A DNA stretch of 61,472 nt, counting the filler, from Sluysia triapertura (Eukaryota), in NCBI GenBank assembly GCA_046118255.1. It is 5 parts of 5 records of this genome, joined end to end, with 100 filler letters (N's around TTAATTAATTAA, not from the genome) between each part and the next. Parts side by side here need not be neighbours in the genome. Positions count along the whole stretch, not along the records: positions 11,469 to 25,401 come from JBJNIA010013757.1; 4 more parts are not named here. One strand, 5' to 3'. The first letter of the stretch is position 1; each line of letters starts with the position of its first letter. Shown here in pieces: positions 1 through 61,472 of this stretch. The notes under the pieces were generated by a model that worked only from the letters and a program-made list of their open reading frames with translations, was not told the DNA's origin and did no database searches. The position numbers and the translations under genes were made by a program.

Positions 1-529
1 TTACAATTAATATGTATAGAACATCATGTTTATATGAATTAATATTTTCAGATTGATATAGTTAATTTTATGCACAATATAATTATTTTATTATAATTAT
101 ATAATAAAATTTTATATTATTTTATAATTTTATATTATTTTATTTATGTATAATTTAAGATGATTTTAATCAATGATAATGCTTTTAAATTTTGTTTACA
201 AGTAACTTTTATCTATTTTATCTAATCTTTAATTTAATGTCAATTGTGAATATATCAATGTGTGTTGTACCTAAAAATAAATTTATATTATAAAATACAT
301 TTCTAAAAATAACTTCTATTTAATTAATATTTAATATAATGATCGATTTTTTTTGTATTATTATTATTAAAAACTAATTTCTAAACTGAAAAAATAAAAT
401 AATTTAAATAAAAATCGAAATAATTCTATTCTTCATCTTTGCTTTATTCTTTATATAAGTCAAGGTCGTTCAAATATATATATTCATAACATTCATTCTT
501 AAAAACACACAATTTGAAATTCTGCTTAG

Positions 530-1060
530 AAGTTTTATCTGCTTATACAAATTCGGAATTTATCCTTACTTAGAAGTTTTTGTTTTCGTTAGTTTAATAT
601 TGCTAAGTTTACTTTTTTAATAGAAGTTTGTAAAATAAAGCTTAACTTATTTTTAAAGAAATTTATTGACACCTCTTTTTAATAGGAGTGCCAAATGACC
701 TTGAACTAAAACAGGTATCTAAATACACAACATTTCACACAAACCTTCACAAAATATTTTTACTTCAGTAGCGATAAATGGAATACGTTTCTCCTCGGAA
801 ACAAGACATACTTTTTTGAATAATCCGTTAGTCAATTCATTTTAAGTTCGCAAGTTTAAGTTGTTGTATATTCTTACGTAAAATCCTTTCATTTGTTTAA
901 ATTGTCTTTCAACCGTTTAAAGGATTCAAGCAAAATCATTTAAAACTTGAATTTTTATAAAAAAATTAATTACTTTTAAGTTTTTATTTTTTGCAAAATT
1001 TATATCCTTATTTTATATAACTCTATAAATTTGGTACATTTTGTCTTAATATAAGTTAAA
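530..1060 (+). repeat. Possible highly diverged family A copy
   Basis: Hairpins GACAC-CT-N10-GG-A-GTGCC (~668) and TCAA-CC-GTTTAAA-GG-A-TTCAA (~909); the 3' tail AAATTTGGTACATTT is shared with 61334. Confidence 0.35.
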
Positions 1061-1287
1061 TTAATTGATTAAATTAATTTGTACGTCAGTATTAAAATTA
1101 TAGTTACAAAGTCATTCGTATTTTGTTAATTTAAATTAAAATTCATTTCTGAAGATCCTATTTAATTGGGATTCTTCTTACATATTTTTAAACTGAATCC
1201 TTGACATTATAGCAATAGTTCTTTAGCTGCTTTGTTGACACTTTAAGTCAAAAAAACCTCCAAATAATTAATTTATACGTCACTTGC

Positions 1288-1330
1288 GTGTTAGCCCTTA
1301 AGTGAGTAAGTCTAACATCGTAAGGAACGT
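1288..1330 (-). repeat. Family B core hairpin, inverted
   Basis: Minus strand reads CTTACGATGTTAGACTTACTCACTTAAGGGCTAAC. Confidence 0.55.
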
Positions 1331-2577
1331 AGACAGATAAATACAATACCAAATCATATACTAAGGTTTGGTGTTTATAAAATTTAATTTCATGCTATCT
1401 TTATTGTCACTTTAAAATGATTATTTACACAATTTCAATTTAAAATTGTTATTTGCTATTAAATTTTGTCACTGTGCAATCTCATTTTAATTTAATATAA
1501 TAGCATCTTGAGAATTTAATAATATTTAATATTATGATCTTGGTAATTTTATAATAATAATTTAAAAATTTCAAAATACAAATAAATGATTTTAAATTTA
1601 TTTTAAAAGGAAAGTTTATGAAAATTTGAAAATAAAAATATGAAAACAAAATTTAGTTTTAGCACAAAATGAGCATTATTTTTAAGGTGAAAAAAATGAT
1701 GGACATTATTTTACAATAAGAACATTCATAATAAAAAAGTAAGAGATTTAAGAATTAATGCACGACTAACAAACAAGGTGTATAACTTGATTCTTTTTTC
1801 AGTTACTCGAATATTAAAACTGGTTTTCAATCTGAGTCGGAAATTCAAATTATAAGAGATGAAGAAAAGTTGAAACATTGCTAAAAAATAAAAACGATCA
1901 AAATAGCAAAAAAGTTCACTGGAATTCTTCAAGAAAAGATGGCAAGTTTTGAAGTAGAAGTTAGTCATGGCCTAACCCGATAAAAATTTTGAAATCTAAA
2001 TCTGTGGAATCTAAGCAAAAATACTCATTAAAATTATTTTGCGCTGATAATTAAAGATTCTCAATTTAACATATTTTATTTGTTTAAAAAAGGAGTGCAA
2101 TCTTTTCGATATCATTTGGAATTGCTTAAGATGATGTTTAGTATTTTATGTCTTAACTTTAATAATATTGTGATACCTTGAAGGCATATAATTGTATTAC
2201 TCTTAAATTTGTGTTTATCTCTACTTTTATCATTATATTTTGCTACTTTTAACATTATATTATCATTACAAAATAATAAAGACAAGTTTTAATATATTTA
2301 CATAAACGTTCTAATAAAAGATGTGATGGCCGAGTTATCTTTGTACGAACAATTGATTTTAAAAACAAATTTTATTAGCGGAATTCAAAATGGACTTAAG
2401 GTCCTTACAAAAAACAAGTGATTTAATTAAGAAGTTAAAATTATAATAAATTATCTTATTATCTTTGAAAATAAAATATAATATACTACAGAGATTGACT
2501 TTGAAAAACAATAAAATGTTGCATAAATGAACCACTTACAAGATTGTAACTTGGAAAAACACACTGCATGAAAGCCT

Positions 2578-3631
2578 TCATATAACACGATGCAGAGCAA
2601 AAGGAAAGGTTTCTACGAACATTCGATTCAGCCTGTATATAATTTGTTGTACGAGTAATATTTCGTGCGCACGAATCGTAAACTTCGTCAGTCGCTCCAT
2701 ACTCATAACCAAACTCATTTTGAATTTTGAAAGCATAAGTCTAAGATGAACAAAGTTCACTATCGTTTTCAAACCTAAACTTGTATCTCATTATTCCTAA
2801 GTCATTAGGAGTTTCACAAAGTCTGCAATTAATGTTTGTACACTTTTGGCATATTGTAGAAACTATGTTTTTTGTTTTGAAGAAAAAACACGTTCATAAA
2901 GTTTCTTTACTATTTACTCTATGATCATGAACGTACTTATTTTTTATATCATGAACAAAATCATACTTGTAAACACTATCCTGATCACTACTATGATGAT
3001 CAACACAAACTCCACCATTACTTTCATCATCATCAAAATTATTATCAAGAAAATCATCTTCATCATAGTCATGAGTCTCTTTTTGATCATAATAATAAAT
3101 AAACATAATAAAAGATTTAAAACAATTTATGTTAGATTCAAAATTCAATATTATAAAAACAGTGATGAAAGAAAAAGCGCATCAATTGACTTGTTTTCGT
3201 AACAATTACAATGTTCTCCCGTTTTTATTACGTTTTTTAAATTTGTAATTAAAAGCACATGGTATATCATCGTTTCATATGGATTTTCTTCATGAAATAG
3301 GCTCGAAACATTAATAACAAAACCACGTCTAAATCCCGAACATAAACTCTAGTTGTGCCTTCCATTTAAAAACATCTGAAAAGACAGTGCAAGCACATTA
3401 CTTTCATCTTCAATTCCTATACAATACAATTCAATAGCCAGTTTTGATCTCAAACTGACATCGATTTCTTTCATTGAACCTTAGTTTCATTGGGTTTTTC
3501 TGTTTGAAAATAGCCTTAAGAAATACAATCACATTTTTAAACTGACAAACTTGTTCGATAAAATGGTTTTGTAAACTAAACTCTAGTATAATATTCATCT
3601 CTTCATAAAAAGCCATCTCGTGATTTTTCAT
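2578..3631 (-). pseudogene. Possible divergent DEDDh-like family member (heavily decayed)
   Basis: Fragments LALSFQMF (cf. VALDCEMV / MFMAFQYA), FKTKNIVS (cf. LYNKILVS) and TIRAHEILLV (cf. ICRARETLRL) occur in the expected order across several broken frames. Confidence 0.3.
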
Positions 3632-4021
3632 AACAAAAACTTTTTAAAAGTGTTTCAAATCTTTATAAAATAATAATTATAAGAAAAATCAAAAAAATAA
3701 ATCGAAATAGTCATTTGCATAGTCAAATGCAAAAATTATAAAATAAGTCTTAACACTTACTTAACACTAAATAATTTATTTATAGATTTCAAATCGAGAA
3801 AGACAAAAATAATAGACATCAAACAAGCTGAAAATTGAACATATTTACATATAAAACACTAAAAAGGCATAATCATGTACAAATAAGGGAAATGTGAATA
3901 TATATAAATAAAATTGACGATCCATATAATAATATACAATCCTAATTAGATATGAGTTAAAAACAAGTAAAAATTCAACGATAAATGTTACAACCCAAGC
4001 AATGTATAGTGGAAAATTTAA

Positions 4022-4085
<64 letters not shown>
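4022..4085. repeat. (ATT)n microsatellite
   Basis: Direct reading. Confidence 0.95.
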
Positions 4086-4087
<2 letters not shown>

Positions 4088-4335
4088 TAGAATTATTATC
4101 ATTTTTATAAACAACATTTTACATATTAAATTTTGACAGTTACTGAGATGTAGTTACCAATACAGTTACTGCCAATAAATGACAGCTTTTTAATTATACT
4201 TTTATTTTATTGGCTACAATATTAATCAACTTTTAATACACAATTTAAATAGAAGTAATCACAATACACATTCACAATTTCGTGTTCCATAAAATTTGTC
4301 TAATTTAAAAATCATACTTTGTATTAAACTTTATA

Positions 4336-5268
4336 ATGACAAGATTATCTACAACCTTTAAACAAGAACCAGCAAATAAATTTATAAAACACGATCATGC
4401 ACGCGGTCATAATTATAATCAAGAAATATTTGAAGAAATGATAACAGCGGTGGAAAATGGCCAATATCATTATTATCTGGATCCAAGATTAGCTATATTA
4501 ATTTCTATTACTAATTATGTATATTTTAGCAATGAAATATTTTATCGTACTGACATTCACAGAAAACTTAGACTTCATTTTATGAAATTAGTTATGAATT
4601 TTGAAATAAAAAGTCAAGCTATTTATTTACAAGATTTTGGTTTTTCAAAAAAATGTTTAACTTCATTTACTAAAAAGATATATACATTCAAATTCTATCT
4701 AAATTATTGATGAAAATTGTCGATATTGACGTTACAATCAAAATATATTTTTATCACAATTTTATCAACCAGTTTTAAATTATTATGTTATTACAAACGA
4801 ATGACATTAACCTTTTTCAACGCATCCTGACAATTTATACATGATTGTAAATTACAACCCTCAATATGATATGATTAACACGAATGTTAGATTAATTAGT
4901 ACTCGGTACGACACAATTTATCGATCAACACAAAAACATTTAGCGATACATATTTCAGCTCCATTCATGAAGAACTTCAAATACGATATTTTAAATTTTA
5001 TGCTGATTCCTTATTAGTTCATTTTTATTACTATTTTGATACCTTTAAAGTGTGTCCTACAAAATGTTCAGTGATTTTCAAACATTTTTTGTTTCATGAT
5101 CCACTTTCATATTTTAGTTTAATCATAATACATGTATTATATAATTCGAATAGATGCCATTTAGATTATTTTCGTTGTTCATTATTTTATAAAATTAATT
5201 TAAATTACCGTAATTTAATAAACGATTTTAATAGATATATTTTAATAATTAAAGTTTGTAATTTTTAA
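4336..5268 (+). pseudogene. Decayed intronless ORF, weak DEDDh-like resemblance
   Basis: A 124-aa ORF continues in broken frames. YNPQYDMINTNVRLIST and EELQIRYFKFYADSLLV loosely match KP...I.N and DEVRPQIIGILRNKILV. Confidence 0.2.
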
Positions 5269-6820
5269 TTAAATGAACTTTTAACAAGTAAATCCCTTTT
5301 ATTTCAATTTATATACACCAAATAAATATCATTTTAATATATTTACACCAAAAATTATTTAAAGATTCTTTAGTTAAATTAAGTTTATTAAATTTTGTTT
5401 CAATGTTACTAAAATTGAATTTAGAGATAATACAATTTAGGAATTCTTTAACGTAATTTAAAACGTTAAAAGTATCGAAATTAAGATAAAAATCATTTAA
5501 AGCAGATTTAAAATGATTGCTGACTTAATGCCAGGCTCAACAATAACATAATTTAGAGAAAACAAAAAAATCAATTCTATAAGAGATAGAACAATAGCAA
5601 TAAGGGTAACTGAGAAATAAAATTAACGAACACAGAGGATGATAAAAATGGAACTTAAAAACAATGTGACGCAATGATATAAATGATAATAAGAACAGCG
5701 GCGATAGTAACAATAACAATATAATAACGAAAGCCAAATGACATTAACAATGTAAAAATTATAACATTAATTTTATTATTTATTTTGTTTATGAATTGAA
5801 TGAAGAAATTTGAAGTGGGAGTATTATTGTCGTTGTTATTGTTGAAAGAATTTGTTAATGCGAGAAAGTGTATAAAATGTGAAAGTAAGTATAATTGAGT
5901 TTTTGATTGTATATATGTTTGAGGTTTACGTTTGTTGTGGGGTTAAATACATCATAACTATATATAAAATCTTAATTTAACAATGTAAATTTAAGTAATA
6001 CTAACTATAATATCGCTCATGAAACTACAAATGAAGTTGAAAATAAGTAGAAATTAAAACGCGCATAAGATATTGTTAATTAAACAAAGGTTAAATAATA
6101 AAAAAATTAATGAATATATTAATAATAATGTCCATTAAATGAAAATATAAATTTAATAATAAATAACATTCATGTTTACAATTCTAAAATTAAAAATAAA
6201 TTTACAATTATTTAGCTATTGATTTTAGTAATTAAATTTGATTTGTAATTAGCTTTAATTCAAAGTAAAATTAATAGCCTTAAATTTAGTTTTACATTTT
6301 TGAAAAATAGTACGCAATGATTTTCGCTATGATAGAGTTAGAGTAGCTGAAAGGTCAGGTGTTGAAGGTTTAGGTTTATTAAGATAGTATTTTGAAGTGT
6401 AGAGGTAAGTGTAGAGGTAAGTAGGAATTCAAAAAAGCTTCCAAGAGCCTTTTATTTCGGCTCTGCAGAGAGCGCAACTCAGAAATTTTGCAGTATTACT
6501 GTTAAACAAATCTAGGATACATTTGTGGTCGTAAATATGGCCACAAGAAATTACAACATAATACTTATTTAAACAGTCGTTGCATAAGTTATATAATAAG
6601 GATTGAAAATAGAGCTCACTGGAAAAGTTAACCTATAACAAGTTTTATATTATTTTAACGATCTCCGATCATATGTCAACTGTACAGCTAGGCTGAGCTC
6701 AGTGTACATTATGCATCGGGATTTGAACTTATCAAAATTTATACCAAAATAAAAATAAATACAAAAATGTATATATACAAATGCTTAATGTTTATGTAAA
6801 TATTATTTTATTCTCAGGGA

Positions 6821-7243
6821 CTAAATAAGTATTAGACCAGTAATAGGATGATCAACCGCATTATTTAATGCTCTTATAGTGTCTAATCCAATAATGCATG
6901 ACGTAGGACAGTTTCTAATTACTAAAAATGTCACTGCCAATTTGCTATCCAAAATGTCGACTAAGTTTGTAATTACGCCAACTACACGTAAATCGGGACT
7001 CATGCAATCGACTAGCTGGCCAGCAGGTGATCGAATAAATGGCAAATATGCTATCTGTAGAAATTCAAGACATCTTATTGATAGCGCAGCGGTAGCAATA
7101 AGTGCATGTACTGGAATACTGTTGATTTTTATATTCAGCCATATGTAGAATTTATCGATAATGGGATTTCCTAATGTTAATAACTGCACAGTATCGCTTA
7201 TAGGTAAATTCTTTTCCTGTTTCACGTGGACTTTGATCATCAA
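6821..7243 (-). mobile_element. Degenerate retropepsin (LTR-retrotransposon aspartic protease)
   Basis: IKINSIPVHALIATAA (decayed DTGA) ... VTFLVIRNCPTSCIIGLDTIRAL. Confidence 0.65.
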
Positions 7244-10200
7244 TAAATTGAGATAATAATAGAAACTAGAGTCCAGCTATATTCAATCATTATGGCTGCG
7301 ATTAGGATTTTTATCAACTTTGAAAAGGTATATATTGTTTGGTCTTTTAGGTAAGCCATTTTTGAAGTAGGATTTTTCTTTATTGAGTTTAATGTATTAT
7401 TGCAGTTATAAGGATACCATTTTATAGGAAAAGTTGAATTATTTTCATTGTTGCTATCTTCCATGTACGATTCGTTATCATCATATGAGTCTGTTATTAT
7501 TTATTGTAAGACATCTTAATAAGAGTAATTAAAATTTTCATAAGTTTTATCATTCTTAGAACCAAATCTAAATCCATGAAAATGGATATCCATACTGGTA
7601 TATATGTAGAGATAACTGTTTGGTTCATTCTGGATCTTGAGCTTGGGCACTTGACAAGGGCTAAAATGGTATAATTATTAAAGATATTCTTATAGAGTTC
7701 GATGTAGTTGAAATTTGTAAGTAATTCATGATTCTTTTAACAGTTTCATCGGCTGTGGATATTCATTTATTTTGAGGTAAACATAAAGCTCTCGACAATT
7801 AATTGGTGTTGTCTATAAAATGGTTTCAAGTTGTTTATGGATATATTGTATTCACGATTTGGTCTTATTGTTTGAATTGGACTGTCATTTTTGAATTAGG
7901 TACGTAATTTGTTGTAAAGCTATAATATTCTCTAGAAAAGGTGTGCATATGTTGTTATTCATGTGTTTTCAAAGAAAATGATAGGACTATTTACCTCTCT
8001 AAGAGAATTCGCAACAGATGTTCATATTAATATGACAGAGAAGCATTACTAAAAATATTGAGAACAAAATTTTAATGAATATGAAAAAGAATATACAAAA
8101 CCCATATTAAGAAATTATGAAAAATATTTAAGACATAAGAATTCAAACTAAAAGATAAAGTTACTATTAGATACCCGAGTAATTCAACGACACATCCACA
8201 TAACGGGAAAGTATATTAGAGATAAAATTCGGGGTGAATTGAATATCATTAAAACCAAGAGATAGAGTATGTATTATGAAATGTATAAATCCGAAAAAAT
8301 ATTATCAGTTTAAAATAAATCCCAATGAAATAGAAACACAAATAGCTGAATTAATCAAAGAAAAAAATGCCACATATAAGAGCAGGATCTTTGGTATTCA
8401 TGCAACATAACACGGTATCGGGATACGAAGATGGATTAATAATTCGACGAAATATAATAGATGGTATTACAAATGATAAGATAATAAGTATAATAGAACC
8501 ACGTTTACACACCAAGAAAATTGATTTTTATTATCACCTAGGACTAACTCCATTGGAGAAAATCTATCGAATACTTAGGTATCGAGATTGCCAATTGAAT
8601 AAAGAAATTATCAGAACTAAGCTCGCAACTATGATAACAAATCCCTATAATACTATTGAAAAATGGAGTATTTGGAAAACCAATAGGAGAAGTGATGTAC
8701 ACTTATAAATATAAGAAAGTTACAGTGAAATTACATGATGGTATAGAGTGTACAATGAATTACCCATAGAATATAATAATGAAAAAAGATATGTAGAACC
8801 CGTCACGAGAATTATTGTCCCAAAGGAAAACAAAGCCGAAATATTAATGTAACCGTTATATAAAGTTCATGAAAACTATTGGATATCTTTACCATCAAGA
8901 ATAAGAGTGGAATCCTCACCAGCTTTAAACTTAATTGAATTAAGAAAATAATAAATTTCCATACAGAAAATAACTTCTCATGAAGTGACATGTATCAAAT
9001 ATCTGATATTAAAAAGGCATGGAACGAGTTACTGTTCCCAATCAAAAGGACAAGGATATTAACTGAAAAGGTGTGAACGCTCCTAACTATGAACTACTAC
9101 TAACACAGATCATTTTGAACAAGCGACGAAGCATACATTGTATAAAATTTGAGGAAAGTTTGCAATAATTGGCCAATTCTTCTCAGAATGTAGAATTAAA
9201 GAATAAATTATATACCTCGAAGATAATGGTGGAAGAGGGATTATTCATGTTTCAAGGAAAAGGAAGAAATAGATATGTTTTATGGAATAGATGAATACGG
9301 AGAGTCAGAAGACTTATCACAAAGATCGGAAAAGGCCTTAAGAGGAAATAGAGACCGCTATTAGTACCTTGATGAACTCTCATGAAACAATATATCGATA
9401 CCCGAAATTAAAATATAGATTAAACAAATCAATACAAATATAGCCAATGAAATTGAAGAAAAGAATACATAAATTGTTCAATGATATTGGAAATATAAAA
9501 CGAGATAAGTTTAGGGGAAAACTTATGGGAGTACGAACATGAACTGAAATCCAACAAATAACTAAAAAGCATTTTGGCATTAGAATCACGATAATCCCCC
9601 TATCGGAACATGTGCAATCGATTCTCAATACAACCCGAAGAATTTAAACGCTTTATAGAAATAGAGTACTCAATAGAGATTATGAATCATACTTAATTGA
9701 TTATGGATATCCAATAAATTACATGATGATGAAATTCTAGTTACGGTGGAGATAACGAAAATGATAATTAATGATAATGAATTAGAAAGGCAGGTACAAC
9801 TTGTGAATCGGGATTATTTAACGAAAAATCTAGAGAATTAGAAATAATCATTTTGTGAATTTGGGAATAAATATATTCTATAACTATTCTAACTATTTTG
9901 TAAATAATTATAATCGATTTTTTTAATGTTGTGAATTTTGTTACAATCTTGGACTATAAATACAACCAGTTCACAACTAAACCTCTCAAGGGATAATATG
10001 TTACAACTCGAATTTTGAAATTGAGACAAGGAAACATTGAACACAATTGAACAAATATTCAACAATTCAGAAACATCACAAATCGATTTTTATTATTGGA
10101 TAATTTCAAGAAATTTTGTGAAAATTTAGATACGTCTGAACAGACATTTGATACTTGTAGAAATATTAAAACCTGATTTTATTCATCGGACAATTTTGAG

Positions 10201-10479
10201 GTAAGACTTATTTTCGGTCTTATTTTATTTAATATTATTTATGGTAATTAAAATGAAAATAAATTTTAGTAAGACTAAATGACTAATAAATATTCATTGT
10301 TGTTTTTATTTTTTTTAGAATAAAAAGGAGTTGATACTAGAACCCGTGAAATTAAATTAAACATTTAAATAAAGATAATCATTAAAAGAATTTACAAAGA
10401 CTAGAATTAAGTATTTTCACAAATATTAAAATTTTAATAGAAACCGAATAATAAATTTTAAAGAATCAAAAATTTCAAG

Positions 10480-10740
10480 CACTATTATCTCGAAAAACTG
10501 ATTCGAATTCATACTTCTAGGTAAGATGAATATAACATAAAGCACAAATAATACTTGTAGAATAAAACAATAAGAGTTTATACTGGTAAAAGTTTGCACT
10601 TCTAGTTAAATTCAAGTAGTATTATAAAGTAAGAGTATTTTTAACGAAGTTTTAGATCATTATTAAAGAATAAGAATTTAAATTATTACCAGAAGATCAA
10701 GAGTTCATTATAAACACACACCAATTCTTTAAAACATAAA
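10480..10740 (+). repeat. Interspersed repeat (family C), homologous to 50820-51180
   Basis: Shared blocks TTC(T)AG.TAAATT.AAGT.GTA.TATAAAGTAA and TTTA.ATTATTACCAGA..A...AAGA.TTCATT; lies upstream of a retropepsin here. Confidence 0.5.
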
Positions 10741-10831
10741 TTAATAACTTTAAGAATAATTTTTACACAGCAAAATAAGTTATGAAAATGATTGTCCATA
10801 TAAATCAAACTCCTTTAGCAATTACTTTGAA

Positions 10832-11210
10832 ATGCGGAGAGAAAATGAAATAAAAAGTCAAAGGAGAGATAGGTTTTTACCTCCACGAACAAATGAACAT
10901 TTTTATATGGCCCAAGACAAAGAAAACCATAAAAATGATTCCCTATCAACAGTTAGATTCAATGGAAATAAATATACAGCTTTGATCGACACCGGTGCTA
11001 TGCATTTTATTATTAGTATTCAATTTTTAAATGCAACAATGGTTATGGTAATAACACCACATTTTGGTGTCATAACATTAGGAAAATTGAGATGATAACT
11101 AATAATCGCTGGAAGAACAATTATTTTCACTCCAAAATATTATAAAAGAATCCCCTTATGATATTATAGGAATGGACATCTTAAAGAAATTAGAAGGAGT
11201 AATCATTAAT
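10832..11210 (+). mobile_element. Retropepsin remnant (LTR retrotransposon)
   Basis: VRFNGNKYTALIDTGAMHFII, followed downstream by YDIILGMDILKKLEG; a decayed CxxCxxxG knuckle-like stretch lies near 9930. Confidence 0.75.
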
Positions 11211-11368
11211 TTAAGTCAATTTGAAATAATAGATTTAAAAGAAAAATTACCTGAAAATTATTCTGTAATATTACGAGAAAACGCAACGTTGGCTCCTACA
11301 CTTTCTATAATGGAGAAGTAACTTTAGTATTTGAACCACTAACATATTTAAGTTACAAGTATTCAGTC

Positions 11369-11468
11369 NNNNNNNNNNNNNNNNNNNNNNNNNNNNNNNN
11401 NNNNNNNNNNNNTTAATTAATTAANNNNNNNNNNNNNNNNNNNNNNNNNNNNNNNNNNNNNNNNNNNN
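11369..11468. other. Assembly gap with artificial six-frame stop linker
   Basis: N44-TTAATTAATTAA-N44. Confidence 0.95.
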
Positions 11469-11543
<75 letters not shown>

Positions 11544-11548
11544 CATTA
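11469..11548. repeat. (ATT)n microsatellite at gap edge
   Basis: Direct reading. Confidence 0.95.
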
Positions 11549-12464
11549 CATGATTTATTATTAAAAAATTTAGAATTATTCCGTATTTAATTTTCTTTTT
11601 ATTTATTTATTCATGTTTATAAGTAAATAATTGTTTGTGAAATTTGTTTTTCAAATTTACATCAACTTATGTACAAAAATCAATATATAACAGGTATTCA
11701 TAAATAAACATCTTTTTCTTTTCATATATAAATATTAGGATGCTTTTAGAATTATTCATATTTTGTGCATAAACGTGAATTAAAAATTTGATTTTTTTCA
11801 GTTTTACATTATTAGTTTAAATATAAAGATTTATTATTAACAATATTTTATTTCATTGATATTTTAATTAGATTGTATCATTGCAATTTGTATAACTAAA
11901 TTTAATATAAACTTGCAAAATGTACTAATTATACAGTGTTTATTTAAAAATACCTAAAATTGTTTGCTAATACTTTTTAATATTTTTGAACATATTAAAT
12001 AAATATTCGAAATGTAAAGAAAGATGTAAGAATCAATTTTATGGAAAATGATATTAGTATTAAATTGTTGAGTAATGAATTTTTTGATTCGAGCAAAAAA
12101 CACAATTGAACTGTTGAAAGATGTTTAGTACGAGATTTTCGATAAATTGACATCATAATAGGTCTGGAATGACAACAGAAATTTGTAATAATAAATATTA
12201 TTTTACTGATAATGATGTCAATCACTTTAAGCAATTTTGTTTACATAAAACGAAAGTAAAACCGAACTGATATAGTCATGAGGATTTTACTTCAATTTAT
12301 AAAGGTTCTTGTAGTATAAAGTTAATGCGCGCTCGATATATATATTTACAAAGTTTATATATTTACAAAAACTTTAAAAAAGATAAATTTAAGCAATCAT
12401 TTAGGATGCTTAAATCATTGAAGCTCTATTAAAATTATAATTAAATCTAACGTGTACGAAATCA

Positions 12465-12514
12465 AAATTCATATAAGGCTTGTAAATTCATATAAGGCTT
12501 GTAAATTCGTATAA
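12465..12514 (+). repeat. Short tandem repeat, 19-bp unit
   Basis: AAATTCATATAAGGCTTGT repeated ~2.6 times. Confidence 0.8.
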
Positions 12515-12914
12515 ATTCTACCTGAAACAAAATTAATGTACAAAGGTATTGATTTGTATAGTACTTTATATTGAATCTAAAACATTTCTACATAACATAA
12601 AATAGCGCATATAGTTTAAATCATTTAATCTATTATTCTGAAATGCATTTTAAAATATTCTCTTGTACTTTCACTCTTATCGAAATGCCTTTTATTAATG
12701 TGACTATAAATTCATTTACTGTCTTTTAAAAAATACATTAACTTAATTATTAAATCTTTTAAAACGTCCTGAGTTAGCATTAAATTATAAGAATGCATAC
12801 TGTCTCTCAAAATGTACATTATAATAGTCACTAAAATTTTAAAATGTCTTGATTCTACTTAAAAATATATTATTATAATCACTAAATCTTATAAAATGTC
12901 TCTTGCAAGTTTTT

Positions 12915-13830
12915 CTTACTTAAAGACTTAACTTACAAAATATTTAAGGAGTCGGTTAGCCTAATATATACGATTTATACCACTATTGGAGACGTATTAT
13001 TAGGATTTAATATTTATACTTAATAGAGATTCTCAAACTTACACTTAGTTTAAAACTTTCGTTTACAGACTGTTAGTCAACTTATTAATTAATTTATATT
13101 TTATAATTACTCAACCCGTATTAAGGTGCTGCTTTAAGATTTGATAATATTTTAATAAATTACGCAACCATTTATATGGTGTTGCTTTGAGAAATTTGAG
13201 GTTAAAAAGAAATTACCCAACCAAAAACGTAATTCACTAAGGTTTATTAAACAAATACTTAAGTTAATAGATTACAATTGAAGGTTATAATAGTGATAGT
13301 GATTTTAAATATACGATTCAACCTTAGTTGATCGTAGTATAAATTTAATGTAAAGTTACGCAACTCATTAAGATGTTGCACAAAAATGAAAAAATATTTT
13401 TAGTATATTTTTAGGTGAATCTAAAATTTATAAAAAACTAAATTAATTGTGCATGGACAAGAATGGTAAAATAATTTTTCTGAAAAATTTCCAAGTTATT
13501 CTTCTTTATTGTCAAAAAATTATATCCAAGTTTTCTTAAACATCCACTTTGGAAAATTAATTCATTAATGCAAAATTCTTTATTAATAATTTTATGAAAA
13601 TTTAATTTTTTAAATTTAATAATTTAATAATTAATAAATAATTTTATATTTTAATTTTCTAAATTTTATATTTTATTCTTAAATTTTATTTAATTAAATA
13701 ATTTTGTGATATTTTAATTATAATAGGAATAATATTTAAAATTTATAATATTTACAAAATAATAAAATGATAACGCGATAAAAATATGACACTTTATAAA
13801 ATACAAATAACTTTGACACTATCTTTTGTT
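12915..13830 (+). repeat. Structured interspersed repeat family A, copy 1 (head motif + bulged-hairpin array)
   Basis: GGAGTCGGTTAGCCTAATA...TATTAGG head at 12948-13004; hairpins at 13111, 13164 and 13359; CAACCTTAGTTG at ~13320. Alignable by eye to 19865-20940 and 60725-61350. Confidence 0.8.
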
Positions 13831-14898
13831 TTACACTAGATTCAATAAGATTTATTATTAGTGAAATGGTTCATATTAAACTCAAAATTCTTTACGTTGA
13901 GGTGCGAAATAAATAACTTAAATGAATTATCATTAAAATCTATTTTAATGATTTTAACTTCTGAACATGTTTCATGCTACATGAAACATATAACTTGCAT
14001 TGCTTATCAGATACGTCATAAAAATAAGTAGTAGTTTGTACAGTATAATTTTGATGACAATGTGAAACAAAGTTTTTCTTTGCTTTTGAAATAATTTAGG
14101 CAGTTCTGTATTTGGTCTATCAGTTTTGGTTTTAAAAGTACCATTGAACAGCTAACCTCGCACTAGATTTTTCGATTCAAATAAATTCACAAAAATTAAG
14201 TTATAATAATGATAAATGTGCATAAAATTTCATAATTATTAAAGTTGTAATATTAGTTGCCAATGAATTTCGAAGAGTTACTTGAAATTTGTTGGCTTCC
14301 TGTTAATAATATTTATTTTGGCAGTGATGATAAGGATGACAGTAATATGATGATAATACAAATAATGGTAATAATAAGGATACGTATAATAGTGAAATTA
14401 ATGAACCATATGTAGTGTTTCAACAACGCACTATAATCCCATTGTCGTTCCTACACATAAATTGACACAACTCATAATTTTACATATCACTACTTCAACT
14501 TACGCAATACAAAAATCCTACACTAAATATATTTAAATTATTAACCGTTAAATTTACCAGCAATTATATTATATCAAATGAATGTTATACATTATTAATT
14601 CAGTGTACTCGACATAATTCAATCCACAAAATCTCGTAATAAAATTAAATTAATTTGATAAATTATAGTAATCAAATACGTAATATTTTGCTTGTGCTGT
14701 ATCAGTCCTCATCATCGCCATTATCAATTTTTTTATTTAATTATATATCACCTGGACTCCGGGCTCAATGTGTTAAATGAATAACTTTTCGGTAAATTTA
14801 TCTTTTTTGTCAAAAATGGTTTCTTTTATTAAAATTATGTTTTAATTAAAATTTACCTATTAAATAAAAATTATATTTTAATTAAAAATTAAAAAAAG

Positions 14899-15815
14899 AT
14901 GAAATCTTTCTTAGAATTAACGTTGACAGAGATGAAACATTTCTTTGCGAATATGTTTTTACAGACGAGACTTTTCCCACAATGGAATCCACACTGATTC
15001 AAAATATTTTTAGAGACAGTAATTTTGAAAATAGTTCTCAACCAGTTAGACTAATTGTTTTGTAAAACTGTTCATTTTATTTGTTATGCGTTGAGTAATC
15101 ATGTTATACGCAGCAAATTGTTTAATTTGCAAGATGACTTAATAATTGAAAATATTATTATGAACGTTCTCAAAATGTATTATTTAATGAATTTCCTTGT
15201 TTCTTTTTTCGAAAGATTCAGATAAGGAGTTGTAGAGTAAAATGTTTAAAGTCCGTTGCACATTTGATGACGATTGTGAATCGTTCGACACTAAGTACTT
15301 CAACTTTATCGTCTTTAAACAATAAAACACAAAGACTACTTAAAATTTGAAATTTGAATTCACGTGAATTAAACGCTAAAAGAGTACATGCTTGTGAAGT
15401 CTTGAAAGAAAAGACTTGTATATTTATGCAACAAACTTTTGAACGGTCAATGACGTCAGTTAGATAATACTATATGATTATGTTTTATTTAGAATTGTTT
15501 AAGTTAACAAGTTTTAACATAGATGCTTTAGATAGTATCGATGAGTTGGTAACTATCTTATTTATGAGACAGGTGGATCGCTCGGAGAATATATTGGAAC
15601 CTGTATGCCGTGTTGCGCGAGACGTTGCCGATTTCCGAGGCATGGCCTTGCAAATTGTACATGGTCTTTTATATTTTCAAATGGACATTTTTTGTTATTT
15701 TTTCTATCATTTTCGTTCTATTGCTGTTATTCTTACAATTCGCATAATATATGGAGATTTTTATATTTTTCATATTCAGTTCATATTATCAAGGAATTTA
15801 AGTTCACCTTTATAA
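14899..15815 (+). pseudogene. Divergent DEDDh-like pseudo-exonuclease family member (broken)
   Basis: TDETFPTM (cf. EENEFPTT in the 43.9 kb copy), RVHACEVLKEKTCIF (R-x6-L-x2-K as in RPQIIGILRNK and RDFRLAALYNK), and PVCRVARDVADFR; multiple stops and frameshifts. Confidence 0.4.
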
Positions 15816-16849
15816 TGATAAATATTTTAATACTTCTTAAGTTTAATAATTCTTATTATAAATTAATGTTTCGTATCAAAATTTATGAAATACTAAACTA
15901 TAAACAACTAAATAATAAAACATTAAATATTACAATATTAAATCATATCATAACAATAATATTAAACATGACTTCTTTCAAACCACACGCACATTTGGCA
16001 TTGAACAATGGATAAATAAAATTCCATTTATACATCCTCGAGAATATTCCATAGCTATATTAGATATATTAGTTGCAAAAGTTCAGTTTAAAAATAAAAT
16101 CAAGCGCCAAAGAAAAGGATTGTCAATCATATTTATGTAATTTTATGATGCATTTAATATTTTGCATAAATTTTAGTTTTTGTGAAATAGATGAAATAGT
16201 ATTTACTTTGAACTTTCTGCTTATGTAAAGAATTAATCTTAGGCCATAGCCTACTTTTTATTTTTATTATAAAACAGTTAGAACGGATCATAAGTCCCAT
16301 TTTGTAAATCATTTTCACTTAATTGTCATAAACACTTCATAAATTTAAACATTTTATTACAAATTTTTCAATTAATAAAGCCTCAACCATCACAATCACA
16401 CCAAATAAATTTTTCTTTAATCATATACCAACAAAATTGTTAATTAATTAAACAAATTAATTATGTAATTTTGCATTATGATTAATAATAAATATATGTT
16501 GGAATCGAGATCGAAAATCGAGAGATACAAAGAAAAACTATACAAGATCTAGATATCAGAAGAGCAATCGAGAAATAAACAATTTTTTCAAACAAATTCG
16601 TTCCATGCATATGTAACTTTTCATTACATAGGTTTCATAATTCTAACCTTAAACGGTAGAACATTATCCTATACCGTAAACGGATAGGTTAAAATCATTT
16701 TTAAAATTCACATTTTTTCGTATCTAAACAGAAAATTTAAGATACTAAAATGCTTATTTTTATTATTAGTATTAAGTTAATTTGTAATCGACTGATTTAT
16801 TTGTATATAATAAAAGTTTTAAGATACATATTGTTTTTAATTAATTTTA

Positions 16850-17110
16850 AAATACAGTTCGTATAAATCAAACCGTACAAAGGCTGGTTTAATCACTAAA
16901 TTAGAGTGTAATTTCGAGACTAAAAAGGAAAGATAATTTCACGTTTATAATACACTTAATATCAACCTGTAAGGAGATTAATTGTTTTGCTTATAAGTGA
17001 TTACTAATTCTCTTGCCTTAAAGACTAATTTGACCGTCGTCAGCTAGTGACATAAATCGTCTCTAAGTAGCCGAGCTCGCCTCCAGAAGATAATCTTTTT
17101 GTAATTAGGT
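16850..17110 (-). repeat. Structured interspersed repeat family A, divergent inverted copy
   Basis: Minus-strand head GGAGGCGAGCTCGGCTACTTAGAGACGATTTATGTCACTAGCTGACGACG...TTAG, and hairpins ACCAG-CC-TTTGTAC-GG-T-TTGAT (~16866-16888) and ATCT-CC-TTACA-GG-T-TGAT (~16962-16980). Confidence 0.6.
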
Positions 17111-17449
17111 TCTTTTTAGGACGGAACACTTGCACATATATAATATATAATAAACGTATATTAAAATGTATTTAATATAAAATTCTATTCAACTATTCGA
17201 AAAAGTACGGGTTACAGACAATGATGGACTATGAAATTTTTAATAAGTGTCTTGTTCTAGTAATGTGCCACTGCGACTGACATAAAAAATAATGTTAATT
17301 ACATGTTTTATTTTATACAAAAAACAATATTATATTAATAAGGATAGAACAGACAATACAATAGAATAAAATAAAGAAAAAACATGCCATTTGTAAAAAA
17401 TAAATAAATAAATAAATATTTACAACTTATTCCAGAAGATACTGCATTT

Positions 17450-17710
17450 CCTTCCTGCTTCACTTTTGTGATCTTGCAGATTTATCCGCAGCCGAGCGAT
17501 GACTTTTCAAAAAAGATTTAACATATGAGTTAGGGTTAAATTCTTCCAAAAATTTCCTATTTAAGCAGATCGTCATAAAATCCGAAACATGTTTAACACT
17601 GAGAGAAGATCTTTTCATTGTATCGTTGTAACGATATCATTCATCGAACTAAAAGCTTGTTCAGAATCAGTGCTGCTAACTGCGATTGTTTCCATTATGA
17701 ATAAATCTGG
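17450..17710 (-). mobile_element. hAT transposase C-terminal dimerisation domain remnant
   Basis: METIAVSSTDSEQAFSSMNDIVT..(fs)KRSSLSVKHVSDFMTICLN..LEEFNPNSYVKSFLKSHRSAAD. Confidence 0.8.
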
Positions 17711-19340
17711 TATAAAAATCATTAACATGAAGAAGTAGAAAAAGGAATCGAAGAGATGAAGATGTAAACATATAGAACCTCCTGAATGCTTTATAAATTA
17801 CCAAATAACTTTAGAATCTTAATAAAACCTTTAAACATAAAATAAGATTAAGTCTAAAAATGGATTAATTAATTAAAGTTTAATTAACTTAATTAAGAAA
17901 GAGTACGTTTTTGTGAATAACTCGTGGATGCGAAATGCATTGTTGAATTTGAAACTGTGTATTGAAAAGACCTTTCGATGAAGTTATGGTTTACCCGAGT
18001 TCATGCAGGGAAAACCTTAATGTTGAACAAAGTCAAATTTTAATTAATTCTTAATTAATTTTTTAATTAATTTTTTATACGTAGAATGATGAAAATATAA
18101 TGAATTACATATGAGATGATTTCTATGAGAGAGAAGAATCTGTAAGTGAGTTCGAAATGTTTATAAAATGGTTCGTTTGAGAATAAGAACCTTTAAACAT
18201 TTTTCATTAGAAAATTGGGTGTGAAAATCAAAAATTAATCAAATCCTAAAAAGTGAAATTAAATTCATTATTTTTATGTATGTTAACAATATTGTTGATT
18301 GTAATATTTAATGTGAGAAGTGATTTAAGTAAAAATATATTGAGTAAAGTAAAAGGAAATGATGGTTGATAATAAATTAGATTTTTATGTTTTGTACCTA
18401 ATGATAGACCGTAACATGTATTTTTCAAAGTTGTTATTGTCGGGTTGATTCTCAGTTAGGTTTGGATGATTTATATGAGAAAGTGTTTGGTTGTGGAGGG
18501 GAAATTATTGGATAATGAGTGTATAAAATAAAAATTTCCAAATATTTACAAAACAATTACACAATTACACCACAAGAAAGCAGGGCTTATTGAGAAAATC
18601 CATGCTTTGGGTGAGGATTTCATATATTATTTGATTATTTTAATATTATTATTTTTGATCATTATTTTGATTATTATTATTGTCATTTGATTTTTTGTGG
18701 GACTACTCTTAAATCTATCAGAGACTCCCTTTTTAATTTATTTTTAAAATATTAAATTTATTTTAAAGTGATTTTAATATCATTTGGTAAGAGACTTTCT
18801 TTGCAATTTATTTTTTTGTGTTTGTTTCGCCACTCCTGGTTTCTTCATATAGACTGTCATATTCTTGTTACTATTATAAACGTTATTGTAGTTTTTGTCT
18901 TTTTGTTGTTGTGCAGCAAAGACTTATAACAGTAATTTTTTTGTTGTAATCATTAAATTATTGAATTTTTATTGTTTATTTTATTTAAAAAACTTAATCC
19001 TTGAGTTGAATAAATAACATCGTCAAAATAAGGAAATTTGTGATAATTTAATATTGAATTTAGTGATTAATTATTGAGGTTTTGTTAATTAGGTTAATCG
19101 ATATTAATATGCTATTATTATTAAGTACAAAGACTCAACATTGACATCGATTCTTATATAAACTAACATCAATACAATCATAGGCTCCATTTTACATTCG
19201 CCATATTGAAAATTTTTAAAATTATCTTTAGCAGCTATAAGTTTGTCAAGTCATTTATTAAACATTTACATCTGATCACATCATCTGCAGTCCAACATGA
19301 TGTAATAACTTTAAAATATTTTATTTACTGTTTATTTTTT

Positions 19341-19520
19341 GAGCACCCTTTGATAATGGTCTTACTCAATTAAGGGCCAATTCATAGGTGTCAGCGAAAG
19401 ATATTAATGAAAACTTTAGAGGTCAAAGAAAATTAAGTTGTGCGTGAGTTAAAATCCGCTATTTAGCGAGATTAGTTTTTATAATAAATGTTAAGTGTGA
19501 TCCGATTTAGAAGGATCTTA
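19341..19520 (+). repeat. Structured interspersed repeat family B
   Basis: TGGTCTTACTCAATTAAGGGCCAATTCATAGGTGTCAGCG...ATCCGCTATTTAGCGAGAT...GATCC; homologous to 36655-36815. Confidence 0.75.
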
Positions 19521-19864
19521 ATTCTAATAATGTTAATTTATTATAAGTGATAATAATAATTATTATTCTATGTCGTGTATTTTACAAATTTTCTAAAATT
19601 ATATAATTTATTTAGCTATGAAATGAATAAAGAAGTTTTAGGATTTTTTTCTAAAAGAATCAAAATGTTCTAACACAAAAATTTAATCCTAAATCAGATA
19701 TACAATTGTGTTAATATTTATTAATTAAGGAAAACTGATTCAATAAGTAAGATTTCGTGGATAATGTCAGTTTACTTTAATATAAAAATTTATAAAAATA
19801 TATAAAAACTTATATAAGTTTAATAGTTACAATTTGTGGATAATGTTAGTTCACTTTGCAAGTG

Positions 19865-20940
19865 TTTTATCTAAAACTTACTTACACTTACAAAATACCT
19901 GATGAGTCGGTTCGCCTAATAGACACGTTTTATACCACCTTTGGAGACTTGTTATTAGGATTTTTAATTTAAAAATATATTAACTCTTGCACTACGTATA
20001 CTTAATCGACTTACAAACTTTATCACTATAACTGCTCTTTATTAATTTTAAATTATGTTACTATACATTCACCAACCTTCTTAAGGTCTAGTTCAAAGAA
20101 ATTATAAACTTCACAAGCCTTTTTAAGGTCTTGTATAGAAAACTAATTAATAAATTTAGTTAATTACTCTACCCTTTTTGAAGTGTAGATCAAAAACTAT
20201 TATAATATTTTAGAGATTAAACTAGCCGTATTAAGGTCTAATGGTAAAAATGATTTAATAATAACAAATTAAACAAGCTTATTAAGGTATATTACAAAAC
20301 TTGTACAAATTTTATATAAAAAGAGTTATAATAAATATAATGATTTTAATAGTACAACTTCAGTTGACTGCTTGAAGAATTTTAAAAATTAGTTTCGCAA
20401 ACCTTGCAAAAAAATAATAAAATAAATTTATGTAGATGCTAAAATTTCCTTATAAGGTGAATTTAAAAAACCTTAACAAGTAAAAAATTACTCCAACATG
20501 GACATAATTAACTGGAACTATAAAATTTTCTCCTGGAATACTAAACTTTTATTGTGTTTTACCTAAAATTTCGTTCTGATATTCTGTTAAAAATTACTTG
20601 CTTTTATATTAACTTTGTGGAAGCCATTTTAGTTCTTAATCTAATTAATTTAAACAAAAATTACCTAAAATATATTTTAAAATATTTTAAAATTTATTAA
20701 ATTAGAATTTTATTTTATTTTATTACAATTTAAATTTTAAAATTTTTATTTTATTTTATTTTACTATAATTTATATTCTTAAACTTTTATTTTATTTTGT
20801 TTTATTGAATTTAATATAATAGAAATAATTATTTGAAGAAATTAAAAACACATAAAATATCAAATAATAAATATTAAGTAATAAAATTTACATATCATTT
20901 ACACAATATTAATATATACACCTTGACAAATACTTTCCCT
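19865..20940 (+). repeat. Structured interspersed repeat family A, copy 2 (most complete array)
   Basis: Head at 19904-19959; 22-nt hairpins at 20071, 20113, 20168, 20221 and 20273; CAACTTCAGTTG at ~20355. Confidence 0.8.
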
Positions 20941-21360
20941 TTCTGGAAGATTCGTCCACGAATCAACGTTAAATGTCAATAAATATTATTGTGAATGATC
21001 ACATTATTATAATAGTAAAGTTATTTAGTCTAAATCGGCAGGATCTTCGTCGTCGTTCAGTAAGTAATCAAATCGGGTCAGTAGGTGAATTTGCGAGAAA
21101 GTGGTGTTGACTGAGAAAAGTGTTGTTGCGCTGTAATTGATTACCTCTGGACGTCGGTTTTTGATTTCGGCTGTTGGTTGATTTCGTTTATTGGTTGATT
21201 TGTGTGTAGTGGCTGTTGAGTTTGATTTCGTGGTTGTACGTGCCGATGTTGTATGTGCAGTGGTTATTGTAACCGATTTATCGATTGTCGGCTCAAACCA
21301 GATGAAGGACCAGTAGAAAAAAGGAAGGAAATATAAGTTTTAGTTTCTTAAAATGGGAAA

Positions 21361-22302
21361 TTAGCTGAGAAGAGGTGTTAGGACAGGTGAAAAGAGTACT
21401 GAAGGAGGATTATTACATCTAGTAACAAATTGTAAATCGCGTTCTCTAATATAGTCGAGCAGGGTCACCAACTCCGTGGCCATCTGCCGACAAATAAACA
21501 TCGAGCAGATGGAGAAGATTAGCCGCAGTGTTTCGCGCGCCCTACAAATTACGTCATCAATAAAGAAAGGAACCAAATTATGGTTCGACAAATTTATAAT
21601 TCCCCTCAACAGCTCAAAGCGAATATCTAAGGCTTCAATAAGAAATTGTGGGTTTAGCGCTACTAAAATCTTATTGCGCAAAATCCCGATGATTTGAGGG
21701 CGGACTTCGTCGATGTCCTTAGCCTGTCTAAAATCGACGTCCGTAACCATCTGGATGTTTCGGCGGAAGTTTTGAATACAACACCGAGGTTTAATATGGG
21801 CCTCAGTGTGAAAATGTCGATTATAAGAGTTACAAGGCACACAGATTATTTGCGGCTTGTTTAAGAAATTTGTGGCATATTGGAAAGCCATAAACATGAG
21901 TCGATCCTCATCATATGCAAAAAGGGTTGGAACGTGGGTATAAGACGCTCCACTTTTCCATCGATTCAGGTTGTCAACATCCTCGGTAAATGGGAACAAA
22001 AAGAAGGGCAATATAAGTCGGAAACTCAAGAGCTTCCACCGTGATGTTACAACCGTTAGTCAACTCGGAAAGATGGAGAGTTGACAAATCCTCTATGCGC
22101 AATAAGAATGGAACTCGAACACTATATACATTGTATTAAAAGTGTCGGGCACATTGGGAAGGGTACGCAAGGAGACAAAAGGTTGTTCGCGAGTTAGTGA
22201 AAAAACGTGGGTCGCCAAGTTGTCTGTAAGCTCAGACAGTGGTGAAAGAAGTGGGAAAAAAGGCAGGGTTAGCGTTATCAGAACAAAACGTTCTATCGCC
22301 AT
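21361..22302 (-). pseudogene. DEDDh (REX4/ISG20-like) exonuclease-like ORF with catalytic residues lost; TE accessory ORF candidate
   Basis: ORFs 22093..22302 and 21361..22029 are in the same frame, separated by two stops. CNSY..HIKPRCCIQNFRRNI..DF..AKDIDEVRPQIIGILRNKILVAL..LIEAL and ICRARETLRL resemble REX4 segments (VNY..YVKP..V.DYRT.VSGI..; A..F..V...V..IL.G.ILVGH..D..L; S.EDARA.M.L). GC is visibly higher than the flanks. Confidence 0.6.
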
Positions 22303-22334
22303 ATAAAAAGCCTGTATTTATGCCTGTATTTTTC

Positions 22335-22785
22335 CTCTACCACGTATTGAACAATTCTTACACCAATTTTTAATGTCATCTTCAATATATTCCCAATAGT
22401 ATTTATCTTTTATGCTAGATAGTATTTTTCTCTTAGACAGGTGTCCACCTAACTGTCCGTCATGAAACTGTATTAATATTGGTATTACCAATAATTTGGG
22501 AACAACTTTTGAGTTTCTGAATCTGAGTATTCCATCTGTAATAGCTAATTTCTTTGCTTGACTTTCAATTTATGTTCCTTTCGCTCTCCTTATCTTCTAT
22601 TTGATGTTTAATGATTTCTTTGGTCTCCCGTACTTTCCCTGATATTGACATGATTTGTATAAAATTAATATTTCCTTTATCATCTGCATTGGTTAAGCGT
22701 GAACCTAGTTTATAAATAACTTCTAAATTAAATTCTACTAATTTGTTAAACCACCTATTTAACCTACTGACCTCATCCCTATAAT
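22335..22785 (-). mobile_element. Ty3/Gypsy pol remnant: RNase H C-terminus and integrase HHCC zinc-binding domain
   Basis: Minus-strand translation gives DEVSRLNRWFNKLVEFNLEVIYKLGSRLTNAD (Ty3 RNase H end) and VPKLLVIPILIQFHDGQLGGHLSKRKILSSIKDKYYWEYIEDDIKNWCKNCS (integrase H2C2). Confidence 0.85.
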
Positions 22786-23844
22786 AGTTTTATTTTGATA
22801 TTTTAAGCATTAAAATTATTGATGTATTAAATTTAAATATTAAAATTATTAATGTATTTATTAAAAATATTAATTTTTAGTGTATTTATGTATTAAAAAT
22901 TATTAAATTTAAAAAATATAATAATTAATTTAAAAAATATTATTGTTTTAATTATTAAACTTATTATTTTATTTATAAAACTACTAAAAATGGTATTTAG
23001 AAACACTATAAATAGTGAATCGCTAAACTTACATATAATTTCGAAGTTTGAAAATTATTGATTTATTGACATTAACAGTCTATTTATAGTTGGATAATAG
23101 AAAATTATTTCTTTAAAAACATTATTAATATTCGAAACAATTATTAATATTTCGGAACAAACTAATTAATTTGATATTAACAATTTATTTATAACTGAAG
23201 AAAAGAAGATTATTTTTGGAAAAATTTATTGATATTTGGAAAAATTAATTTATATTAATCGTTAGTTTTATGATTTTTTAAGAGTAGTTAATTTATAACT
23301 ATATAAAATAAACGCAAACTGAATTTATAAATTAAAAGTACATTTAATACAACAAAAAATTATTTATTAACATTTAATTCACAACATATTAATTATAAAT
23401 TAATAACGTTTAATATTTATTCCTATAATATAGACGAATATTTTAATTTTTGACATTTGACATATTATATTAATACTTTTCAATATTTATAAACGAACTT
23501 TAAATTTTTGCACATAATTTTTAATTATGTTTTACACTTTCTAAGCTTATTTGACAATTAACAATTTCTATTTATTAATTGTGTAAGTGTTTTAACTTTT
23601 ATATACTTGTTTTTTAATAAAACAAGTATAATATTCGAATTTGTGTTTTTTAATAATTAGTAATATTTTAAGTAAAATAAATTTGAATTGATACGGATAA
23701 TTTTTAATATTGACTATTTTCCAAATTATAATAAAATCTTAATTGAGGAAAGCCAATAAGTATCTGAATCTAAGAAACAGGTAGCATCAAAATTAAATAT
23801 CAACATTAGCTTCCAGTTCTTATCTTTTCTTTCTTAAAAGCTGC

Positions 23845-23895
23845 GAATCTATGTTCTGGCCCTTCATTGAGTAAGTCTAGTATCATAGAGAACTT
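23845..23895 (-). repeat. Family B core hairpin, inverted
   Basis: Minus strand reads TCTATGATACTAGACTTACTCAATGAAGGGCCAGAACATAGA. Confidence 0.6.
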
Positions 23896-25401
23896 ACTTT
23901 AAGGATAAGGCATTTAATCCAAAATAAAAATCTTAATCACATCTTAATCTAAAATCTCCACATCAGTATAAGTCCCCATGATATCCTTTAGATTTTAATT
24001 CCTTGACAAACCTATTAATTGTCAAATTCTTTTGAATTTTTGACTTACAGAGGATTTCATATATGATAACTTGTTGAAAATAAACGAAATATACACAATC
24101 TAGTATAAACGATATTGACTGATATGTATAAAATGACATTAAATTATTTAATACATCTGATGTATTATTCCCGTCAAAATTTCAAAATCTCCAAATGGGT
24201 TAAACTTTATTTATTTAAAGTTTTGTAAAATTTTGATGTTTAATTAGTTTTACTATATTTTAATTTATATTGATCTTTTAAACTTTATGCTTACAATTAT
24301 TAATTATAAAATGGTTCTGTATTATCGTGAGTTTTTGATCCGTTTATTGTTTGTTTACCTTATGATTTCAGTCTTTTAATTCCCTTAAAATCCTATTCAG
24401 AATTTGTAGACAATGACTATTTATTTTTCGTATCATATAATTTTTACTATAACTAACATGGCTCTAATTCAATATTGCACCATCTAACCAATTCAATTCC
24501 ATAATAACATGTATTAGAATTTAAAATGTGAATGTTTTCTTTAAATACTAGTTAATTAAATTATATCATTTTGGCAATGTAATTTGACTGTATTATAATT
24601 TTAACTGCGCACTTTAATTACATCAACTTTGCTATTTAATATTTGTGTTAGATTGTCACCACAAATCACAAAAAACGCATTAAAAATTATGAGATTATTT
24701 AAAAATGAATTAAAAATCAATTTAGAAATCTTCAAAATTACTTTAAAAAAATTTATTTTCCAAAAAAGAAAAGAAAATTTCTAAGAAATAAAATTAGCTT
24801 CTAAAAATAGAATAGAAGCTTCTAGAATGTTCTAGAACATTCAATCGATTTTCGCTGGCTGATTATTAGTTATATAATGAAAATCGCCATTTTATCGTCG
24901 CCATTTTGAAAAAACAATTTTTATCAATTCCCTTCGGTTTACTGCGTGATTTGAGAAATTCTAAAATCTTAGTAATCGTTCCTCGATTGGAGATTATTCA
25001 CAGGACAATATCAATCCATTTTTGTTAATTCATATATTTGTAAGGGCGATTTCAACTTTCGAAGTTGAAATCACAAAAAAAAGGTAAATTCTATATTAAA
25101 TTGTAAATTTTTTTAAGTACCAGATATATTAAGGGGTAAAATCCACTCAAAATATATTAGCACTAGATTAAACGCTCACGGAGCTTTAATCCCTAAGTTA
25201 ATTATTATTTCTTTCTCGATCTATTAATTTAGTTGTTTGTAAGAGTGTATATAAAATTTATATTTTTCAAAAATAATTTAAATTTTAAAAATATTATAAA
25301 ATTTAGATAAATGTAAAAAATTAGTTAATTAATTAATTTAAATAAATTTTATTATTATTATATTTAAAAAATTATTAAAAGAGAAACTTCCAGAAGGAAG
25401 T

Positions 25402-25501
25402 NNNNNNNNNNNNNNNNNNNNNNNNNNNNNNNNNNNNNNNNNNNNTTAATTAATTAANNNNNNNNNNNNNNNNNNNNNNNNNNNNNNNNNNNNNNNNNNN
25501 N
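25402..25501. other. Assembly gap with artificial six-frame stop linker
   Basis: N44-TTAATTAATTAA-N44. Confidence 0.95.
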
Positions 25502-26348
25502 TTAATTACACTTAGAAACTTGATTAATTTTTAATTCTGTGCACTATAATAAAATACAATATACTTCCAATGACTAAGTCAGATATCGGCAAATAATTGT
25601 TTAACTTCTAGAAATTGTTTCGTGAGTCATAAATCAATATAATCCATTTAATAAAATTAATACGTTTACAAACGTTAACACAAAACTAATAATTCGTATT
25701 TAATCATTTTTAAATTTCAAGAATTACTTTTACACAATCTTCATATCTTCTACCACCTTAATATACATCAACTTGAACTAATAATTATAATTTAAAATTA
25801 ATATAAACATTGTACTGTTTTATTAATAGTTTATTACTAAATTATTATTTTTATTAATATTTTGTTATATTTTCTTTAATAATATATAATATTTAATATA
25901 TTTATTTTATAAGTAATTTATACAGTTTATAATTTCGTACATGGCTGCAGTTGATTTTAATAAATGCACTTTAACCAAATTACGTTATTTCAGCTCTATT
26001 ACTTCTTTCATTCATTTTTACATATAAATAATTTTTTATTTTATACATTGATTTATAAATTTTTAATTTTAATGCATAAATTTAATTTTGAATTCCATGC
26101 TTATGAGTTGAGACTTACAGAAAAGATTAATCTTAATACGTAATTGTCTGATAAAATTATTCTGCCAAGTTTGCAGAAAAACTCAGATATTAAGAATTTT
26201 ATTGATCGTGATTTTAAATGCTAATATTTATGAATCATTGTTAAAATAAAAGCATCATCATTACCGGATAAAATCTTAACAATAAATAACAAATAATCAA
26301 TAACTTTTAAAAAACCCATTAAATTTGAAGTGAAGGATTTTTATTTAG

Positions 26349-26572
26349 CGAAAAATCTGGATTCTGTTATTAAAGATGATGCAAAATCAATGTAAACTAA
26401 TGAAATGTAGTGATCTCTGTAGCAGCAATTCACAGTTGATTTTCATCGAGTTTATTTCGAAAAATCTGGATTCTGTTATTAAAGATGATGCAAAATCAAT
26501 GTAAACTAATGAAATGTAGTGGTCTCTGTAGCAGCAATTCACAGTTTATTTTCATCGAGTTTATTTCGAAAA
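26349..26572 (+). repeat. Near-perfect tandem duplication, period 109 bp
   Basis: CGAAAAATCTGGATTCTG...CATCGAGTTTATTT occurs twice with two visible substitutions. Confidence 0.9.
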
Positions 26573-28266
26573 TATAGTATGTAAGGTTTAAGATATTCAA
26601 ATATTGATGAAACCGAGTATTTAAAGGAAATGTTACTGAAATTTACTCTATTAATTGCGGAAAGATAAATCGACTTTTTGACTTAAATTTATGTTGTATT
26701 CATGATTACAAAATGACTAAAGGTTTATCTATTTATGATTATGAATTTAATGAAAATTGGACTGTCACGAAAGATAGCACACATGACAATTAAATAATTG
26801 TTTAACGAATCTTGTAGGACAATATATTATTTTACAAATCATTTCTTCAAGGTAACGCCGAACACCTAAAAAGATCTGTTAAACATAAAGTTTTATCTAT
26901 AAACTTTGTTGGTGAATGGTATATGTATTGTTTTTTATGTTCTAAATATGACGTTTCTTGTTTATAGGGTCAGTTGTCCTCACAAAATACACCAATATTT
27001 TGCTACACTTTACCCTATCGGTAATTTTCAAATTTAAACTTAATTTAAGTTTTCATCTAACAAATTTTACAGAAGAATTAATTTTAATAATTAATTAATT
27101 TTAAAATTAATTAAATCTTTTAATTAAATTAAATGCTGACTTAACAATTAACATATTAAACAAATTTACACAAATCTTAAATATTTTAATTATTAGAAAA
27201 CAAATTAACAATATATTACATTTTTTAACAATTAATAAACCAGTTAACACAATAGGCTTAAGGCCTTTAAACGAACAATAATATATTAAAACAAGACCAA
27301 CATAATTAAACTTAATTCTATTGTTACAACAAAATGTTTTAATAAACATGTATATAATATAATAAAGGGAGGTGAAATGTAAGAAAAGAAATCATAATGA
27401 TAACTACAATATAATTATTATATTTTAATATAATGATGTTGGTGATATTGAGATATTATTATAAGGATTACTATATGATAATCATGATCAACGTATATAC
27501 TTTTAGACGATGATGTTTATGATGTGTGGTATTATTATAAGAATTATTACAATTGGATTTAAAATGCAATAACTATAACTTATGATAATTATATACAATG
27601 GCTATGTTTGTTTTTGAATGAGTCAAGTAGTTTATTTAGTGTTCTTATGTGATGAAGTGTGTTTGTGATTTTGACGTGATTTCCCTACAAATAACATTAA
27701 CTTATCTAACGAACTCCTAAATTGACGCTCAAGTGGAGTAGATCTGGTAAGGTAATTGACCCAAATTGTTTCTCTTATTCTATTTTTCATAATAAAATTA
27801 GACAGTAAAATATATTGACACAATGAAAAGAAAATGATTCGTAAATTCAACCCAGGTTGTTAGATTAGACTAAATCTTTAAAGGCTAAGCAAAACTTTAA
27901 CTTGAAAAGTAACCGTTACTTTGTTTGTCTCCTTGATAATCCTTGTGTCAACACCACAGGTAACCAACGGCTGAAATTAAAATAATAATATTATTAATAA
28001 ATAATAATAATAAATTAAATTCACCTCAGATGACCTTAACTAAATGAAAATAAATAATAATAAAGATTAGTCATAATAAATGTAATAATTAACCTCATTT
28101 GACTTGATTTTCTTAAAAATAAATAATTATGATTCATCAATATTACTTACGGATAATTTATAAAAGTTCCATCTTCATTCTTTCTGTTTGTTCTATCATT
28201 TCTCTCTTTTCCGTCATCATTATCCAATTTTATTCCGTGATATTGTGGTAATACTTTCTTCAGTTT

Positions 28267-28556
28267 AAATACTTCGACTCCTTCCATATTCTTCAGACTC
28301 TTCATCAAAACTATCGTAATATTCCTGCCTACTTATGCCACGTTTCTCATAATTATAGTTTATTTGCCCCTTATTGTTCTTATTATTTCCCCTATCAAAT
28401 TTAACCTTTCTCGAGGAACTATTTAACTCTTCAGAAACAGTATTAGATTGTAGTTTCTTACAATTTCGTGCGTAATGACCTGGCTTATCACAATTATAAC
28501 AAATTATTTGACATCTATATTTGTCATCGTTACTGCTGTGATGGTTTATAGTTGAT
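28267..28556 (-). other. CCHC zinc knuckle-containing reading frame (gag-like or RNA-binding fragment)
   Basis: CYNCDKPGHYARNC at 28501-28460 in a stop-free frame that lacks a start codon. Confidence 0.6.
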
Positions 28557-28707
28557 TACCTTAATAAATTCACTTAAGATTTTTAAAAATTTATTATCAC
28601 AAATATATCATATTGAGAAAAGTTATATTTACTAATTAAATTATTTAAGAAAACTATTCTAAGATTTAACGTATTACACAAAAACAAAATTAAAGATCTA
28701 ATTTTAT

Positions 28708-30170
28708 TTATATGTTAATGTTGATCAATCTTCCAATATATATTCTGCTAGACCATGTTTCAACTACTGAATAAAAAGATATAATTAAATTATCATCATC
28801 ATCATAATCATATTTATTAATTACTTCAACTTCATCTGATATAGGTTCATCGAATTGTATTTCTGTGCAATCTTTAATAGATACTTTGAATTCCGTTGTG
28901 GATGGATACTGTGCTTGAACGAAAAAGTTTATAGATTCCAGTAAGCCTTTTATTCGATCGAGATGAATGTTGGTAACTGCTGGGTTAATTTCTATTTCTT
29001 TGATCTCTCTGATAGAGTGTAAGTACTTACATTTCATACCGTACTTTTGACAATTACCATATTGCGTAATCTCATATGGGCATAATGCTGTCTTATAATG
29101 TTTATCGAGATTTGAAATTCTTACTTGGAATTTTAAATCGTGGAGTATTGAGATTACTAATACTGATTGACAATTCAATGTCTTCAAAGTCTAATCTTAT
29201 AAGTCAGATTCAGCATAATAGGCGCATCAGTCGATTTAAAGATATTTTGTTCACGTTTTTTGTTAGAATGATGCTGGTATGCATTTTATCTATAAAGGAT
29301 TCATAATACTGTGTATCAGGATATTCTTTAACAGAAACTAAAACATTAGATAGGTATGATTTAACCATATAATGTATTAATATTTCGCATAATATTCTAA
29401 AAGTATCTCTTCCTAGGACATCATTTACCATAGTACAGACATAAAATGTCAAGCATGTTGGAAAATTACTTACTGTTTCGACATTAACAAATTGTGGATC
29501 ACGTAACAAAAATCCGAATTTCTTTTAAATTTCACCATTGCATGTTGAATAAATTTGTATTTCTTTAAAAATCTTTTTATTTTTCTTCTTGCTTTTATTG
29601 CTAGCTTTTGGTGATACATTTCGTAAATGTTTCTCAATGTCTTCACCTAATTGATAACTTATCATTTTATCTGCCCCATCAATTACAAAATGTTGAATAG
29701 AATAATAAATTTCTTAGATTTGATTAGTCTGATCAAGATTCATTAAAATTAGACCAGGAGTAGCTAGTATAATGCGAATATCAGAAATACTAAATTCTGT
29801 CCTATCTATATATCCAGTCAAACGCATTCTTTTCAAATTTAATCCTTCATTCATTTTTAAAAACTCACAATACTCTTGTATTACTAATTCAACTGGGGGA
29901 ATTAAAATCATTAAGTACATAAATGGCTGATCTTTGTGCAAACATCGTTGAATAACTTGAATACAATAACGAGTTTTTCGCTGCCGGTTCCAGATAACCC
30001 ACGAACATGTCTGTTTCAATAATAATGGCGTAGCATGTTGTTGAATTTGAACCGGTTTTGACCATTTAGAAATATAATCTAAAAGTTTAGATATGTTAGG
30101 TACGGTTGTTAACATTATTGAGATAAGGTATCAGTGCTCTAAATTTTTAAATGATAATTCTCCATTTGTT
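28708..30170 (-). pseudogene. Intronless DEAD-box helicase-like + CCCH zinc finger pseudogene (TDRD12/Yb-like architecture)
   Basis: Q motif (SFKNL...KPVQIQQHATPLLL), Walker A in a shifted frame (RHVRGLSGTGSEK), motif Ia (LILIPPVELVIQ-like), Ib (IILATPG), motif II as FVIDGADKM, motif III region IYSTC..LLRDPQFVNV, then YKTALC-x9-C-x6-C-x3-H. Contains in-frame stops (e.g. 29714) and frameshifts; no introns are needed to join the motifs. Confidence 0.75.
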
Positions 30171-32599
30171 TTTGTTTTTTTCAACAACTGCTTATTTTTG
30201 TTAATTTTTAATTTTTCTTTTGCTTGGACGTGCAGTTAAAGCAAAAATATAGAATAATATGATTGATTGGACGTTCAATCAAATATACTAATGAGATACA
30301 AACATTTGTGCAACGGACACTCAGCAAATGTCATCAGTCGACAGTTTATGCGATATTTTGACTTGATTTAATTGAGTTACCGTTGACTGGTGACAGATTA
30401 TATTACTAAAATTGATGGTCTCAATAATAATGCTTTTATAATACTAATTAAATGATTAAAAATAATAATAATTGATATAATAAATAGTTAATTAAAATGA
30501 AATAGTGATAATAATTATAATTAAATGTTTACAAAGAAAATAAAAATTAAAATATAAAATGTGCATAAATTCTTTTATTCTATCAACATAAACTTTTCTT
30601 TCGAACTTGAAAATTTCTGAACGTAAGCTTAATATGATTCTTTTAAGTTAATTCCTTTAAGTAAAATTATTTTTTGTTCTTTTATTTGTTGCTTAAATAT
30701 ATACTTCATTTCTTTCCTTAAATGCTTTTTGGAATATTGGTTGTAATTCTTATTTACTTATATTTGCTGATTATAAGATATGAATTATAGAAGGAATGTT
30801 ATTTTGATTGCAATGATTTCAAAGTTTTAATTTAATATTTTTCAGTGATATTTGAGATTGAATGTTAAAGGATTGTACATTTTGAGGTGTATATTTGATA
30901 GTATAAGATGTGAATTGTAATTCTGGTGATATGAAATTGTGGATTAAAATGTTGTGAATAAAATTTAATGTGTGTTGATGGTTTTGAATGTATGTGTGGT
31001 TTTGATGTTGTAAAGTTGTAAATTTAAAATGCTTTGAAATGAAAATAGTTTTAATGGGTCTAAAAAACATAAAGTATAGGAAAGGTTTTGATACATTCTG
31101 AAAAGGTAATTGTTCAATGTTAATGGATATACTTACGATTGTAATGTTATGGAATTATGAGTTAAAATGTTTTTTTATTAAATTTAAGGTTTTTAATGGA
31201 TCTAAAAGGTAAGATGTAAGATGTTAGGAGATATAATATTTTTTGTGAAATAATTTTAATTTTGAATGAGAGGTTAGCCACCACAACTGCTTCTACCAGG
31301 TGTCTTATTCCGATTAAAATTATTGCTTTGATTATTTTGCACAACAATGCATAACAAAATCACTCTTCAGAATATTTCATAATTGTTGTTACTTTCAAAC
31401 ATTCTAAATATAAAATTTCATAACATCAAAATTATATTCAACATCATAAATCATCAAAAACAGACTTAAAAAAATTAATGCAAAACATTTCAAATTAATT
31501 TAACATATCGCACATAAAACCACATTCCATAATATTTTACCTATTTTACTATGAAAACTTTTTTCATATTTTATTTCTTTCAGATCCACTAAAACCATTT
31601 TTCATACTTCAAAACATTTTAAAGTCACAATCTTCCAACATCCAATCTTTACTTTCATTCAAAACCATCAATATACATTTAAAAATCCATTTAAAACATT
31701 TTTATTCATTATTCATTATTCATTTGTCATTTTTATTCAGTCAAAGAAATAAACATGTCACCTTCCAACTACAAAATAACATATTTCATCTTATACCTTC
31801 ACGTAATCAAACATGTATCATACGTAAATCAAATAATAAAAAGCTTAAGAAAACACAAAAAAAGTACCACAAACTTAGATAATAAGACCAAAAAATCTCA
31901 AAATAATAAAAGGAATAATATAAGTTCATACGATAACATCATCATACAATCAACAAATAAAGATTACTATCCTATAAACACACAAAATCTTATAAAGAAC
32001 AAAAAGAACGATACATATTCACATAATAACAATCAAAATGAAATACAACACAACCTCTACCATTCAAAACAAATAATAAATCGCTTTACAGTCATGTCAC
32101 CAATTCATGTAATAATTACAAATCCTCACAAAACCTAGTAAAAACACAAATATTGATGCATATAACAATATCACCGAACTGTCAACAAACCGCACAACAT
32201 TAATTTCATCTTTCAAAACAAACAACAAAATAAAACTCAAAAATATTTTACACAAAAATCTTTTAAACAACTAAACACAACTCCTACTTATAAAATTAAT
32301 AAAATTTTAAGTTATGAGTTTTCCACCACCTCAGCCACATCTTCGAATCGCGCTACAAACGCAGTCCATGGCAAAAATAATATAACAAAAGGGTTTAGTC
32401 AACCACAACCTATCCAGGAGCGCAAATTACAATTCGCGTGATCCTCAAATGAGTATAAAATAAATAGTGTCAGGAGTTCAAAGGAACCCTGTTATTTTCT
32501 GAATACACCACAATCTTATCTTAGGCCTCGATTTGGTCTTTGTTGGTTGTAGAATTACAATTGATTAATTTGTATCGAAATTAATAAATTGTTCACTCG

Positions 32600-33147
32600 T
32601 TCTAAATGGTCATTGAAAATATCTTCAAGGAACATTGTTGAACATTGTGGCTGTATGGACATAAAAGTCCAAATTTAAGACATACTAAATTTATCTGCAT
32701 GGAATGGGCATAGTGCTCTCGTTTTGTGACTTGCGTAAAATTCACATTTGTTCTGAATCCCCAATGTCACGTAAGATGATATAATCATAGGATCATCGAT
32801 GTTGATAATGGTCTCTTAGTTTTGTATGATGAAACTTTCTGTAGTTTAATACTGAATGTTTTCTTTCCTTTTTAAAAATTAACTGATTCTCCTTTTCAAA
32901 AATGTTGAGTATTTTTTAACTAATAATATTAACTAGTGCTAAATTATATTTGAGTTTTGTAAATAGTTAAATAGTTCTGAATTCTTTTAATTTTTCACTT
33001 TCTGACCAGCCATTTGTTTCAGCAATGCTGTCGTATATTCGAATAAGAAGTCACATAATTCTTCTTCTGCTTCGATAAATTTACGCATTTCTGGGAGTGT
33101 GTTAACTGTGTCATATATGTTTTGAAATCTTCAACTGGTAAAGCCAT
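32600..33147 (-). mobile_element. Gypsy gag remnant
   Basis: MALPVEDF... then a frameshifted RIYDSIAETNGWSESEKL, a typical Gypsy gag N-terminal motif, about 200 bp downstream of the PBS. Confidence 0.6.
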
Positions 33148-33343
33148 TTTTATTTTCTTATTTTCTTTAAGAATATTTTCCAGTGAAATATGTCTTATAA
33201 GACCGCTGCGATTTTCTTTACTATCTATTCTTAACTTACTTAATTTACTTATAATCTCAGCTTAAAGTATCCACTGAAAAGTCTTATAAATACTTACTTA
33301 AAAACTTAATAACTTAACTACATGTAATGTTTGATGCTGTGTT

Positions 33344-33361
33344 GTCCCAATTCGGGCGCCA
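33344..33361 (-). promoter_or_regulatory. LTR-retrotransposon primer binding site (tRNA-Lys type)
   Basis: Minus strand reads TGGCGCCCGAATTGGGAC, 16/18 identical to the tRNA-Lys3 PBS TGGCGCCCGAACAGGGAC, and lies upstream of a gag-like start. Confidence 0.75.
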
Positions 33362-34609
33362 AAATTTTCTACTTTTTCTTATTTATTTAGTAAAATATAC
33401 AATACGATATACGATTTAAACCTGAGGAAAAGCAATTAAAAATCAAATGTAATCTTTCTATTTACGAACAATCCTCAAATAATATTATGTTTCTTTCTAT
33501 GAATTTAAATCTACTCCTTAGATAAATCTTACTTTACTCGATGAATCCTTAACTTTTATAATCAATTCGATTAAATCTTGACCACTAAAACTTTATTTGA
33601 AAATCTAAGGACTTTCACATAATATGTTACTTAATTTGCATGACCTAATGGAATAGTCTAAATTCTACTAATTCACAAGTGTTATTGAACAATTTTACTT
33701 AGATCCTCTTAAACCCTAAATTGTTGATAAATATAATTTCTTCGAAACGTCTTTTAATCCAACTACTTTTAATTAAGATATATGTCTTCTTTTATTACTT
33801 TCTTTATGAATTCACTAATGATTTAAATATAGCTTTAGGATAATTCTATATTCTATTGCTTTTAATTACCTCTTTTATTTATAAATATTCTTCTATACGA
33901 ATAATTGTTGAATAAATTGAGACAAATTTAAGTTATATCACAAAAAGGTGCTAAAAATCATAATACAAACGTTGACACAAAATATAAAAATCAAAAATGA
34001 TAATTAATTATGGCTAGAATTACTTCAAGCAAATATTTAGAGTTTAAAAATGAGATTATATTTAGCCTAAACTAAATGTTCATTAAGAGATCTTAAGTAA
34101 TATTTTGTCTTTCCTAATAGAAAGAATAACCTAATGATAATCAATTTACGGATAATTTAAATCAAATTAAATGAAGTTGATTGATATTCGATAATTGATC
34201 ATTTCCGACAATTATTAATCACGAATTTAAATGAAAATGTCCATTTACGAACTGTATTCTGTAAATTTTGTATTTATGTACCAATGTTTTGTAGTTATGC
34301 TAACATTTTTTATTGCCTTATTTTGTTGTGTTCGCGATTTCCCATATATTATGTTCGAGTATATTGTATTTATTTTTATATTCTTATTTTATATATACAT
34401 TGTGTTTCTGTGGAGGGCGAGAAATTTTTTAATTTATGAATTTTATTAACATGAAACATTAACTTGATTAAATAAAATTTATGAAATTTAAAACTATTTT
34501 TATTCTTATTTTTATTAAAAATTATTTTAACCAGAGACCTTTTTAACGTTATCGATTGTTTTTACAGGTTCTCTTTTATTGAATAATTGAATAGTAGCTC
34601 CGGTGTCAA

Positions 34610-34800
34610 AAGTTACTGATTTAATTACTTTGATTTTGCACCAATTGACTGTTCGATCTTGTCCAGCGATTGAGATAACAGCGGTTTGGTTCTCTTTATT
34701 TATTTTTATTACTTTGTACGGGCCGGATTTTCTGCAATCAACCAGACATATTCGCTATCGGTGATACTTTGCGGTATGTATACACGCGATTCATTGTTAT
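34610..34800 (-). mobile_element. Gypsy integrase C-terminal (GPY/F) remnant
   Basis: SRVYIPQSITDSEYVWL...SGPYKVIKINKENQTAVISIAGQDRTVNWCKIK. Confidence 0.7.
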
Positions 34801-36654
34801 GTACTGGTGATTTGTTTAATTTAAACTAATCTTTTATAGATATTTATTTACTCCTAGAATAATACATAGTGTTTAAGTAAAGCTAAACATTCATCATAAT
34901 TAAGAAACGGTTTGGATTTTTTATTTTTTAATTTTTGTTACTTCATCATAGGTTCCTGTAAAATTACTTGTCATTTAAACATTCAAACAAATCTCATTCA
35001 AATTCATTAAATAAAATCAACCAGTTGTCAATAAATATGTTAATATTGTTATTAACATATTGTCCTACCAAGTGTTGAACTTAAAGGTTATAACTCATAA
35101 TATAAAATAAAATAAGCATCATTGAGGAATCAAGATAAAACATTACGATGAATTGCGATAACAAAATAAGTGCATAAAAAATTTTAATCAAAACAAAAAA
35201 ATGAAAGATACGAAGAAATAACCCTTTATAAGGTTTTATTTGTTAAAATATTAAAATTCATTTTTTAATTAATTTAATTAAAATTTGTTTAATTCCATAA
35301 CTTAATGAAAAATGTTTAATCACGAATTTTATAAGTCGACGTAGATAACGTAAAAATTAGTTATTTTAATTAGTTTTTATAATTTAAAATTAAGGTTAAA
35401 TATGTTCAAATGATTAGGTAAAGTAAAGTATTGATCGAGTTTTTATTTAATTTAAACGTTTTAGCAAATATGATATTAAATTGGGTTCATCTATGATCAG
35501 TGGTTTACATCGTAACAGAAGACGAAGTCACACGATTTCTTCGAAAGATTATGTTGAGTCTATAATGCACCTTAACAGAAGATGCTTAAAGATAAAATTC
35601 CTATCAATTTATTCGATAATTGTCACTTAACTGTTTATCTTGGTTTTATACAACTTTTATTTCGCTGAGAGTCAGTTTAGCACTTATAAAATTTATGGTA
35701 ATGCTTAATTTAATATATAATTCTTTAATAATAAGTTATTTAGGAGATTATTTAAATATAATGTTGCGATAATCATTAATAGAGTTAGTTTAGTTTGATA
35801 CTCTATTACTAGTAAAACAATATGAATAACTAAGATTAATGTAAACACAAAATAATGAGAATGTTATGAGAATATTGTTAAGGCTTTGGTTCTTAACTAA
35901 TTTGAATTTAAACTGAGCCTAATATTCTAGACTTTTAAAAGATATTGTAGTTTTTCTGTATTTTGACCCTTACGTTAAAGGGAGAACTTAAGTAAATATT
36001 AACTTATGACATAATATTGGTATTTATCAACAACAATATCGATGATTCCGAGTATAAATAGGTTCCGATTCAAATTAATCCCAATCAAAATATTCTAAAT
36101 TAAAGGATATAACTGTTTATATTCTAACTGTATCAACGTTTGTCGTAATTAACTTGTTGAAATTCTTATCAAATTTATCACGCTGTGTTTCCAAACAATC
36201 AAACCCGATCGATTATTTAACTTTCTTCACGTAACTATTCTTAATAATAATTGTGTTGTTTACAATTATTTTCTACCTTTTATATATGAATATGAATTTA
36301 AACCTAATTACGATAGTATTTGATATGGGTGTTACACCCAAAATGTAATTCTAATGTTTTTTAATGTACTCCCTAAATAATGAAAGTTACCTTAATTTTT
36401 AAAGTATATTTTATTAAACCTTATTTTTATTTATTTATTCAAATTAATTATATTTTTAATTTAAAAAAATAATCTTTTAAAAATAATAATTTTTTCTTCA
36501 TTGTTATTATGATTTTATACTCTTCCATTTCACATGCTGACAACTAATACCCTGACAGTTTATATTAAATTAATGCTCAAGTTCGTTATAAATGATAATG
36601 TCGGAATTTATTTTACTTTTTTCTTTGCTTATATCTTTAATATTTATTATATGT

Positions 36655-36815
36655 GAATCCTCTATGATATTGGACTTACACATTTAAGGTCCAATTCATA
36701 GATGTCAGCGTAAGAATATGATCGCACGTTTTACGGAGGTCAAAAAGTAAAATGTACTACTTGCAGTGATTTAGATCCGCTATATAGCGAGGTTATTTTA
36801 TATGATCCGGTTTTA
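36655..36815 (+). repeat. Structured interspersed repeat family B
   Basis: TCTATGATATTGGACTTACACATTTAAGGTCCAATTCATAGATGTCAGCG...ATCCGCTATATAGCGAGGT...GATCC. Confidence 0.75.
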
Positions 36816-38339
36816 AAGTTTTTTGAACTAATATAAGCAAATTTGAAATTATATTTCCTGTATTTCAAGGGTATTTTGTAACTATATAAAAATGGTCGAT
36901 ATTAGTGAGGTTGTTGAAAGAAAATCTTTAATTTTAAAAAATTATATTAATCAATTTGAAACTATCAATAAGAACAATAATATATGTAAATTTTGTAAAA
37001 CAGCAATATAAAATGTCAAAATGAACTTCAATAAACAATAATAAAAATTTTATGATACAACATTATATAATGTCAAATTGAAAATGAATTTCAATGCAAA
37101 ATAATAAATGCAATTGTAATTTTTGATAGTACAGCAATAGAACATCAAATTAAATAATTTCAATAAATAGTAATAAATACAATTGTATATTTTGATAAAA
37201 TAATATTTTAATAATATAATGATAATTATTTTGATATTATTGTTTTAATTCTTACAATAATCTTTACTAATATATTTAAAAAATGTTTTCGTATACGTAA
37301 CATAAAATTTACTATGATTTAAGTAAAAGTTTACGATTATTTTAAATATTTTTAACTCATTACTGGCCTTTGACGTAGTAATACGTCATTTTTATTCGAA
37401 ATTCATTAGCTGCTGACGAATTTTTGACATAACTTTGTGTTGCCATCAAACAGTCGATTAAGAATTTTTAGCGGCCAGTTATGAGTTAAAATAAAAGGGC
37501 TTACAATCAATAAAGTAACCAAATTATGGTTGAATAATAATAACTTGAAAATCTTCTAATCAATTAGATAAAACCTATCGCTTTGAAAAATTTTTGAAAA
37601 TTGCAATTATCACTTGTGAATAAGTACTTAAAGTAATCTGCTTGTAAATAAATGATTGCAATAAAGCGTTTTTAAACGTTATTTATAGTCAGTTTGCTTA
37701 TAAGGTCATTGGCATTATTTCAGTTTGATTTATACTAAATTTTGCATTCTGACCTTATTTTAACTGTTTAAGAATAAATAATTTACTAATAACAGTACAA
37801 TTAATAATATAAACTTTCATAAATGATAATAATAATAATAATGCTAAATATTAATAAAAAAAATAATAATGAAAATAATTTTTTAATAATACATAATATA
37901 ATAATAATACCTTTAATAAAATAATAATTGATTAATTAAATAATTATAACTATTTTCTCATTTATTTATGCAAAATTACATATTTACAATTATCATTCTT
38001 TTACTAAATTAAAGTACAATTATCTTATTTTAGCCTTATCTTAATCATATTCATTTTACTCACACCATTCTACCTTAAAATAATATCAGTAAAATAATTC
38101 ACATAATAATTTTGCCAAGGAGCCTCCCAATAATTAAAATCTAATTAATAAAATATTAATAAAATTCTTAACCTAATTTCTCCAAAGACTCTAAATTTTA
38201 AAATAACATAAAATTAAAAAAAATAAAATAATAAAAACTTTACCCATAGGTGGAACATAGACTTGTATATTCTGTGCAAAATTTTTTGTGGATTGAAAAT
38301 TTTAAGTATTCTCTTTTATACTTTTTCATTATCCAATAA

Positions 38340-38900
38340 CTCTTGAGTTTTACAATCACACATTTTCACGCAAATCATTAGAACCTCCTTTGAGAATTAG
38401 ATCAGCAACAACGGTTTTATTAAGGTTCTAAAGTTATTTAATACTTTATAAGATACTCAGGTGTTCTAGATGCTTTCACGTTCACCACTCTGGTTCATTT
38501 TTATACTATATGTTAATTGTTAATAAATCATTGACTTAATAAAGTTACTCAAAGGTCTTAAATATTCTTAAAGGTTGATGAGGTCTCAAATGGTCTCAGG
38601 GTTCACAAGTTCAAGGATATATCAACACTATGGAGTTTTCGTTGTATTGTTGTGTCGTGATGGGTTGAGAGTCGTGTGTTGAAAAGCACTTTATGTGTCT
38701 AGATAGATCAAGAGTCTTATTCGGTTTATATTTATTAACAAGCCTTATGTCGTAGTTGTTCGCATTGTGATTAGCATTAAAGGGATTTGTGGCTGCTATG
38801 GTTACTCTAATGCCTAAAGTTGGTTCCTGATAATAAGATGGCCTATCGAAAAAATTTATCGGATTTTTGTTATTACTTATGGTCGAGTAACAATAAGGTT
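38340..38900 (-). pseudogene. Possible divergent DEDDh-like family member, truncated by assembly gap
   Basis: Open frame from the gap edge reads ...LGIRVTIAATNPF...IRLVNKYKPNKTLDLSRHIK..., similar to FMAFQYATNF...CVPCNSYNRHFHTEAHIKP of the 21.4 kb copy; stops follow downstream. Confidence 0.3.
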
Positions 38901-39000
38901 NNNNNNNNNNNNNNNNNNNNNNNNNNNNNNNNNNNNNNNNNNNNTTAATTAATTAANNNNNNNNNNNNNNNNNNNNNNNNNNNNNNNNNNNNNNNNNNNN
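38901..39000. other. Assembly gap with artificial six-frame stop linker
   Basis: N44-TTAATTAATTAA-N44. Confidence 0.95.
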
Positions 39001-41973
39001 AAGTTATTTTTAATCTAAAATTTAATTATTAATAATTTAAACAATTAAATAATTTTCTACTTTTTACATATGAAGACTTCTTTTTGAAATATTTAGCAAA
39101 ATATAATTAATAATATATTAATTATATAAAATAAAAAGAAGGTTTAAATGAAACTTTCAATTATTTAAATCAAAATTTTTAAATACATTTTATATACTAT
39201 CTTAATTAACATTTTTTTTCTAACAAACCAAATTTTTAATTAAATTTCCATTTTGATTTCATCTAATTTAATAAAAAATAATCAATAAGAAAATTTAATT
39301 TTAAAAGCCATTCTGACAAGCCAAAAAAATCAATAAAAGAGAAATGTGTCTGACTGAATAAATAAATAAAATAAATTAATTAAATTTAATTTTTAAGTGT
39401 TTTTAATTTTGTTTTAAATATTTATAAATAAGTTATTTATTTTTGATATTTGGTATTCTAAAAATTAACATTTGATTAATGTTTAATATTAAATATTTAT
39501 TTTCATTTTACAAAACATTTAAATTTAATATTTTAATAATAATAATAATATTTTATCAAGTTATTAAATGATATTTCGAATCTGTGTTAAATATTTTATT
39601 TAAATAGGAATATAAACTGAATTTTAAATAATCAATAAAGAAAATACAAAAAGCAAAAGAAATAATAACTGAATTGATAAAATAGTTTGAGAATAAATAT
39701 GAGAAAATCAATGATTTTATAATTTTCAGAAATAATTGCAGCTACAATGCTAAAGAAAATGAATTATCGTTATATAATAGACAAAATAAAAGATGCTACA
39801 TAGATTCAACAATGAATATTGAAGAAAATATTAATTGTAAATAATAATCAAAGAGAATACAAAATATTAAAACAATTTGTTAATAAAAAGATAAACAAAA
39901 TTAATAATAACAAAATATATAGAATAATTTCCAAATCAGGAAGGTATTTTATGCATTATTACATCACGAAAGTCTTCCAGGTGTTTTGAAGATAATAAAC
40001 AATGTGGAAACCAAAATAAATGTCTTTAAGATGTAGAATACTGAAGATTTTAGAATAGGAATTACTTTTATTTCAACGAATAACACATTCTAGATTGTTT
40101 TGAGTACTTATTTAAAGCTACATAGATTAATTTATTATTATTATTATCATTATTATTATATAATTTTTTAATAATCAGTAAATAAAATTTAAGAAGCCAA
40201 ATAATCACTAAATAATAAAAAAATAAAACTTAATTTGTATTACTTATTTGTATATTTTTTGTGGTTAAATTTTTGTTATAATAATTTAATACTTAATGAA
40301 CCGTTAAGTAATACAATAATTACTTTAATTGTATAGTTTTCATTAGGGAAAAATTAAAATAACTGATTTGAGTAAAAACAAGTTTATATGTAATTAGTAT
40401 ATATTATGAATTTATATTTGTTGTTGTTGTTGTTATGANNNNNNNNNNTTTCTCTAAACGAATAAATTGATACATAATTTGCATTAAAATATGTAAGCAA
40501 CGAAAAAAAGAAAGTAATTAATTAAAAATAACTTTATTTAATAATATAATGTATATAATTGTAAAAATATAAATTTAATTTACAAAATAGAAAAATATCA
40601 TATTCAATTAATAGATTATTTTAATAATAATAATAATAACAATATTCAAATAATAGATTGTAACACAATATCAAAAAACATTATACCAAGCAATTACAAG
40701 CAATTAATGAAAATTTTATAAAACAAAATTTGTTTATTGTGGTCTCCAAATATTCAAATTTTCATTGGTATATTATGCACTCGGTTGTGTGTATTAGTCT
40801 TTTATTAGTTGTTTTACTATAAAAATACTTAATAATTCATTTTCTTTTAGTTCAGCACAAAAACTGTTTTAACTAACAAAGTAGAAACTACAGATAAAAA
40901 GTGTGTTTAAGTATAGTAAGTACATAAAATAACCAATCAGAAATACATTAATATAAAAACACTAAGAGAAGAACAGTAATGCATTCTTATACTGTTCTAC
41001 TTATGCCTCGTCAAATAAGTATTAGATTTATGATATACACATATAATGTTATTTAATATAAAAGTTTTGATGTTTTGTTTATTTAAATATTTTATGCAAA
41101 AAATAAAGTGCTATATATAAATATATACTATGTAAATGCTTCTATTTACATAACTCATACTTAAAATTGATCTACAACAGATAATCAATCTTATCATACT
41201 TGTCATTATTGATTTATTGGTAAAAAGACATTAAATGATATATAACGATGATTATACAAATGAAAGTAATTAAAATAAATATAACTATTTTAATAATAAA
41301 TATTAACATTAATATAAACAAATTAAATTATTCTTTTAAATTTAGATATTAAATAAAATTTTCAATATTTAAATTTAACAAAGTTTTATTCAACAAACAT
41401 AATTATGTATAATAAAAGTTTTATTTTTATTATTTTATAGTTGTATTTTTTCTATAGTTCTGTATCGTGTAGATTTGTTATTTGTGGAGGAGGTGGTATT
41501 AAAATAATTTATAATCTTAACTGGCTTTAATCAGAAATGCATTAAATTCTGATAAAACTATTGCATAAAACTATTCATAATGTACAGTTATCATGAGCTA
41601 TAGTTATTGTTATCATAAATTCAATTGTAATAATAATTCTTATAATATTATCGCAATAACATCAACATCATCATATTAAAATATGTCTATTAAAAATTTA
41701 ATTCTATTATTGTTATCATTATGATTTCTGTTATTTTCACAATTAATCTTCTTTTTATTCTTTTTGTGAAATTGTATATATTTACGTATGTGTTATCCAC
41801 ATTTTATTGTTTCTAACTATTTTTCTTCAACTCTCTAGTGTTTAAATTATTGAATATATTATTCATGTAGAATGATAACCAAATTACTACCATTATTACA
41901 ATTTATTAATTAATACTACTGCTAATATAGCTCCACCATCTCACCATCTTTATGAGTGCTATTAGCATAAATC

Positions 41974-42037
<64 letters not shown>
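41974..42037. repeat. (ATT)n microsatellite
   Basis: Direct reading. Confidence 0.95.
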
Positions 42038-42038
<1 letters not shown>

Positions 42039-42814
42039 TATTTCACTTAAAATAATTTGCTTAAAATTATTTGCTTAAAATAATAAGTAGTTAAAATTTA
42101 ATTAAAAATATGTGATTGTTATTATTACTACCACATCCACAACTACTACTATTCTACTTACTACTAGCACTGCTGCTAAAGTTATTACTACTACTGCGGC
42201 TGTCACGATATTACCTGAAATTATAAAATGTTATAAAATTAAAATAATTAATAGTAATTAAAAAATTTCCTAAGATAAAAAAATCGTTGGTTCAAAAATT
42301 ACATGGTAATCATAACTATTAAGTTTTCTCTTTATGGCTTGCCCGGGAATTATAAATGTTATAATTTGGTTATTATTGGTAGTACTTTTAGCTCGACCTC
42401 TAGCTACATTTTAGCTGTAATTTATGTGTTTTTATTACCACTTGCAACGTGTATACACCACTGAAAGAAATTAACGATGCTTTATTAAAATTTATTCAAC
42501 TTCATTATGATTGGTCGCAAAAACATGTATCTAAGGAGTTGGGACCGAACGATATAAATTCAGGAACATTATACATTGTGATATTGGTAATTTTTATGTT
42601 TTTATTCTTGTTCTATAATAAAAGTTTCCCAAATTTTGTTGGTTTAATTTTTATAAAATTCAGTTTTGTTTTAAAAGACATAAAGCCTGTTTTGTTTCAA
42701 AAGTTATTAAAATTTAAAATTTTAATGTTTTAAATAATTTGTTGATAAAGTTATTTAAAGTTTTAAATGGTGAATAAAAAAGTGTGAATAAAAAAGAATG
42801 TAGTGAGCTCACTA

Positions 42815-42845
42815 ACGTACTAGTCCTACAAGTAAGGGCTAGCCG
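42815..42845 (+). repeat. Family B-like core hairpin
   Basis: CTAGTC-CTA-CAAG-TAA-G-GGCTAG. Confidence 0.4.
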
Positions 42846-43267
42846 TTGGGTTTTTAAAATCTTAATACTAAAAGAGGTTAATGTTTGCTAATTTCTTCGA
42901 CTAAAAAAGTTTCTTGATAATTTTGCAAGTATGTTTATAGGTGATTTTTATTTGATTCCTAAAATGAACCAAAATTGAGAAAAGATTTTAATATGGTTCT
43001 TAAAAACCATAAAAACGATTTTTAACTAGCTATCGTTAAATTTACTGGTTATAAAATAATAAGGTTTTAAGTTAATAAGGAGTTATATTAATACAATAAC
43101 AAGCAGTAAAATGAGGATAAAATATAATAATTTACAAGATTATTAAAATAATCTTAATAGATATATTTTAAACAATATTAGATTAAACAATCTAATTAGA
43201 AGATGAAGAAAGTTTTTGTTGCGTGAAGAAGAAAATTCATGCAATGTATTAGAAACTGCAGATTGAT

Positions 43268-44059
43268 TTAAAGTTTTATCGACATACGGAAAAATGAAGG
43301 ATCCCTAGACACAATAACGTCATACGAAGCTACTAAATCCTTCACCATTTGTTGACATGTCACCTGTGGAGGTAAATGAGATAACAATTTCATCCCTTTC
43401 CTAGCTTTAGAAATCGGGTTTAACGAAGTTTGAACTATTAATACATATCAAATTAATAATCCCCTTCAACCAGCCGTATGGAATATGCAGTGTCTTAATT
43501 ATTATTTCTGGAAAAGGCGACACTAGAATCTTATTATAGAGAGCAGCTAACCTAAAGTCGCGAATCTGAGACGAATCTTTGCTTCCTTGACATGCTCTTC
43601 TTTCATTCAATGATCGAATGAATTCGAATTCTTGGTCGTAATAATGCTTTTCCATGGAATAGTTTCATGATGCTTATCACCAAAATCCAATGCAAGTTGC
43701 TCTGAGACAAAGATATGTTCCCCTTTATGTGTCATAAATGTTTGTATGTCGTGCGGGTATGTAACTTTCTTGCCAATTGTATATATTAATTTCGTCCCTA
43801 TGATACATAAAGGGCACTTCTTGTAGTCCAGTGGTTTTTCGGATTTTGCCAATAACACTGCGAATGTGGTTGGAAATTCATTTTCCTCGATCTGTATGAT
43901 GAAGTTAAGTGTTATTTTAGTGATGAATAATGAAGAAAAGCCCTGGATTCGAGATAATATAAGAATCCCAGCTATAATAAGTGTAATTTTCAAGGTACCT
44001 CTTGCTGCTGCGATTATAACGGGTTTATCGTTTATGGAAAAGGCCTTCAAAGAATTCAC
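43268..44059 (-). pseudogene. Second DEDDh-like pseudo-exonuclease ORF (frameshifted), homolog of 21361..22302
   Basis: SKDSSQIRDFRLAALYNKILVSPFPEIIIKTLHIPYGWLKGIINL aligns with AKDIDEVRPQIIGILRNKILVALNPQFLIEALDIRFELLRGIINL. After a frameshift, ISKARKGMKLLSHLPPQVTCQQMVKDLVASYDVIVSRDPSF aligns with ICRARETLRLIFSICSMFICRQMATELVTLLDYIRERDLQF. Confidence 0.65.
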
Positions 44060-44829
44060 AATTAGAGGTAAATAATATTTTAATAATATTTTAAAATTAA
44101 TTAAATGGTTAGTTTAAATACTACAGTTATGATTCAAATTATGTACATGGATTAAAACTGCGAAAAGTTATGAACAATAATTTTTAAAGTTAGGTTACCG
44201 GTTGGACAGAAAACAACCGTCAACATCGATCACTCGTAACTTTTATATTATTCATTTCTACACTTTAATTCAATTCTACGAGGTGACCCTAAATATATTT
44301 TTATGGCCTTAGTCAGAAGACTGACTGTAAGCAAAGCATAAAGAGTGAATGTAACAAATCAAAGATAAATGCTGATTTCAAATACTTCTTTTAAGTCATT
44401 ATTGTGTTTTGAAAAATTAAGGTTAGTAAAGCTTATTTTAGGTTTATTTGGTATTTTATTTATCTTAATAATATTTTCAGTTATTATCTATTTAATTACA
44501 TCATTAGTATTTAGCTTATTATTTACAGTTTAACAGGTTATAATCCACTACATTATAGTTTTATATGGCGTTACTAAAATAGGACACCAGTGATTTAAAC
44601 AACATCTAATAGATAGACTGAACAACTTCTTATCTATTTCTTTAGCAATTACTATTATCTGGTCCGTTTTAGCTTGGATAGATAATTGTATATCGCTCTA
44701 GAAAGTTTTCTTACTTAGCTTATTTGTTGCTATTTTCAGTGAATAAGTGATAGTTATACAAGTTAAACTGATGGCATTTGTATTCCATTATAATGTGTAG
44801 GTATTATTAGGTCGTATCATATTAATACA

Positions 44830-45993
44830 ATGGAGATGGCATTATTGGAGGTAATGGTGGTCCTGGAGAAGCAGAAAATCCATTAATTCTTGGAATAGAA
44901 TAATGATTATAATCGTCGTTATTTGAAAAAGACTTGATATACTTGCACTTATTCATAATAATAATCATCAACAAGGTTATGATTAATGCAATAATAAATA
45001 GTGTTGCAACAATTATTTAAATAGTTATTGACGGATCTCTTTTTAGTGTATCCATAGTCGTAGATTCATTCTCATTTCCTTGTATTGCAAAGTGGAGTTG
45101 TTTAATAATTTTAGCTTGATTTTTATAAATATTATTATGTCTATCCTCAGAAAGTAAGTAATGTTTACATATTGTCACCGGATATTCTGTATTCGGTATA
45201 ACATGTTTATATAGTTCCCATATACTAAAATTAAGTCTTGCTGGACTAATATATATTTAATGTGCTTTAATATTGGTTTTCGTCATTTTAATTTGTATTT
45301 ACATATCAAAATTGTAGAAGTCAAAATATTTTGATTAGTAAATTCTTTGCGATGAGACCGTAATTGAAATCAATATTATTAAAATGAATAACATTATGTT
45401 TTGCTGCATATTATTAACTCTCGGTTGCAGGTAATTATGTAATAAATAGTGAATAGCATATACATTATAGTAAATATTAAATGTTCTATTATAAAAGCAT
45501 TTTGTATTTACAATTTATTTTTCTTAAAATTATCGAATTAAATGTTGCTCAATTTAGTAGAGATAATGATTATTTTATTTGTTACGGTTGTTGATGGTTG
45601 CTTTACTGATTGAGACATATTGCTTATTATTAAAGATATCCATTAAATTCATAGTTATTGAATTATTATGACATGAAAAACCTATTATTGTAGTAAAGTG
45701 AATTGAATGTTCTTTTTTAAAATATTATCCATGATTGAAGGTTTCTTTACTGATAATAGTTCAAAATATATGCAATACATAACCAAGTTATAGTTAGGAA
45801 TCTCATTTTTGTTGTCAATTTCAACTGTCCAAAGTCGATTAAAAGTATTTGATAAGAAAATTTCTTGTTTAGTGTCAGTATATTCTGTTAAATTTGTTGG
45901 ATATGATGTTACCATTGTTATCAATTGAATAAGTAATAATACATAAGGTGTTATGTAAAGAAATTTAATCCTATGAATTTCTCTTATAAACAT
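44830..45993 (-). pseudogene. Decayed type-I membrane protein / env-like ORF
   Basis: N-terminal hydrophobic signal-like segment (FLYITPYVLLLIQLITMVTS), a broken middle region, a C-terminal TM segment (IIVATLFIIALIITLLMIIIM) and a short Pro-rich tail. Lies directly upstream of the 43.3-44.1 kb exonuclease-like ORF on the same strand. Confidence 0.35.
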
Positions 45994-46662
45994 TATACTA
46001 CTGTCGTTATTATTATTACTGCTATAAGTTTTTATGCCGGATGAAGCTGAAGTTATTGTTGAATCCCACTTGTGGTGATTCAGCCGACGACTACGTTAAC
46101 ATCGTATAAATCATATAACCAATAACACAGAAACCTCATCACAAAAATACATAGTAAAATGTCTTGCCTATATATCCATAACACCGCATTATTCATCGTT
46201 CTTTCAATATTACAAAATTATAGATTCCTAATAAGATATGTCTTATTAACATTTCAGATCAAAACTTTACAACTATAAACATGATACTCGCTGTCATCAT
46301 TATAGCTCAACGTTTCCTCCTATCTCACAATTGTCCATTTTATACTTTTTCATTTTTATGAGTGTACCATTGTGGCATTTTATATTTATAATAGTTATTA
46401 AATATTTATTTGAATATAACGCAATTGGATTTACAATGCATTGAATTTATAATGAGCGTAATTTCGATGAAAGCATTAAATGCTAATAAGTTTTCAATCA
46501 TATCAACATTAATATTATAAAAAGGAATACATTTAGAATAAATTTATAATACTCATTTCAAAAATACCAATTTTAAGTAGTAATTAGTATTTTAATACTA
46601 ATTTAAATTTTAAAATATTAAATATTAAAATTTACATTAATTATATCCGAAAATTTTAAATT

Positions 46663-47251
46663 TTGTTTTATACAAATCAAAATAGTAAATCAAGTGTTAT
46701 TTTAATTAAGAACTCGATCGAGTTACAAGTTCGAATCGTTTATGATCCGAATATCATAAGTAACAGTAGTCATGACTATGCTGCGCTACTACTCGTAGAC
46801 AACGAACTAGTGGCACCTATGAATGGTACATGTATGAAGGCGGTTGTACAGTCATCAAGGCAATATTTGCCAATTTTTACAAAAAACTTATGCTCTATTA
46901 ACAAATTTTGTTATAAAACTGACCTTCCATTATAATTATCCAGTCTGCCTTTTTAGTTTTTATAGTTTTTATAGTATTACATCTCATTTTAAATTACTTG
47001 ATAAAGAGCGTATAGCATGTCATGTTATAAAGATCTACTTAGATGTGTTAAACTCGTTTTTAAAGAAATTGATCAGTAGGTTAGCTCTATTCAGAATCAG
47101 GAAACTAATAATTAGAACCAGTTGTCCTGAACTATATATCGCTCGAGACATTACCTGCGCAAGGAACCTAAGAGACGCTGCAACATCATCTCTTACCGTA
47201 CTATTAGACAATTTAGTTAGTTTAATTACTGCTATGATGGAAACGTTGTAA
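46663..47251 (+). pseudogene. Divergent DEDDh-like pseudo-exonuclease family member (frameshifted)
   Basis: KLLDKERIACHVIKIYLDVL resembles the ExoII segment (K.L.G.ILVGH.I.ND...L). PELYIARDITCAR has the same spacing as PVCRVARDVADFR in the 15.6 kb copy. Confidence 0.4.
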
Positions 47252-47619
47252 TGTTTTGTTTTAAAAGTGATTTATGATCAAACATGTATGTGCCTTCCTT
47301 TTATGTCTTTAAAATTAATAAAATGTTCCTTAGTTATTTATATTTGCTTTTGCTAATGATAATTGTAATAATAAAATTTTTACGTGCCTTAAGCACTCAT
47401 TTCATAATCATATTTTTAATTATGTAAATAAAGATAATAAACTTTATAATAAGTTTAATATGGTGAATACAAATAACAATAATACAATCATATTCACAAT
47501 ACCAATCAAGATTTTCCAAATTTGAAGTTGGTGTTGATGGTCTTGATGGAATTAACGGCAAAATTTGATAATGGTGGCATTGCTCTTTTTTAATGGTGGT
47601 AATACTATTTGCGGTAAGA

Positions 47620-47960
47620 CGATGTGTGCTCCAATGGTATCTTAAGAAATCCTAATCTTCCATGAACTACAACGGTTTCTAGTTTACTTAATATGTCCAT
47701 TCCTATTATAACTTCATTATGGCATCAGTCCCATATCCATATTGTTACAAATAAGCCCACATCTAAAATTCTTAATTGACATTGTATGATTCCATTGAAT
47801 TCAATATTTGAGCCATTTAATGTAAATAATCGTATACCAGCTTGTGCAACATAGTAATTTCCAATGCATTTAATGTATTATAATTAATAATGGTATTATT
47901 TGCTCCAGTGTCTATGACTGACCTTACTAACCTTTGATTAAATTTAATACTTTGTACTAA
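47620..47960 (-). mobile_element. Retropepsin remnant
   Basis: Minus strand reads IKFNQRLVRSVIDTGANNTII. Confidence 0.65.
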
Positions 47961-48139
47961 ATGATTTTGTATATGAAAATAAGATGTTATACTTATTTGT
48001 TGTACTTATTGGTTTATCTGTTAATGATTTAGATGGCGTATTTATTGATTTAAATTAAATTCGTTATTTGATGATAAATTACAACGATTCAGCATTCATA
48101 TCATTTGGTTTTCTAATATATAAATTATATTACTTTTTC

Positions 48140-48345
48140 ATTACTTTATATGGTCAATTTTTATGCAATTTTGGTATTGGGTAAAACCTTATCTTCTATT
48201 TTGAAATTATGTTCATTATGCAATTGTTTGTCATAACTGTCTTTATACGTTTTCTGAGTATAAGGTATTTGCAATCCAGCACGTTTCCATGCATCTTGTA
48301 GATTTCCCATCATAATGGTAGCATATTCTGGAGTCTCCAAGTACT
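48140..48345 (-). mobile_element. Gypsy integrase C-terminal region remnant
   Basis: PEYATIMMGNLQDAWKRAGLQIPYTQKTYKDSYDK...FKIEDKVL...KL, the typical post-core integrase helix and F.xGD.V motif. Confidence 0.65.
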
Positions 48346-48820
48346 GTGATGAAATTGAAATCGAATTCATAGCAAGATGTACTGAATTTCTACATATTAC
48401 CCAAATTTTTCGAGAATAATGCAATATACTTGTATTGCATACATTAAAAACAAAATTTCGGTAAATTAGCAATTCATGTATATAAATAAAATGGAATGGA
48501 AAATAACGCAAGATTTTATTTATTTAAAATAATTTGAAACGCAATAAGTTTGTGGATAAAATAATACTATAATATGAGATCAGCGTTAGAAATATTTATT
48601 TTAATAGATTGAAAACTCTACTTTAAATATATAATGATCAATCATTTTTTGAATTCCATTCCATATTACTTCTACAGTTAACTTAAATTATAGCGTCAAT
48701 TTCTTTTTTAAGTGATTTTAATTTCGCAGCTTCAGTTACTGTGTTTCACTTATTTCATTAATGTCGTAATATGATCGAAATTTCGATATTTAGATTTGAC
48801 ATTTACGACACTACCGTAAA

Positions 48821-48822
<2 letters not shown>

Positions 48823-48863
<41 letters not shown>
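48823..48863. repeat. (AAT)n microsatellite
   Basis: Direct reading. Confidence 0.95.
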
Positions 48864-50020
48864 TGAATATTTAAACAATTCTTTTTAATTTAGTACCAAA
48901 ATTGTATTTATTTTATAATTTTGACTTATGACTCAAGCTAATTAATTTAAAAACAATTAAAACAATTAATGCAAATTATAAAACATTAAACTTGTTTAAA
49001 CTAATAATTACAATTTCAGATCTTTTAAATTTCAAAAGAAAAATAATTGAAGTAAAAATATTTTCAAAATCAAAGAATAATTTCAGTGCAATTAATTGTT
49101 ATTTAATACTATTTGAATGTGAAATTAATTCATTAAGATGTGATTTATTAGGATTTTTAAATCAAACCCAGTTTTTATTTAATGGAGTTTTACATATGCT
49201 TATTTTGCGACGTTTGTTGAGATACTTATTTATCGTGTAATTACAACATTATCTTATACTCTGCATTATAATTCAAAATCATGATACTAACTTATACATT
49301 ATTAAGTTAGAAAGTTTGGGATAACGCCTACCTGAACATAAGTTGGTATACATGGAAGTCGGATCTTCCTTAAGTCATGAAAACTTGACAATGCTAAAAT
49401 TGTATGAGTACTTCTTATATTTCTTTGTAAAATATTATAGCATTTACATGTAATGGATGCAATGTGTCTTCAGAAAGATTTGATTCAATTAATTTATAAT
49501 ATGTTTTAATTTTTTAAATTCATCATTTTTATAATAGCATTTGTAAAATATTAGTTATGCCTCACCACTGAAGTTATTCGTTTCTAAACAACAAGCACTT
49601 AATTACCGTAATCTTTAATTTTGATAATTTATCTAGGCACAATTTTTAATTTTGTTTGACAAATCAAACTTATAATATTCATGATACAAAAATTAAAAAG
49701 AATTAATAATAATAAAACTAAATTTTTTATCCAAATGCTTTATTAAAAGAGTAATAAAAATATAAATTTCTTTTCAATTTAATTAGATTAACTTGTTGTA
49801 AAATATGTAACTATGTATTTAATTTTCAATACAACAATGCAGCAGTTCTAAACAAAGACAAAACAATAATAAAAATAATTAAAATAAAAATTCTGCATCG
49901 TTAAATTAATAGGTAAAATTAATTATTTTAATCTGTCTTAATAATTTAATTTAACCTTTATCGTACGAATGGTTAATATATTAACCACTGTTTGTACTCG
50001 TTGTTTGCCGAATTATAGGA

Positions 50021-50120
50021 NNNNNNNNNNNNNNNNNNNNNNNNNNNNNNNNNNNNNNNNNNNNTTAATTAATTAANNNNNNNNNNNNNNNNNNNNNNNN
50101 NNNNNNNNNNNNNNNNNNNN
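50021..50120. other. Assembly gap with artificial six-frame stop linker
   Basis: N44-TTAATTAATTAA-N44. Confidence 0.95.
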
Positions 50121-50615
50121 AAAATTCTTTATTTCCTAAAACGTAATGTAAATTTGTCTTAATTGTTCTCGCTTGCGAAACAGTAATATTAAATTCCCTG
50201 GATATTCTTTTATATCCCCACCTTGGATTTTCTTTTATTTTTTCTGCTACTTCTTTCTTTGCTTTCATTGTAAGTTTCTTTCCAGATTCTTCCATGGGTG
50301 CGCTAAAATTTTAATTAATAAGCAAATTAACAAGCCAACTAATAAGCAACTTACCGTATATTTCTTAAAATTTCAAAAAAGGTGCGGTAAGTTTTAAAGG
50401 TGCGATAATTATTAAAACAAAATTTAATTCAAAGGTGTTATTAATATATTAAAAAATATAGAGAGAGAATAATAGAATCAATAATTTAAGTTTTTGTGTT
50501 GATTTTAACTTATTTTACACTAGAATTCTGATTTTATTTTAAATTTTTACATAGGGTGCGATAATATTTTAAGTTTTTTAGTTATTTTAGGGTGCAAAAA
50601 TGTCGCATCCCACTG
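50121..50615 (-). mobile_element. pogo/Tigger-like DNA transposon 5' end (TIR + HTH N-terminus), truncated by gap
   Basis: TA|CAGTGGGATGCGACATTTTTGCACCC terminus at 50615-50590, and ORF MEESGKKLTMKAKKEVAEKIKENPRWGYKRISREFNITVSQARTIK (CENP-B/psq-type HTH). Confidence 0.7.
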
Positions 50616-50819
50616 TATATCATAACCTGGTGTTTCATAAAATTTATAATATAATTATTTAAATTTTCTTAGTTCCATCTTTTATTTATTGAGTCATAAT
50701 AAAGAAGGGGTTGAAAGTGGAAAATAAAGCTATACAATATAGAGGATAAGAATAAATTGTTAGACAAGATTATAATTGTGCAGAATCGATTGAATATTTT
50801 TTAAGTTAGCATTTTCATT

Positions 50820-51180
50820 CCAAATACCCGGGACGAGTATTTGAATTCGCACTTCCAGATATTCCTTGTAAAGTAACGTAAAATCCTCTAAATAAAATTT
50901 TAGAGGCCAGAGTAGACAAAGTTAACTAAAGGGCAGACCTATATATATGATACTCGTAAAGGTCGTTTGAGCATATTCATATATTTACAACTTATAAGTT
51001 TCATAAATATAAAGGATAGATATTACTTGCAGAGTAAGTTAATAGAGTAAATTTACATTAATAAAAGATTGTACCTTCAGATAAATTTAAGTGGTAATAT
51101 AAAGTAAAAACAATATTAAAAAAGTTTAGATTATTACCAGAGACTAAGAATTCATTTCAACACATTTCAAAATATTTGTA
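50820..51180 (+). repeat. Interspersed repeat (family C)
   Basis: See 10480-10740. Confidence 0.5.
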
Positions 51181-53565
51181 ACACTAATAACTCCTTATTA
51201 AATTATCACACATATATTTGGTAAAATATTGGTGTGTTTGTTTTAAAACTTATTTCTTATACTAAAAGAACCCTAGAATTTGAAAGCAAAAAATTTCTCA
51301 CTTCAAATATTTATATTGTTTGCATACTGAATAATTCAGACTGTATTTAAAATAAAAAATAACAAACCATTGTAATACTTATGTTCTTTAGACATTAAAG
51401 TGCTTCTTTGTTAATAAATTTCTTTTAATATACCTAAAATAAATAATAAAACTTTAAAATAAAATTAAAAATAAGCGCAGTATATTTAAGAACAAATAGC
51501 CAAAATAAGCCATTATAAAATTACTAATTGGTATAAATTTTAGTTGGAACATATACATATTTAAACCTATTAAATACTTACAGATAACTTGAATATATAT
51601 TCAACAATTACCAAATGATGAGTAAATAAATTGAAAAAATTGTGCATACCGCTAAAATGTGGTTATTTACAATATCTACTGAAATACAGAAAACAATTAA
51701 ATTACGGGAAAATTATTGTGAAAGAATACTATTTGAAATAAAAATCTAAGTTGAGTGAAGAAAAACGTCAAAAGTATTGACGTAAAAATAAAAATATTAA
51801 TTTAAAAATTTTAGAAGCATTTAAACATTAATTTGGCACAATGAAGAAACTTGCAAAAGCAACAGTTAGTGGAAAAACCTAAGTATTTACTCTATTACGA
51901 CTGAATAACTAAAAGTTTATACAAGTTAGATTAGATATATTAGAGAAAAGTATTTCTCTGCTTATTTAATTTGGCTTTTATACTGCACAGATATTACTTT
52001 CAATGTTACGAAATATAAAATACTGAATTACCTGGACTTTATTACATTAGATATTAGATAACATCCTCCACAGTTTGAGTATCCAGTTAAATAATCGATA
52101 AAAAATTAGGCTAATTTTCCGAATATTTATAATTTATACTAAAAACCTACGTGAAACGACTTGGCAATGCAAATAATGCCTGATTCTTCAACACCTACAA
52201 TTTGAAAAATTTCAGTTTATAAGACGTTCTAATAACTAGGCAAGATTGATATTTATATTCAAGATGTTTTTGTTAAGAAAAAATATTTTTTAATAAATGA
52301 AAATAGGTATTTCACATATGAAGAAATGTCAAGTATTTCATCAAAAAATTCATTAATGCGTTTCAATTTCAACCTCGAATGTGAAACAATGTAAGACAGG
52401 AAAAGATATAAAAGCAAATCTGAATGCAAACGTATTAGATTGGTAAATAAGAATAATTTTTAAATGTAATCTTACATATTGAATTTCGAAAATGCAATTT
52501 AATCATATTAACTCAAAGTATTCACATAATTCTAAGTGGTACGTTAAAAAATTATTCCTTTAAAAGAAAGTAGTACCTATATAGAACGAATCCTGAATAT
52601 TTAATGACTGTTAAATGCGAAATTATTAAATTTTGATTTTTTAATGAAATGCATGCTATGGATTATTTTACGTAATTCCTAAGTAGTCGATACTTTATCA
52701 TTTCGATTACATATGGACTCCTTTTTCCTCAGGTGGTTTTAGCTTATTGCAAAAAGAAAATGTTTTCATTCGACTATCAGTCAACTTATACCAAATTTAA
52801 GTCCAGTTCATGCTCTTAGTAATTTTGAAAAGGTTTTAAAATTTGTCACATAATAAAAAATATAAATAAAAATATATTAATCAAATGTATAAATTATCTA
52901 AAATACAATAATTTGAAAAATTAAACTGCAACTTACTCTTTTAAAATAATGTACATTAATTACTCCTTAAAATAATATTCCAATAAGTTTAAAATAAACC
53001 AGACAATGCATCATGTGAGACTTCTTTTGAAATATTTGTGTGAGCAAAAATATCTTAAACGAGTCAATGAAAAATAAAATGGCACGATAACATATATAGG
53101 AATTAAGCAGAAGCACTGCAGGCATGAAAAACATGTTTTTAAAGTAGAAATGAAAAAACTAATGACCATGACTATATTGTAGAACAGAATTAATTTTCAT
53201 TGAAAAATTGACAATATAATCACAAAATAAAAATTGTATGAATGCATTAAAGTATGAAATGAAATTAACTGTAGGAAGAAATTAGAAAATATTTAACATT
53301 GAGTTAATATTTTACAATTGTTTTTTGTTTAAAAGTTACATATCTCGTCAGTTAAAGAATTTATTGTAAGCTGTAAAAAATATTCAGAACTGCTTTTAGA
53401 AATTAATTTAGTTGAAAATGGAATGTTCGAAGTATAAATTCTCGCGTAGAAGTGTGCAGTGTATTTGGCTTTAGCGTTATTATTAAAGTGATTCACCAAA
53501 TATCGTACAAGTGATTTGACCTCACAAATTTGATCCACTTTTGTAATATGAAATGGATCCAACAT

Positions 53566-54070
53566 GACAATCGCTAAAGTTCAACACAATGGTTGGACAA
53601 GAATAACTAAAACGCAATATTCATCAAAAGAAGCTGATGGTTAGTGTTTGATAGTCAAGCACAAGCGTAATCCATTATGATTTCATGAAGCGTAGCTCAT
53701 CCATCACAGCAGATACTGCAACCAACTAGGCGAAATGATGCAAAAACTTAAAAAACGCCTAGATTGGCCAACAGATAACTCGTATCTTATTACATGATAA
53801 CTCTAGACTACACAAACGACTGTGGCAAAATTATGAGAATTGGAGTTGGAACTATGTCATCATCCATACTCACCAGACCTAGCTCCCACTGACTACTACT
53901 TCTTCCACAACTGTTAATAGGAAAACAATTTAATTCCGACAATGCTGCAAAACTGCCCTTTCAGGAATTCATTTACTCACATCTGTCAGGGTTTTATATC
54001 ATCGATCCAAACAACTTACATTTAAGTAGTAAGTGTATTGACAATATGCGTACCTACTTTGATGAATAAA
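53566..54070 (+). mobile_element. mariner transposase pseudogene (catalytic domain)
   Basis: Broken frames give QWLDK..NIHQKKLMVSV*..SVIHYDFMK..SITAD..YCNQL..ILLHDNSRLH..HHPYSPDLAPTDYYFF. Confidence 0.9.
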
Positions 54071-56510
54071 ATAATTCCTCACATTTGTAAGTTATCAACC
54101 AACTTTGCCTTTTTTCTACAAATTTCATCATTCACGACCTGAAACAAAGCAGTGTTTTTCAGAATAAATACCCAAGTTTAGTAACCGTTGCTTCGAGAAC
54201 AACTTGATAAGACTTTCTCAAGCAAGCAAATTCTACTGCATAAAATTAATTTTCTTGCCTACATTAAGCAAAAATTCATTACATTTGCTGAAAATTTAGA
54301 GATTAATAAAGCATCGATTTACGGATATTACCGGAAAATTTGATTTGATTAAATTTCACGTAACTACAATACCTAAATCAAAATTATAAACGCCTCAAAT
54401 CATTTAAATATAAATGAAATAAAATTTGACTAAGACAAAAAGTGGTTTATTTGGTTCCTTAATGTACCTTGTGATTTATTGTGATATAAAAATTTTAATT
54501 TTATTTCGTATAGTTTTAGATCTATCTTTTTAATTATTGAGTTTGGGTATAAACGTAACTCAGACAATCATTACAAAAAATGTAGCTATTTTTACTAACT
54601 TACACTTTATACTATTCATAATCTAATGTGGATAATTATTAAATAATTGTTAATCAAGTTTTAAAGTTTCTTACATGAAAAATAAATTCTAAAAGTTTTT
54701 TAAAATAAAACAAGTCAATTATAGTCTGATATATTGAAACAAAGCTTTGGATTGAGAGATTTACTTAATCATTCAATCATTAAATATAATCAAAGTCAAT
54801 AAAATTTTTCTAATTAAACTTATTTTTGAATAAAATTTGTTAAATGACATTAGATTACTTGTTTAATAGACGACTACATGATCAAATGAGACGAAATAAC
54901 CAATAATCTGAATTATTAGAAATTTACATACAATTCAATTATTATTTTAATGATTTTAAATGTTTAAATGGTTACTAGAAAGAATTTCTTTGAAGATTAC
55001 GTTTATAGATTAATTTAAAGAGCATTAATAAAACCAAAACTTTCTTTAGAAAAGTAAATCTTTTACATATACAAACATACAGTCTTTACAGCAAATAACC
55101 ACAAAGTATAAAATCTAATTCAAAATAACTTTAATTACTTTAAAATTAACATTTTTAAATGTCTGGTTTTACCTTGAATACTTTATATAATCTTTTAATT
55201 TTATTTGACCTAATTCTCAGTAAACATTTCAATTTTATTTAACTAAAAACACTCAATAGTAAATACCAATTTTATGTTATTCAAATAGCAAGGGACGCTA
55301 CTTTTTATTTTTCATTACTAAATGATAATCACGTTTATATTTATGTAAACATTTACCTAGATGTAAATCTTCTCCAAACTAAGTTAATATACTAATACTA
55401 ATATATTAAATTTAATTTCATTACTTTAATGTATTAATAAATTTCATAAAAAATAACATCAAAGCCAATCCCATATTATTTACTGAATTTGGCCTAACAA
55501 TAACATGAATGAACTAAATTAATCACCTTTCCAAAATAAACACTGAGACATTTTCATATTATTTAAAATTTACAAAATCAAGTTTGTAATTCAATTGGAA
55601 ATCAAATTCTAGAAAATATCTAATAATTATCTGAATAAGATGTTAAAGCACTTTAGTAATAATAAAACATAAGAGTACGAAATTTACATCTTGGTTAGTA
55701 GAAAACTGCTAAATTTTTACAATTTAGAGGTGATTTCAAATTACATTTATTTGTTGAAAAGAAACGAAACACAAAATAAAGTCTACAATAAATATTTATT
55801 GATGTGCATAAAACGATACCTTCTTAGCGCCAAGTGGTGTACGTAAAATTCCGAAATTTCCAACCAATGATTGTGACAATTAATGAATTAAAATTTGCTT
55901 CACTTTTCGAACAGCTTACAAATCAGTCCAATTAAGTTATTAATGGATAATCAAATTTCAAATATATACAAAGCCAGAAATGCAAATAAGTCAATAGAAA
56001 ATCATGTAATACAATATAGAATTAAAATTGTAGAGGATTTTACACTAAATATATACTACAATACATATTGAAATTCAATTATAACTTAAAACATAAATTA
56101 CAATCGTCATAACGAAAATAACTAATCCATGCACTTATAGATGCATACACTTTATTTTCTACATTATAAAATTTTCATTTGCAAATATTAACTTAGCAGC
56201 TGCAACTGACATTTTTTTAAATATTTTGGAAGAATGTTTAAATTGTTTTTCAATATCATAAAAGCAAGATTTTTGAAGCTGACCACAATATTAGGCATTT
56301 TAATTCAATCTACAACTTTTAAAAATTAATTTTTAAAAGTAAAAAACACATTCCATCTTCTTCGAGCATTTACAATTGCCACTTAATACAAGTATTACAA
56401 TAATTAAAGTTTCGATCAAATTGAACCATATACGTTGTTAACAAAAGAAAATAACAATCAATAAATTAAACCATTTATTAAATACAAAATGTAACGAATA
56501 ACAAAACAGT

Positions 56511-59500
56511 TTATTTTATCGAATGACTAAATTCTATATTTATTGGTCGTCCATCGAGTAAAGTTCCATCCATTATATCTAAAATAAATGCCTAAATAAC
56601 ATATATAATTACTTTTACAACGCAGTGCATCAGAAGAAGTTTGAAACATAACTAATCCAACACCTTTTGACCGATTAAATTCATCACGTAAAATTTCTGT
56701 ATTTACAATACCAGGAGCTTGAGCAAAACTATGCTTTAAATCTTTCCAAGTAAATGAAAATGGAATCTATATGTTAGATATGAAACAAAAATAAGTAGCT
56801 AACATTCTTAACTAATAACGTATTAGACTGAGCGGAACTAAATTCATTAAACCTTGAAGCCATGTTTGCAGAACTTGGATGATGCGGTTGATCACTGCCT
56901 TTCCGCCCCAAAACAGAACCTAATACAGAAAGAAGTGTTTGCTGATCAGCATTTTTGTATTTTATCAGCAATTCCTCTAACAAAGCCAAATCATTAGGAT
57001 GTGACTTACCTTTTAAAAAATTATTGCTTAAAGAAAATATTACCCTGAACAGGAGCCACGCTTGGTAAATTATAACCAACATCTCTAATATTACGTCCAG
57101 AATCTAAAGAACCACCCGGAATTTGTGGTCTATAAGGTGTTTCGGCAGGCTGAAATTTATATCAAAACATACACTAATATACAAATTTACCTGAGTTCGC
57201 AAATAATCAGGTATGTAATTAGCAGAAATTTCATTCCAAGATTTTGGTTCAATTGGAGGTAAAGGACGATCATAGCTCCTATAAGGAGGTACATTGTCAA
57301 TTTGATTAACTTTAGATTGGTTAGACTTATCAAGTACTTGACTAATAAGAACCAATTCATTCAATGCTTTCATTGCTTGAGGTGTGTTATTTCCTGGATT
57401 GGACACAGCACTTATTAACTCTTCGAGAATTCGTCGAACGGTCGGATTCAAGTCAGAAGAACGATTAGAAGAATCTTTGAACATTGATAGATCTAAACGA
57501 CCAACAAGGTGCTTTCCAGATTTATCCATTCTCAATTTTAATTCGCGACCATTGATCATTTTACCGTTAAATTTATAGATAGCAATAATAGCTTCTTCAG
57601 GTGTTTCAAATTCAACTGTACCAAATCCTCTAGAAGAACCATCAGAATCAACTCTCAAATCGACATGTTTAACACGACCAGCCTCTTTAAACATATCTTT
57701 TAATTTTTGCCACGATAAGCTGTAGTCAAGCTGAAAAAGTAAAACATTGAAGCCAAAAGAAATCAACAAAGATTAATCAATCAGTTTATCAAACATAGCA
57801 AATACAAAAATCAAAGGTTAATTGAATACAAATCTCACACTAAGGTTCCAAATTTTTTGATTTTCATTTCAAAAAATTGTCAAATATTAAATAAGCATAT
57901 TTAATATAGACATACAGATACTTTTTACTTTGACAGGAAATCAAAATAAAATAAGATTTACATATTTTTCTCTAAATGAATATCAAAAATACTTAAATTA
58001 TAGATACAAATGTCTCAAATTTAAACTAGCATTCTACTACACAATCAAATAGTTTAGTTTTAAGTTTAAATTTTACATAACTGCTTGTTCATACAAGATA
58101 AACTATAAGTCCAGCAGATTAATTAACAAATAGCTTTTATCATTTTAATTGAATGCAGAATCACAAACAGTAATTTGATTATTTTTCAGTCATTAAATTT
58201 GTCTAAAATGAAGCAATAAATTTAATAGATCAACGCTTATCAAAAATTTGTATTTAATGCAGTATTTAATTCATAACTTAGTGTGAGACTTATACGTGTA
58301 ATTCACGATATAGTTAAAAACTATTTTGATTCTATTTAATAACTTTTGTTAATAATCAATATGAAACGAGCTAATTAAAACTTAATATAAACCATGTACA
58401 AATTATCAAAAAAGATAAGTTCTGATGAACTTACAATGAAACATTTTAATATAAAATCTATTATCTTATAATGATGGCACACATTTTAGCGAATACGCAT
58501 CTTAAGATTTCATAGAATTAACTGGTACATACATTAAGAGAAAATCAAAATATCTTATATACTTCCTTCTAATGTAAATGCCTAGTGCACTTTCAAAACA
58601 CGAAACATTTACTTAAAATATCAATCTTCTTCATTTCTCAATATTTTTACAAACATTATAAAAGCATACGCATAATCAGATGCAGCCTTTAAATAAAATT
58701 TTATTTGTTCATGTACCATTTCTAACCTGAAAAACTTTTGGATGAACATAAACCATGAGTATATTAAACAATTTTAAAGCATATTATTAAAAAGGTTCTT
58801 CTATGTATTAAAACTTAATAAATCCAAGATAGAATTTCTAAGCACAAAATATACTTAAGCGATTCCATTTTTTAAATATTAATATAAAAAAATTAATAGT
58901 AAATCTCAATTAAATTAAACATTTCCGTAATATAGTTACATATTTTAAATACAATTTATAATTACATTTTAATATGTGCAAAATTATTTTATAGCAAATA
59001 GATTGATTTTGACTTAACAAAAAAAAATTACATTCGCCATAAATAATGAATTTGTAATTGGACCTTCTTTTTGTAACTGCTCTACCAACTGCAATATAGA
59101 ATTGTTCGAACCAAGTGGTATATCACCCAATTCTATATTATTCTTGTCTAATCCTAATCTTTCACGATCTTTCAACGTTTCTTCACGTACGATGATTTCA
59201 CGCCCATCAATTGAATGTTTGTGCATTTCAGTTATAGCTTTTTGGGCTCCATCGATTGTTTTAAATTCAATAATACTAGAGTTATTTAAAAATACCAAAA
59301 ATCTTACGCATTGCCAGAAAATTTCCCATTTAGATCTATAAAATCTATTTGACCGCATATACCAACTGCAAATTAATTATTTAACATAAAAATTTACTTT
59401 TTTCTTTAAACGCCTCTCTTATAATTTTAGGTGTCGCATTGAATGGAATATTTGACACCAATATTCGCCTACTTTTCAATGTTTTTCTTAATGGAGATCT

Positions 59501-59565
59501 TGATCGATTTCTATCTCTATAGATAATTTGGGTAAAAATAATCATATAACATACTTAGACGCCAT
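56511..59565 (-). CDS. HNRNPM: hnRNP M / myelin expression factor 2-like protein (three RRMs), 9 exons, 501 aa
   Basis: Manually spliced exons (minus): 59565-59555, 59516-59398, 59365-59308, 59275-59032, 57730-57191, 57149-57044, 57009-56804, 56766-56613, 56578-56511. All introns are GT-AG (38, 32, 32, 1301, 41, 34, 37, 34 nt) and phases are consistent; CDS is 1506 nt. Protein: MASKDRNRSRSP..., RRM1 ILVSNIPF...SGNAIIEF, RRM2 LFMANLDYSLSWQKLKDMFKEAGRV...SRGFGTVEF, RRM3 LLVKNIPFSFTWKDLK...SKGVGLVMF, matching hnRNP M/MYEF2 family signatures. Confidence 0.9.
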
Positions 59566-60724
59566 ATTTTAAATCGTTACTTATTTTTGAAAGCCTATAT
59601 AAACAAAATAATAAACAAAAAAATTAAATGTTATGTATATTAAATTAGATTAAATTATGATAAATAATTTATTTTATAATAAATATCAAAAATATATTTA
59701 ATTATTAAAAAAATTTTTAATTACCACCATGTTATTAGCAATCTATATATGTATAAAAGTTGCAAAATAAAATAAGATATTACTTAAGATTGTTATAATA
59801 ATTCAGTACAACTAATTATAAAAGGAATTAAAAGTTTTATAATTCTTTTGGAATTTCTTATAATGTTCCACTAAGTAAACAGCCTAAGTAACCTAATGAT
59901 CACTCTGAATAAAAGAAAATATGAATTTAACAAACAAAAATATTCTTAAACATTTGCTAAAAACGAAGTTAAGAATTTGTAAAAGGAAAAGAAAGCCCAA
60001 AAATGTTAGAACTTCAGTCGCGATTTATTTTTGACGTTGAAGAAAAATAATTCAATGTAAATTATCTTATGGTATTGCGATAAATTCACAATATTATATT
60101 AATTAATTTTATTCAAGATGAAATTTTGTTACTCTCAATCATGATGTAGAAATTTTAAATATTTGGCACATTATAAAAAGCATTTCGACAGTTACATCTT
60201 TGTAAATTTGATAATAAATTGAAAAGCAGTTACAGTGATAGATTTCCTTAATAAAAGTATTATTTCGTTTGATTGTGATGTACCCATTTTGATCATGCAT
60301 GAATAATAAATTTAATTAGCTGAAATAGTACAATCCACTTTTAAAGTCAAATAGTTAAGTAAAATTTAAGCTGATAAGAATTAAAATTATGTAGTTAAAA
60401 AATTAAAATGTACTATATCGGAATTGTAATGAAATTTTGATGACATCACGTTATGTAAAACAAAACACAAATTAAAAAAGTACATTTAATATGTTAAACT
60501 AAATAATTTTATATAATATAAAGATTTGTCGAGACTTTATGTAAAGAAATGTTTCTCAACCATTTAAGAAAAAAATTTTCAAGTTCCTTCAGAACGAGTT
60601 TTGTCACGTGTTAAACTAATACTATCTTTAGGAATACTATTTTTACCAAATTTTGATTATTTGCCAGCAGTTGGTAGGGATATTACAATTTGTTGCATCA
60701 ATTTATTAATATAATTGGAAGTAT

Positions 60725-61350
60725 TTTTTAATAAAACTTAACTTACGTACTAAATATCTAAGGAGTCGGTTCGCCTAATATACATGGTTGTTAGGTTTGG
60801 CAAAAAATATACTTAAACGTTTTAACTTACGCTGCGCATATCTGATCTATTTGATTACTTAGGTATCTTTAATTTAATTAATTTTCACAACCCTTTTTAA
60901 GGTGGTGTTAACAAAAATTTATATTTACGCAGCCCTTCTCAAGGTGTTGCTATCAAAATCAATAAATTTATTTTAAATTAAATAAGAAGTCTAATAGTCC
61001 TAAAGTTTATTACGAAAAACTATGTAAATAATTTTATCTACGAAAACAAAATATAATAATAATAAATTTATCGACGAGCTCAACCTCAGTTGGCCGTGTT
61101 AATATTTTAGAACTAGTTACTCAAATCTTTTTACGGTCTTGCACGAAAATAAAATATGTATATTTTATGTATATTTTAAACCTTAATGAATAAAAAAATT
61201 ACTTGGAATATATTGAATTGAATTCTGGAACTCTTTAAATTTTTTCTCAAGAAGATACAAATTTTTATTACTAAAAAATTGTCAATTTATTAAAAATCCT
61301 ATTTATTTATATAAAATCAATCTACTCCATTTGAAATTTGGTACATTTAA
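60725..61350 (+). repeat. Structured interspersed repeat family A, copy 3
   Basis: GGAGTCGGTTCGCCTAATA head; hairpins at 60887, 60929 and 61121; CAACCTCAGTTG at 61081. Confidence 0.8.
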
Positions 61351-61472
61351 TAAATTATTTGATTACTTAGGTATCTTTAATTTTGTAAGGAATAATTTTG
61401 TGTTTTTTATTTTTATGTGTAAAAAATTTATATATTTATTTCTAAAATTAATATTATTATTACAAAATTAAC

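What the first reader, a model, noticed from the sequence alone, without database searches (positions are those of the whole stretch)
19341..22785. Candidate system: retroelement-borne DEDDh pseudo-nuclease coupled to downstream structured RNA elements
Seen: reading the minus strand, Gypsy RNase H/integrase (22785-22335) is followed immediately by an exonuclease-like ORF (22302-21361), then hairpin-array family A (20940-19865), then structured family B (19520-19341). The same relative geometry (structured element 3' of the ORF, same relative orientation) recurs at 14899-15815 (+) with A inverted at 16850-17110, at 43268-44059 (-) with B-like at 42815, at 38340-38900 (-) with B at 36655, and possibly at 2578-3631 (-) with A-like at 530-1060. 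Established: DEDD-exonuclease extra ORFs have been reported in some invertebrate LTR retrotransposons (e.g. bdelloid rotifers). DEDD-fold proteins such as Egalitarian and Exuperantia act as RNA-binding factors, and Egalitarian binds localisation stem-loops. Inference: this element family may encode a non-catalytic RNA-binding protein recognising its own multivalent hairpin array (Rev/RRE-like export, localisation, packaging or anti-silencing).
Basis: partly seen in the sequence, partly recalled or inferred. Interest (0 to 1): 0.82.

Follow-up and report, generated by a model that had tools for sequence, protein, structure and literature searches.

The report
Dead-exonuclease gene in Gypsy retrotransposon relic
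This is the broken 3' end of a Gypsy-type jumping gene that carries an unusual extra gene, a catalytically dead copy of a REX4/ISG20-type RNA exonuclease; the "hairpin array" behind it is simply the element's long terminal repeat, not a special RNA partner.

Summary
Most of the sequence observation holds; the coupled protein-RNA system does not. On the minus strand an integrase zinc-finger fragment (Pfam E 1e-14) is followed by a 314-codon frame (22302-21361) with two in-frame stops.

- **The ORF.** Its core is homologous to REX4/ISG20-type DEDDh exonucleases (hhalign 95.6%, E 1e-8). By alignment all five catalytic positions are replaced. Exo I and Exo II are replaced in the same way in its only close relative, P0001 (27% identity), found among 1.8 billion representative proteins.
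- **Family A.** It is the element's 3' LTR (20928-19857). It runs TGTCAAGG...ACTTGCA and sits directly after a polypurine tract. Two more copies lie in the piece, one of them a solo LTR with a 5-bp target-site duplication.
- **P0001.** It shows the same layout of ORF, spacer, polypurine tract and TGT.
- **RNA structure.** Neither A, B nor the spacers fold better than shuffled sequence (z about -0.6 to 0), and Rfam finds nothing.
- **Family B.** It lies outside the LTR, in flanking DNA.
- **The claimed second ORF.** 14899-15815 is not a detectable paralogue; it merely lies upstream of the solo LTR.

Verdict: a dead, truncated Ty3/Gypsy relic with an apparently undescribed pseudo-DEDDh ORF3. That is a new variant of the known exonuclease-ORF3 theme. 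There is no evidence for a cognate hairpin RNA.

The parts
22568..22789 (-). Putative tail of the pol RNase H domain, 5'-truncated. AT-rich low-complexity DNA lies upstream. It is one frameshift away from the integrase piece.
   Evidence: Motif read directly from the translation (RLNRWFNKLVEFNLEVIYKLGSRLTNAD). Pfam gave no hit, so this rests on my own knowledge of the Ty3/Gypsy motif.
22321..22569 (-). Integrase N-terminal H2C2 zinc-finger fragment. The rve core and the C-terminus are missing.
   Evidence: PF17921 Integrase_H2C2, E 1.4e-14, profile positions 1-52 of 59.
21361..22302 (-). ORF3-like frame for a REX4/ISG20-like pseudo-exonuclease. It has in-frame stops at 22095-22093 (TAG) and 22062-22060 (TGA). 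The uninterrupted part is 21364-22059 (232 codons) and the terminal TAA is at 21363-21361.
   Evidence: ESM features point to RNase_T clusters at 0.91. P0001 matches at E 1.8e-9 and REX4-like P0002 at E 7e-4. The profile hits the PolC exonuclease domain 2p1j at E 0.001. hhalign against REX4 gives 95.6%. By alignment the catalytic columns read A58, Q60, L140, D168, R173. Foldseek top hits are ISG20L2 and ISG20.
20945..21360 (-). Non-coding spacer between ORF3 and the polypurine tract. It is GC-rich in its first ~330 nt (GC 42% over 21028-21339) and becomes AT-rich near the polypurine tract. It holds a 17-nt tandem repeat at 21161-21201.
   Evidence: Folding z is -0.07. No Pfam hit for its open frame.
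20933..20944 (-). Polypurine tract AGAAAGGGAAAG, four bases upstream of the LTR start.
   Evidence: Read from the sequence. L001 has a parallel tract, GAGAAAAAGGGGAGA, followed by TATGTAAG.
19857..20928 (-). Four short palindromic subrepeats lie between 20289 and 20071, and a conserved block with a 13-bp hairpin lies at about 19975-19885.
   Evidence: Homology to the A2 copy, E 2e-38. The shared homology of all three copies ends at ACTTGCA. Subrepeat statistics; hairpin with one compensatory pair.
12904..13818 (-). Second LTR copy (A2). It is preceded by a purine-rich tract (13832-13819) and about 60 nt of homology upstream of that tract. No ORF3 is detectable upstream.
15787..17134 (+). Third LTR copy (A3), a solo LTR in the opposite orientation, flanked by the 5-bp target-site duplication CATAT (15782-15786 and 17135-17139).
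   Evidence: Colinear matches to A1 and A2; termini and duplication.
19341..19520 (-). An adjoining stretch, 19299-19387, has a partial inverted copy at 23849-23943.
   Evidence: (pair I6). Folding z is -0.59. No Rfam hit.

Best explanation
The locus is a dead, 5'-truncated and internally deleted remnant of a Ty3/Gypsy LTR retrotransposon. On the minus strand it reads: RNase H tail, integrase zinc finger, deletion, ORF3, spacer, polypurine tract, 3' LTR.

ORF3 descends from a REX4/ISG20-type DEDDh 3'-5' exonuclease. By alignment it has lost all five catalytic residues: Exo I DxE is now AxQ, the Exo II Asp is Leu, and the Exo III His and Asp are Asp and Arg. Exo I and Exo II are replaced in the same way in its only close relative. 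That argues for a protein kept for a non-catalytic role rather than random decay.

Inferred mechanism, not shown: in intact elements the ORF3 product is translated from the element's RNA. It acts as a nuclease-dead binder of single-stranded RNA or DNA 3' ends. It could chaperone or shield the element's RNA or cDNA, or compete with host REX4/ISG20-type exonucleases.

In this window the copy is non-functional, with two stops and no gag, RT or integrase core. 'Family A' is the element's LTR. Its subrepeats and U5-proximal hairpin are ordinary LTR features. 'Family B' is unrelated flank.
For: Element anatomy:
- Integrase_H2C2, E 1.4e-14.
- Polypurine tract followed by TGTCAAGG at 20944-20921, and the LTR end ACTTGCA at 19863-19857.
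- All three A copies lose similarity directly after ACTTGCA.
- The solo LTR A3 has the 5-bp duplication CATAT. The chance of such a match is about 0.004 at this base composition, by my estimate.
- The A1/A2 homology has E 2e-38.

ORF homology:
- RNase_T clusters score 0.91, and 71 of 100 hits share that family set.
- phmmer over 1.84 billion representatives finds only P0001 (E 1.8e-9) and a REX4-like protein (E 7e-4).
- The ORF+P0001 profile against PDB hits the PolC exonuclease domain at E 0.001, across Exo II.
- hhalign against 21 REX4-family sequences gives 95.6%, E 1e-8.
- Catalytic columns are read from alignment A5.
- The AF2 core has pLDDT 86-96, and Foldseek ranks ISG20L2, ISG20, PolC exonuclease, SDN1 and 3'hExo first.

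Independent layout: in L001 the intact 365-aa P0001 ORF is followed by a 317-nt spacer, the polypurine tract GAGAAAAAGGGGAGA and TATGTAAG. This resembles the window's tract and LTR start.
Against: - Only one ORF copy exists in the piece and only one homologue is known.
- The protein upstream of P0001 in L001 could not be identified as pol.
- In the window the integrase core is missing, and GC jumps from about 31% to 42-43% at the integrase/ORF junction. The ORF block could therefore have been joined to the Gypsy fragment secondarily.
- A2, which also carries the polypurine-tract region, has no detectable ORF3 upstream.
- Pfam itself gives no hit for the ORF.
- The good AF2 model used an alignment containing REX4 proteins, so the fold match is not independent of the sequence homology.
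- The Exo I and Exo III residue assignments rest on a MAFFT alignment outside the hhalign-supported core.
- The proposed function is inference only.
Confidence: 0.68

Rival explanations
1. Chance or secondary juxtaposition. The GC-richer 1.3-kb ORF block is a fragment of something else, such as a processed pseudogene of a divergent host REX4-like gene or a piece of another mobile element. It landed in, or was recombined next to, an old Gypsy remnant. On this reading it is not an accessory gene of the element.
For: There is an abrupt GC change at about 22320, and the integrase is cut right after its zinc finger. No ORF lies next to LTR copies A2 and A3. The protein upstream in L001 is unidentified.
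Against: The order is colinear and on one strand: pol, ORF, polypurine tract, LTR. P0001 has the same arrangement of ORF, ~320-nt spacer, polypurine tract and TGT, with a similar tract and LTR start, in a different assembly. The family is nearly absent from 1.8 billion representative proteins. That fits a rare TE gene better than a conserved host gene.
Confidence: 0.2
2. The pseudo-nuclease specifically recognises a multivalent hairpin array in A and/or the structured element B on the element's own RNA, in a Rev/RRE-like way for export, packaging or localisation.
For: Short palindromic subrepeats are enriched in the LTR. One conserved 13-bp hairpin carries a single compensatory pair between A1 and A2. 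From my own knowledge, nuclease-dead DEDD proteins such as Exuperantia, Egalitarian, Maelstrom and EXD1 bind RNA; PMC5408684 mentions the last two.
Against: Nothing folds beyond shuffles in A, B or the spacers. Rfam has no family match. B lies outside the LTR and so outside the transcript. A is the LTR, so its co-orientation with the ORF is structural and not informative. Palindromic subrepeats in an LTR are equally well explained as DNA binding sites. Only two or three diverged copies are available, too few for a covariation test.
Confidence: 0.07
3. The frame is not a gene remnant at all: an open frame arising by chance in a GC-richer patch.
For: No Pfam hit, two in-frame stops, and a first AF2 model with pLDDT 37.
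Against: A 232-codon stop-free stretch in a genome of about 23% GC. Significant homology to P0001 (E 1.8e-9) and to the REX4 family (hhalign 95.6%) in this frame.
Confidence: 0.03

Closest known systems
DEDDy exonuclease ORF3 of bdelloid rotifer Juno and Vesta LTR retrotransposons (Rodriguez et al. 2017, PMC5408684)
   Same: An extra ORF of the DnaQ/DEDD exonuclease superfamily in the ORF3 position of an LTR retrotransposon, between pol and the 3' LTR. It has no transmembrane or coiled-coil env features. Its function is unknown.
   Different: The rotifer ORFs are RNase D-like DEDDy with catalytic residues essentially intact (DEED). The ORF here is of the DEDDh REX4/ISG20 type. Its best matches are ISG20L2, ISG20 and the PolC exonuclease domain. 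By alignment all five catalytic positions are replaced.
REX4 / ISG20 / ISG20L2 cellular DEDDh RNA exonucleases (Pfam RNase_T, PF00929)
   Same: The core from beta2 through Exo II to the 'RD' strand is homologous (hhalign 95.6%). The model superposes on ISG20 and ISG20L2.
   Different: No catalytic D, E, D, H or D. About 25 residues before Exo III are deleted. The N-terminal region is unrelated. The ORF fails Pfam's own threshold. It is carried by a retroelement, not a host gene.
Nuclease-dead DEDD-fold RNA-binding proteins (Exuperantia, Egalitarian, Maelstrom, EXD1)
   Same: An exonuclease fold kept without catalytic residues. This is a functional analogy, from my own knowledge and from the remarks in PMC5408684.
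   Different: No detectable sequence relationship was found here. Those are host proteins with defined partners, and RNA binding by this ORF is untested.

Membership tests
Ty3/Gypsy LTR retrotransposon | Long terminal repeats with TG...CA ends and short terminal inverted repeats | tested here: met
   The ends are TGTCAAGG...ACTTGCA. Three copies share them, and similarity stops right after CA.
Ty3/Gypsy LTR retrotransposon | Target-site duplication of 4-6 bp | tested here: met
   Solo LTR A3 is flanked by CATAT on both sides. This cannot be tested for A1 or A2 because their 5' ends are absent.
Ty3/Gypsy LTR retrotransposon | Polypurine tract immediately upstream of the 3' LTR | tested here: met
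   AGAAAGGGAAAG at 20944-20933. A degenerate tract lies upstream of A2.
Ty3/Gypsy LTR retrotransposon | pol with the order RT, RNase H, integrase, and a Gypsy-type H2C2 integrase finger | tested here: inconclusive
   Only the integrase H2C2 finger is confirmed (E 1.4e-14). The RNase H tail is recognised by eye only. RT, protease, gag and the integrase core are absent from the piece.
Ty3/Gypsy LTR retrotransposon | 5' LTR and primer-binding site | tested here: not met
   No A-type LTR lies upstream of 22789 in the piece. The copy is truncated. This speaks to the state of this copy, not to the family.
DEDDh exonuclease (RNase_T PF00929, REX4/ISG20 branch) | Significant match to the family profile | tested here: inconclusive
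   Pfam hmmscan gives no hit at E<=1. hhalign against a REX4 alignment gives 95.6%, E 1e-8, over 78 columns. phmmer to a REX4-like protein gives E 7e-4.
DEDDh exonuclease (RNase_T PF00929, REX4/ISG20 branch) | DnaQ-like fold | tested here: met
   The AF2 model built with an MSA containing REX4 proteins has pLDDT 72 overall and 86-96 in the core. Foldseek top hits are ISG20L2 and ISG20, E 7e-6. This is not independent of the MSA. The model built on the shallow three-sequence alignment (ORF, P0001 and one REX4-like protein) failed (pLDDT 37).
DEDDh exonuclease (RNase_T PF00929, REX4/ISG20 branch) | Catalytic D, E, D, D and H residues in Exo I, II and III | tested here: not met
   The columns read A58, Q60, L140, D168 (in place of His) and R173 (in place of Asp). 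P0001 has A, Q and I at Exo I and II. The ORF is therefore a pseudo-enzyme, not a working member.
Bdelloid-type DEDDy ORF3 | RNase D-like DEDDy domain with intact catalytic residues | tested here: not met
   The best matches are DEDDh enzymes: ISG20, REX4, the PolC exonuclease domain and the epsilon subunit. The catalytic residues are lost. Only the ORF3 position is shared.
Known structured RNA family (Rfam) or thermodynamically stable RNA element for A and B | Match to a covariance model, or folding energy beyond shuffles, or covariation | tested here: not met
   No Rfam match at E<=1. Folding z is -0.58 and -0.59. Sliding windows equal the controls. There is one compensatory pair in one hairpin between two copies, too few sequences for a test.

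The most novel reading that the evidence does not exclude
A lineage of Ty3/Gypsy retrotransposons has captured a REX4/ISG20-type exonuclease. It maintains the gene as a catalytically dead ORF3, with the substitutions AxQ at Exo I and a hydrophobic residue at Exo II shared by two members only 27% identical. The protein would serve as an RNA/cDNA 3'-end binder or as a decoy against host 3'-5' exonuclease restriction. This would be an accessory-gene type not yet described for LTR retroelements.
Probability: 0.3. Interest if true: 0.6.

Novelty: new variant of a known kind. Interest (0 to 1): 0.42.

Why it matters
Extra ORFs in LTR retrotransposons show how retroelements acquire host functions on the way to virus-like lifestyles. 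So far the only exonuclease-type ORF3 on record in the searched literature is the catalytically intact DEDDy type of bdelloid rotifers.

A second, independent capture would be informative. It is of a different branch (DEDDh, REX4/ISG20-like) and is kept in nuclease-dead form. It would suggest that the fold's nucleic-acid-binding surface, rather than its catalysis, is what retroelements exploit. It would also give a natural candidate for an anti-exonuclease or RNA-handling factor.

The specific copy in this window is a dead relic. The proposed protein-hairpin system has no support, which limits the immediate value.

Tried and rejected
- **Second ORF copy at 14899-15815 (+).** tblastn, Smith-Waterman on six frames scoring below the shuffled null, a profile hmmsearch on all open segments and sensitive blastn gave nothing. 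Pfam on its segments also gave nothing.
- **A1 as the 5' LTR of a downstream element ending at A2.** Rejected. No TGG-type primer-binding site follows A1, identity is only about 60%, and no pol remnants lie between the two copies.
- **A 5' LTR at 24008, where TGTCAAGG also occurs.** There is no colinear homology.
- **The word-index protein search.** It gave no relative of the ORF or of P0001.
- **Locus scans of metagenome and viral contigs.** None found.
- **Exact-protein look-ups for window ORFs.** Not on record.
- **ESM atlas and Pfam on the protein upstream of P0001.** Uninformative.
- **AF2 on the shallow three-sequence alignment (ORF, P0001 and one REX4-like protein).** pLDDT 37, unusable.
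- **Read laying.** Disclosure: two local scripts read the whole piece, including these places, as a local target for an hmmsearch or a regular expression.
- **My impression of a hAT-like motif at about 17620-17700 (-).** Pfam did not support it.
- **Complex prediction.** Not used, because no protein-protein claim is made.
Full report
**Setting.** The piece 11469-25401 is extremely AT-rich, about 23% GC. One GC-richer island of about 40% lies at roughly 20960-22500. Apart from this island there are almost no long open frames.

**Observation: the coding parts.** Read on the minus strand, 22321-22569 encodes an integrase H2C2 zinc finger (PF17921, E 1.4e-14). Upstream, one frameshift away, 22568-22789 carries a motif (RLNRWFNKLVEFNLEVIYKLGSRLTNAD). 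From my own knowledge I recognise it as the end of a Ty3/Gypsy RNase H domain; Pfam did not score it. The integrase stops right after the finger, and no rve core follows.

Eighteen bases later an ATG (22302) opens a frame that runs to a TAA at 21363-21361. It is interrupted by TAG (22095-22093) and TGA (22062-22060). Its clean part is 232 codons, 21364-22059.

**What the ORF is.** The first searches were blank or weak:
- Pfam and the word-index search gave nothing.
- phmmer against PDB gave only a weak hit to the PolC exonuclease domain 2p1j (E 0.16).

Four further lines then converge:
- Language-model features place the ORF among RNase_T (PF00929) clusters, with score 0.91 and 71 of 100 hits sharing that family set.
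- An exhaustive phmmer over 1.84 billion representative proteins returns just two proteins. P0001 is 365 aa, E 1.8e-9, 27% identity, with no Pfam domain. P0002 has E 7e-4 and is a REX4-like RNase_T protein.
- A two-sequence profile of the ORF and P0001 raises the PolC exonuclease hit to E 0.001, aligned across the Exo II motif.
- hhalign of that profile against 21 REX4-family sequences gives 95.6% probability, E 1e-8, over ORF residues 77-154.

AF2 on the shallow three-sequence alignment (ORF, P0001, P0002) failed (pLDDT 37). With the REX4 sequences added, the core reached pLDDT 86-96. Foldseek then ranked ISG20L2, ISG20, the PolC exonuclease domain, SDN1, 3'hExo and the epsilon subunit first (E 7e-6 to 1e-3). 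This fold result is not independent of the alignment used.

In the family alignment the near-invariant catalytic columns are all replaced in the ORF:

| Motif | REX4 residue | ORF residue |
|---|---|---|
| Exo I | D | A58 |
| Exo I | E | Q60 |
| Exo II | H | L135 |
| Exo II | D | L140 |
| 'RD' strand | D | G153 |
| Exo III | H | D168 |
| Exo III | D | R173 |

P0001 shares A-x-Q at Exo I and has P...I at Exo II. 'Exonuclease-like' and 'pseudo-nuclease' are therefore both supported. The type is DEDDh (REX4/ISG20), not DEDDy. The Exo I and Exo III assignments lie outside the hhalign-supported core and rest on MAFFT.

**What family A is.**
- The A region has a 1-kb direct copy at about 12830-13810 (60% identity, E 2e-38). 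It also has a colinear inverted copy at about 15760-17175.
- Aligning the three copies shows that similarity ends directly after a shared ...ACTTGCA. All copies start with T(G/A)TCAA(G/A)G.
- A1 is therefore 20928-19857 on the minus strand, 1072 nt. It has TG...CA ends and short terminal inverted repeats.
- It is preceded by the polypurine tract AGAAAGGGAAAG (20944-20933).
- A2 (13818-12904) is preceded by a degenerate purine tract and about 60 nt of homology upstream of that tract.
- A3 (15787-17134, plus strand) is flanked on both sides by CATAT, a 5-bp target-site duplication. I estimate the chance of such a match at about 0.004 at this base composition.

These are the defining marks of an LTR.

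**Independent support for ORF3 status.** P0001 is encoded on a 1964-bp Logan contig (L001, run SRR22824324). After its stop come a 317-nt spacer with 64-nt tandem repeats, the polypurine run GAGAAAAAGGGGAGA, and then TATGTAAG at the contig end. This compares with AGAAAGGGAAAG followed by TATTTGTCAAGG in the window.

An upstream ORF ends 155 nt before P0001. Its 117-residue tail could not be identified. So the layout from the ORF to the LTR start recurs in a second, distant element, but the link to pol is shown only in the window.

**RNA structure claims.**
- Rfam finds nothing at E<=1.
- The A core (19865-20300) has MFE z = -0.58 and B has z = -0.59. The ORF-to-LTR spacers of the window and of L001 have z of about 0.
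- In sliding 60-nt windows the LTR has 2 of 38 windows with z<-2. Control flanks have 4 of 78 and 12 of 113.
- What is real is an 18-20-nt imperfectly palindromic subrepeat, with 5 hits against 0.16 expected. There is also a conserved block near the LTR 3' end, with a 13-bp hairpin that carries one compensatory pair between A1 and A2.
- Both are ordinary for LTRs, as U3 repeat motifs and R/U5 stem-loops. This last point is inference.
- B lies 337-516 nt beyond the LTR end, hence outside the element and its transcript. An adjoining stretch has one partial inverted copy at 23849-23943 (66% over 95 nt).

**The claimed recurrence.** The stretch 14899-15815 (+) shows no similarity to the ORF by tblastn, Smith-Waterman against a shuffled null, profile search or sensitive blastn. 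It has no Pfam domain. The A copy downstream of it is the solo LTR with its own target-site duplication, so the stretch is target flank. A2 also lacks a detectable ORF upstream. Of the three A copies in the piece, only one is next to the ORF.

**Interpretation.** The simplest reading is a dead remnant of a Ty3/Gypsy element. It is 5'-truncated at 22789 and internally deleted between the integrase finger and ORF3. It retains ORF3, the spacer, the polypurine tract and the 3' LTR.

The GC jump at the integrase/ORF junction (31% to 42-43%) and the missing integrase core leave room for a secondary juxtaposition, which I put at about 0.2. Replacement of the Exo I and Exo II catalytic residues in two members only 27% identical argues that the family is a maintained pseudo-enzyme. 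A role as a nuclease-dead RNA/cDNA end binder, or as a decoy against host REX4/ISG20-type exonucleases, is my inference and is untested.

**Comparison with the literature.** Rodriguez et al. 2017 (PMC5408684) describe DEDDy, RNase D-like ORF3s with intact catalytic residues in the bdelloid elements Juno and Vesta. They note that nuclease-dead DEDD proteins (Maelstrom, EXD1) bind RNA. I found no paper describing a DEDDh ORF3, though the library is incomplete. The finding is therefore a new variant of a known kind.

**Limits.**
- The source genome could not be searched.
Two local scripts read the whole piece only as a local target.
- Run search shows one likely source run and one run of another organism holding 6% of the words. 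Neither is RNA.
Stops were read as X in local scripts only.

Noticed in passing
window 15782-17139: A solo LTR of the same family (A3, plus strand, 15787-17134) flanked by the 5-bp target-site duplication CATAT. It shows that the LTR family was mobile and later lost internal parts by LTR-LTR recombination.
   Followed up: yes
window 19299-19387 and 23849-23943: A pair of inverted partial repeats, about 95 nt at 66% identity (40-nt core at 80%), brackets the whole retroelement remnant at a distance of 4.5 kb.
   Followed up: partly
window 19746-19778, 19825-19857, 24395-24427: 33-nt direct repeats (AGTWASAWTTYGTGGATAATGTYAGTTYACTTT on the plus strand). Two of them lie 79 nt apart and directly abut the LTR end at 19857. 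A weaker third copy lies 4.6 kb away. They may be a satellite-like target sequence.
   Followed up: no
window 22318-22345: At the junction between the integrase fragment and ORF3, the 8-mer ATACAGGC occurs twice, 12 nt apart (AAAATACAGGCATAAATACAGGCTTT). This may be a footprint of the deletion or recombination that joined the two parts.
   Followed up: no
window 15468-16012: A small GC-richer patch (up to 41% GC at 15565-15744) has open frames of 115 and 156 codons on the plus strand, just upstream of the solo LTR. There is no Pfam hit and no similarity to the ORF3 family; its origin is unknown.
   Followed up: partly
window 12465-12514: A 19-nt tandem repeat, AAATTCATATAAGGCTTGT, in 2.6 copies at 96% matches. 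It contains the AAGGCTTGT core of the LTR subrepeat and lies in the opposite orientation to the neighbouring LTR copy A2.
   Followed up: no
L001 1642-1790: The spacer between the P0001 ORF and the polypurine tract holds 2.1 copies of a 64-nt tandem repeat at 90% matches. The window's spacer has an unrelated 17-nt repeat at 21161-21201. Neither folds better than shuffles.
   Followed up: partly
P0002-P0010: The only non-family hit of the ORF is a small unnamed clade of REX4-like proteins, known only from short Logan/ENA contigs. Its nearest named relatives are an aphid REX4-like protein (34%) and a ciliate ISG20-like protein (36%). It is a possible pointer to the source of the captured gene.
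   Followed up: no
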